Shown here: positions 1 through 32,000 of the stretch, piece after piece
How positions within the stretch are numbered: the first letter of the stretch is position 1
Layout: every line of letters begins with the position of its first letter
Assembly (NCBI GenBank): GCA_047651235.1
Contig: CP178758.1
Span: forward strand, 3,210,001 to 3,242,000
Source: Candidatus Electrothrix yaqonensis
GTDB taxonomy: Bacteria; Desulfobacterota; Desulfobulbia; Desulfobulbales; Desulfobulbaceae
DNA: 32,000 nucleotides
Direction: 5' to 3'
The notes under the pieces: generated by a model
Database searches by the model: none
The model's input: only the letters and a program-made list of their open reading frames with translations
What the model was told of the DNA's origin: nothing
Position numbers and translations under genes: made by a program

Positions 1-245
1 TCTCAGGGCACAGCCGGACTGGACAACAGAGAGAAGGATGAACAGACAGACAGAAATATTTCCGGTGCATGACAGCATAGCTCTTTTCCTTCTCCTTTGC
101 TGAGACTGCCTGAATCCGGCCGACAGGGCGGGCAATAAGGTGACCGGAAATTATTCGCATAATTCCGGCATTCCCACGCTGATTTCATCCTGACAGTTGG
201 TGCCGGATGCCTTTGCTTTTAAAGATGCTTTCAATACGGGCGGAT

Positions 246-1823
246 TCAGCTGTTTTTTTTTTCGCCTTTTTTCGAGGCAGACGGTTTTGTTTTGCGTTCT
301 TCCGGTTCCAAGGTGACCGGCAGGGAAGTTTCTTCTTCCGTTTTTGTTTCGGCCAGCGGTTCAGGGCGGACAGTCACGGTCTTTTTATCAGGAATGGTCA
401 CGGTTGCGTTGACGCTGCTGTATCCTTCTTTATCCGCAGAGACAGTGCAGGTCCCGGTATGCACTTTTAGGCGGAACGGGACATCCGGCGAGGCTATGCC
501 GGAGCTCGATACTTCATCGTTGCAGGCAACAGAGACTATCGTACTGTTCACCGTGGAGAGAATGGCAAGGGGATATGTTGCCTGAACGAGCTGCAGAAAC
601 AGTTCGCTGTCTCCGTTGATTGACACCTCTTTTTCCAGCAGGGCATATCCTTCTTTCTGCGCGGAAATATGGTGGGTGCCTATAGGCAGATTCAGGGTGA
701 GCTGCCGTTTTTCAGCAATATATTCTTTTTCATCCGCAATAACGGTCACATTGTCCGTATTCAATTGGATGGTTAATTCGGGCAGAGGCAGAACAGCCTT
801 CAGGGTGTAATTTCCGGTCAGATGAAAATCCTGTTGAAAAGGAGCGGCTGCCAGCGGGTTGGTGACTTTTACTGTATGGTTTCCTGCCGGTAAAGAGACG
901 GTGACCGGGGTTCCGGCAGTAGTTGTCCCGACCCGGCTGTCGTTGAGCAGGACGGTGCTCTGATCAAGGTTTGCATGGACGGTGAGCAGGCAGTCAGCAG
1001 GCTGCAGGCTGAACGGAAGGACCTGAAAGCTGTCGAGGATGATCTCTTTATCTGCAGGGAGATACCCTGATTTTTCCGCCCGTACGCGGTAGCGCCCGGC
1101 AGGCAGATTGAGGCTGAGGCGGTTACCGGGACTGCGGTATTCCTGTTCTCCTATGGAGATGCTGACATCCTGCACATTGAAGATAAGTTTTAGAACAGCC
1201 GGTTGGTCGCCATCGGAAAGCAGGGAGGGAGAGAGCAGAACGCCTGCGGCACAGGTAATGCACAGAGCGAACAACAGGCAGAAAGATTGAAGCGGAAAGC
1301 GGAAAGTTTTTTGCGGCCTCTCCCTGACATCCTTGACCTCTCTGACAGAGCGGGCAGTTTTTTTTTTCGGCTCAGCCGACCGGCTTTCCAGGCTCTCTAT
1401 TCTGCTGATGCAGTGCAGGTGCTGTTCGGCTGCCGGGCGCAGGCATTCCGGGCAGGAGGCCGGATCAGTCTGCTCAGCATGATCGGTACAGGACTCTGTC
1501 TGATGTCTGCAGGGCGGAAAAACGAGATCTTTTTCCGGAACAAGTCCGTCTTCCGGTGTATCCGGGACAAATTCGAGAAACTCACCCCGTTCCAGATAGA
1601 ATTTTTCCACCAAGGTCGAACAGCTCAGATTTTCCTCCGTATCCGCTGTTATCTCCGTGGTAACTATATATTTATAAGATTCTTTCTGCTCCATATGATG
1701 CGTATGACGATAGAGGGTATCCTGTGCTTTTCCCTCGTTGCATAATGCGTCAAGAACGGGTTGAAGCTGTTCGTCGGGAAAGCTGCTGCCCGGAGCTGAT
1801 TCAGCTGAAAAGAGATTCAACAT
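246..1823 (-). CDS. Membrane-anchored PEGA-domain repeat protein with a Cys-rich cytoplasmic N-terminus, one TM helix and 4-5 PEGA-like repeats
   Basis: 525-aa ORF. Hydrophobic segment FCLLFALCITCAAGVLL. Recurrent PEGA-type motifs: LPAGRYRVRAEKSGY, LPIGTHHISAQKEGY, HTGTCTVSADKEGY, LPAGNHTVKVTNP. Confidence 0.7.
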   Translation of the reverse strand: MLNLFSAESAPGSSFPDEQLQPVLDALCNEGKAQDTLYRHTHHMEQKESYKYIVTTEITADTEENLSCSTLVEKFYLERGEFLEFVPDTPEDGLVPEKDLVFPPCRHQTESCTDHAEQTDPASCPECLRPAAEQHLHCISRIESLESRSAEPKKKTARSVREVKDVRERPQKTFRFPLQSFCLLFALCITCAAGVLLSPSLLSDGDQPAVLKLIFNVQDVSISIGEQEYRSPGNRLSLNLPAGRYRVRAEKSGYLPADKEIILDSFQVLPFSLQPADCLLTVHANLDQSTVLLNDSRVGTTTAGTPVTVSLPAGNHTVKVTNPLAAAPFQQDFHLTGNYTLKAVLPLPELTIQLNTDNVTVIADEKEYIAEKRQLTLNLPIGTHHISAQKEGYALLEKEVSINGDSELFLQLVQATYPLAILSTVNSTIVSVACNDEVSSSGIASPDVPFRLKVHTGTCTVSADKEGYSSVNATVTIPDKKTVTVRPEPLAETKTEEETSLPVTLEPEERKTKPSASKKGEKKNS

Positions 1824-2049
1824 GACGGAAGTCCGACATTCAGTGTTGTGTCGGAGAAGTCAGAGATTTACGGTTGCTGCTGCGATGTCTGCTGTGGACT
1901 TCCAGCCAGTGTACAATGTTTTGATTTTTTCTGAAAGTATTATCAGCCGGATAATCCGAAGCGGAAACAGTCCTGACCAATCCCCCTGCAATCCGCTGCA
2001 GAACCGCCTTGTTCCTTCCCGTATCCTGTCATCACGTCACTATATCCCG

Positions 2050-3054
2050 TCACCATATCCGCCCGCCTGCATAGCCTCCGCCCCTGAGCTGCTCCTGCAC
2101 CATTTTGATTTCCGTATAATCGAGCGGATCAATCCAGCCCGCAATACCGGCCTCCTGCACGGCTCTGTGATCCGGCTGCAGGGATCTGAGCACAGCCGCG
2201 ACCTGATCGGCCAGCTTCTGATCGACAGATGCTGTTCTGGCCAGCGGAAATCCCGGATATAGCTGGAGCAACATAATTTGAATATGCCCACAAGAGGCAT
2301 AAGTTTTGCCTTCACGCCTTTCAGATAGCTGATCCTGTATTCAGTTTATACTGCTCCAGCTATACAGTTCCGTTGAGCAGACATAGGGGAAATCCGAATG
2401 GAATTTCTGTTGCAGAATTTTGAAATCCTCCATTTCTACGGTTCCTGCTGCTGCCATGCGCTCCAGGATACTGGCCGGTACAGTGCCTGCATCAACCCTC
2501 CGCTGCAGGACAGCGCCGACCACAGCCCAGGGCGTATCAAAAAAACGCAGGGTGTGGAGGAAAGGATACGGATCAATCCCGGCATCCCGGAACTCCTTTT
2601 CCGCCATCTGCCAGCCGCCAAAGGACCAGCGCCGCACTGCGCCGAATTTTTTGTTTTCCAGATCGCTCAGGTCATTGACAAGCCGGTTGTCTGCTGCGGT
2701 GAACAGCACGGCACCGATAGAATCGGTCTTAATCAATTTCATGGTCAGCACTTCCACTGCGCCGTGCTGCTCTTTGGCAGTTATGAAGACAGAGGGGTCA
2801 GCGGTAAAAAAATGCACCTTTTCCTGCTCCACGACCGGCAGGACATCCGGGAATTCCAACGGAAGAATGACCACGGGTCTGCCTAATTTTTCCGTAAGAT
2901 ATTCGCCGGTGGCCTCCCAGCGGTGCGTAAAGCCCAACGGCCCGGTCCAGGAGAGAATTCCTATCCGTATTTCTTCGGTTTTCTCCTCTGCAGCCTGACA
3001 GGGCGCAGTAAAGGCGAGCAGCAGAGCAAGTGCTGCCAGAAGTATTCCTTGCAT
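2050..3054 (-). pseudogene. PhnD/SsuA-like periplasmic substrate-binding protein gene, interrupted by a MITE (5' part 2341..3054, 3' part 2050..2257)
   Basis: Signal peptide MQGILLAALALLLAFTAPCQA and a PhnD-like body. ORFs 2341..3054 and 2050..2274 are in the same frame. Removing 105 bp (element plus one TA) joins ...CSTELY to PGFPLARTASVDQKLADQV... without a stop. Confidence 0.75.
2258..2364 (-). mobile_element. MITE copy A: 103-bp element at 2260..2362 flanked by TA/TA
   Basis: It is the exact reverse complement of 23372..23478, 107/107 nt on manual comparison. The 11-bp perfect terminal inverted repeat TAGCTGGAGCA extends imperfectly to about 25 bp. A TA dinucleotide sits on both flanks. 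Confidence 0.85.
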
Positions 3055-3487
3055 ATTTCCTCCTTTTTGTACAGCAAAACATCGACGGAGATACCTTTTG
3101 AATACGTTTTCCGTTTCAGGAGATAAGCAGAACTGCGCCCGGAAAATACGTATTATTAATAATAATTATCGCGCATAAGGCGGTAATGTCAAGGGAAACA
3201 GCAACGAAAAATCTGGTGGCGTAGCATCGCGGCGGGGTACAACGGAATAGGTGATCAGAGAGCTGGGGGGAAGAGCAGGGGGAGAAGGGAAGGTTTGTGT
3301 CTGATTTTTTTCGGATTAATAATGGGCTGCTTTCTGGGGGCTGAGGATTCCGGTTCGGATGCTGCCGTCTGCCTGTCTCCCGCAGATGTCGGCGGATTGA
3401 ACAGTATCTGAACGAAGTTGTGCTTCCCCGTCTTCCTCTTCTGCCCTACAATCAGGCCGCTGCCGACGGGCGCGGAGGAAAAATCCT

Positions 3488-4429
3488 TCAGCATGTGTCC
3501 GTCTCCTCGGCATCATACGGCTCTATATGAACGACAACGTCAAGTACATCTGGCCCCTGCTGAAGGAGGCACTGTTTGACGTCCTCAGAAATTGAATGTC
3601 CTGCGCGGACGGACAACTCCGGGTCCACTAAAATATGCAGATCGACATAGAGACGTGAACCAAATATTCTGGTCCGTATGGCATGGGTATCTTTGACCCC
3701 CTTTACCGTCATGGTCAGGTTCCTGATCTGCTCCTGTGCCCTCAGAGATGCTCCGGCATCACTCAGCTCCTGCAGTGCGGGTACAATAATATCCCACGAT
3801 ACTTTGAGAATAAAGACGGCAATAATTACGGCACCAATCTGATCAACAAATCTCCAGTCCGGATACAGCGCCGCCACCACCACGGCAATCAATGCCGGAA
3901 TGGAACTCAAGGCATCGGAGCGATGATGCCACGCATTGGCCATGACCGCTGTCGATTTCACCAGTTTTCCCACATGAGCTGTCCACTGGTAAAGCGCCTC
4001 CTTAGCAAGGATTGACAGAATTGGGCCGATAACAGCCACCCATCCGATCTCTCCGATATGGTCATCATGGATTGTCAGAACCGAATTATACCCCAAGCCC
4101 ACCGCGACACTCACGAGTGCCAAGCCGATAGCTACAGTGACAAGCGCTTCGATCCGTTGATGGCCATAAGGATGGTCCTTATCCGGGGGAGCTGACCAGA
4201 ACCGGACGCCTAAAATTACGGCAATATCTGTGCTCATGTCAGAAAGGCTATGGACGGCATCTGCGATCACAGCCTGACTGGCTCCTAAAAAACCGACGAG
4301 AAATTTTATGCCTGCTAAACTGACATTGACCGCCATCCCGCCCCATGTGACTTTCCGTATCAGGCCGATCTGCTGAGGCGACATATTCTGTCTACAGGAC
4401 ATCAGCTCCGGCGAGGATAATCCATTCAC
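3488..4429 (-). CDS. Cation diffusion facilitator (CDF) family metal efflux transporter
   Basis: 313-aa ORF with multiple TM helices. CDF signature HSLSDMSTDIAVILG...DKDHPYGHQRIEAL and a C-terminal cytoplasmic domain. The GTG start overlaps the upstream stop (GTGA); an internal ATG start is also possible. Confidence 0.85.
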   Translation of the reverse strand: MNGLSSPELMSCRQNMSPQQIGLIRKVTWGGMAVNVSLAGIKFLVGFLGASQAVIADAVHSLSDMSTDIAVILGVRFWSAPPDKDHPYGHQRIEALVTVAIGLALVSVAVGLGYNSVLTIHDDHIGEIGWVAVIGPILSILAKEALYQWTAHVGKLVKSTAVMANAWHHRSDALSSIPALIAVVVAALYPDWRFVDQIGAVIIAVFILKVSWDIIVPALQELSDAGASLRAQEQIRNLTMTVKGVKDTHAIRTRIFGSRLYVDLHILVDPELSVRAGHSISEDVKQCLLQQGPDVLDVVVHIEPYDAEETDTC

Positions 4430-5436
4430 ATTAACCCCGATAAAAAATTATTTACGCATTGCCCAAGAACATCGACATTATATCCGCCTTCCTGGCACAC
4501 CAATGTCGGGACACCCAGGGCCTTAAACTGCTGACCTATAGAAATATAGTCCTCTGTATTAATTGTAAATCCGCCAATAGGATCGTCTCTATGGGTATCA
4601 AACCCAGCGGAAATAATTAAAAAGGAAGGGTTAAATTCCTTTATTTTGCTGATTATTCTGTCAACAGCCCCGCTATATTGTTCTATTTCTGTCTCCTTGG
4701 GCAACGGTTCATTATGATTGCTACCAACAGCCTGACCTTTTCCTTTTTCGTCATCATATCCCCAAAAATAGGGGTATTCATTGGTAGGATCGCAATGAAT
4801 TGAAGCAGTAAAAACCGATTTAACTTCATCAAAAAATTCTTGCGTTCCATTACCGTGATGATAATCGATATCTACAATAGCAACTCTCCCTTCCGGCAAT
4901 AAATACTCCGCAGCAACAGCTGCATTATTGAAATAACAATACCCGCCAAAGACACGGGGCCCGGCATGATGTCCTGAAGGTCGACACAAGGCATAGACTA
5001 TTTTTTCCTGCCCAGTGCGGAGTAATTCTGCACCTGTCAGCGCGGTTTCAGCAGAAGCACGGGCCACCTCGTATGTCTTTATTTTTATGGGCGTCACGGC
5101 ATCTGTACACCATATACCGCCCCAAAGCGGCGAATCCACTTTTCTCCTGAGATTTGCGTTCTCCCCAGGAAAAAGGTCAGGATAAAATTCTTCATCATCA
5201 TCTTTTAATCCTGAAGCTGTATTCAGAATATAATCGTGGTACGGATGCAACCGTGCAATAAAGCGTTCGGGAAATTGTTGTGCCGTTATAAAATCAAAGC
5301 GGTCGTTAGAACGAAGGGCTTTTTTAATAGCTTCAACACGAAGAGGGGTATCCTTAACTTCATATGTTTCCGGCCCAAGCTGATACTTCCAATACGGATT
5401 ATGCAGACTGTCGTTATACTTTTCTATGACTTTCAT
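4426..5436 (-). CDS. Histone deacetylase-family (acetylpolyamine/acetoin-type) amidohydrolase
   Basis: Motifs RPSGHHA, VDIDYHHGNGTQEFF, SAGFDTHRDDP and QEGGYN. The RBS GGGGAG lies in the tail of the upstream gene. Confidence 0.9.
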   Translation of the reverse strand: MKVIEKYNDSLHNPYWKYQLGPETYEVKDTPLRVEAIKKALRSNDRFDFITAQQFPERFIARLHPYHDYILNTASGLKDDDEEFYPDLFPGENANLRRKVDSPLWGGIWCTDAVTPIKIKTYEVARASAETALTGAELLRTGQEKIVYALCRPSGHHAGPRVFGGYCYFNNAAVAAEYLLPEGRVAIVDIDYHHGNGTQEFFDEVKSVFTASIHCDPTNEYPYFWGYDDEKGKGQAVGSNHNEPLPKETEIEQYSGAVDRIISKIKEFNPSFLIISAGFDTHRDDPIGGFTINTEDYISIGQQFKALGVPTLVCQEGGYNVDVLGQCVNNFLSGLM

Positions 5437-5440
5437 AAAG

Positions 5441-7579
5441 TTACTCCCCTTTATTCAACAATTCAAGAATACGTTGATGAGGAACCGGCGGGCACCAGCG
5501 CTGTTCACGCCCATTCATTCCATTGGAACAGAATATGGCATTTATCACCGCCTCTTCAGTGGCCTCGACGACAGCTTCATACACCATATCAATGTAATTA
5601 TCTGAGATCAATTTCAAGGTGATAAAGTTACTTTTGGAAGTATTCACCCGGGGCTTGCGGTTACCGGTACTGAAAGCAAGAATAATCTCCCCACTGGTTG
5701 CAGCGGCGTAGGAACCCGTACGCCCGAGGCCCAGGGCCGCTCGTTTGGCAACCCGATTAAGCTGACTGGTGATCAGTGGAATATCTGTAGCAACAACAAC
5801 AATGATTGAACCGTCTGATGCCGCACGACGTCCTGATTGATCAAATTCCCTGTCAAGCGTTCTCCCGACAACACCGCCGTCAATGGTCAGATTGCGCATT
5901 TTCCCGAAATTGGAAAGCACAAGAACACCGACTGTAAATGCCTTGCCTTCCGACACATTGATAATACGTGACGAGGTTCCGATGCCTCCGGCAAAATCAA
6001 AACTTGTCATGCCTGTGCCAGCTCCTATTGATCCTTGTTTCACCGGACCAGAAGATGCTGATTCAATCGCTTTCACAGCATCCTGGGTCGAACATATGCC
6101 TACCCGGACATCATTTAAAAAAGAATCGTCAGCCTCTCCGACAACCGGCAGAACCACGTCGGTTTCTGTACCGAGTCGCGGATACTTTTTCAACATATGG
6201 TTGACGACACCGGCATGAACCCGGCCCACAGAATGTGAGTTGGTTAACAGTATCGGCGTTTCCAGCCAACCGGTTTCAGTCACCTGTGTTAACCCCGCCA
6301 TTTCACCGACGCCGTTTAATATAAAACCGCCTGCCGCAATTCTATTCGCGTAGGTCCGCCCGGCAGGCATAATTGCCGTAACACCGGTACGGATAGTGCT
6401 CTTCTCTGTTTGACCGGGGAGCTGAACATCATCTTTAAATCGTGAAACATGACCGACACGAACACCTTTCACATCTGTAATTGCATTATGTACTCCAGGA
6501 GTCATCCAGCCGATTTGAATGCCCAGCTCCCTTGCACCAGGACGTGGATTTTCAAAGGCAATATCAGCCTGTTTCGTTTGCTTAGCAGATCTGATCGGAA
6601 TACCATATCGGCGGGCGGCTGAACGTATCACTAAACGCAGCGCATCCCGAAATTCAAGTCCGCGCGATCGGGCAGCGGTCATAAGCGAGGCATCCGGATG
6701 AAGGCTCGGCAAAGGATTTAATTCAATAAAATAAGGCGTTCCGTTTGTATGTAATCGAATATCAACCCGCCCTACATCAGGACAGGACATGATATCAAAA
6801 ACTTCCCGAGCCATCTTGGTCACTGCTTTTTCTTCTTCAGCATTGATATTGGCAGGGCAGACAACTTTGACTGATTCAGCAGCGTCCCCGCCTTGTTTCA
6901 TATCATAATCATAAATATTATATTTCCCTCCGATCTTATTGAGATCAAAGGTATGTTCAACTACGTCGAGCAGTTTTCCCGGATAACTTTCAAGAAAGGG
7001 AATACTGAGTTCTCGGCCTCCGATATATTCTTCAACAACAAGTCCGGCAGGATAATGATCTAAAAGACGATTTATCCTAGTCAAGGCACGTTCTCTGGTG
7101 TCGGCAACGGAATCCTGGGTAATTCCTTTACTTGATCCCTCTGAATTGGGTTTAATCATCAATGGATATTGCAGATCATCGGGCAGATTGAAATCCCTAC
7201 CTGTAATTAAAATACCTTTTGGCACACTGATTCCATGATTAGATAAAACGGTTTTGGCGAGATGTTTATCAAGATTGAGATGCAGCAGAGAAGCATTTCC
7301 GCCTGTAAACGGAATCCCCATCTGCTCGTATAATCCGGGATAAAAGGCCTCCCTTGAACTTCCGATTGTTCCTTCTGCCAGATTGAAAATAAGATCAGGT
7401 TCGCTTTCAATCAGGCGTTCAATGACCTCATTGGGCTTCCCGGACACCTCTACCACTGTCACCGAGTGGTGAAGACTGCTGATCGCCTCATATATTCTAT
7501 TTATATCTGCGTCAGTAAGAAGTTCAGCTGTTGCTTCTGTATTATCTGTCCGAAGGTTGTATGCAATGGTGATTCTCAT
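5441..7579 (-). CDS. Fusion protein: N-terminal D-Ala-D-Ala-ligase-like ATP-grasp domain plus C-terminal DmpA/S58 (P1) aminopeptidase-like domain
   Basis: 712-aa ORF. Residues 1 to about 335 are Ddl-like (KPNSEGSSKGI, GRVDIRL...YFIELNPLPSL). Residues from about 350 to 712 are DmpA-like (ITDVKGVRVGH, TGVTAIMP, GGIGTSS, VVVATD). AGGAG RBS before the ATG at 7579. Confidence 0.8.
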   Translation of the reverse strand: MRITIAYNLRTDNTEATAELLTDADINRIYEAISSLHHSVTVVEVSGKPNEVIERLIESEPDLIFNLAEGTIGSSREAFYPGLYEQMGIPFTGGNASLLHLNLDKHLAKTVLSNHGISVPKGILITGRDFNLPDDLQYPLMIKPNSEGSSKGITQDSVADTRERALTRINRLLDHYPAGLVVEEYIGGRELSIPFLESYPGKLLDVVEHTFDLNKIGGKYNIYDYDMKQGGDAAESVKVVCPANINAEEEKAVTKMAREVFDIMSCPDVGRVDIRLHTNGTPYFIELNPLPSLHPDASLMTAARSRGLEFRDALRLVIRSAARRYGIPIRSAKQTKQADIAFENPRPGARELGIQIGWMTPGVHNAITDVKGVRVGHVSRFKDDVQLPGQTEKSTIRTGVTAIMPAGRTYANRIAAGGFILNGVGEMAGLTQVTETGWLETPILLTNSHSVGRVHAGVVNHMLKKYPRLGTETDVVLPVVGEADDSFLNDVRVGICSTQDAVKAIESASSGPVKQGSIGAGTGMTSFDFAGGIGTSSRIINVSEGKAFTVGVLVLSNFGKMRNLTIDGGVVGRTLDREFDQSGRRAASDGSIIVVVATDIPLITSQLNRVAKRAALGLGRTGSYAAATSGEIILAFSTGNRKPRVNTSKSNFITLKLISDNYIDMVYEAVVEATEEAVINAIFCSNGMNGREQRWCPPVPHQRILELLNKGE

Positions 7580-7663
7580 AAAATGATCTCCTGTTTTTTA
7601 TTTCCCTTGAACAGTATCAGCTGTCCCTGTCCCGCTGTCCGCTTTCATTGCTCGTAAGCAACT

Positions 7664-8809
7664 CTATCTGCCAGGACTCAGCCGAAGCAAACGTCCCCCT
7701 TTTCCATCCTCCAAAGCCCAAATTGCCCCATTTGGTCCTTGCTCAACCTCCCGGATTCGCTCGCCCATATCAAAGCGTTCGACCTCTTCTGCTTGCTGCC
7801 CCTCAAGTCTCATCCGCACCAATGATTGCGAGCGTAAGCCACCGAGAAAGGCATTTCCCTGCCAGTCAGGAAACAGCGTCCCAGAATATATGATCAGACC
7901 GGAGGGCGCGACAGTGGGTACCCAGTAGGCTTCGGGCGCATGGAATTCAGGACGGGTATCATGATCAGGAATAGAGAAACCAGAGTATTGATTCCCCCAT
8001 GAGACAAGAGGCCAGCCGTAATTATCGCCAGCAATAATCAGATTAAATTCATCACCGTGCCTGGGGCCCATTTCATGGGTCCAGAGCTGCCCCTGCTTAT
8101 CAAATGCAATCCCCAGCAGATTGCGATGTCCGAGAGTCCAGAAGGTTTTGGCAAGCTCACCCTTATCCTGAAAAGGATTATCAGACGGCACCGACCCGTC
8201 CGCATGTACCCTGATTATCTTGCCAAGATTCTGTGTCCAGCTCTGCGCAGGCTCCTGCTTCTGTCGTTCTCCGGAGGTAATAAAGAGCATTCCAGCTGGA
8301 CCAAAGGCCAAACGATGCGAGTAATGTCCTTTTCCAGACACCTTGGGTTCTTGCCGCCAGATGACTTCCAGATTTTTCAGTTCGGGATTGTTTGCTGTAG
8401 GGCGAAACTGCGCCCGAGCAACAGCGGCGCCCCTGTTCCCAGAGGTATCCTCCTCTGCATAGGAAAGATAGACCAGGTGATTTTCCTTGTAGTCAGGATG
8501 GAGAATGATGTCTCCCAAACCGCCCTGACCACCATAAGCCACCGTAGGTACGCCCAGAACCGGCACCTTGGGTCGATCATGCATTTGGAAAAGGAGCAGG
8601 GTTCCTGGTTTTTCCGTGATCAGAAGATCTCCTGAAGGTAAAAAGGTCATGGCCCAGGGTTCATTAAAGGCACCAAAGCTCTCGGCCTGGAGCTTGGAAC
8701 CTGCATTGCCTTTAATCGGTTTATCAAGCGTCTTGTGAATAGGCTCAGAGCAGGCGTTGCTGGAAAGCAAGATCAATAACAGAGGGAGGATTTCCTTTAA
8801 AATAGACAT
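7664..8809 (-). CDS. PQQ-dependent soluble sugar (aldose) dehydrogenase, YliI/sorbosone dehydrogenase family
   Basis: 381-aa ORF with an N-terminal signal sequence. Motifs [25 protein letters not shown] and PSGLIIY, typical of the beta-propeller family. Confidence 0.85.
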
Positions 8810-8886
8810 AGTTCTTTGCAGGAAAAGGGTATGGGTTTATGCTGCCCATTATCAGACCGTTTTTAGGGTGATATCATATTATGCGT

Positions 8887-8993
8887 TATTAACTGATGTT
8901 ACGTAGCCGAAACGCAAAATCGGCAGATTCCACGTTTTGGGTGTCTCGTTCCTTACTGATCTTTTATTTGCGTACGGTAACATCAGTTATTAA
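8887..8993. repeat. Roughly 107-bp intergenic element bounded by an imperfect 20-bp inverted repeat (MITE-like)
   Basis: Left arm TTATTAACTGATGTTACGTA (8887-8906). Right arm TACGGTAACATCAGTTATTAA (8973-8993). 13 nt (TAACTGATGTTAC) are perfectly complementary. Inner hairpin GCCGA-N9-TCGGC. Confidence 0.5.
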
Positions 8994-9002
8994 GGAGCAA
9001 GT

Positions 9003-9213
9003 CTAATTTTTAGGATACTTCGGAATGTTGCCGGTCAAGGTGACAGTCAGAGGGGCGATGCCCTTGGTCAGGTCTGCCGTGAAGTTTGGCGACTGCCGCT
9101 GCAGTCAGAGCCGGGGTTTCCCGGAGCTTCTCACCGGTTGCGGCGTCAAAGGCAAAGGTCTGCATAGTGGTGAATCCGTCCACCCCACCGGTCACATAGA
9201 CTGAGTCCGATGA
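9003..9213 (-). pseudogene. Decayed remnant of a beta-propeller/PKD-domain protein, frameshifted and 3'-truncated
   Basis: One frame reads SVYVTGGVDGFTTMQTFAFDAATGEKL...TPALTAAAVAK. After a shift near 9085 it reads FTADLTKGIAPLTVTLTGN, a PKD-domain start motif. It stops at 9003, next to the inverted-repeat element. Confidence 0.35.
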
Positions 9214-9246
9214 CTATAAACTCTACCGGAAGAATGTCAATTCTCT

Positions 9247-10629
9247 TCAGCCATTCTCCGTAATTATTAAATCCTCATTCCTAATCACCGTACATTCCAG
9301 CCTTCCCTGATGGAGGAGTACCTCAATCTGCTCACCGGACTCGACCTGTTCTGCGCTGGTGATGACAGCCTGTTTTCCGGCTGTTTTCCGGGCAACCGCA
9401 TAGCCGCGCGCCAGGGTGGACAGCGGGCTGACCGCTTCCAGCACCCCGGCTGAGCGGGCAAGGGTCTGCTCCTTTTCGCGGATGATTCCGGTGCCGATGC
9501 GGTTGAGCCGCCGCTGCATTTCCCCGACCTTCTGTTCATGCAGGGCCAGAATCTGCAGCGGATTATTCTGTTGGAGGCGATGTTCCAGGCGGTCCAGCCG
9601 GGACTGCCGGGCGCTAAGAAAAATCCGCGTGGCATGTTCCATATTTTCGGCAAGATGATCCAGGCGGAGCATCAGGGTATCCACTGGCTGCACAGCCCCG
9701 GTGAGCTGCTGCCGGTATCGATACGTCCGGGCCTGATAACCTTCCAGGATTGCCTGCATGGCCCGGCGTAGGCGGCGCTCTGTTGCTGTAACATGTTCAG
9801 CCAGGGCGGTGCTGTCCGGCAGCAGCAGCTCCGCAGCCCCGCTGGGCGTGGGCGCCCGCAGATCAGCAGCAAAATCGCTCAGAGTAAAGTCGATTTCGTG
9901 GCCCACCGCACTGACCACCGGAATATCTGATCTGCGGATTTCCCGCACCAACTGCTCATCATTAAAAGCCTGCAGATCTTCCACAGAACCGCCGCCCCGG
10001 CAGAGGACAATGGCGTCCGCTGTGAGGCGGCCTGCCACGTACTGCCGGTTGATTTCTGCCACAGCCTGACGCAGTTCTTCCGCAGCGTGGGTTCCCTGCA
10101 CTGCTGCCGGATACACGCTGAGCTGCACCTGCGGACACCGCCTGCGGGCAATGCGGATGAAATCATGCACTGCCGCCCCGCTGGGCGAGGTTATCAGAAC
10201 GAGGTGATCGGGCAGAGGCGGGATGTTTTTTTTCACCTCCTGATCAAACAGGCCCTCGGCAGCCAGTTTCTTTTTCAGCTGCTCAAAGGCCAGCTGCAGT
10301 GCTCCTGCACCGTGAAAATGCAGACTGTCCACGATGAGCTGGTAGTCACCCCTGGGTTCGTAGAGGGATAGCCTGCCGGAACAGACCACCATATCGCCGT
10401 CCTCGGGCTGCTGCTCCAGATAACGCCGCTGCATTTTGAACAGCACGGTTTTTATCTGCGCCTGATCGTCCTTGAGGGTGAAGTAGAGATGACCGGAACC
10501 CGGCTGCCGGAGACCGGAGATTTCCCCGGCCACGCTGATAAAGGCAAAGCGGCTTTCCAGCATGGACTTGATGGAACGGGTCAGCTCGGAAACGCTGAAA
10601 ATTTTTTGTTGGTCGGTCTGGAGGTGCAT
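9247..10629 (-). CDS. xseA: Exodeoxyribonuclease VII large subunit
   Basis: OB-fold N-terminus IFSVSELTRSIKSMLE...ISVAGEISG, a catalytic core (RGGGSVEDL, VSAVGHEIDFT) and a long helical C-terminus. The start is trimmed to the ATG at 10629, 5 nt after the upstream stop. Confidence 0.9.
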   Translation of the reverse strand: MHLQTDQQKIFSVSELTRSIKSMLESRFAFISVAGEISGLRQPGSGHLYFTLKDDQAQIKTVLFKMQRRYLEQQPEDGDMVVCSGRLSLYEPRGDYQLIVDSLHFHGAGALQLAFEQLKKKLAAEGLFDQEVKKNIPPLPDHLVLITSPSGAAVHDFIRIARRRCPQVQLSVYPAAVQGTHAAEELRQAVAEINRQYVAGRLTADAIVLCRGGGSVEDLQAFNDEQLVREIRRSDIPVVSAVGHEIDFTLSDFAADLRAPTPSGAAELLLPDSTALAEHVTATERRLRRAMQAILEGYQARTYRYRQQLTGAVQPVDTLMLRLDHLAENMEHATRIFLSARQSRLDRLEHRLQQNNPLQILALHEQKVGEMQRRLNRIGTGIIREKEQTLARSAGVLEAVSPLSTLARGYAVARKTAGKQAVITSAEQVESGEQIEVLLHQGRLECTVIRNEDLIITENG

Positions 10630-10634
10630 CTGTC

Positions 10635-12254
10635 TTACCGACTTGGAAGAACGAGCCGGAAGCCAAGTCCTTGAAAGTGATCGTTTGGTTCGATCCCGTA
10701 CCGATCGGCGGCACGGCAACCATCACGAAAATTGAACCATGACCCGCTACGGGCAACCCGGCCACGGCCCGATGCAGGGCCAGTCGGATTATTATGTGGG
10801 CTGAACTTATAGTAATTGGAACTGTACCAATCAGCACACCATTCCCAAGCATTTCCGCTCATATCATACAGGCCGAAAGCGTTTTTCTTTTTCTGACCGA
10901 CCGGATGGGTTTTATTACCGCTATTTCCATCATACCAAGCTAATTCATTTATTCTGTCTCCACCGCAATACTTTCCAGAACCACCTGCTCGGCAAGCATA
11001 CTCCCATTCCGCTTCAGTGGGCAGGCGATATCTTTTGCCAGTTTCTCTGTTCAGCTCGGAAATGAATTCCTGTACATCTTCCCAAGATACGTTTCCAACA
11101 GGACACCTACCACTCGCTTTAAAGTTCGACGGATTATGAGTCATAATTTTCTTCCACTCCCTCTGGGTGACTTCATATTTCCCCATCCAGAATCCGTCTA
11201 CACAAACCTCATGCACCGGTCCTTCATCCTCCTTACGGTCTTTTTCATCCGGTGGGGAGCCCATTTGAAAACAGCCCTTGGGAATATAGACAAACTCCAT
11301 ACCGGTAATAGTGTCGGTCATGGTATCTCCCCGTTTCGGTGGGGATGGGGGGACAGGTTCCGGTTCTTCTTGCGGGTAAGTTTGTGCAGTATCTCCCCGT
11401 GGGGTAAAATTGCTTCCTGTAGACTTTTTCGTGCGCATACTGACAGGATTTCCACCCTGCATTTTTTGGGGCACCAGCAAGAAATCACCCCAATTATGAT
11501 TGGTCATCTTGATAACTCCGTACAAAGGTGTCTGCAGGGCATTGGCAATGACAGGATTTTTGATCCGGTCGAAGAGGCTGTCACCGTCCAGAACTTCCTG
11601 GTTGTGCCTCAGCACCCTAAGGAACGCTTGAGCAAAAACCGAATGCCCGCCTCCGCCGGAATCCAGAACCGGTTCTTCGCCCCCAGCAGTCAAGGCATTA
11701 CGAGACCGACGCGCCAGCATCCTCTGGATCCACTCATCTCGACTCATACCAGAAGCGAGTCTTACCTTTGGATTACGCATCAGCAGATTGCCGGAATAGC
11801 AGGAGTCCGCCACGACCAATACGTGTTTCGCCCGAATTACCCTGAGCAGACTGGTCACCCTGGAGGTTGGAATCCAGTCAACATCGTTGTCCCGTTCCGC
11901 ATCCACGGGCTGCCAGTAGCCGACACCGCTCAGGCGATCAAGATAGCCGTGTCCGGCATAGTAGATGAGCAGGTTGTCCTGTTCACTGGTCATTGTGCTA
12001 CGCAGTTTGGAAATAGCCCGCATGATCTGCTCTCTGTTGCCGTCCAGCAGCAGATCAACCTCAAAGCCGTACCATTTTTTCAGCACTTTGGCCACCGCCT
12101 TTGCATCCGCTCTGGGTGTCTTTAGCGGCTTGAGATATTTGTAGTTCTGGTTACCGATCACCAAGGCATGAAAACGCCCATAGGGAGATGCAGCCTGCAC
12201 CGGAGCAGCGGCAGACAGAAAAAACAGCAGGAAGAACAGCGGATTTCTGAGCAT
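10635..12254 (-). CDS. Secreted caspase-like (peptidase C14) / formylglycine-generating-enzyme-type sulfatase-modifying (FGE/SUMF1) domain fusion protein
   Basis: Signal peptide MLRNPLFFLLFFLSAAAPVQA. Caspase dyad motifs LLIYYAGHGY (His codon 11949-11951) and VVADSCYSG (Cys codon 11799-11801). FGE-domain motifs in the C-terminal half: YRLPTEAEWEYACRAG, GLYDMSGNAWEWC, RVARSGSW, GFRLV. Confidence 0.85.
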   Translation of the reverse strand: MLRNPLFFLLFFLSAAAPVQAASPYGRFHALVIGNQNYKYLKPLKTPRADAKAVAKVLKKWYGFEVDLLLDGNREQIMRAISKLRSTMTSEQDNLLIYYAGHGYLDRLSGVGYWQPVDAERDNDVDWIPTSRVTSLLRVIRAKHVLVVADSCYSGNLLMRNPKVRLASGMSRDEWIQRMLARRSRNALTAGGEEPVLDSGGGGHSVFAQAFLRVLRHNQEVLDGDSLFDRIKNPVIANALQTPLYGVIKMTNHNWGDFLLVPQKMQGGNPVSMRTKKSTGSNFTPRGDTAQTYPQEEPEPVPPSPPKRGDTMTDTITGMEFVYIPKGCFQMGSPPDEKDRKEDEGPVHEVCVDGFWMGKYEVTQREWKKIMTHNPSNFKASGRCPVGNVSWEDVQEFISELNRETGKRYRLPTEAEWEYACRAGGSGKYCGGDRINELAWYDGNSGNKTHPVGQKKKNAFGLYDMSGNAWEWCADWYSSNYYKFSPHNNPTGPASGRGRVARSGSWFNFRDGCRAADRYGIEPNDHFQGLGFRLVLPSR

Positions 12255-12256
12255 GT

Positions 12257-12916
12257 TTACTCTCTCGCCCTCTCAGTCTCTTTCCGCAGGTTATCCAGCT
12301 CGGCACGAAATTCTGCCGCATCTTGCGTATCTCCATTTGCTTCCAGCAGTTCAGCCAACAGGGCACGATGCGCTGCTTTGTCAATCTCCGGTCCGTACAA
12401 ATAGGCCAATCGCGCCATAGCCAGGGCCTCGCCGATGCGGTTCTGCCGCTGAAAAATGCGGGCAATGCTGCTCAGGGAAGCAGCGGAGTCAGAGAGTGTT
12501 ATACCCGGTTGCTTCAATTCCTCCCATTTTTGGTCAAGATCAGATACCGGTGCAGCACCAGAATTAATTTCCGGATCTCTGTACAGCTCTTCTTTTCGGT
12601 ATGTGGATTCGTCGCCGTTTTGAGTCCTCGTCTCAACGAGTTCTTTTTGGAGCAGTTGCGGTTCACCGCGCCAAAGCATAACCCCGATCAGCACGGTGCC
12701 GAACAGGGCAAAATAGGTGCCGGGCAAAAAATTGGTTACACGTAGCCTGAATCCTCCGGCCTGAACACCGGCAGAAGATGTGTTTTCCGCAGAACTGGTT
12801 GCCCTGAGAGGAGTGCTGAACAGGCGGAAACCAAGATAGATGGACAGCGCACCGATGGCAAGCACGGTCAGGCGGTACACGGCGGCATAAAGCAGAAAGC
12901 CGGTCGAAAGGGTCAT
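12257..12916 (-). CDS. Two-TM membrane protein with a helical (TPR-like) C-terminal domain
   Basis: The start is trimmed to the ATG at 12916, preceded by GGAGG at a 5-nt spacing. Two hydrophobic helices, then an acidic helical tail. The stop lies 2 nt from the caspase/FGE start, so the two are probably co-transcribed. Confidence 0.55.
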   Translation of the reverse strand: MTLSTGFLLYAAVYRLTVLAIGALSIYLGFRLFSTPLRATSSAENTSSAGVQAGGFRLRVTNFLPGTYFALFGTVLIGVMLWRGEPQLLQKELVETRTQNGDESTYRKEELYRDPEINSGAAPVSDLDQKWEELKQPGITLSDSAASLSSIARIFQRQNRIGEALAMARLAYLYGPEIDKAAHRALLAELLEANGDTQDAAEFRAELDNLRKETERARE

Positions 12917-13026
12917 GAAACCTCCAGCGTCTCTGGTGTTCTGAGGAAAGAAAAAGATACCGGAAGTGTACAAGAAAGAGCCGGTTTCCGCAAGGACGGG
13001 GCCGGGTCAGTTTGACTGAAGAAATG

Positions 13027-13042
13027 CCCCCGTTGCCGGGGG
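13027..13042 (-). repeat. REP-like GC hairpin, copy 1 (reverse orientation)
   Basis: CCCCCG-TTGC-CGGGGG. The reverse complement of 13024-13058 shares TTCAACGCAGTCGCCCC(C)CGGCAACGGGGGC with 16268-16300. Confidence 0.6.
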
Positions 13043-13698
13043 GCGACTGCGTTGAAAATCCCGGCATATGCCGCCTTATCCCAATGCCCCGATGGCCGGA
13101 CTTTTTATTGACTGTTCTCGGAATCTGTTGTATAGACAGGCAAAATCTTTTTCGTTTTTTCACTGTAACCTATCTTCAGCAAACAGAAATCAGGATGCGC
13201 ATCTTCTCAGGATACTGAGTATTCCGTCTGACAGAGCCGCCCGGGTCGGGCGCGCTGACGGCAGCTGCATCTGCTCTTCCGCCCTTCTGAACTCCCCCTC
13301 CATCGGGTTTCATTACTGCAACGATCCGGAAGCCGGATGCCCTGCCGATTCAGGCTTTGGCTGAACATTTTCGGATTTTTGCAGGATGAAACTCTTGTTT
13401 CGTTTCCATCATATTTTCGGCTGGTACGGGCTGCCCGTCTCTGCTGACAGAATTTCCAGCAGTAGAGGGAGATAGGTATGTCAGCTAATACGGTACTGCG
13501 CCGGATCTATCATGCCGTCCGTCTGCTGATCAGCGCCTGTTTCTCTCTGCAGGCTGGAGCAAGCATCTATCTGTGTTGGTACAGATATAAACTTGCGGTC
13601 GCTCTGCGCGGCCTGCAGTTTATCTGTTTTTTTCAATCTATCGTCTTCCCGACCTTATCGGGAGGAAAAAGAGTAATTTTCAGACAAAGGAGAACATT

Positions 13699-14241
13699 AT
13701 GAAAACAGGGAGAAAAATCGTCCTCTGGGCCGTAGTCGCTGCCCTGCTGACAGCAGGATCAAACTCGGCTCTGGCCTTCGGGTTCGGCAAAAATAAGTTT
13801 AAGCAGGAGGTGGAAAAAGAAAAAGGGGCTGTCAAGCTGGCCCGCGAGACAGTGCAGGGTGATTACGGCCTGATCACCACGGAAGAACTGAAGGCCTTTA
13901 TCGATACAGGCAAGGATGCCCTGATCATCGATACCATGCCTTATGCGGACAGCTACCAAAAGAACCATATCCCCGGAGCAAAACAATTCCTTTTCCCCAT
14001 TCCGCCCATGGAAACCTGGGATACCAAAGAGACAGACGGCAAGACCAAGGATGATTACGCAGCTCTGATCGGGCCGGACAAAAACAAAACCATTGTGGTC
14101 TACTGCGGTTTTGTCAAATGTACCCGCAGCCATAACGGGGCCATGTGGGCGAGAAAATTGGGTTACACCGATGTCCTGCGTCATCCGGGCGGTATCTTTG
14201 CCTGGAAAGGAGCCGACTATCCCACTGAGAGTGCGAAGTAG
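13699..14241 (+). CDS. Periplasmic rhodanese-domain sulfurtransferase
   Basis: Signal peptide MKTGRKIVLWAVVAALLTAGSNSALA. Rhodanese active-site loop VVYCGFVKCTRS. AAGGAG RBS at 13688-13693. Confidence 0.85.
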   Translation: MKTGRKIVLWAVVAALLTAGSNSALAFGFGKNKFKQEVEKEKGAVKLARETVQGDYGLITTEELKAFIDTGKDALIIDTMPYADSYQKNHIPGAKQFLFPIPPMETWDTKETDGKTKDDYAALIGPDKNKTIVVYCGFVKCTRSHNGAMWARKLGYTDVLRHPGGIFAWKGADYPTESAK

Positions 14242-14281
14242 CAGGGATTATTCTTTTTTCCTTGGTCCGCCACTATATTCC

Positions 14282-14297
14282 CCCCCGGCAACGGGGG
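14282..14297 (+). terminator. REP-like GC hairpin, copy 2; likely terminator after the rhodanese gene
   Basis: CCCCCG-GCAA-CGGGGG, 41 nt after the stop, followed by T-rich sequence (TTATTTTTCTTT). Confidence 0.5.
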
Positions 14298-14782
14298 CAT
14301 TCCTCCCTTATTTTTCTTTACAGCCTGCCCTGCGTACTGAAACGGATGATTCTTTACGTTTATACCTCCTGCAAAAAGAACATTATGATTGTATAGTAGG
14401 TTATAAACCTGACTTTGTCAATCAACTTGGGCAGACGGAACAAACCGGGGAAGAGGCAGGGTGCACAGACAGATTAACGATAAAAAACAATATGATAAAT
14501 TAACAAGAAAAAGTATACCATAACCAGATTTTCAGTGTACGGAACACGGTGCGATTCCGTGGCACTCCCGGTGCTGTAACCCCTGTTGTTCTATCCTTCG
14601 GCATGTACAGGCCACTGTTCCTTGACCAGGAACGGGAAGGCCGCTGCAAGGGAGGGGAAGCCAGAAGACGAACTGAACATCTCTGTATTGCGGAGCGCGA
14701 TGGCAAAGGGTTCCGGAGAGCAATTGCTCTGCCGGGCCCTTTCTGTTTCGGCAGGGCAAAAGGAACCAGAGGAGGTTCATGC

Positions 14783-16244
14783 ATGAAAACGCAACTTGAA
14801 GCAGCCCGTGCAGGCGTCATGACCGAACAGATCAGAACCGTTGCCCGCAACGAAGGCTTGGACCTAGTGCTCAGTCATAGCTAAATTTTAGGATTGATAT
14901 CTCCAAATAAGATACGAATATTAAACGAGTGCGATATGTTCAACCCTAAATTTTAGGCTTTACAAAGCACTAGAGCTTGTGCAGCGCCGGGTGGCAGCCG
15001 GGGAAATCGTTATTCTCAGCCATCCGCAACGACCAAACCAACAGGCAGTGGGGATCGGGACTGGTCTGCGCACCAAGGTGAATGCCTCCATCGGCACCTC
15101 ATCCGATATCTGCGACCCGGATATGGAGGTGCGCAAGGCAAAAATCGCCGAACAGGAAGGGGCTGACACCCTGATGGAACTCTCTGCAGCCGGGAACCTG
15201 AATACAGTCCGTCAAGCTGTCCTGGCTGCGGTCAATCTGCCGGTGGGTACTGTGCCGCTGTATCAGGCCTTCCGGGAAACAGCCCTGCAGCACGCTGATC
15301 CAGGCAGACTGGACCCTGAATACCTGTTTGACCTGATTGAGCAGCAGCTGGCCGATGGTGTCAGCTTTATGGCCATCCACTGCGGCATCAATCAATACAC
15401 AATTGAGCGCCTGCGGAAACAGGGTTACCGTTACGGCGGACTGGTGTCCAAGGGCGGCACCTTCATGGTGGCCTGGATGGACAGCAACGGTAAAGAGAAT
15501 CCTCTGTATGAGCAGTTTGACCGGGTCTGCGGTCTGATGAAAAAATACGATGCTGTCCTTTCTCTGGGCAACGGCATCCGGGCAGGGGCCATCCACGACA
15601 GCCATGACCGCGCTCAGATGGCTGAAATGGTCATCAACTGTGAACTGGCCGAGCTGGGGCGGGAAATGGGCTGCCAGATGATGGTGGAAGGACCGGGACA
15701 TGTTCCCTTGGACGAAATTGCCGCAAATATTCTGCTGGAAAAAAGAATGAGCGGCAATGCCCCGTATTACGTACTCGGTCCGCTCCCGCTGGACAGCGGC
15801 GCCGGATACGATCATATCACCGCAGCTATCGGCGCAGCAAATTCTTCCCGATACGGGGCAGACTTGGTCTGTTACATCACTCCGGCCGAGCATCTTGCCC
15901 TGCCTGATGAGGAGGATGTGCGCCAAGGTGTCCGGGCTGCCCGCCTGGCGGTCCGCATCGGTGACATTGCCAAATACCCTGATCGCCGGGAAAACGAAAA
16001 AGCTGCGGCTAAGGCCAGACGCGATATGCGCTGGGGTGATCTGGAGCAGCACCTCCTGTTTCCTGATATCGCTGATGCGATGCGCCGGGAAAGAATTCCT
16101 GAACACAAGGAGACCTGCACCATGTGCGGAGACTTCTGCGCCATGAAGCAGGGAGCTGCAGTCTTTGGCAAGGATATTGCCGGAGATAAATGCACGGAAG
16201 ATACGGAAAGCGGCAGCAAGCCGTGCGCAGGAGCATTTTCGTAA
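14783..16244 (+). pseudogene. thiC: Phosphomethylpyrimidine synthase ThiC (short anaerobe-type), interrupted by a 106-bp insertion
   Basis: AGGAGG RBS at 14770-14775 and ATG at 14783. The N-terminal reading MKTQLEAARAGVMTEQIRTVARNEGLD runs into a stop at 14882. The body (ORF 14979..16244) is ThiC-like and carries the C-terminal CTMCGDFC cluster motif. Deleting 106 bp (14864 to 14969) restores one 451-aa frame reading ...NEGLDLELVQRRVAAGEIV... Confidence 0.85.
14864..14969. mobile_element. MITE-like insertion inside thiC, including one copy of the duplicated CTAG (or TA)
   Basis: Termini CTAGTGCT...AGCACTAG. The subterminal motif CTAAATTTTAGG occurs near both ends. The core is AT-rich. CTAG is present at 14864-14867 and at 14970-14973. 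Confidence 0.7.
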
Positions 16245-16280
16245 GGTATCCCTTCTGAATATCAAACCTTTCAACGCAGT

Positions 16281-16300
16281 CGCCCCCGGCAACGGGGGCG
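16281..16300 (+). terminator. REP-like GC hairpin, copy 3; possible thiC terminator
   Basis: CGCCCCCG-GCAA-CGGGGGCG, 37 nt after the thiC stop. No U-tract follows, so it may be a REP element or stabiliser rather than an intrinsic terminator. Confidence 0.45.
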
Positions 16301-16375
16301 TGGAAGGAGGCTATGGTGGCGTAAAGCAGGTAGTGTCGTTGTAAGGTGGTGAGCTGATCAGCCCGGATTGCTTGA

Positions 16376-16474
16376 AGGAAGCGGTGCAGGTATGAAGATA
16401 TTGTCTGGAAAACCGCTGCGGAAAGACTGCCGGAGCTGGAACCGATGATTCGGGAAATGCTGCCCGGACACTGA
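16376..16474 (+). pseudogene. C-terminal remnant of a HepT/DUF86 (HEPN) toxin gene
   Basis: The short frame reads ...YEDIVWKTAAERLPELEPMIREMLPGH*, resembling the conserved DUF86 C-terminus (D.x.VW..v...LP.L...i). No start codon and no upstream body. Confidence 0.3.
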
Positions 16475-16883
16475 AGATTGTCTTTCAATATGAGCAGATA
16501 CAGGTTGAAATGAAATGTTGTATATATTGAAGAGGTCAGGTATGAAAATTTTGAGATTGCTTGACCGGTCAACAGCTCTTCCCTTGCAATCCCGATAAAA
16601 ATATGTCATCATCTGTACCGATTACATCTCGTCAATTCACTCAGGACTACTGTATGGTGATTATCTGTTTTCATAGATGAAACTGCTGTTTCCGACTCGG
16701 TCCGGGTTCGGAAAAACCGTCATCGGCCTCGGTCCTCGCCTGACGCTCTCCCTGCGGGATCCCCGCATCTCTCTGATAGCACAGGCGGACTGCAGGCCGT
16801 CTGACGCATAAGCCGTGTTTCATACATTGCTCCCCGATATTGCTGCGGGGCAATGTTTCCTTTTACCCTCACGGAGAGAGATT

Positions 16884-16991
16884 ATGTCTGACTATCAACC
16901 AATAAAAATATTAGGTTTCCTCTGTAATTGGTGCTGCTATCCCGCTGCTGATTCAGCCGAAACAGGGCGTTCTGTACAGATAAAAAAATAG
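16884..16991 (+). pseudogene. 5' fragment (35 codons) of an MvhD-like hydrogenase iron-sulfur subunit gene
   Basis: GGAGAGAG RBS, then MSDYQPIKILGFLCNWCCYPAADSAETGRSVQIKK*. The KI(V/L)xFxCNWC(S/C)Y motif marks MvhD-type N-termini, and full-length proteins are about 140 aa. Confidence 0.4.
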
Positions 16992-17001
16992 AGGTAATCA
17001 A

Positions 17002-17565
17002 ATGAACCGACTTGAAATTCATCAGACCCGTGCTTTCAGGAAGCAGTTTCAGGCCATGCATAAGGCCGGGAAAAAAGAACGGACGATTGCTGAACGGGCA
17101 GAGCAGATCATCCGCCGCCTGCAGACCGATCCTCTGGATGAGAAGGCAGCCTGCAGACGCACGTACAACGGTGAGCTGCGTCTGCGGGATTGCCGCAAAT
17201 ACAATCTCTCCTGCGGGTTCCGACTGATCGGTCTGAAACGGGAGAACCGGTTGATCTTCACCTGCATCGGCAGCCATGATGACTGCCGGAAATGGATAGA
17301 AAACAACCGGGATTTTCAGAATGAAATAGAATCGTACCCCATGCCGATACAACACGGCAAAGTTGAACACTGTACCGGAGAGACGCAAGAAGAACTGACT
17401 GCGGATGATGAATACGAAGAACAGCTCATGAACCAGCTTGATGAGCATGTGCTGCGGGAGATCTTTTCCGGACTCTGCCAAAGAGCTGTTGCCGGGTGCG
17501 GTAAAGCGGGCACACAGCAAAAAGATGCAAAAGTTGGCCGGTACCCTGCGGCCCGAACAGTCTGA
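17002..17565 (+). CDS. Hypothetical protein with a RelE/ParE-like N-terminal domain and an acidic C-terminal extension
   Basis: 187-aa ORF with balanced composition. The segment GELRLRDCRKYNLSCGFRLIGLKRENRLIFTCIGSHDD resembles the RelE/ParE core strand pattern. Preferred over the antisense ORF 16882..17679. Confidence 0.45.
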   Translation: MNRLEIHQTRAFRKQFQAMHKAGKKERTIAERAEQIIRRLQTDPLDEKAACRRTYNGELRLRDCRKYNLSCGFRLIGLKRENRLIFTCIGSHDDCRKWIENNRDFQNEIESYPMPIQHGKVEHCTGETQEELTADDEYEEQLMNQLDEHVLREIFSGLCQRAVAGCGKAGTQQKDAKVGRYPAARTV

Positions 17566-17703
17566 AAAGCCTTCAACTCCGCACCTCCTGCTATACCTGC
17601 CATATTTTTTCAGATGAATGCTGATTTTTTCCTCATTGAGGATTATTATGCGGCAGCGTACTTCATCCCAAATAACCAAAAGTAACCAAAAGACAGGTGC
17701 GAT

Positions 17704-18159
17704 ATGATCAACAAGGTGATTTTAATAGGTAACCTTGGGGCTGACCCTGAACTCAAGTACACTCAGAGCGGAGTCCCTGTTGCGACGTTAAGCGTTGCCA
17801 CCAATGAACGGTGGAAGGACAAAGACGGACAGCAACAGGAGCATACGGAATGGCACCGCATTGTTGCCTGGCGGCAGCTGGCTGAGATCTGTAATGAATA
17901 TTACCATAAAGGGGCCAGGGTATATGTGGAAGGAAAACTCCAGACCAGAAAATGGCAGGATCAGAACGGCAACGACCGGTATACCACGGAAGTTGTGGCC
18001 CGTGAGATGAAAATACTTTCCTCACGGGGTGAAGGAGGCAGCTCCGGAGGCTCCGGCGTGTATGATCCCGGTCCGGCTGCCAGCAGTCCTCCTGGCGGCT
18101 ATGACGATTTTTCCGGCGACCAGTCCGGGGGCGGAACCGGCAGCGACGTTCCGTTTTAA
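17704..18159 (+). CDS. ssb: Single-stranded DNA-binding protein
   Basis: [37 protein letters not shown]...TEWHRIVAW, a Gly-rich tail and the terminal acidic tip DVPF. Confidence 0.95.
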
Positions 18160-18393
18160 GAGAACGGAATTTCTTTGGACTGTGACGGACTGCCGAAAAA
18201 AAAAGGCGGCATAAATGGACAAATCCGATATCGTTCTTATTTTTTTTGATATACCCTGCGTGAATTTTGATTGTAATGTATCAGGCCATCAGCAGTGCCG
18301 CCTGCATTGCGGAGAACGTAAATGCGGAGCACTGCTGTATTGCGCGTAACAGACGTGACAAGACGTAACAGATTCTGAAGAAAAACGAACGAT

Positions 18394-19335
18394 ATGGAAT
18401 ACTACAAAATTCTCGGCGTCGAAAAAACAGCATCTGCTGCTGAGATCAAAAAGGCGTACCGTCAACTGGCCGTGAAATATCACCCGGACAAAAATCCGGA
18501 CGATAAAGAGGCGGAAGCCAAATTCAAACAGATCAGCGAGGCATATGCTGTCCTTTCCGACGAAAAAAAACGGCAGGAATACGATACCTACGGCTCGGCC
18601 GGATTTCAGCAGCGGTATTCCCAGGAAGACATTTTCCGGGGATTTGATCTGAATGATATCCTCAACCAGTTCGGTTTCGGTGGTGCAGGCGGCGGGCGCA
18701 CGACCTTCCGCTTCGGCGGATCATCAGGCGGCGGCAGTCCCTTTGACTTTTTCAGCCAAGGTCCCGGACAGGGAAGCGGATGCGGCGGGGGAGGATGCCG
18801 CCCGCAACCGGCCAAAGGACAGGATCAGACTTATGAACTGGCGGTTACCCTGCAGGATGTGCTGCACGGCGCGGAAAAGAATATCAGCCTGCGTCGGGAC
18901 GGCAACACCCAGAATATTTCCGTCAAAGTACCCAAGGGCATTGAGTCCGGCAAACGGCTGCGCCTGAGCGGCAAGGGTGCGCCTTCCCCTGCTGGCGGCC
19001 CGCCCGGTGACCTCTATCTCAAGGTGAATGTCCTGCCCCATCCGGAGTTCATCCGTGACGGCGACAACCTGATCATGGAAAAAAAAGTGCCGTTCAGTCA
19101 GGCGTGCATGGGCACTGCAGTGGAGATCAGCTCACTGGACGGAAGAAAATTCAAACTCAAAGTGCCTGCAGGAGTCCAGCGGGAGGCCAAGCTGCGGATC
19201 AAAGGGCATGGGCTGCCATCCGGCCCCATTGGCGAGCGCGGAGATATTTATGTTCAGATTTCTGCTGATGTGCCGAAGCAGTTGAGCAGCGAGCAGGAAG
19301 AAGCGGTCAGGAAGCTGGTGGAACTGGGGTTGTAG
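18394..19335 (+). CDS. cbpA: J-domain co-chaperone lacking the zinc-finger region (CbpA/DnaJ class II-like)
   Basis: J-domain [33 protein letters not shown], a G/F-rich region, two DnaJ C-terminal beta domains and no CxxCxGxG repeats. Confidence 0.85.
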
Positions 19336-19422
19336 GCCTGTTCCGCTGCATCATCTGGGATCGGAGCCGTTCTTTGCTCCGGGGACTCTCTTTTCTGTTC
19401 TGTTGACCCTTAACCTTGACCT

Positions 19423-20262
19423 TCAAAGATCCTGCAGCCTGCTTCGCATCCGTTGCTTGACGGCATGATCCCGATGATCGGTTTCGGGAAGCTGCAGGGC
19501 CTGCCGGTAGACTTTTTCTGCCTGCTCAGGCTTGTCCATATATTCATAGGTGCGGCCCAGGTGGAAATAGGTATACACCGGACTTGTTGTCCGTAATGTG
19601 AGAGCCTTTTGAAACGAGCGCACTGCGTCTTCATAGGTTCCGTCAGGAAGTTCACCGAAAAAAAGACGGGCAAAGGCCTTGAGAAAACCGTTGAGACTTG
19701 CCACCTCCTGGTAATACACCCCCAGAACAATATAGGCATCAGCATAGTTCGGATTCAGCTCAATCGCCTTTTGCGTATTGTGCAGGACATAGCCTGACAG
19801 CTTCACCTTTTCCTTGCTCCCCCGCAGCAGGGCAAGATTTCCGTAACTCACAGCGAGCAGATAATAGCTCTCCGCCTTTTCCGGAAATTTTTTCTGCAGC
19901 TCTTCAGCGTGCCGGACAGCCTGTTCAAAATAGGGTTCTGCTTTTTCTGAAGCAAGGTCTTCCCCGATATCATTATAGGCCTGAATCATTTTGGCATGAT
20001 ATGCAAAGCGGTCCGGAGCGATTGTATGCGCTTTTTTATAGTATGCCAGCGCAGTCGGATTATCAAACCGCTGCCGGGCCGCATCACCCTGCCGAGCCAG
20101 CTCCTGACCAGTTTCCAGATCCGTCTGCGCCTGCACGGTCGCTGCTGTTAAAAGACAAAAAGCAAAAAACAGAAAAATCCATATACCGGAATACTGCAGA
20201 GCCGTCGGTTGTACCGGAAGTTTCCTGTAATCTGAACGGGTTTTCATCATCTCAGGTATCAT
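19423..20262 (-). CDS. Exported or membrane-anchored TPR-repeat protein
   Basis: N-terminal hydrophobic segment IWIFLFFAFCLLTAATVQA, followed by repeated A..YY..A/.P.-type TPR helices. Confidence 0.7.
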   Translation of the reverse strand: MIPEMMKTRSDYRKLPVQPTALQYSGIWIFLFFAFCLLTAATVQAQTDLETGQELARQGDAARQRFDNPTALAYYKKAHTIAPDRFAYHAKMIQAYNDIGEDLASEKAEPYFEQAVRHAEELQKKFPEKAESYYLLAVSYGNLALLRGSKEKVKLSGYVLHNTQKAIELNPNYADAYIVLGVYYQEVASLNGFLKAFARLFFGELPDGTYEDAVRSFQKALTLRTTSPVYTYFHLGRTYEYMDKPEQAEKVYRQALQLPETDHRDHAVKQRMRSRLQDL

Positions 20263-20263
20263 C

Positions 20264-21007
20264 TCAGGAAAGCAGGCCTGTTATATCTTCGACTAACTGT
20301 TCCACCGGCGTGTCATTGTCCCAGGTTATAGCCAGGCAGGTGTCATCGTCGGAAAATCGTTTATCCACTTCCAATAAGGCATGAGTAACCGTTCCGGTGG
20401 GCACAAAAGAAACCTCAATCTCCTGAATCTCGAACAGCGCATTTTCATTAGGTTTGAATTCAAGCTCCTGATATACGCCGGAAACCGATCTGAAGGAGTC
20501 ACCCTCCAGATATCCCTTTTCCACATCAGTCTGAAATAACGTATATCCGCAACCTTCCATCGCTTCCAGAAAATTGACCATTGCCGGGGTGGGCAGCACA
20601 GTCAGATAATCCTTGTCCGAAGCATCCAGCGCCATGTCGATTTCCAGTCCGGTCTGAAGCCAGACACGACTTTTGTTGTTGGGACAGGAGATTGCGGTAA
20701 TCGGGGTTTCTGGGTGGATCGTCGCCTCAAACGGAATGATCTTTTCCTCACCGGGCTGCAGGTCAAGCGCATCCGTCACCTTCCAGGTCTGCAGGGCAAT
20801 ATTACTCAGATATTCCTTATCGTCGGACTCCACCTCCGCCTGGGTCATCAGGGCCATATTTAACCCGCCGATGTTCTGCGCTACATCACCGCCTTTGACG
20901 ATGATCTCGGCCCGGAAGGTTTCACCGGGCATGAGCTGTTCATTTTCCAGAACAGCATCCACCTTTGCCGCACCGATTCCGACAGAAGCCAGCAGTTTCT
21001 TCAGCAT
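20264..21007 (-). CDS. SpoOM-family (sporulation-control-like, arrestin-fold) protein
   Basis: The start is trimmed to the ATG at 21007, preceded by AAGGAG. The N-terminus MLKKLLASVGIGAAKVDAVLENEQLMPGETFRAEIIVKGGDVAQ is characteristic of the SpoOM family. Confidence 0.75.
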   Translation of the reverse strand: MLKKLLASVGIGAAKVDAVLENEQLMPGETFRAEIIVKGGDVAQNIGGLNMALMTQAEVESDDKEYLSNIALQTWKVTDALDLQPGEEKIIPFEATIHPETPITAISCPNNKSRVWLQTGLEIDMALDASDKDYLTVLPTPAMVNFLEAMEGCGYTLFQTDVEKGYLEGDSFRSVSGVYQELEFKPNENALFEIQEIEVSFVPTGTVTHALLEVDKRFSDDDTCLAITWDNDTPVEQLVEDITGLLS

Positions 21008-21221
21008 GATTCTACTCCTTTTTTTTGGGGGAATGACTTTGTGTGCAAGACACCTGCGGACCAACGCCTCCCTTCTACAGATCGGGTCCATATTTTCTTC
21101 ATTTCCCAAACACTAACCTGTTTTCCCCAACTCGGTCAATCACAATCCGTGAAGCGGAGGTCAATCTGGATAAGACCGGCAGAAAATCCTCCAATAACCA
21201 ATGGCTGGGCAGGATTCAGTA

Positions 21222-21250
21222 TTGTCAGGTGATGCGGCACAGGATATGTT
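21222..21250 (+). promoter_or_regulatory. Candidate sigma70-type promoter for the 21297-25889 operon
   Basis: TTGTCA, 17 nt spacer, TATGTT, about 45 nt upstream of the AGGAGGG RBS and ATG at 21297. Confidence 0.3.
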
Positions 21251-21296
21251 TACATTGGAACAAAGATAACCGGCTGAAACCGAGCAGGAGGGCGTA

Positions 21297-21782
21297 ATGG
21301 AAGAATTGAAAATTTTTGTTGAACTGCCGCAGGAAGTGGAAAAATGGCTGATTCAGAACGAGACCAGTTTGGCGCGGCTGCTGCGGCAGCAGGGTGTGGA
21401 GGTGCGGGAAAGCCAAGATGTGAATCCCTTCCGGCAGGAGGACGGCAATGCGACTGAACGGGATATGAAACTGGTTCTTACCGTGACCAGTGCTGCCGTT
21501 GTGATTGTTGCTCTTGGTGTTGTAGCTGACAATATCCTCAAGACAATGAATAAAAAGCCGGTGTTCAGTATTGTCCGACGAGAGCGGGTCGTGCGTGATG
21601 CAAAGGGCGAAGTGGTGTTCGGCAAAGATGGCGAAGCAATCCGTGAATTTGAAGAAATTCCGTTGCTGCTGGAGCCAAGGGCGCAGGATTCAACAATGGG
21701 TGTTCAGTTGCAACTAAACGATCCGAAAACGGGCGACAAGTTTTTGCTGCGTATCGGCTCTTCCCATCAGGAGATAAAGTAA
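21297..21782 (+). CDS. Small single-pass membrane protein, first gene of the caspase-STAND operon
   Basis: 161-aa ORF with a strong RBS AGGAGGG. One TM helix, LVLTVTSAAVVIVALGVVADNIL. The stop lies 3 nt before the next start. Confidence 0.6.
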   Translation: MEELKIFVELPQEVEKWLIQNETSLARLLRQQGVEVRESQDVNPFRQEDGNATERDMKLVLTVTSAAVVIVALGVVADNILKTMNKKPVFSIVRRERVVRDAKGEVVFGKDGEAIREFEEIPLLLEPRAQDSTMGVQLQLNDPKTGDKFLLRIGSSHQEIK

Positions 21783-21785
21783 GCT

Positions 21786-23390
21786 ATGGCGTTTCGGGCC
21801 TTTGTTGTTGGGGCAAATTATGTTGATCTGAAATACGCTGAAAAAGATGCGCAGCGTATTGCCGATAGACTGCATGAACTTGCTTACGTACTTCCCGAAC
21901 CTCGGGTTCCTCCGCTTGGAGAGGATAAGAAAGCTATCCGTGAACGATTCGAAAAAGTTGCTTTTGACTGTAACCCGGAAGATACGCTGCTGTTTTATTT
22001 TGCCGGACATGGGCTGATTCACGAAGGTATACTTTGTTTGGTGCTTGATGGTTATGATCCATCTGCCAATCCGCTTCAGACCTGCTTGAACTTCAACGAT
22101 ATCAGCACAATCTTTCAAGGTGTTAGAGCAGCAGCTAAATTGGTTGTTCTTGACTGCTGCCATGCCGGAAAATCCTTTTCCCGTGTTGATTTCAATTTTT
22201 CCGATAACTATACAGTCCTTACTGCTTCAGAGTCTTTTAAAAAAGCGTTAGAGCTTAAAGACCACAAAGCCGGTTTCCTCAGCCACCACCTGCATAACGC
22301 CTTGACCGATGATCTGGAACAGGTTTCCCGTAACAGGCATGTCCTGCTGGGAAAGGTGCATCGTTATCTGAGGGAGAAGGTTCAAGAGCATAACCGCACC
22401 GCAGAACCATCTGACCGGGTTCCTGAAATCACCGATCTCTCAAAGCAGACAAAAGAAATCGTTCTGGCAGAGATCCCGGAAGATATGTCGCTGAAACCAA
22501 TCTACGGTCTTCAGCGCATCAACCATGCCTTTCTTGCTGCTCAAAAGGATAAAACCGGCCCGGAGTTCATCCCGGCAAATTTTTACGGAGCCATTCCAAA
22601 TGTGCAATGGTGGGGCGTTACCAATGATCTTGTATCTGAACAGAGCCTTTATCCTGCTGTGGAGGAGCATGTTCGGCAGGCGGTTAACGGCTATTTCCCG
22701 CTGATCGGAATTATTTACGGCAGCGGCGGCATGGGCAAGTCCATTCTTCTGCGCCGTCTTGGGGTGGCCTTGGCGGAGGAGTTTGATGTCTGGTGGCTGG
22801 AAGACACGGAGGAACTGCTCAAAGACAGAAAGGCTGCCGAGGAAAAGCTGCTGGAGTCCGGCAGGCCGCAGATTGTTCTCCTGGATGACTGGACAGCCTT
22901 GGAAGAGGATGCCCGTAAGGAATTGCGGACTTGGTTCAACCAGCTCAACAAGAGCGGCGACAGCAAGCAGCTCAAATTTGTTCTTACTGGTCGCAGTTGG
23001 AGCAACAGAGACTTATCAAAAAAGCTCATTTCTTCCGGTGGGCTGTTCGAGATGGACAAACAAAGTAATCTTGGTCAGGATAATCCTCTGCTTCTGGACA
23101 AAGCTGCCGAGGTTTTAAATGATCCTGAATGGCATGCCGCCGCCCAAGAGCTGCGTTCCACCAATCTAGCGCAGACCAAACCTTTTCATCTTCTCTTCGT
23201 CTTCATGCGGCTGGCACCGGAGAGCCTGCGGGAAAAGATCGCCAAAGGACAAGATGTAGCCTATATTTTTTCGGAGATCATTGAAAGCGATCTGGAAAGA
23301 CTGTGGCAGGATGAACACAGAAAAGGGCTGGCCGCCGCAGTCAGCACGATGGCATGGCTACACGTACAGTTTATAGCTGGAGCAGTATAA
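21786..23390 (+). CDS. N-terminal part of the split caspase-like / P-loop STAND NTPase / repeat protein
   Basis: Caspase dyad motifs LLFYFAGHG (His codon 22008-22010) and VVLDCCHAG (Cys codon 22158-22160). Walker A GSGGMGKS (22719-22742). Walker B IVLLDDW (22872-22892). The last 5 codons and the stop come from the MITE. Confidence 0.85.
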   Translation: MAFRAFVVGANYVDLKYAEKDAQRIADRLHELAYVLPEPRVPPLGEDKKAIRERFEKVAFDCNPEDTLLFYFAGHGLIHEGILCLVLDGYDPSANPLQTCLNFNDISTIFQGVRAAAKLVVLDCCHAGKSFSRVDFNFSDNYTVLTASESFKKALELKDHKAGFLSHHLHNALTDDLEQVSRNRHVLLGKVHRYLREKVQEHNRTAEPSDRVPEITDLSKQTKEIVLAEIPEDMSLKPIYGLQRINHAFLAAQKDKTGPEFIPANFYGAIPNVQWWGVTNDLVSEQSLYPAVEEHVRQAVNGYFPLIGIIYGSGGMGKSILLRRLGVALAEEFDVWWLEDTEELLKDRKAAEEKLLESGRPQIVLLDDWTALEEDARKELRTWFNQLNKSGDSKQLKFVLTGRSWSNRDLSKKLISSGGLFEMDKQSNLGQDNPLLLDKAAEVLNDPEWHAAAQELRSTNLAQTKPFHLLFVFMRLAPESLREKIAKGQDVAYIFSEIIESDLERLWQDEHRKGLAAAVSTMAWLHVQFIAGAV

Positions 23391-23478
23391 ACTGAATACA
23401 GGATCAGCTATCTGAAAGGCGTGAAGGCAAAACTTATGCCTCTTGTGGGCATATTCAAATTATGTTGCTCCAGCTATA
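23372..23478 (+). mobile_element. MITE copy B: 103-bp element at 23374..23476 flanked by TA/TA
   Basis: Identical to the reverse complement of 2258..2364. Removing 105 bp gives the continuous reading ...AWLHVQF-SPYFYFTKNALRN... Confidence 0.85.
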
Positions 23479-25889
23479 GTCCGTATTTTTATTTCACCAA
23501 AAATGCCCTGCGAAACCTAGTAGCCTACCGCAATCCGGACTATCCACTTCCACCATCCACAGATTGGGGAATTCCGCTGAAATATTATTTGTATGCCTAC
23601 CAAAATCCGACAAACAAGCGGGAGGATGCGGAAGAATATGTTGCCTTCATTAAAGACGACTTTGCTAAAAAGTTGTCTGAGGCGGACAGTTTCAGAGATT
23701 CCCCTTATGCGGAAAACTTCTGGCTGACTGATGCGGAGTTCATTATTCGGAAAGCGGATGTGTATTCCTCATCCATGCTGCTATACAGCATCTGCCAAAA
23801 GATGCTCAGTGAAGATCTCCCGAAAGACTGGACAGAGACGCAGATGAAGGCGATGATTCTTGCCCAACTTGAGCGGGACAACGGCCATCATGCCTATGCC
23901 TGGCTACTGCTGCAAGATGGCATCTTTACCGATGAAGCGGAACGCTGGGAGCTGATTGAGCTATATCTTGCCCTTGCGCCGAAGAATGTTCGGTTTGTAG
24001 TGCCGTTTTTGAAATGGGGAAAGAAGGCTGCGCTGAAACGGACTCGGTCTGTTGCCAAGAGTCTGCTGGAGGTGGAGGGGCAAGTTGCGGATGTCATCTG
24101 CACTGCTCTGAATTTTCTGGACAGAGACGAAGCCAAGCTGTTTGCCAAAGAGCTGCTGGATAAGGATGGGCAGGTTGCGGATGTCATCTGCGTAGCTCTG
24201 AATCTTCTGGACAGAGACGAAGCCAAGCTGTTTGCCAAAGAGCTGCTGGACGTGGAGGGGCAACATCCGTTTGTCATCTGCACTGCTCTGAATCTTTTGG
24301 ATCGTGAAGAAGCCAAGTCCTTTGCCAGAAAACTGTTGCTGGAGGAAAAAAGGCAGGAGCATCAAATTATCTGCACCGTGCTGAATCTGAATCTTTTGGA
24401 TCGTGAAGAAGCCAAGCCTTTTGCCAAAGAGCTGCTGGATAAGGATGGGCAGGTTGCGGATGTCATCTGCGTAGCTCTGAATCTTCTGGACAGAGACGAA
24501 GCCAAGCTGTTTGCCAAAGAGCTGCTGGACGTGGAGGGGCAACATCCGTTTGTCATCTGCACTGCTCTGAATCTTCTGGACAGAGACGAAGCCAAGCTGT
24601 TTGCCAAAGAGCTGCTGGAGGTGGAGGGGCAAGTTGCGGATGTCATCTGCACAGCTCTGAAGCTTTTGGACAGAGATGAAGCCAAAACTTTTGCCAGAAA
24701 GCTGCTGGACGTGGAGGGGCAACATCCGTTTGTCATCTGCACTGCTCTGAATATCCTGAACAAGGAGGAAGCCAGCCCCTTCGCCAGAAAACTATTGCTG
24801 GAGGAAAAAAGGCAGGAGCAGGAAATCATTTGCACCGTGCTGAATCTGAATCTTTTGGATCGTGAAGAAGCCAAGCCTTTTGCCAAAGAGCTGCTGGACG
24901 TGGAGGGGCAACATCCGTTTGTCATCTGCACTGCTCTGAATATCCTGAACAAGGAGGAAGCCAGCCCCTTTGCCAGAAAACTATTGCTGGAGGAAAAAAG
25001 GCAGGAGCAGGAAATCATTTGCACTGTACTGAATCTGAATCTTCTGGATAGTGAAGAAGCCAAACCTTTTGCCAGAAAACTGCTGGAGGTGGAGGGGCAA
25101 GTTGCGGATGTCATCTGCACAGCTCTGAAGCTTTTGGACAGAGACAAAGCCAAGCCTTTTGCCAGAAAGCTGTTGCTGGAGGAAAAAAGGCAGGAGCAGG
25201 AAATCATTTGCACCGTGCTGAATCTGAATCTTCTGGACCAAGAAGAAGCCAAGCCCTTTGCTTGGAAGCTGATTAAGGAGCCGAACCAGACGATGCAATT
25301 ACGCTGCGCCGCATTGCATGTTCTCGGCAAAGAAGCAGCGGATTACGCTGCACGGGTTCTGGACAACTGGAAAAAGGAGCCGTTCAATGTTGTGCTGCGC
25401 AGTCTCAACATTCTGCCGAAGGACAAAAAGACAGCAGAAATTATCACCTCATTGCTGAAACGCAAGAGGAAAACACATGAATACTTCAGGGTACTCGCTT
25501 TCCCCTTTCCTGCCGTTGCAGCATGGCAGCAGGAGGTTGAGAATATCGTCCGCAATTGGAAGTATAAGAATCGCAGAGCAGTTGCATCCGTGCTACCGCA
25601 TTATTTTGAGGATCCATATTTCCTGAAACAACCCTGTTTTGAAATTCTTGGCTGGTGGAAGCGCGATATAGAATACCAACGCAGAAAATTCCCTCAAAGT
25701 ATCTGCACAGATCATATCCTCATCGCCCTCGGCCATCCCCATCTCCGCGCCCCGGCAGGCCGAGTTGCCGCCGGAATGCTGCTGGATGAAAAAGAGCATC
25801 CCGGCTTTCTCGGCGAAAAGCTGCTTCAGGCCGCAGAGGACATTGTCAATGACGGCATATATCCTGATTGGGAAAACGAAGAAAACTGA
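23421..25889 (+). CDS. C-terminal part of the split caspase-STAND protein: helical linker plus tandem 30/33-aa repeats. Native coding resumes at 23477; the first 19 codons come from the MITE.
   Basis: It is in the same frame as 21786..23390. The GTG (23421) and ATG (23436) starts lie inside the MITE. There are 13 near-identical repeats and at least 2 degenerate ones. Confidence 0.8.
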   Translation: MKAKLMPLVGIFKLCCSSYSPYFYFTKNALRNLVAYRNPDYPLPPSTDWGIPLKYYLYAYQNPTNKREDAEEYVAFIKDDFAKKLSEADSFRDSPYAENFWLTDAEFIIRKADVYSSSMLLYSICQKMLSEDLPKDWTETQMKAMILAQLERDNGHHAYAWLLLQDGIFTDEAERWELIELYLALAPKNVRFVVPFLKWGKKAALKRTRSVAKSLLEVEGQVADVICTALNFLDRDEAKLFAKELLDKDGQVADVICVALNLLDRDEAKLFAKELLDVEGQHPFVICTALNLLDREEAKSFARKLLLEEKRQEHQIICTVLNLNLLDREEAKPFAKELLDKDGQVADVICVALNLLDRDEAKLFAKELLDVEGQHPFVICTALNLLDRDEAKLFAKELLEVEGQVADVICTALKLLDRDEAKTFARKLLDVEGQHPFVICTALNILNKEEASPFARKLLLEEKRQEQEIICTVLNLNLLDREEAKPFAKELLDVEGQHPFVICTALNILNKEEASPFARKLLLEEKRQEQEIICTVLNLNLLDSEEAKPFARKLLEVEGQVADVICTALKLLDRDKAKPFARKLLLEEKRQEQEIICTVLNLNLLDQEEAKPFAWKLIKEPNQTMQLRCAALHVLGKEAADYAARVLDNWKKEPFNVVLRSLNILPKDKKTAEIITSLLKRKRKTHEYFRVLAFPFPAVAAWQQEVENIVRNWKYKNRRAVASVLPHYFEDPYFLKQPCFEILGWWKRDIEYQRRKFPQSICTDHILIALGHPHLRAPAGRVAAGMLLDEKEHPGFLGEKLLQAAEDIVNDGIYPDWENEEN
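24054..25259 (+). repeat. In-frame tandem repeat array of 13 units (nine of 90 bp, four of 99 bp)
   Basis: Unit consensus: A(K/R)(E/K)LL-x8-(V/I)IC(T/V)(A/V)LN(LN)LLDR(D/E)EAK(L/P)F. A 156-bp block at 24141-24296 is identical to 24420-24575. The block at about 24708-24860 recurs at about 24897-25050 with a few SNPs. Confidence 0.9.
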
Positions 25890-26052
25890 GGCGGCAACAG
25901 TATTGCGGTCCTGCAGAGACGGCTCAATGTACAGACCCCGCAGGGTTTCCGGATCATGATCTCCTCCTTATGCTGTACCCGCCGGAATAAAAATGAGTCT
26001 TTTCTTTCCGGCGTTAAAACGCCGGTCTATTCTTGGGACTGATTGAGAATGA

Positions 26053-26379
26053 TCACCGCCCCTTCTCGCCAAAGGCACAGGCGGTGCCAGCAAGAGCGAA
26101 CAGAAACAGGCACGGCGCAAGTACCTTTCTTCTGCCGAAGCGGTCGGCCAGTATTCCCAGAACAGGCGTCAGGATGACACCGGGAACTGTAAAAACAGTG
26201 AGCAGCAGGCCGATATCCTTGGGGGATAGAGCCAGTTCCGCCACAATAGAGGGAAAGGCCGGGGTGATACTGGCAACTCCAAGGACCCCCATCAGAGTAA
26301 CAGCAAAGATAATCTGCAAATTTCTGTCCTGCCAGAGTTTTTCTCCGCCGGACGGCTGCGTTTCCTGCTCTGATTTCAT
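26053..26379 (-). pseudogene. 3'-truncated MFS transporter gene; only the first 3 TM helices remain
   Basis: 108-aa ORF with MFS motif A (GILADRFGRRKVL). It ends after TM3, and only about 160 bp separate it from the convergent STAND gene. Confidence 0.6.
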
Positions 26380-26597
26380 GGCGCTTTTTGCTCCGCAGCG
26401 TCTTGTCGTTCTCTACCTTCTGCAGAAGAATACTGTTTTTCTTTGTCCCGCAAAACATGATGCGGTCAGCCATCGTAGAGGCGGGGGCCGGTTTTGTCAA
26501 GCAAAAGCACGGAGGGCAGGTAAAAGTGTGAGATTCAGAACGGTTGTGCTTTTTTGCTGTCTGCGGCAATGAGAAGAAGGATCGTGAATCGTGAAAT

Positions 26598-26634
26598 GAA
26601 AAAAGAAAACCGGCTTCCAGCAGGAAACCGGTTT
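26598..26634 (-). terminator. Rho-independent terminator of the alpha/beta-hydrolase gene
   Basis: On the minus strand: AAACCGG, 14-nt loop, CCGGTTT, followed by TCTTTTTTC, about 60 nt after the stop at 26695. Confidence 0.6.
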
Positions 26635-26694
26635 GTTCAGCGCAATACAGCAGCTGGAATGTATTTCTGTCTGTCAGCTCGCTAATGCAGGAAA

Positions 26695-27684
26695 TCAGTG
26701 AAACAGCCATGCCCCCCATGCATTCCACGCTGTGTATGGGATATAATCGATCAGGGTCAGCAGCTTCGCCACTGCATTCGGCTTGGAAATAGCGACGTAA
26801 TGACTGCCGGAAATGGTGTACATATTCCAGCCCATCTCCTCAGCCCGATCCCCGAAATGCGAGAACGCCTCAAATGAAAACCAGTCATCCGTAGCGTGAA
26901 CATAGTATTTCTTCACCTCATCATTCCAGTTGAAGGTGAGCGGCTGGTCAAGGGTATGGATCGGCTGGCAATGCTGCCGTGCATCAAGCCAGGCTATCTC
27001 TTCCGGGTCGGTCAGGCCAAAGGCCGCAGCTGGCAGATTGGGAAAGCACCAGAGATTCTCGGATGGAATCGGAAACCCGGCTGCTTCATGAAGTACGGCA
27101 TAATACGTCTCCAGATCTGGAAAATCCCCTGGGGACGGCATTCCTATAGCACTGAAAAAGCTCTGCGGAGGAAATGCATCTGGCTCAGTCTTATCTTCAG
27201 CAAGAGGAACAGCGGCATCGAAAAAGACCATCTTGTCAATCCGCTCCCACGGTTTTTTATATGTCGCCGGTTCCTCTCTCGGTTCTAATAACCCGCCGGT
27301 CTCCACGTCCTGCAGTGCAGCACACACCATACCGGCATAGCTGTGGCAGACCATGACTGCGTCTGTGATATTGTCTATTTCAAGGACATCAGCAACATAC
27401 TGCACGTGCGCAGCCAGATCAATCGATTCACTTGCCTGAGCGTTATTTCTGCCCAGACCGGGCAAGGTCAGCGTCACGACCCGATATCCTCTTTCTCTCA
27501 GTTTCTCGGCAACGCCTTTATCCGCATCCGGTCCGTCCCACACGGCTTGGTCACCGAAAGCACCATGCACCAGCACAAAAGTTTTCTTGTCTGATTCCGC
27601 AGAGACGTCTGTGACCGGCGTCAAAATAAAGGCGGCAGCCAGTGCCAACACGGTGATTGTTCCGAGAATTCTTCTTTTCTGCAT
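26695..27684 (-). CDS. Secreted alpha/beta-fold hydrolase
   Basis: Signal peptide MQKRRILGTITVLALAAAFILTPVTDVSA. The oxyanion region VLVHGAFG and the nucleophile elbow CHSYAG. Confidence 0.8.
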   Translation of the reverse strand: MQKRRILGTITVLALAAAFILTPVTDVSAESDKKTFVLVHGAFGDQAVWDGPDADKGVAEKLRERGYRVVTLTLPGLGRNNAQASESIDLAAHVQYVADVLEIDNITDAVMVCHSYAGMVCAALQDVETGGLLEPREEPATYKKPWERIDKMVFFDAAVPLAEDKTEPDAFPPQSFFSAIGMPSPGDFPDLETYYAVLHEAAGFPIPSENLWCFPNLPAAAFGLTDPEEIAWLDARQHCQPIHTLDQPLTFNWNDEVKKYYVHATDDWFSFEAFSHFGDRAEEMGWNMYTISGSHYVAISKPNAVAKLLTLIDYIPYTAWNAWGAWLFH

Positions 27685-27831
27685 TTTTTCTCCTTGTGGC
27701 AGATTTATGTTCCCGGTTCAGGGGCAGCCCTGAACGCCATTTGTTCCATAAAAACAGAAAAAAGAAAGCAGGTCAAGAGTCAGTTCAGTTATTTCAGCAT
27801 GTTGATAGCGATTCATATTCTCATTCATGCA

Positions 27832-28047
27832 TCATTCTCTCTCCCGCTTCAGCCGCCGGTGGCGGAACCAAAAACCGAAGCCGCTCAGCGCAAGTCCTCC
27901 GGCAACAACCACATAGCGGGCAATCATCACGTCGATCCTGATGACCGCAATCAGCACCAGCAGCAGCCCCATGACGATCAGCAGCCAGTCCGTCACCACC
28001 GCAATGAACTGGCTGATCCTGCGGCCTGTTTCCTGCAGAAAAGTCAT
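27832..28047 (-). CDS. Small two-TM membrane protein of unknown function
   Basis: 71-aa ORF with two hydrophobic helices and a basic tail, RHRRLKRERE. Its start overlaps the stop of an upstream 48-codon ORF (TGATG). Confidence 0.4.
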   Translation of the reverse strand: MTFLQETGRRISQFIAVVTDWLLIVMGLLLVLIAVIRIDVMIARYVVVAGGLALSGFGFWFRHRRLKRERE

Positions 28048-28193
28048 CAGGTCCGCTCCACCGTATACAATACTACATCGTTGCCCTGCCGCTGCTTCTG
28101 CAGAACGCGCCCGTCATTGATCTGCACGACCCGGTCCATCCGTTTCGCGGTATCCGGGGAAACAAGAAAACTAAACTGCTGGCCGCTGCGCAT
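28047..28193 (-). CDS. Possible 48-aa ORF (MRSGQQFSFLVSPDTAKRMDRVVQINDGRVLQKQRQGNDVVLYTVERT)
   Basis: It falls below the ORF-track size cutoff and is translationally coupled to 27832..28047. No clear RBS. Confidence 0.25.
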   Translation of the reverse strand: MRSGQQFSFLVSPDTAKRMDRVVQINDGRVLQKQRQGNDVVLYTVERT

Positions 28194-28229
28194 CTGTTTG
28201 AGACGTAACCTTACGTCTTTGAATCCCTT

Positions 28230-28325
28230 TCAGCAGTCGCCGCAATAATCAGGAATTTTTCCGTACTCATTCAGCTGCTCCATCATTACTGTCTCCCTTG
28301 TCTCCCTGTTTTGTTCATCGCTCAT
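28230..28325 (-). CDS. Possible 31-aa ORF (MSDEQNRETRETVMMEQLNEYGKIPDYCGDC) coupled to leuA
   Basis: Its ATG overlaps the leuA stop (ATGA). C-terminal CxxC-like YCGDC. Confidence 0.25.
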   Translation of the reverse strand: MSDEQNRETRETVMMEQLNEYGKIPDYCGDC

Positions 28326-30025
28326 CGTCCTGCCAGCATTCGGTTGACCGCACTGAGCAGCGCCTTGATGGACGAGATGATGATATCCGTGTCCACACCT
28401 GCGCCCCACCAAGCTTCACCGGTCCCGTCTGACCGGTTGTCCGTTACCTCAATATAGGTGACGGCTTTGGACGAGGAACCCTCGGTCAGGGCGTGTTCAT
28501 GATAAGAGGTCAGGGCAAAGTCCAAGCCTGCGTCTTTCTGCAACGCAGCACAGAAAGCATCCAGCGGCCCGTTGCCTGAAGCCTGCAGACGGATTTCCCC
28601 TCTGCCGTTCATTTCCACCACCGCTTCAATATCAGCGGCAGAGGCGGTCTCATTGTCGTCAATATGCCGTTTCAGCACATTGAACTGCTTGAGCAGAAAG
28701 CCGCCCTGCTGCTGCTCCAAGTATTCCCGTGCAAACACCGCATAGACCGCCTCATTGGCCAGCTCTCTGCCGATCCGCTCGCTTTCCTCCTGCATGACCC
28801 GGCCGAATCCCGGACGCATCTTTTTGGGCAGCTTGTAGCCGAACTGCCGGTTCATAATGTACGCAGCCCCGCCCTTGCCGGACTGGCTGTTGATGCAGAT
28901 GATGGACTCGTAGGTACGGCCCACATCCTGCGGATCAATGGGCAGATAGGGCACAGCCCAGATGCCGGATTCAGCGGAGGCCACTGCATCCATGCCCTTG
29001 CTGATGGCATCCTGATGGGAACCGGAAAAGGCGGTGTAGACCAGCTCGCCGACATAGGGATGCCGGGGATGGACCGGCAGGTCAGTGCAGTATCTGTATA
29101 CCCTGGCCACCCGGTTGATATCGGAAAAATCCAGCTTCGGATCAACCCCCTGGCTGAACATGTTCAGGGCCAGAGTGATGATATCCACGTTGCCGGTACG
29201 CTCGCCGTTACCGAACAGGGTGCCCTCGACCCGGTCCCCGCCGGCCATCAGGGCCAGCTCCGTGGCTGCCACGGCACAGCCCCGGTCGTTATGGGCATGC
29301 AGACTGATCCGGGCGCAGTCCCGGTTCTTCATCCTGCGGATAAACCACTCAATCCGGTCGGCATAGACATTGGGCGTAGACATCTCCACGGTCGCGGGCA
29401 GGTTGATGATCACAGGCCGCTCTGGCGTCGGTTCCCAGACCTCCATGACCGCCTCGCAGATTTCCAGGGCAAACTCGTCTTCTGTGCCGGTAAAACTTTC
29501 CGGTGAATACTCGTAGCGGACCTCACCGTCAGCCTGTTCAGCCTCTTCCCGGATGACCTTTGCCCCCTGCACACCCAGCCCGATGATCTCCTGCATCCCC
29601 ATTTTGAAGACTACATCCCGCTGCAGGGTGGAGGTGGAGTTGTACAGATGGACGATGCTCTTCTTCACCCCGCGCAGGGCGGCAAAACTCCGGCGGATCA
29701 GGTGCTCGCGGGCCTGGGTCAGCACCTGGACCGTGACGTCATCAGGTATCCGATTTTCCTCGACCAGCAGGCGGAGAAAATCATACTCAACCTGGGAGGC
29801 TGCCGGGAAACCGACTTCGATCTCCTTAAAGCCGATCTTGATGAGCAGTTCAAACATCTTCAGCTTCTGCTCCAGATTCATGGGCTGGCGCAGGGCCTGG
29901 TTGCCGTCGCGCAGGTCCACCGAACACCAGTCCGGTGCAGCGGTAATAGTTTTATCCGGCCAGGTGCGGTCGGGCAGCGGCACGGTGGGACAGGGGCGAT
30001 ATTTTTTCAGTTTATCTGCCTGCAT
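28322..30025 (-). CDS. leuA: 2-isopropylmalate synthase (long form)
   Basis: The start is trimmed to the ATG at 30025. N-terminus MQADKLKKYRPCPTVPLPDRTWPDKTITAAPDWCSVDLRDGNQAL. Motifs HAHNDRGCAVA and LFGNGERTGN, plus a C-terminal LeuA dimerisation/regulatory domain. Confidence 0.92.
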   Translation of the reverse strand: MQADKLKKYRPCPTVPLPDRTWPDKTITAAPDWCSVDLRDGNQALRQPMNLEQKLKMFELLIKIGFKEIEVGFPAASQVEYDFLRLLVEENRIPDDVTVQVLTQAREHLIRRSFAALRGVKKSIVHLYNSTSTLQRDVVFKMGMQEIIGLGVQGAKVIREEAEQADGEVRYEYSPESFTGTEDEFALEICEAVMEVWEPTPERPVIINLPATVEMSTPNVYADRIEWFIRRMKNRDCARISLHAHNDRGCAVAATELALMAGGDRVEGTLFGNGERTGNVDIITLALNMFSQGVDPKLDFSDINRVARVYRYCTDLPVHPRHPYVGELVYTAFSGSHQDAISKGMDAVASAESGIWAVPYLPIDPQDVGRTYESIICINSQSGKGGAAYIMNRQFGYKLPKKMRPGFGRVMQEESERIGRELANEAVYAVFAREYLEQQQGGFLLKQFNVLKRHIDDNETASAADIEAVVEMNGRGEIRLQASGNGPLDAFCAALQKDAGLDFALTSYHEHALTEGSSSKAVTYIEVTDNRSDGTGEAWWGAGVDTDIIISSIKALLSAVNRMLAGR

Positions 30026-30050
30026 TCCATTCCTCACAAAAGATAGACAT

Positions 30051-30085
30051 AAAAAAAGCCACAGTTCATGCACTGAACCGTGGCT
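30051..30085 (-). terminator. Attenuator terminator in the leuA leader
   Basis: On the minus strand: AGCCACGGTTCA-GTGC-ATGAACTGTGGCT followed by TTTTTTT, ending about 25 nt before the leuA ATG. Confidence 0.65.
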
Positions 30086-30122
30086 GCCGGATTGTTTCTG
30101 TTCTTTTCTTCTTTTTAACTGC

Positions 30123-30209
30123 TCAGAACAGACTTCTTCCTTCTGCCACAGCCGCGCTGTGCAGTCCGGATAGGAGGCCAAGAAGGAGAAGAAGTCTGTT
30201 GAAAATCAT
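30123..30209 (-). CDS. Leucine-rich leader peptide (28 aa): MIFNRLLLLLGLLSGLHSAAVAEGRSLF
   Basis: Five consecutive Leu codons (CTT CTT CTC CTT CTT), 8 Leu in total. The Leu-codon segment can pair with GCAGAAGGAAGAAGTCTGTT downstream. It lies between the promoter and the terminator. Confidence 0.6.
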   Translation of the reverse strand: MIFNRLLLLLGLLSGLHSAAVAEGRSLF

Positions 30210-30237
30210 AGTCGCTTGTTTCCTGATGATACCTCCC

Positions 30238-30265
30238 ATCATAAGACAGGGTTCTGCATTGTCAA
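30238..30265 (-). promoter_or_regulatory. Sigma70-type promoter of the leu leader and leuA
   Basis: On the minus strand: TTGACA (30260-30265), 16 nt spacer, TATGAT (30238-30243). Confidence 0.55.
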
Positions 30266-30334
30266 GCATCAATTTTGCTTTGGGAAAAAATAACTTCTGA
30301 ATTTACTGTGAGCTACGTTACTGCAATTCCCCTG

Positions 30335-30363
30335 TTGACACGGGAAGATATGTTTCGTAAATT
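30335..30363 (+). promoter_or_regulatory. Candidate sigma70-type promoter facing the ept gene
   Basis: TTGACA (30335-30340), 17 nt spacer, TAAATT (30358-30363). Confidence 0.35.
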
Positions 30364-30381
30364 GATTGATCGTAATGTTTC

Positions 30382-30430
30382 AATATAGAAGCATGTTTTC
30401 CAGACAGCTTCTATATTTTATCGTGTTTTT
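30382..30430 (+). promoter_or_regulatory. Terminator-like hairpin in the putative ept leader
   Basis: AATATAGAAGC, 14 nt loop, GCTTCTATATT, followed by TTATCGTGTTTTTCTT. Confidence 0.35.
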
Positions 30431-30596
30431 CTTGCAGAAAAACTCATGCAGGGGAATTGCAGCAAAAAAATGAATAATCAGTATTCGTTCCCGGAATTCC
30501 GAACAGAATATCGGATAAAATGAGGATAAACGGAAGCGATAAAGCGTTCCGGGAAACTGAACATTCTCTCCTGTCAGTCAAGTCAGTCAAAAAAGG

Positions 30597-32000
30597 ATGT
30601 TGGCAAATTATCTTTCCGACCTTATTTCTGGAAAAAGGCAGATCACAGCAACAAAACTTTTGTTCCTTCTCTCTCTGTTCTTTGTTGCTATATACAACAT
30701 AGCTTTTTTTCGCCACATCTTAGCAGTATACCCTTTGTCTCCAAAGAATTTTTATTTTTTAATCTCATTAACTGCCGGAATAACCTTTGTTATATTTTTA
30801 TTGTTCACCCTGATAACCTCAGCAGGCGGAACAAAACCGATCCTGATATTTTTTCTTATAACATCATCCGTTGCAGCATATTTCATGGACAGCTATGATG
30901 TCGTCATAGACCACATCATGATGCAGAACATAGCTGAAACAGACTGGTCGGAAACCTATGATCTGCTGAATATAAAAATACTGTATTATCTTCTGCTCCT
31001 CGGCCTGCTGCCGAGCTGGTTTGTATACCGGGTCAGGATTACAGCCGAATCTCTGAAAAAATCGATTTTCCGCAAAATACGGGATAGCTTTGTTGCCGTC
31101 CTGTTAATCTTTGCAATAATTTTAACATTCAGCAGGTTCTATACTTCATTCTTCAGAGAGCATAAGCCGCTACGGTATTACAGCAATCCCGGGTATTATG
31201 TTTATTCCTTCGGGAAATACATAAGCCAGAACTTCAATCTGCATAAAAAAACAGTCTCTCCGCTCGGGCTTGATGCGGAAGCAACTGAGCCCACTCATGA
31301 CGAACAGCAAAAAGAATTGGTGATCCTCGTTGTCGGAGAAGCGGCCAGAGCAGATCATTTTTCCTTAAACGGTTATCCGAAAGAAACAAATCCTCTGTTA
31401 AAAAAAGAGGATATCATAAGTATGAGCAGAGTATTCTCCTGCGGGACATCTACAGCGTATTCCGTTCCCTGTATGTTTTCTGTTTTTCCACGAGCAGAAT
31501 TCAGCCACAGCAGGGGCAAGGCAAATGAAAATGTATTGGACGTATTGCACCATACAGGTTTTGTCGATATCTTATGGCGGGATAACAACTCTGATTCAAA
31601 AGGTGTTGCCCTGCGTGTTGCTTATGAAGATTACAGCCTTCCGGAAAACAATACTCTTTGTTCAGATGGGGAATGCAGAGACGAGGGTATGCTGGTCGGG
31701 CTTGATCAGTATATTGCGGAACATCAGGGGAGAGATATTCTGATCATTCTCCATCAGATGGGAAATCACGGTCCGGCCTATTATAAAAGATACCCGAAAG
31801 CATTTGAACAATTCACCCCGGCCTGTACAACAAATCAGCTAGAAGAATGCACGCAGGAGGAAATAATCAATGCGTATGACAATGCGCTGTTATATACAGA
31901 CTACTTCCTGTCCAAGGTGATTGATCTGTTAAAAAAATATGATAAAAACCATGAAACGGCGATGATCTACTTCAGTGATCACGGTGAGAGCCTGGGAGAA
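30597..32000 (+). CDS. eptA: Phosphoethanolamine transferase of the EptA/PmrC/MCR family; 3' end lies beyond the window
   Basis: It is absent from the ORF track because no stop falls in the window. My translation gives 5 N-terminal TM helices, then VILVVGEAARADHFSLNGYPKETNP, SCGTSTAYSVPCMFS, LHQMGNHGPAYYKRYP, YDNALLYTDYF and YFSDHGESLGE. These match the E. coli EptA motif order. Confidence 0.9.
   Translation, partial: MLANYLSDLISGKRQITATKLLFLLSLFFVAIYNIAFFRHILAVYPLSPKNFYFLISLTAGITFVIFLLFTLITSAGGTKPILIFFLITSSVAAYFMDSYDVVIDHIMMQNIAETDWSETYDLLNIKILYYLLLLGLLPSWFVYRVRITAESLKKSIFRKIRDSFVAVLLIFAIILTFSRFYTSFFREHKPLRYYSNPGYYVYSFGKYISQNFNLHKKTVSPLGLDAEATEPTHDEQQKELVILVVGEAARADHFSLNGYPKETNPLLKKEDIISMSRVFSCGTSTAYSVPCMFSVFPRAEFSHSRGKANENVLDVLHHTGFVDILWRDNNSDSKGVALRVAYEDYSLPENNTLCSDGECRDEGMLVGLDQYIAEHQGRDILIILHQMGNHGPAYYKRYPKAFEQFTPACTTNQLEECTQEEIINAYDNALLYTDYFLSKVIDLLKKYDKNHETAMIYFSDHGESLGE

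Follow-up and report, generated by a model that had tools for sequence, protein, structure and literature searches.

A MITE-split caspase-STAND gene and its small upstream partner gene in the cable bacterium Candidatus Electrothrix yaqonensis

Results

A small-protein gene precedes a caspase-STAND gene

We identified a gene pair on the forward strand of Candidatus Electrothrix yaqonensis that is probably a mobile module of two genes, serving cell suicide or immunity and belonging to the EACC1-caspase kind. The pair lies at 21297-25889 of the window, that is, the 32,000-nt stretch of contig CP178758.1 (positions 3,210,001 to 3,242,000) to which all coordinates refer. The 5′ gene encodes a 161-aa protein (21297-21782, +), the constant partner of the caspase gene and EACC1-like in its logic, and a Shine-Dalgarno-like AGGAGGG (21286-21292, +), found by direct reading, stands 4 nt ahead of its ATG. 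The next ATG, at 21786, opens the large gene after a 3-nt gap, as the original prediction had described. Systems of this type have already been published and their mechanism has been worked out; new here is an extension of the known kind with an unannotated small-protein family.

The large protein begins with a caspase-like domain (aa 4-201; 21795-22388, +). Peptidase_C14 matched it with 36.8 bits (E = 4.5e-9) against a gathering cut-off of 21.4, and the motifs FYFAGHG and LDCCHAG were found at residues 70-76 and 122-128, with His75 encoded at 22008-22010 and Cys125 at 22158-22160. His75 and Cys124/125 were invariant in 7/7 sequences, and the caspase-like domain with a His/Cys dyad that had been read from the sequence was thus confirmed by HMM search and by conservation. 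The best solved-structure match to this domain was MALT1, at a weak score (E = 0.02, 16 bits); the GHG and LD(M/C)C motifs of the two proteins align and place Cys125 opposite the Cys of MALT1 LDMC, which we take to be C464, the aligned His being presumably H415. The likeness to MALT1 and metacaspases concerns the protease domain only and includes an Asp two residues ahead of the catalytic Cys. In those proteins, this Asp is part of the pocket for basic P1 residues.

A P-loop NTPase domain follows at aa 274-410 (22605-23015, +). Its score on nSTAND_NTPase5 (PF25199) was borderline, with 34.0 bits being exactly the cut-off of 34.0, and PF25199 is precomputed for 6/6 orthologues; weaker matches in the region were to nSTAND3, AAA_22 and AAA_16. 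Walker A (GSGGMGKS) occupies residues 312-319 (22719-22742) and Walker B (IVLLDDW) residues 363-369 (22872-22892), and the Walker A motif and LLDDW were invariant in all seven sequences. Together with the score at the cut-off and the all-helical region and solenoid that come after the NTPase, these motifs place the domain among the STAND NTPases, in agreement with the earlier assignment.

The region between the NTPase and the repeats (aa 529-720 of the restored protein; 23479-24050, +) was all helical in the AF2 model, with low confidence over the first ~90 residues, and is conserved in orthologues. It leads into a repeat array (restored residues 721-1162; 24051-25376, +) of 13 canonical units of 30/33 aa and one degenerate unit, where at least 13 units had been expected. 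The units are of three subtypes (QVADV, QHPFV and KRQEQEI), and TRF reported a period of 90 with 12.2 copies and a period of 459 with 2.4 copies at 84% matches. Each unit was modelled by AF2 as a helix pair of ~10 and 13 residues (pLDDT ~85), the solenoid model having a pLDDT of 78. The repeat had been called non-canonical, which held at the sequence level only: Pfam repeat models gave no match to the restored protein at E <= 1, but fold prediction gave an alpha/alpha solenoid of generic type, and Foldseek with the repeat model returned TPR/HAT and HEAT proteins alike (E = 1e-6 to 1e-4, TM-score mostly 0.2-0.3). Orthologues carry ~5-10 units versus 13 in the window protein, and we infer that the array is the sensor solenoid. 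A conserved helical C-terminal cap, supported by the orthologue alignment and AF2, closes the protein (aa 1163-1332 and the stop codon; 25377-25889, +). No effector domain other than the protease was recognisable in the large protein by Pfam search.

A MITE splits the large gene

In this genome, the large gene appears as two ORFs in a shared frame, ORF-A (21786-23390, 534 aa) and ORF-B (23421-25889, 822 aa), with a MITE at 23372-23478 (+) that spans 107 nt with its two flanking TA and adds a net 105 nt. The 5′ part up to the MITE (21786-23373, +) encodes aa 1-528 and the first base of codon 529. The element (TATAGCTGGAGC...GCTCCAGCTATA) is short, has terminal inverted repeats of 34 nt that are 79% complementary, and folds into a hairpin (z = -4.45). 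A second copy, 107/107 identical, lies on the minus strand at 2258-2364, so that two identical copies with TA at both ends occur within 32 kb; a MITE with such a TA target duplication is presumably of the IS630/Tc1-mariner style. The element supplies an in-frame TAA at 23388-23390. When the 105 nt were taken out, a single ORF of 1332 aa was obtained, matching the one frame of about 1,330 aa that had been proposed, and six uninterrupted orthologues (750-1127 aa, 51-58% identical) align across the MITE junction, those of 944-1127 aa continuing unbroken past it. An independent Logan contig (L001) stops 9 nt past the ORF-A stop codon, within the MITE.

The MITE interrupts the large gene downstream of the NTPase core, so the module is probably inactive in this genome. 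The insertion is probably recent, since both gene halves are otherwise intact and the two MITE copies are 100% identical. We judge the chances to be even that the locus in this strain is a dead relic, with function abolished by the MITE and neither half active. The in-frame TAA inside the MITE points that way, as do the restart candidates for ORF-B, which are weak (a GTG or ATG within the MITE, with a poor Shine-Dalgarno), and the decay seen in orthologues too, where two are damaged, P0019 lacking any repeats and P0017 having a frameshifted tail. However, the MITE aside, the reading frame is free of stop codons and frameshifts over 3999 nt, the identity of the two copies argues for a recent event, and a split protease-NTPase and a separate sensor could in principle still associate. 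A relic, moreover, would describe the present state of the gene and is compatible with the two-gene module as the main explanation.

The small protein belongs to a family paired with caspase genes

The N-terminal part of the small protein (aa 1-43; 21297-21425, +) is a beta-alpha-alpha domain, in which AF2 modelled residues 4-9 as a strand and residues 12-20 and 25-31 as helices, and is near-invariant in the alignment of cable-bacterial orthologues; by analogy with KrEACC1 (see below), it may be an autoinhibitory or docking part. Next comes a linker (aa 44-56; 21426-21464, +) that conservation and, weakly, hhalign mark as a candidate protease site, with NPF..ED and then R55-D56 immediately before the hydrophobic helix; pLDDT was <50 for residues 46-57. 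The Ala/Ser/Gly-rich hydrophobic helix, delimited by Kyte-Doolittle values, AF2 and column composition (aa 57-84; 21465-21548, +), has its core at residues 59-77, where the mean Kyte-Doolittle value is 2.63, and residues 66-84 were helical in the AF2 model. The remaining beta-rich part (aa 85-161; 21549-21779, +) was modelled with strands at 86-98, 116-129, 136-141 and 148-153, and the family alignment showed the conserved motifs K/R87-P88, RD..G....D..G.P and LLEP in it. The AF2 model of the small protein was moderate overall (pLDDT 64) and yielded no structural neighbour in the PDB, and the protein had zero matches in Pfam, NCBIfam and PADLOC.

Thirteen close homologues of the small protein were found, and those with an organism name are cable bacteria. 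A profile search enlarged the set to 168 clusters of ~150-aa proteins, an unannotated family with members of 150-165 aa that includes the window protein and Anabaena cylindrica WP_015217807.1. Position 55 is K/R in 82/82 family sequences and position 56 is D/E in 70/82, with L-G in place of R55-D56 in 2/12 cable-bacterial orthologues. All seven non-cable members with readable downstream DNA directly precede a Peptidase_C14 (caspase-X) gene. The seventh of these downstream genes is cut after 94 aa, and the C-termini of the other six partner caspases carry nSTAND1 with FGE-sulfatase, nSTAND5, FGE-sulfatase alone, NACHT with HEAT (twice) and AAA_16 with TPR. The same arrangement was found in the window and in three cable-bacterial or Desulfobacteraceae loci, and one member with a caspase-X partner sits on an Anabaena plasmid. 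In the loci checked, the family is strictly paired with caspase-X genes. Since Pfam, NCBIfam and PADLOC are blind to the family, such systems are at present missed or half annotated, and the conserved K/R-D/E just N-terminal of the latent membrane helix gives a concrete prediction of the protease cut position.

The gene pair lies in a variable genomic context

We found a full-length orthologue in 3 of ~185,000 GTDB species representatives, and the neighbourhood of the gene pair differs between genomes rather than showing a clade-wide housekeeping synteny. The module is most likely mobile and patchily distributed. A truncated MFS transporter gene (26053-26379, -) adjoins its 3′ end; the fragment of 107 aa matched MFS_1 (E = 1.2e-16) over profile positions 2-81 of 347, and no continuation of the gene was found in any frame of 25890-26060. 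An accessory island had been suggested; the flanking genes are housekeeping genes and do not form a defence island. A terminator-like hairpin after the operon (26008-26025, +) was found by consensus scan only, in which the site count was no higher than in shuffled sequence.

Discussion

Comparison with EACC1-caspase systems

The EACC1-caspase two-gene system is 'System 4' of Kaur et al. 2020 (eLife, PMC7159879), and there is a statistical link between EACC1 systems and a multicellular way of life (650/671 organisms; PMC7159879). The tested EACC1 example is KrEACC1-KrAvs12 of Ktedonobacter racemifer, which is triggered by phage tail-connector proteins (Evans et al. 2025, bioRxiv 10.1101/2025.11.14.688446). 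KrEACC1 is the substrate of its partner caspase, with a reported cleavage position at D49, and its C-terminal fragment is a toxin that forms membrane pores; mutation of the catalytic C152 of KrAvs12 abolishes cleavage (bioRxiv 10.1101/2025.11.14.688446). The window locus shares with this system the small 5′ gene directly before a gene whose product has a caspase at its start and differing parts, among them STAND NTPases and repeats, after it, as well as the tie to multicellular bacteria. The caspases also resemble each other in their level on NF047832, the NCBIfam model of the EACC1-associated caspase: the window protein scored 84.9 bits (E = 5.3e-24) and the experimentally validated KrAvs12 83.2 bits, both below the curated cut-off of 140 bits, and Cys125 aligned with C152. 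Because the validated KrAvs12 also falls below it, this cut-off shuts out true non-actinobacterial members. Caspases adjoining other members of the small-protein family scored 63-98 bits.

The small proteins on the two sides both start with an alpha+beta part and have a conserved acidic residue, followed by a central helix in which small residues are frequent, a basic patch and then beta strands. In EACC1, the invariant D49 precedes the helix, and this layout is matched by K/R55-D/E56 in the window family. The window family differs in its length (150-165 aa versus ~114 aa, typical EACC1 being ~110-120 aa), in a longer beta-rich C-terminus (~75 aa, four predicted strands) and in the invariant basic residue ahead of the acidic one, and the large protein of the window differs in combining an nSTAND5 NTPase with a 30/33-aa solenoid sensor that has no Pfam match. 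PF19953, the Pfam model of EACC1, gave no match at E <= 1 to the window protein or to 82 family members, while the positive controls did match (KrEACC1, and a Streptomyces W1SF4 protein with 24.3 bits at a cut-off of 23.6); NCBIfam was uninformative for EACC1, as even KrEACC1 had no match there. HMM cross-searches between the family and EACC1 gave nothing, and hhalign of the family (A3) gave a non-significant probability of 14% (E = 0.0019) against EACC1 (A4) and of 10.5% against A7, the EACC1 alignments being shallow (Neff 1.8-2.3). These weak alignments (10-14%) were collinear, running from the Asp through the helix and the basic patch to the hairpin, with D56 opposite KrEACC1 D49. None of the sequence tests thus placed the small protein in Pfam EACC1. 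Given the missing PF19953 match, the hhalign probabilities of 10-14% and the ~45 aa of additional length, transfer of the mechanism from EACC1 rests on context and topology rather than on shown homology, and the proposed EACC1 resemblance stands for the logic of the locus (an EACC1-associated type of caspase, with the family preceding caspase-X) but not for Pfam membership.

A possible mechanism and its alternatives

By analogy with KrEACC1-KrAvs12, the 13-unit alpha-solenoid of the NLR-like STAND switch would bind a trigger, for example a phage protein, and thereby release NTP-dependent oligomerisation of the nSTAND5 domain. Oligomerisation would bring the N-terminal caspase domains together and activate them, and the small protein would then be cut by the caspase in its linker (aa 44-56), with R55-D56, immediately ahead of the Ala/Ser/Gly-rich helix, as the likeliest site. 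This cut would remove the autoinhibitory N-terminal domain, and the C-terminal fragment, made up of the helix and the beta-rich tail, may form oligomers in the membrane, make it permeable and kill that single cell of the filament. That a caspase under STAND control can license a small pore former has been published as a principle, and the copy in the window is broken. The gene pair is a defined candidate for regulated death of single cells in the cable-bacterial filament, where the role of caspase-domain genes is an open question; they are uncharacterised and have been mentioned together with ghost cells (PMC12163305).

The same biochemistry might serve another purpose, namely developmental or stress-triggered death of filament cells (sacrificial cells, filament breakage, 'ghost' cells), with the solenoid sensing an endogenous damage signal rather than a phage. 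The host is a multicellular cable bacterium, another family member occurs in the filamentous Anabaena, and the locus lies outside any defence island; the tie of EACC1 to multicellularity (650/671 organisms, PMC7159879) and the link of caspase-domain genes with ghost cells in the cable-bacteria literature (PMC12163305) are also consistent with such a purpose. We consider it unlikely, however, as the scattered occurrence of the module, its shifting surroundings, its presence on a plasmid and its frequent decay are more in keeping with an accessory conflict gene than with a core developmental one, the variation in repeat number from ~5 to 13 and the recent segmental duplication are as expected of an arms-race sensor, and the one tested relative answers phage tail-connector proteins (bioRxiv 10.1101/2025.11.14.688446). 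Equally doubtful is a role in which the small protein resides in the membrane as an anchor or sensor and activates the caspase, in which case the lethal substrates would be other cellular proteins or self-cleaved parts of the large protein. This is the role that was originally proposed for EACC1 by Kaur et al. 2020 (PMC7159879), and the core of 19 residues, strongly hydrophobic and flanked by basic residues, would suit it, as would the near-invariant N-terminal domain of the cable-bacterial orthologues, which might be a docking surface. But in the only EACC1 tested, it is the small protein that is cleaved and its C-terminal fragment that is toxic (bioRxiv 10.1101/2025.11.14.688446), and the protease is the sole recognisable effector domain of the large protein. 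Our preferred reading remains a module for cell suicide or immunity of the EACC1-caspase kind. Slightly less probable still than either alternative is the broader proposal that the 150-165-aa proteins, with at least 168 metagenomic clusters, form a second, so far unrecognised family of membrane-killing proteins licensed by caspases, independent of or only anciently related to EACC1, with the cable-bacterial member as an executioner that would make 'ghost' cells or breakage points out of single cells of the conductive filament.

Relation to Avs proteins and gasdermins

The original prediction had also placed the locus in the logic of NLR/Avs-type immunity. The tripartite architecture agrees with this, as the large protein shares with Avs and NLR-like STAND ATPases the order of its parts: the effector, in this case a protease, is N-terminal, the P-loop STAND NTPase is in the middle and the helical-repeat sensor is at the C-terminus. 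The Avs models of PADLOC-DB 2.0, a library older than Avs12 of Evans et al., of which residues 1-399 were covered here, gave no match at E <= 1, however, and the only PADLOC matches of the large protein were PDLC02987 'caspase' (E = 5.7e-8) and a weak mad8. In contrast to Avs and NLR-like proteins, the killing step would here fall to a small protein of its own. Bacterial gasdermins are reportedly encoded with an adjacent caspase-like protease, and the two systems may share the logic of a neighbouring protease that strips an inhibitory part from a latent membrane-permeabilising protein. They have no sequence or fold relation and differ in size, gasdermins being ~250-300 aa, and the inhibitory peptide of gasdermins is C-terminal, whereas the putative inhibitory part of the small protein is N-terminal.

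An intact gene pair is recovered when a MITE is removed in silico from the large gene

We found that the 161-aa ORF at 21297-21782 (+), which carries a good Shine-Dalgarno sequence, is followed after a gap of 3 nt by the ATG of the large gene at 21786, in agreement with the original prediction. The small protein matches, at 100% identity, a protein annotated as hypothetical in the cable bacterium Candidatus Electrothrix sp. YB6. Downstream of it, two ORFs of 534 aa and 822 aa lie in the same frame, and the 107-nt element that splits them (23372-23478) is a MITE with 34-nt terminal inverted repeats, TA at both ends and a strong hairpin fold (z = -4.45). Deletion of 105 nt in silico yielded one ORF of 1332 aa, matching the predicted frame of about 1,330 aa, and the restored 3999 nt contained no further stop codon and no frameshift. 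Six orthologues (750-1127 aa, 51-58% identity), which are all the matches of a whole-protein homology search swamped by repeat-derived words, were uninterrupted across the MITE junction, and the contig of an independent Logan assembly ends within the MITE. Together, the uninterrupted orthologues, the single restored ORF and the assembly break indicate that the insertion is real and that the in-silico repair is justified.

A second MITE copy, identical at 107/107 positions and flanked by TA, was identified at 2258-2364 on the minus strand. Since the large gene carries no other stop or frameshift in 3999 nt and the two copies are identical, the insertion is probably recent. The second copy overlaps the 3' end of an ORF without Pfam match (1822-2262, +) and also the end of an ORF for a phosphonate-binding protein (2341-3054, -). 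The MITE had no match in JGI metagenome contigs, either by its exact core or by the pattern of terminal inverted repeats alone. Neither flanking direct or inverted repeats, as insertion scars around the two-gene module, nor Rfam families in 20900-26400 were found.

The large protein carries a caspase-like domain, a STAND NTPase and an expanded repeat array

Residues 4-139 of the restored protein matched Peptidase_C14 (E = 4.5e-9, 36.8 bits against a cut-off of 21.4). Residues 13-201 matched the NCBIfam model NF047832, 'caspase, EACC1-associated type' (E = 5.3e-24), at 84.9 bits, which is below the curated cut-off of 140 bits and close to the 83.2 bits of the caspase of KrAvs12, the validated EACC1 partner from Ktedonobacter racemifer. 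His75 and Cys124/125 are invariant in the orthologue alignment, and Cys125 falls opposite the catalytic C152 of KrAvs12, in a comparison covering the first 399 aa of that protein, as well as opposite the Cys in the LDMC motif of MALT1. Two orthologues (P0016 and P0019) carry LDCCRAG in place of LDCCHAG. The model nSTAND_NTPase5 matched residues 274-410 with a score exactly equal to its gathering score; it is precomputed for all orthologues, and Walker A (GSGGMGKS) and Walker B (LLDDW) are invariant in their alignment. Both the caspase-like domain with a His/Cys dyad and the P-loop STAND NTPase of the original prediction were thus borne out. No relatives of the large protein were found among viral contigs.

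In the repeat region, residues 721-1162, we counted 13 units of 30/33 aa, which fall into three subtypes, and one further, degenerate unit; the earlier count had been at least 13. Because a 459-nt DNA block spanning five units recurs in 2.4 copies that are 84% identical, and the orthologues have only about 5-10 units, the sequence comparison indicates that the array has recently expanded. The repeat had been predicted not to be canonical. This held at the sequence level, where no Pfam repeat model matched the large protein, but not for the predicted fold: the AlphaFold model (pLDDT 78) shows a regular solenoid of helix pairs, capped by helices at its C-terminal end, and Foldseek retrieved nothing more specific than generic TPR/HAT and HEAT solenoids (TM-scores of 0.2-0.3 for the most part). 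The 30/33-aa repeat is therefore a new sequence family with an ordinary fold.

The small protein belongs to a family encoded next to caspase genes

The small protein had no match in Pfam, NCBIfam or PADLOC. Among its 13 close homologues, those with an organism name are cable bacteria, and searching 1.84 billion representatives with a profile brought up 168 clusters whose proteins are about 150 aa long. Across the sequences of 82 of these clusters the layout is the same. A strand and two helices form the N-terminal part, and the linker after it contains Pro44. Position 55 is basic in 82/82 sequences, and position 56 is Asp or Glu in 70/82. Next come a hydrophobic helix in which Ala, Ser and Gly are abundant (core 59-77, with a mean hydropathy of 2.63), K/R87-P88, and a beta-rich tail that has conserved Gly and Pro residues. 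The R-D pair is missing in 2 of the 12 cable-bacterial orthologues.

Six giant proteins (P0021, P0022, P0050, P0062, P0072 and P0121) gave many matches at profile positions ~97-143. Four of them (P0021, P0022, P0050 and P0072; 7-17 matching stretches) were rejected as relatives, being unrelated repetitive proteins by Pfam; the Pfam content of the giant matches included DUF7507 Ig-like arrays and a FERM protein, and P0022 (2236 aa) had no Pfam match at all. We regard the giant-protein matches as probable artefacts of composition or repeats.

Gene context is the strongest evidence. In all family members with readable downstream DNA, a gene starting with Peptidase_C14 follows within a few bases, and its C-terminus varies: nSTAND1 and FGE-sulfatase at locus L005, nSTAND5 at L022/L023, FGE-sulfatase only at L024, NACHT and HEAT at L025 and L027, and AAA_16 and TPR at L029; at L004 the caspase gene is cut after 94 aa. 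L025 (7001-14407) lies on plasmid pANACY.03 of Anabaena cylindrica PCC 7122, where the family member WP_015217807.1 (E = 1.7e-60 against the family HMM) adjoins a caspase-NACHT-HEAT protein of 2249 aa; the upstream genes on this plasmid include one annotated as an ATP-binding protein and one as a type IV secretion DNA-binding protein. At the distant caspase loci of a GTDB scan (L011-L021), neither this family nor EACC1 was found upstream.

The pair is flanked by Spo0M and an MFS fragment in the window and by PFK and ClpB in Electronema, and it occupies a different position again in a Desulfobacteraceae MAG; given these differing neighbours, the gene pair itself moves. A full-length orthologue of the large protein is present in only three GTDB species representatives, so the predicted patchy presence was also observed. 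Copies of the caspase-STAND gene also decay: that of Candidatus Electronema sp. KV (L009 221-2473) ends after about 700 aa without any repeats, directly before ClpB, and the C-terminal tail of P0017, another orthologue, is frameshifted.

Relationship to EACC1 and a possible mechanism

The EACC1 system is defined by a constant small component and a caspase with a variable C-terminus (PMC7159879), which is exactly the arrangement of the small-protein family. Pfam PF19953 (EACC1) recognises KrEACC1 and a Streptomyces plasmid protein, and had no match in the 82 family members even at E <= 1. The NCBIfam EACC1 search also failed to match the small protein and was uninformative, because the validated KrEACC1 was likewise unmatched. 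In profile-profile comparison the probability was only 10-14%, with a collinear alignment placing Asp56 opposite KrEACC1 Asp49, a residue that does not vary in the EACC1 alignment and at which KrEACC1 is reported to be cleaved (Evans et al., bioRxiv 10.1101/2025.11.14.688446). The predicted resemblance to EACC1 thus stands for layout and caspase context, and falls short of demonstrated membership because of the PF19953 and profile-profile results. Another caspase-associated small protein, CATASP, is named in the same study (Evans et al., bioRxiv 10.1101/2025.11.14.688446).

What is demonstrated is the architecture together with the gene pairing; by analogy with KrEACC1-KrAvs12, we infer that the solenoid would bind a trigger, the STAND domain would oligomerise and the caspase domains would switch on; the caspase might then cut the small protein in the linker ahead of the helix, and its C-terminal fragment would permeabilise the membrane. 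Alternatively, the pair may act in developmental cell death within the filament (compare PMC12163305 on cable bacteria), and an older idea casts the small protein as a membrane sensor (PMC7159879) in place of a cleaved substrate; for this strain, with its MITE-split gene, simple loss of function is a further alternative. The interpretation as a conflict operon is supported as a whole and the underlying observation is confirmed: this kind of system is already known and recently characterised, its partner family here is unannotated, and the copy in this genome is broken.

Other features of the window

About 1.8 kb at ~30200-32000 has a low G+C content (39-44%, against ~51% elsewhere), with no ORF >90 aa, tRNA or Rfam match. 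A cobalamin riboswitch (RF00174, 73.1 bits; 14516-14691, +) precedes a radical SAM gene of the ThiC family (14979-16244), an arrangement suggesting that this gene encodes a synthase for benzimidazole, the B12 lower ligand, and not thiamine ThiC.

Follow-up and report, generated by a model that had tools for sequence, protein, structure and literature searches.

A caspase-STAND gene is split by a short inverted-repeat element

In the window, by which we mean the whole 32,000-nucleotide stretch of the Candidatus Electrothrix yaqonensis genome that was analysed, a long reading frame on the plus strand opens with the ATG at 21786 and reads ...LHVQF-IAGAV-TAA up to a stop codon at 23388-23390. This 5' fragment (21786-23390) of a caspase-STAND gene specifies a product of 534 aa made up of 529 native residues and five (IAGAV) that are encoded by an inserted element of 103 bp. 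The same frame reopens as a long ORF at 23421-25889 that takes in the 3' fragment of the gene (23479-25889, plus strand), which encodes a helical region and tandem repeats of ~30-33 aa. Two possible start codons in this frame fall within the element, a GTG at 23421 and, 8 nt downstream of a GAAGG motif, an ATG at 23436. Upon deletion of the element together with one TA (105 bp) the two fragments join into one ORF of 1332 aa. The junction then reads ...HVQFSPYFYF... in frame, as a preliminary description of this DNA had proposed, and the reconstructed empty site in the gene reads ...CACGTACAGTTTAGTCCGTATTT....

The identity of the interrupted gene as a caspase-STAND gene, also put forward in that description, is borne out by Pfam matches to Peptidase_C14 at residues 4-139 (E-value 1e-9) and to nSTAND_NTPase5 at residues 274-410 (35.7 bits against a curated cut-off of 34). 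The 8 homologues returned by a protein search, at 53-60% identity, belong to Ca. Electronema, to a MAG of the Desulfobacteraceae and to metagenomes, and in the alignment the catalytic His75 and Cys124/125, the Walker A sequence GSGGMGKS and an LLDDW motif are invariant. The gene thus has the layout of the caspase-like STAND NTPases (Pfam nSTAND), the His/Cys dyad lying in an N-terminal Peptidase_C14 domain that is followed by a P-loop nSTAND_NTPase5 domain in the centre and, at the C-terminus, by an array of repeats; the likeness to antiphage STAND proteins of the Avs type is one of functional analogy only. All 8 homologues are continuous across the insertion site and lack the 35 extra codons, so the 105 bp are not carried as coding sequence by any of them, and in pairwise comparison the restored junction is collinear with the homologues except for an indel of 2 residues shortly downstream. 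This empty-site comparison was made at the protein level, as DNA alignment with the Ca. Electronema homologue is uninformative at that divergence.

Upstream of the caspase-STAND gene an ORF of 161 aa (21297-21782, plus strand), with one hydrophobic segment and no Pfam match, stops 4 nt before the caspase ATG. The same gene pair is present at a Ca. Electronema locus, where the partner protein is 62% identical to the 161-aa ORF, and this shared arrangement indicates a conserved two-gene unit. PADLOC gave a weak match to a generic caspase model (E = 1.5e-8, covering part of the profile), made no defence-system assignment and found no matches for the C-terminal half or the 161-aa partner. From its domain architecture the protein may function in immunity or cell suicide.

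Anatomy of the element

The element, which we designate MITE-A, occupies 23374-23476 on the plus strand and has a G+C content of 42% compared with 51% in the window. Its ends are formed by a perfect 11-bp repeat, TAGCTGGAGCA at 23374-23384 with its exact reverse complement at 23466-23476, which extends imperfectly into a left terminal inverted repeat at 23374-23398 (TAGCTGGAGCAGTATAAACTGAATA) and a right one at 23452-23476 (minus strand; reverse complement TAGCTGGAGCAACATAATTTGAATA, delimited by repeat search and end comparison), with 21 of the 25 positions in agreement between the two arms. A repeat search that took in the flanks returned arms of 34 nt with 79% complementarity. Direct reading of the sequence places a TA on either side of the element, at 23372-23373 and 23477-23478. 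On re-reading, the coordinates and sequence agreed with the preliminary description of a 103-bp element with 11-bp perfect repeats continuing imperfectly to ~25 bp, a TA on both sides and a TAA stop five codons in, the last of these being located at 23388-23390 after IAGAV.

All six reading frames of the element contain stop codons, leaving it with zero coding capacity, and as a single strand it is predicted to fold into a long hairpin (-39.1 kcal/mol). No family was matched in an Rfam scan of the element, a promoter scan in or near it returned zero promoter-like sites and a terminator scan gave a single weak terminator-like hairpin, which is on the minus strand; we ascribe no regulatory role to the element. 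Allowing up to one mismatch, the 11-mer TAGCTGGAGCA occurs five times in the window where 0.51 occurrences are expected, a count that was reached in none of 100 shuffles.

A second, identical copy lies in a binding-protein gene

Two of these five 11-mer matches, at 2260 and 2362, are the ends of a further copy of MITE-A (copy 1; 2258-2364 with both TA flanks, element 2260-2362, minus strand), which is separated from the copy in the caspase-STAND gene (copy 2) by 21 kb. The two copies lie on opposite strands and are 100% identical over 107 bp, TA flanks included. Similarity of the inverted pair extends for ~10-12 nt beyond the element, with 6 of the 10 flank bases next to the TA matching, and we treat this likeness as probably due to chance or a weak target preference.

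Copy 1 interrupts a gene for a periplasmic binding protein of the Pfam Phosphonate-bd family on the minus strand. The 5' fragment of this gene lies at 2365-3054, with the called ORF continuing into the element as far as a stop at 2341, and the 3' fragment at 2050-2259 is joined to it once 105 bp are removed. The resulting ORF is of 299 aa and extends the coverage of the Phosphonate-bd profile from positions 1-186 to positions 1-237 of 242. Copy 1 has the same orientation relative to its host gene as copy 2 but is read in a different frame (...STELY-SWSSIN-TGA). Both genes are restored only by removal of 105 bp and not of 103 bp, from which it follows that the target duplication is the 2-bp TA and not TATA, and in the restored sequences Pfam coverage is continuous over the two junctions. 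Each insertion can be seen directly to truncate its host gene and, because no frame of the element is free of stops, any insertion of MITE-A into a coding region would do the same.

MITE-A is thus supported as a miniature inverted-repeat element. Its earlier designation as a non-autonomous transposon fits the stops in all six frames, the terminal inverted repeats, the TA duplication and the presence of at least two identical copies. The identity of the copies further suggests present or recent mobility of the family.

The two copies were found in the ~47 kb examined of a genome of 3.74 Mb. A six-frame peptide search of the protein database for further copies gave 12 word-sharing candidates, none of which scored, and the exact 25-nt end pattern TAGCTGGAGCANNATAANNTGAATA had no matches in collections of genome and metagenome contigs, both of which are without the source genome.

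Insertion junctions are present in short-read contigs

Logan contigs from run SRR31704081 were identical to the window wherever compared and covered copy 1 from either side and copy 2 from the left. At copy 1, contigs ending at 2280 and 2339 pass from unique flank through the TA into 21 or 24 nt of the element, and at copy 2 a contig ending at 23399 holds the truncated caspase gene of 534 aa plus 26 nt of the element. The insertion junctions therefore occur in independent reads. All short-read contigs reaching the sites enter the element and none represents an empty-site allele, these contigs giving no allele frequencies. We also considered the contig breaks as a sign of high copy number and rejected this, as two copies suffice to break a k-mer assembly. 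Proteins of the window have cluster mates at ≥90% identity in Ca. Electrothrix aestuarii, E. scaldis, E. sp. GW3-4 and AUS4, and the host is accordingly a Ca. Electrothrix, a marine cable bacterium.

The ends of the element are related to those of IS630-family insertion sequences

The arms of MITE-A were compared with 10 ends of 8 IS630-family elements and matched them at 16-22 of 25 positions. Part of this material was reached using a relaxed end pattern, TATAGCTGGAGCANNATAA, with 17 specified bases. Searches with this pattern gave 48, 66 and 4 matches (the 48 being genome matches), mostly chance occurrences without a partner repeat, and matches were only used where there was extended similarity or a TA-flanked partner end.

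A metagenome contig (L089) contains a complete, TA-flanked element of 886 bp encoding both HTH_Tnp_IS630 (E = 3.7e-17) and DDE_3 (E = 1.1e-32) domains, and one end of this element, TAGCTGGAGCACAATAAACTGACTA, is the same as the left arm of MITE-A at 22 positions out of 25. At E <= 1e-10 its transposase has 1613 relatives and, among the best 120 of these, those with names are IS630 family transposases at NCBI (Nitrosomonas, Symbiopectobacterium, Serratia symbiotica). A second IS630-type element with a transposase that is 66% identical abuts another MITE end on a different metagenome contig (L114), and a sediment contig (L055) holds a 103-bp MITE, homologous to MITE-A at both ends, nested in an IS630 transposase gene.

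In order to avoid circularity five elements were fetched by transposase similarity alone. All five are flanked by TA and have ends of the type TAGC..(A/G)GCA..ATAAA.TGA; three of them were scored, at 16-20 of 25 positions against the MITE-A arms, and the other two were compared by eye. The preliminary description had taken the TA flanks as typical of IS630/Tc1-mariner-type insertion, and this is now joined by ends that match those of elements encoding HTH_Tnp_IS630 and DDE_3. MITE-A is neither a lone copy nor without relatives, there being a second copy in the window and related insertion sequences in related genomes.

These insertion sequences belong to a short IS630 subgroup (~0.9 kb, transposase of ~274-282 aa) that has in common with MITE-A the TA duplication and ends in which the TA is followed by TAGC..AGCA..ATAAA.TGA. 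ISY100 and IS630-Spn1 are of the same size class. MITE-A differs in being one ninth the size and in encoding nothing, and for the latter reason it could move only as the passenger of a transposase of this type. The subgroup is present in cable bacteria, as a contig of Ca. Electronema sp. JC carries the 3' end of an IS630-type transposase gene followed by ...TAGTCAATTTATTGTGCTACGGCTA and then TA. No partner transposase from the source genome or from run SRR31704081 was seen among the best 120 of the 1613 L089-transposase matches, two Logan-only matches deriving from other runs, and the window together with ~15 kb of extra flank contains no transposase genes.

Related miniature elements in cable bacteria and elsewhere

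Seven of the 48 genome matches to the relaxed pattern come from cable bacteria or Desulfobulbaceae, namely Ca. Electronema sp. PJ (three), JM and JC, a Ca. Electrothrix MAG and a Desulfobulbaceae MAG. Each of these matches is the end of an inverted-repeat element, flanked by TA and 136-314 bp long, and the elements have common tips and differ in their interiors, the tip TAGCTGGAGCA being common to MITEs across Electrothrix and Electronema. In two studies of closed cable-bacteria genomes 120 or more insertion sequences were counted and MITEs are not mentioned; one of the two defined repeats as >250 bp.

The closest described case is that of RUP and IS630-Spn1 in Streptococcus pneumoniae. RUP is an element of 107 bp with TA as its insertion target, stops in each of the six frames and terminal repeats resembling the ends of IS630-Spn1, and is often located inside insertion-sequence transposase genes, the high identity of its copies having been interpreted as recent mobility (PMC2229807). 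MITE-A is of about the same size and likewise flanked by TA, with stops in six frames and IS630-like ends, and the homologous 103-bp MITE on contig L055 nests in a transposase gene as RUP does. RUP is however reported as intergenic whereas both copies of MITE-A are within protein-coding genes, and with a streptococcus as the one host and a Desulfobulbaceae cable bacterium as the other the two elements are likened by description and not by sequence. Also by description only, MITE-A may be likened to the Correia or NEMIS elements of Neisseria, which are ~107-155 bp long with long terminal inverted repeats, a terminal TA and a target duplication, and which are found within and between genes. Correia elements are without an established transposase partner and their known motifs include an IHF site, promoters and RNase III sites. 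MITE-A is a previously undescribed element of a well-known kind, comparable to RUP/IS630-Spn1.

Origin and consequences of the insertions

We consider it very probable that MITE-A is a non-autonomous MITE, derived from or parasitic on IS630, that recently inserted into codon 530 of the caspase-STAND gene and truncated it, and that its identical copy did likewise in the binding-protein gene. The parent type would be an IS630-family insertion sequence of ~890 bp with a transposase of ~274 aa containing HTH_Tnp_IS630 and DDE_3. Going by the known behaviour of this family and the kinship of the ends, such a transposase would act in trans, recognising the ~25-bp repeats, cutting MITE-A out and pasting it into a TA that is duplicated in the process. 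Upon entry into codon 530 translation is predicted to end five codons into the element since it carries stops in every frame. The truncated caspase-STAND protein would then be without ~800 C-terminal residues comprising the helical segment and the repeats. These form the sensing and regulatory part of STAND proteins, and because the truncation removes this part the likeliest outcome is a loss of regulated function; the caspase-STAND gene has most probably been inactivated. Both insertions appear to be recent, given that the copies are 100% identical and the host genes otherwise intact.

A different outcome of the same insertion would be a working split gene, in which the caspase-NTPase half is made together with a sensor half re-initiated at the ATG at 23436 (or the GTG at 23421), the halves then cooperating or the caspase half being left unregulated. 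The downstream part does stay in frame because the element and its duplication amount to 105 bp, it contains no other stop or frameshift, and the ATG is in frame, 8 nt after GAAGG. Such intactness is however equally expected after any very recent insertion, and the identical copy in the binding-protein gene occupies a different frame, so that the arrangement of ATG and Shine-Dalgarno-like motif is not general to insertions of the element. With zero promoter-like sites in or near the element and 8 of 8 homologues being single polypeptides across the site, we regard a working split gene as quite unlikely. The proposal that precise excision restores the gene in a subpopulation, making a costly suicide or defence gene phase variable, draws on the perfect ORF left when the element and one TA are removed and on the present or recent mobility suggested by the identical copies. 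Precise excision has not, to our knowledge, been established for bacterial elements of the IS630 family, and with no empty-site allele among the short-read contigs reaching the sites and no partner transposase among the best 120 of 1613 matches we consider a reversible switch of this kind very improbable. A broader reading, which we hold to be unlikely, is that of an ongoing multi-family MITE burst that would be eroding the genes of a clonal lineage of multicellular filaments or, alternatively, of a working two-piece caspase-STAND system for which the element supplies the stop, ribosome-binding site and restart codon; if the burst were real, one of the eroded genes, that for caspase-STAND, might control programmed cell death or defence against phages in the filaments.

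The assignment to IS630 may itself be questioned, as TATA, GCTGG...CCAGC and TATA are legible in succession at both copies and could represent a 99-bp element of another transposon family with a 4-bp TATA duplication (IS5-like), the TA being coincidental. The empty site would in that case be ...TTTATAGTCC... with TATA retained, but removing 99+4 = 103 bp shifts the frame in both genes where 105 bp restores both, and the 25-nt ends that begin with TAGC after the TA match IS630-family ends, leaving a different family of origin scarcely credible. That the insert arose as an artefact of assembly or sequencing, or is a native, conserved stretch of coding sequence, has a similarly negligible probability, as independent short-read contigs carry the junctions, the homologues are without the segment, and an in-frame stop and an identical copy in an unrelated gene would be left to explain.

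For MITE-A as a recently inserted IS630-type MITE, the disruption is an ordinary kind of gene interruption and not surprising. It would acquire biological weight only if the loss or splitting of the caspase-STAND protein alters cell-death or defence behaviour in the filaments. For annotation, the ORFs at 21786-23390 and 23421-25889 are one broken gene for which a pseudogene flag is warranted, as it is for the binding-protein gene at 2050-3054. MITEs of Electrothrix and Electronema with the tip TAGCTGGAGCA break assemblies and disrupt genes and have so far gone unlisted as a cause of either.

Four miniature inverted-repeat insertions belonging to three families are present in the 32-kb window, three of them within genes. 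In addition to the two genes described above, a ThiC-family gene at 14783-16244 is interrupted by a different miniature element.

Additional MITE-like elements in the window

The 103-bp TA-flanked MITE is not the only short element of this kind in the window and a ThiC_Rad_SAM gene is split by a distinct MITE-like element of 102 bp (14868-14969; 14864-14973 including flanks), which is bordered by CTAG on each side and has imperfect terminal repeats of approximately 30 bp (TGCTCAGTCATAGCTAAATTTTAGG...). With 106 bp taken out at this site, the ATG at 14783 is linked in frame with the ORF at 14979-16244, and the Pfam match then covers profile positions 1-417 of 420, compared with 30-417 before removal. 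One of the Logan short-read contigs of run SRR31704081 starts within the element, at position 14944.

The interrupted ThiC-family gene (14783-16244) lies directly downstream of a cobalamin riboswitch (14516-14691, 73 bits) and this arrangement suggests that the gene may have a cobalamin lower-ligand (BzaA/B-like) role rather than one in thiamine synthesis. The region containing the rhodanese gene, the riboswitch and the ThiC-family gene is also flanked by a G+C-rich inverted pair of 30 nt with 83% complementarity (13028-13057 and 16269-16298), the two arms being 3.2 kb apart.

A further MITE-like element, 108 bp long and bounded by terminal repeats of 17 bp (TTATTAACTGATGTTAC), is intergenic (8886-8993), with a glucose/sorbosone dehydrogenase gene on one side and xseA on the other. 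Judged from its length, one short-read contig ends within this element, at approximately 8934.

On the plus strand a 146-aa ORF (1822-2262) overlaps, in antisense orientation, the 3' fragment of the binding-protein gene broken by the minus-strand copy of the 103-bp MITE. Its stop codon is the TAG of the MITE end, no Pfam match was found for it and it is probably spurious.

Variation within IS630 transposase genes

In the sediment metagenome contig L055 (657-763 and 763-988) an IS630 transposase gene is interrupted at a TA by a 103-bp homologue of the window MITE, which parallels the insertion of RUP, the 107-bp pneumococcal repeat unit, into insertion-sequence genes.

A set of these IS630 transposase genes also carries an A-run of variable length at the conserved ...SISRKK... 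site. We located it in L089 (position 396) and L114 (position 534), in each case on the reverse-complement strand, and in L120 (position 36), and compared these with L118, L119, L129 and the second copy in L120. With 7 A the transposase is a single ORF of 274 aa and with 8 A it is split into an HTH ORF and a DDE ORF, and one complete Nitrosomonas genome contains both states side by side. This variation could reflect slippage-based control of transposase expression, or it could be simple decay of the transposase genes.

Caspase-domain genes

A second caspase-domain gene, encoding Peptidase_C14 and FGE-sulfatase domains, is located on the minus strand at 10635-12254, 10 kb from the caspase-STAND gene, and appears intact. 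In the caspase-STAND gene itself the 3' part consists of coding repeats of 90/99 bp, nearly identical to one another and arranged in a long array (23960-25340; motif type ...VICTALNLLDRDEAKLFAKELL...). Homologues have fewer units, and the array is probably another cause of breaks in short-read assemblies.

Follow-up and report, generated by a model that had tools for sequence, protein, structure and literature searches.

Highly internally conserved (HIC) sensor repeats have been described in fungal and bacterial NLRs, where they comprise the WD40 repeats of HET-E/D/R and repeats of the TPR, ANK and HEAT classes (Paoletti 2007; Dyrka 2014, PMC4986451; Dyrka 2020 preprint 10.1101/2020.01.06.895854). 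In characterised STAND proteins, the C-terminal domain occupies the sensor position (PMC13581612). Another related arrangement is the EACC1-caspase two-gene conflict system, which is over-represented among multicellular bacteria (Kaur et al. 2020, PMC7159879). In the defence system EACC1-KrAvs12, a caspase-Avs12 fusion cuts EACC1 to give a fragment that forms pores (Evans et al. 2025 preprint, PMC12642450). Cable bacteria, which are obligately multicellular, show unexplained dead "ghost" cells and carry caspase-domain genes of unknown role (PMC12163305).

The locus described here lies in a window of 32,000 nucleotides, the whole stretch analysed, from the closed genome of the cable bacterium Ca. 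Electrothrix sp. YB6 (ONT R10.4.1 and Illumina). It contains an array of helical repeats, which we interpret, with a probability of roughly 0.7, as the HEAT-like alpha-solenoid of a tripartite caspase-nSTAND5 protein that belongs to a two-gene module, grew by block copying and was split by a MITE-like element. With its small membrane protein and its caspase-STAND sensor, the locus is a candidate cell-suicide or immunity module. By analogy with the Avs and EACC1-caspase systems, a trigger would bind the solenoid, the NTPase would then oligomerise and the caspase domains would be activated. The activated caspase would then cut its substrate, either the small membrane protein or a different one, which would lead to the death of the infected filament cell. 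The genes of the module are the following.

21297-21782, plus strand: gene for a 161-aa single-TM protein, directly 5' of ORF1
21786-23390, plus strand: ORF1, 534 aa, caspase-like protease and nSTAND5 P-loop NTPase, the N-terminal part of the split gene
23421-25889, plus strand: ORF2, 822 aa, helical arm, repeat array and C-terminal cap, the C-terminal (sensor) part, in the same frame as ORF1

The protease of ORF1 matched Peptidase_C14 (1e-9) and NF047832, "caspase, EACC1-associated type", over profile positions 17-210 of 211 (1.1e-24), with a score of 87 bits that lies below the cut-off of 140. Its motifs (FAGHG at 72-76 and LDCCHAG at 122-128) preserve the catalytic dyad. The following domain matched PF25199, nSTAND_NTPase5, with 35.7 bits against a cut-off of 34, and its Walker A (GSGGMGKS, 312-319) and Walker B (VLLDDW, 364-369) motifs are intact, as in STAND-class P-loop NTPases. 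In the homologues P0002-P0008 (1000-1157 aa), a single protein spans ORF1 and ORF2. Effector, NTPase and repeats are accordingly found in one polypeptide in these homologues, and also in the window once 105 bp are removed, whereas the window as it stands holds two ORFs with a TAA between them. The profile matches and the fused homologues bear out the NLR-like reading of the original prediction, with the array as the C-terminal repeats of a caspase and nSTAND5 STAND protein. The array is the probable ligand-sensing tail of an NLR-like immune or cell-death gene.

An AF2 model of ORF2 (pLDDT 82.8) was all-alpha, with two helices per unit. A Foldseek search with this model returned generic HEAT/TPR solenoids only, with a TM of at most 0.36. 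ORF2 gave no Pfam HEAT/ARM/TPR match at E<0.1, and the sole HEAT-type match in the whole family was a sub-threshold one to HEAT_2 in P0048 (23.6 bits against 27.7). The V-x-x-x-A-L-x-x-L-G ... A-x-x-x-L-L pattern of the units resembles the PBS-lyase/HEAT_2 family. The units share with such HEAT-like repeats a length of about 30 aa, two antiparallel helices and the solenoid arrangement, and HEAT proteins are among the Foldseek matches. They differ in a shorter turn between helices A and B, a longer loop from helix B to the next helix A and a conserved Cys (or Ser) in helix A. Matches of ORF2 to ParD, bioW and Cas12f in Pfam, NCBIfam and PADLOC were dismissed as spurious, low-complexity hits. 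The sequence search against the PDB returned matches to Protein-A tag sequences only, and an Rfam search of the locus gave no match.

The 161-aa gene upstream of ORF1 is a conserved neighbour. In L001, L002, L008 and L009, the caspase-STAND gene is directly preceded by a homologue of 158-162 aa, and the adjacency is thus kept in all five loci checked, the window included. The intergenic gap is 2-8 nt in the window, L001, L008 and L009, and the two genes overlap by 4 nt in L002. Identities to the homologues, where measured, were 67%, 50% and 29%, and a word-indexed search found homologues mostly in cable bacteria. Two of the proteins in the comparison, P0006 and P0032, may share one contig, as a length of 28,912 nt is listed as the longest for both. 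Pfam at E<=10 found no domain in 12 members of the partner family, and NCBIfam at E<=0.1 found no match for the partner. Its AF2 model (pLDDT 64) showed an alpha+beta N-terminal domain, a disordered linker at 46-57 in which E48-D49 is nearly invariant, a helix at 66-84 and then beta hairpins.

Comparison with the EACC1-caspase system showed that in both cases a gene for a small single-TM protein lies directly 5' of a caspase-STAND-sensor gene, and the caspase of ORF1 is closest to the EACC1-associated profile, although below its cut-off. The partner also agrees with the published description of EACC1 in its alpha+beta N-domain, a linker with a near-invariant Asp49, a TM helix with many small residues and a tail rich in beta structure. 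However, it is 161 aa long, as opposed to the about 115 aa implied by the EACC1 fragment sizes, it has no profile match, and the NTPase encoded next to it is of the nSTAND5 type. The partner is a candidate protease-activated membrane effector, EACC1-like by description only.

The repeats of ORF2 and the units that follow them are arranged as follows.

24069-25274, plus strand: 13-unit array with units of 30 or 33 aa, within the ORF at 23421-25889
about 25275-25460, plus strand: two degenerate terminal units (weak HMM match at aa 621-647; helical hairpins continue in the AF2 model)

The 13 [VI]IC[TV][AV]L anchors, at 24093-25301, together with the unit register confirmed 13 units of 30 or 33 aa in three types, as had been predicted. 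Along the array, the types read A A B C A B A B C B C A C. Five units are of type A (GQVAD), four of type B (GQHPF) and four of type C, in which LEEKRQE(H/Q)(Q/E) with an extra L and an NL insert gives a length of 33 aa. TRF scores on the array reached 1503, far above chance. The degenerate units expected after the array were also found, and numbered two. The terminal capping units are orthologous to those of the homologues, and an ...EAxDYAxxVLxNWxxxPF... unit closes the arrays of P0002, P0006 and P0007. Opposite the array, the minus strand also has two long ORFs (23961-24725 and 24362-25330), which were not accepted as genes, since the simplest inference is that they are by-products of periodic sequence.

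Pairwise unit identity averaged 64% at the amino acid level and 74% at the nucleotide level across the array, and amounted to 84% (aa) within types as opposed to 56% (aa) between them. For 12 of the 13 units there is a partner unit with at least 85% identity. The units had been called near-identical, which applies within types and to specific pairs but not to the array as a whole. The types had also been said to differ at one patch; this patch is indeed variable, but unit positions 19, 24 and 27 vary too. Within each type the patch codons are identical in all units, and the sole differences between units 4 and 9 are four changes within 10 nt at the patch. The copied blocks in the array were located as follows.

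24141-24296, plus strand: first copy of a 156-bp exact tract, running from the end of unit 1 through unit 2 and halfway into unit 3
24420-24575, plus strand: second copy of the 156-bp exact tract, running from the end of unit 4 through unit 5 and halfway into unit 6
24708-25085, plus strand: tandem duplicate of a two-unit block (B+C, 189 bp), units 8-9 and units 10-11

The two 156-bp tracts were exactly identical at an offset of 279 bp, in agreement with the original prediction, and identity dropped sharply on either side, which is conversion-tract-like. The second block, predicted to recur at a 189-bp offset with a few SNPs, was found as well: 24708-24896 and 24897-25085 are 95.2% identical, with 9 mismatches, 8 of which fall within 24836-24890. 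TRF reported a period of 189 bp with 4.2 copies. Recent recombination or gene conversion, as had been proposed, thus holds for a few multi-unit blocks that were recently copied or converted, but not for the three unit types themselves. These are old, since pS between types is about 0.45-0.47, equal in patch and scaffold, and the HPF and EHQ types recur, in nearly the same codons, in distant members of the family as well as in an orthologue with 56% identity. The array grew to 13 units as a small set of these old types was copied blockwise through unequal recombination, slippage or gene conversion.

Filtered ONT R10.4.1 reads (34 Gb) gave a genome assembly of a single circular contig, which was polished using Pilon with 150-bp Illumina reads. 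Reads of this length cannot be placed uniquely in a repeat with a 279-bp offset, so that Pilon could make the copies more alike, and the exact 156-bp identity could partly reflect such polishing. Nevertheless, it is extremely unlikely that the unit number or the exact tracts as such are artefacts of mis-assembly or short-read polishing: the 1.2-kb array is far shorter than typical ONT reads and lies in a single circular contig, the frame is intact across all 13 units, distinguishing substitutions exist between units, and homologues in independent assemblies have the same kind of array. The collapse of repeats that the original prediction had raised is unlikely because the assembly is closed and combines ONT R10.4.1 with Illumina reads.

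The same repeat module was found at the C-terminus of caspase-nSTAND5, trypsin-nSTAND5, SIR2-nSTAND5 and TIR-NB-ARC proteins, in a family of 193 clusters at E<1e-3. A repeat family without annotation in the profile libraries forms the sensor end of STAND proteins bearing caspase, trypsin, SIR2 or TIR domains. With 13 units, the YB6 array is the largest in the family, counted over the 46 proteins that have three or more units at regular spacing. Across the family, unit-to-unit variation peaked in the residue triplet just ahead of [VI][IL]C, where helix A begins: the within-protein entropy at positions -3, -2 and -1 relative to the anchor was 1.0, 1.63 and 1.58 bits, compared to 0.14-0.97 bits elsewhere. 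This peak is the core of the 8-9-residue patch noted at the outset, and the focus of variation on the patch is thus recovered family-wide. Secondary structure and the hydrophobic pattern suggest that the patch may be exposed, and it may serve as a ligand-binding surface. With variation focused on three residues per unit, the family offers a tractable system for studying how specificity changes in bacterial NLR-like sensors.

In the YB6 array, pN/pS was 0.87 for the patch and 0.33 for the scaffold in a crude test that ignores recombination, and the codon-level comparison that had been suggested as a check for diversifying selection thus showed no sign of positive selection on the patch of this array. 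In P0073, the patch had a pN of 0.159 and a pS of 0, which is suggestive, from few sites. Scaffold pS was 0.017 in P0047, as opposed to a patch pN of 0.225. The array had further been likened to hypervariable sensor repeats. Two orthologues with 85% overall identity, however, keep the same 5-unit array, so arrays of this kind are not hypervariable on short timescales. Between distant orthologues, arrays vary from 5 to 13 units, in a comparison that includes a single YB6 genome, with the nearest relative of ORF2 at 56% identity.

These results can be compared with the HIC repeats of NLRs. The shared features are C-terminal, superstructure-forming repeats in an effector-NTPase-repeat protein, units that are unusually alike, a unit number that varies between orthologues, block duplication or conversion with few variable positions per unit, and multicellular or filamentous hosts. 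The YB6 family differs in that its unit is a HEAT-like one of 28-34 aa undetected by Pfam, and in that the YB6 array has 64% identity between units and three old types rather than many fast-changing variants, with identical arrays in close orthologues. The HIC threshold (Dyrka 2014) is more than 85% identity over at least 100 aa in total, against which the YB6 array shows its mean of 64% and, within types, 84%. Other family members clearly belong to the HIC class, for example P0047, with a mean unit identity of 83% and several identical units.

A patch pN/pS below 1 and arrays that are stable between 85%-identical orthologues would also suit a solenoid that acts as a structural or oligomerisation scaffold only, with the patch differing between units through drift that an exposed loop and helix cap can tolerate. 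Furthermore, the residues at -3 to -1 (D/N/S/H, then P/H/K, then Q/E/D) resemble helix N-capping motifs. We nevertheless consider this explanation unlikely. In several homologues, the scaffolds are homogenised near or at DNA identity while the three patch codons are still deeply divergent, and plain drift is disfavoured because such homogenisation would erase it. The module is, moreover, always C-terminal in effector-NTPase proteins, which is the sensor position in characterised STANDs (PMC13581612).

A sensing role for the solenoid could be taken further, to a code-like recognition domain in which 2-3 residues per unit at the N-terminus of helix A, and the order of units, spell the specificity for an extended ligand (peptide or nucleic acid), in the manner of TALE, PUF or designed armadillo repeats. 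Triplets such as HPF, (D/N/E)HQ, (D/S)KE, xYQ and VAD would be the letters, and their order would be rewritten by block duplication and patch-sized conversion. Both the code and this manner of spelling it are, in our view, very doubtful. The patch draws on a recurring alphabet (HQ, KE, PF, YQ), with the same triplets in independent proteins that have different scaffolds and effectors. This recurrence is compatible with a code, as are the homogenised scaffolds with divergent patches and the patch-only differences between units 4 and 9. Shared ancestry of the unit types together with helix-capping constraints is a simpler explanation. TALE repeats offer a resemblance only: they likewise consist of near-identical two-helix units of about 30-34 aa that differ at 2-3 adjacent residues at a helix N-terminus, with a limited, recurring alphabet of variants and, in some members of the YB6 repeat family, DNA-level homogenisation of the scaffold. 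However, there is no sequence similarity, the variable site of the YB6 family precedes helix A instead of lying between the two helices as in TALE, and the context is a STAND sensor as opposed to a secreted effector.

We retain the HEAT-like sensor solenoid as the preferred reading of the array, in a gene that is interrupted at present, which the original prediction had missed. Two copies of the interrupting element were found in the window.

23374-23476, no strand assigned: 103-bp MITE-like element with 11-bp perfect TIRs (TAGCTGGAGCA) and TA on both flanks
2260-2362, no strand assigned: second MITE-like copy, 100% identical and in the opposite orientation, interrupting a phosphonate-binding-protein gene

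The in-frame TAA that ends ORF1 (23388-23390) is carried by the 103-bp element, which was absent at the same position from all seven aligned homologues. Element and TA together measure 105 bp, and their removal gave one ORF of 1332 aa, with a restored junction ...HVQF|SPYFYF... that corresponds to HVKF|RPYLS in the homologues. The TIRs extend beyond the perfect 11 bp to 34 nt at 79%, TA stands on both flanks of both copies, and the element folds as a strong hairpin (z = -6). A short non-coding element with TIRs and TA flanks, present in two identical copies that each lie in an ORF, is what is expected of a MITE. The gene has thus been divided by a MITE-like element, with the NTPase on one side and the sensor on the other. 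As the two copies are 100% identical, this insertion is very recent. Programmed read-through or recoding of the TAA was discarded, as this stop lies inside an insertion absent from all homologues. No further copies were found in GTDB representatives, by exact 41-mer and TIR pattern, or in JGI metagenomes; three palindromes from the copy search were unrelated and due to chance.

Present-day function is doubtful because the gene is interrupted, and the system is now probably impaired or inactive. It is a real possibility, at somewhat less than even odds, that the insertion inactivated the caspase-STAND gene altogether, leaving the array as an inert relic in which the recent duplications are functionally irrelevant. 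The TAA parts protease and NTPase from the sensor, a second gene is truncated by the same element, an MFS gene fragment lies nearby, and an in-frame TGA splits another member of the family, L006, in a similar way. On the other hand, the insertion is very recent, and the remaining 4 kb is otherwise free of stops and frameshifts and can be aligned to the homologues through the last residues. The element also supplies a GAAGG motif 8 nt ahead of an in-frame ATG (23436), from which translation of the sensor half may still be possible. The split leaves the original role of the array, in any case, unaltered, and we keep to the solenoid sensor for that role. The split provides an example of a costly gene switched off, and it reveals that YB6 carries a young mobile element. 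At the other insertion site, removing the 2260-2362 element and TA extended the ORF at 2341-3054 (minus strand) from 237 to about 299 aa.

In the cable bacterium YB6, one TAA splits the caspase-STAND gene into two open reading frames, ORF1 and ORF2, both in the same frame. The features of the locus are as follows.

21297-21782, + strand: partner gene, 161 aa, 3 nt upstream of ORF1
21786-23390, + strand: ORF1, 534 aa, caspase domain and nSTAND5 STAND NTPase domain
23374-23476: MITE-like element, copy 1, 103 bp, inside the caspase-STAND gene, TA on both flanks
2260-2362: MITE-like element, copy 2, opposite orientation, 100% identical to copy 1, TA flanks
23421-25889, + strand: ORF2, 822 aa, with 13 units anchored on [VI]IC[TV][AV]L
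24069-25274, + strand: repeat array, 13 units in codon-aligned register
26053-26379, - strand: MFS transporter fragment, 81 of 347 profile positions

The catalytic His/Cys motifs and the Walker A/B motifs of ORF1 are all intact, and its top NCBIfam match was 'caspase, EACC1-associated type', with a score under the cut-off. In Electronema and other cable bacteria, a Desulfobacteraceae MAG and a Methylococcales MAG, the homologous gene encodes one protein (1000-1157 aa) that spans ORF1 and ORF2. A stretch of 37 residues between ...HVQF and ...LS(R/K)KAL was found only in the window and was absent in all seven aligned homologues. In-silico excision of copy 1 restored one unbroken ORF of 1332 aa, with the junction as in the homologues. 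At 105 bp, the element plus one TA leaves the frame intact, yet it is the element itself that brings in the TAA. It carries the TIRs TAGCTGGAGCA (11 bp perfect, extendable to 34 nt at 79%) and a strong predicted hairpin (z = -6). Copy 2 truncates a phosphonate-binding-protein gene, and its excision lengthens that ORF from 237 to ~299 aa. The two copies lie within 21 kb of each other, each in a protein-coding gene, and no further copies were found in the GTDB representative genomes or JGI metagenomes. The 103-bp sequence is a young MITE-like element, and its distribution suggests a mobile element specific to this lineage and actively disrupting genes of YB6. The element contributes a GAAGG motif 8 nt ahead of an in-frame start codon (ATG, 23436), from which the sensor half could conceivably be translated on its own.

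Another interrupted reading frame was observed at homologous locus L006 (1480-4689), on a 6.1-Mb contig, where a PNP_UDP gene is followed by an nSTAND5 ORF and then the repeat ORF P0047. The latter two share one frame with one TGA between them (2923-2925), without an insertion. Here too NTPase and sensor of a family member are on separate ORFs; the locus may be a pseudogene, or the break may be tolerated or reflect a sequencing error. Downstream of the YB6 locus, positions 26027-26728 hold only the MFS transporter fragment, probably a decayed gene, amid overlapping ORFs on both strands.

The AF2 model of ORF2 is an all-alpha solenoid (mean pLDDT 82.8) with two helices per unit, helix A being x-x-V-I-C-T-A-L-N-L-L and helix B E-E-A-K-x-F-A-K-x-L-L. 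Foldseek with this model returned generic HEAT/TPR solenoids only, no Pfam repeat model matched ORF2, and a PDB sequence search found no solved relative. An exhaustive search recovered 193 clusters of the repeat family at E<1e-3 and 114 at E<1e-10, and in most long family proteins the match lay in the C-terminal part. The N-terminal parts ahead of the repeats include trypsin-nSTAND5, SIR2-nSTAND5, TIR-NB-ARC and nSTAND5 with an unassigned domain, and a PNP_UDP gene adjoins nSTAND5 in one member. Trypsin, SIR2, TIR and PNP_UDP are classic immune effectors, and the module is therefore a sensor domain swapped among NLR-like proteins. A shorter arrangement was seen in P0006, a 575-aa homologue from Ca. 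Electronema sp. PJ, in which the caspase leads straight onto 4-5 repeats and a C-terminal cap without the NTPase; it looks like a natural deletion variant. P0006 and the partner homologue P0032 may share a contig, as both list a longest contig of 28,912 nt.

The 13 units expected from the original prediction were present in ORF2, and their three types occur in the order A A B C A B A B C B C A C. Type A (..GQVAD) has five units, type B (..GQHPF) four, and type C four, the last reading LEEKRQE(H/Q)(Q/E) with an extra L and an NL insert (33 aa). Two degenerate units follow the array, also as predicted. The description 'near-identical' holds within types (84% aa) but not for the array as a whole, whose mean identity is 64% aa and 74% nt, with 56% between types. 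Likewise, the types do differ at the proposed patch of 8-9 residues, but positions 19, 24 and 27 of the YB6 unit vary too. Both reported duplications were recovered: 24141-24296 is exactly identical to 24420-24575 (156 bp, 279-bp offset), and units 8-9 (24708-24896) recur at a 189-bp offset as units 10-11 (24897-25085) with 95.2% identity. TRF scores in the array reached 1503. Antisense ORFs of 254 and 322 aa span the array (23961-25330, - strand) and are probably by-products of periodic, stop-poor repeats rather than genes.

Collapse or expansion of the array in assembly is unlikely. The YB6 genome is a closed assembly of ONT R10.4.1 long reads, polished with Racon and Pilon (PMC12093952), and this closure, the intact frame and the unit-specific substitutions all argue against such an artefact, although Pilon with 150-bp reads could make the two 156-bp copies look more alike than they really are.

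The conserved scaffold with one variable patch proved to be a family-wide property, sharper elsewhere than in YB6. Of the family proteins examined, 46 have at least three regularly spaced units, YB6 having the most, and many of them contain identical units. Within-protein entropy peaked just ahead of the anchor, where the last three residues reach 1.0, 1.63 and 1.58 bits (0.14-0.97 elsewhere); by DSSP of the AF2 model, these three make up the N-cap and opening turn of helix A. At the DNA level, seven units of P0047 showed a scaffold pS of 0.017 and pN of 0, as opposed to a patch pN of 0.225 and pS of 0.264; in P0073, another family protein, patch pN was 0.159 and pS 0. From DSSP and the hydrophobic pattern, the helices would pack against each other through the invariant unit positions (I10, C11, L14, L17, A22, F25, A26 and L29). 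Variation is highest at positions 2, 3, 6-8, 24 and 27 (position 28 is moderate, 1.00 bit), which are predicted to lie on the exposed stripe at the helix B end, in the B-to-A loop and at the helix A start, along one hairpin edge. Equivalent positions of a regular solenoid would then stack as one ridge.

The patch alphabet recurs in independent proteins (HQ in 18, KE in 14, YQ in 10 and PF in 9), and the HPF triplet was observed 15 times against 1.0 expected. This recurrence leaves room for a code-like recognition alphabet, in which the order of triplets spells specificity for an extended ligand, but we consider that reading improbable; shared ancestry of the unit types and helix-capping constraints account for the recurrence more simply.

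Orthologue P0002, 56% identical, has both the HPF and the EHQ triplet, in the same HPF-EHQ alternation and with almost unchanged codons. Cyanobacterial relatives contain HPF as well, and the related NPF was seen among cyanobacterial and Methylococcales relatives; the unit types are therefore older than the species. Between YB6 types, pS is ~0.45-0.47, alike in patch and scaffold, and scaffold pS within types is 0.27. Patch codons are identical among all YB6 units of one type, and thus the array was built by copying a few founder units. The idea of recent recombination shuffling the array stood in part: the 156-bp exact tract, conversion-like because it is flanked by diverged sequence, the 189-bp tandem block and the close unit pairs 7/12 (94%) and 4/9 (96%) support it, but the events are few and the types old. 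Units 4 and 9 (99 nt each) differ at four nucleotides, all in 24362-24371 at the patch; two turn EHQ into EQE, and the other two, next to each other, are synonymous. The pattern resembles either a multi-nucleotide change or a conversion tract of very short length.

The YB6 patch had a pN/pS of 0.87 vs 0.33 for the scaffold, no sign of positive selection; the patch is less constrained. The suggestion of hypervariability failed in the orthologues P0003 and P0004, which are 85% identical overall and carry the same five units, and the arrays are therefore not hypervariable at that timescale. In this pair (loci such as L002), most differences fall within the caspase domain (residues 1-240, ~60% identical by eye), and little separates the two in NTPase, arm and repeat array (~95% identity or more, by eye); what seems to have been swapped is the effector domain at the N-terminus rather than the sensor. 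Among known phenomena, the closest is that of the repeats of fungal and some bacterial NLRs, which are internally conserved and vary at specific positions. Particular to this locus are a HEAT-like repeat family outside Pfam, three old unit types instead of free variation, and the recent split by a MITE.

A partner homologue of 158-162 aa lies directly 5' of the caspase-STAND gene in all four loci compared (L001, L002, L008 and L009), with identities to the window protein of 67% (L001), 50% (L008) and 29% (L009). The neighbouring genes vary between loci, and the pair therefore moves as a unit. The partner protein has an N-terminal alpha+beta domain, a low-confidence linker with a nearly invariant E48-D49, a small-residue-rich helix at 66-84 and a beta-rich tail. 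In the description by Kaur et al. 2020 (PMC7159879), EACC1 has a single TM segment, its gene lies 5' to that of a caspase fusion, and it is over-represented in multicellular bacteria; a caspase-Avs12 fusion cuts EACC1 at Asp49 to free a pore-forming fragment (Evans et al. 2025, PMC12642450). The partner features agree with the published description of EACC1, a likeness by description and not by profile, as the partner had no match in NCBIfam, nor its family in Pfam. The EACC1-caspase pair is the closest known system, and by analogy a similar mechanism might operate here.

A second caspase gene (10635-12254, - strand) encodes a caspase domain joined to a C-terminal domain of the FGE-sulfatase type and has a sub-threshold 'EACC1-associated caspase' match. 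Directly upstream is an unannotated 238-aa ORF (12257-12973, - strand) unrelated in sequence to the 161-aa partner, and 10635-12973 may be a second two-gene conflict module. Elsewhere in the window, a cobalamin riboswitch (Rfam RF00174, 73 bits; 14516-14691, + strand) lies upstream of a ThiC/BzaB-like gene (14979-16244).
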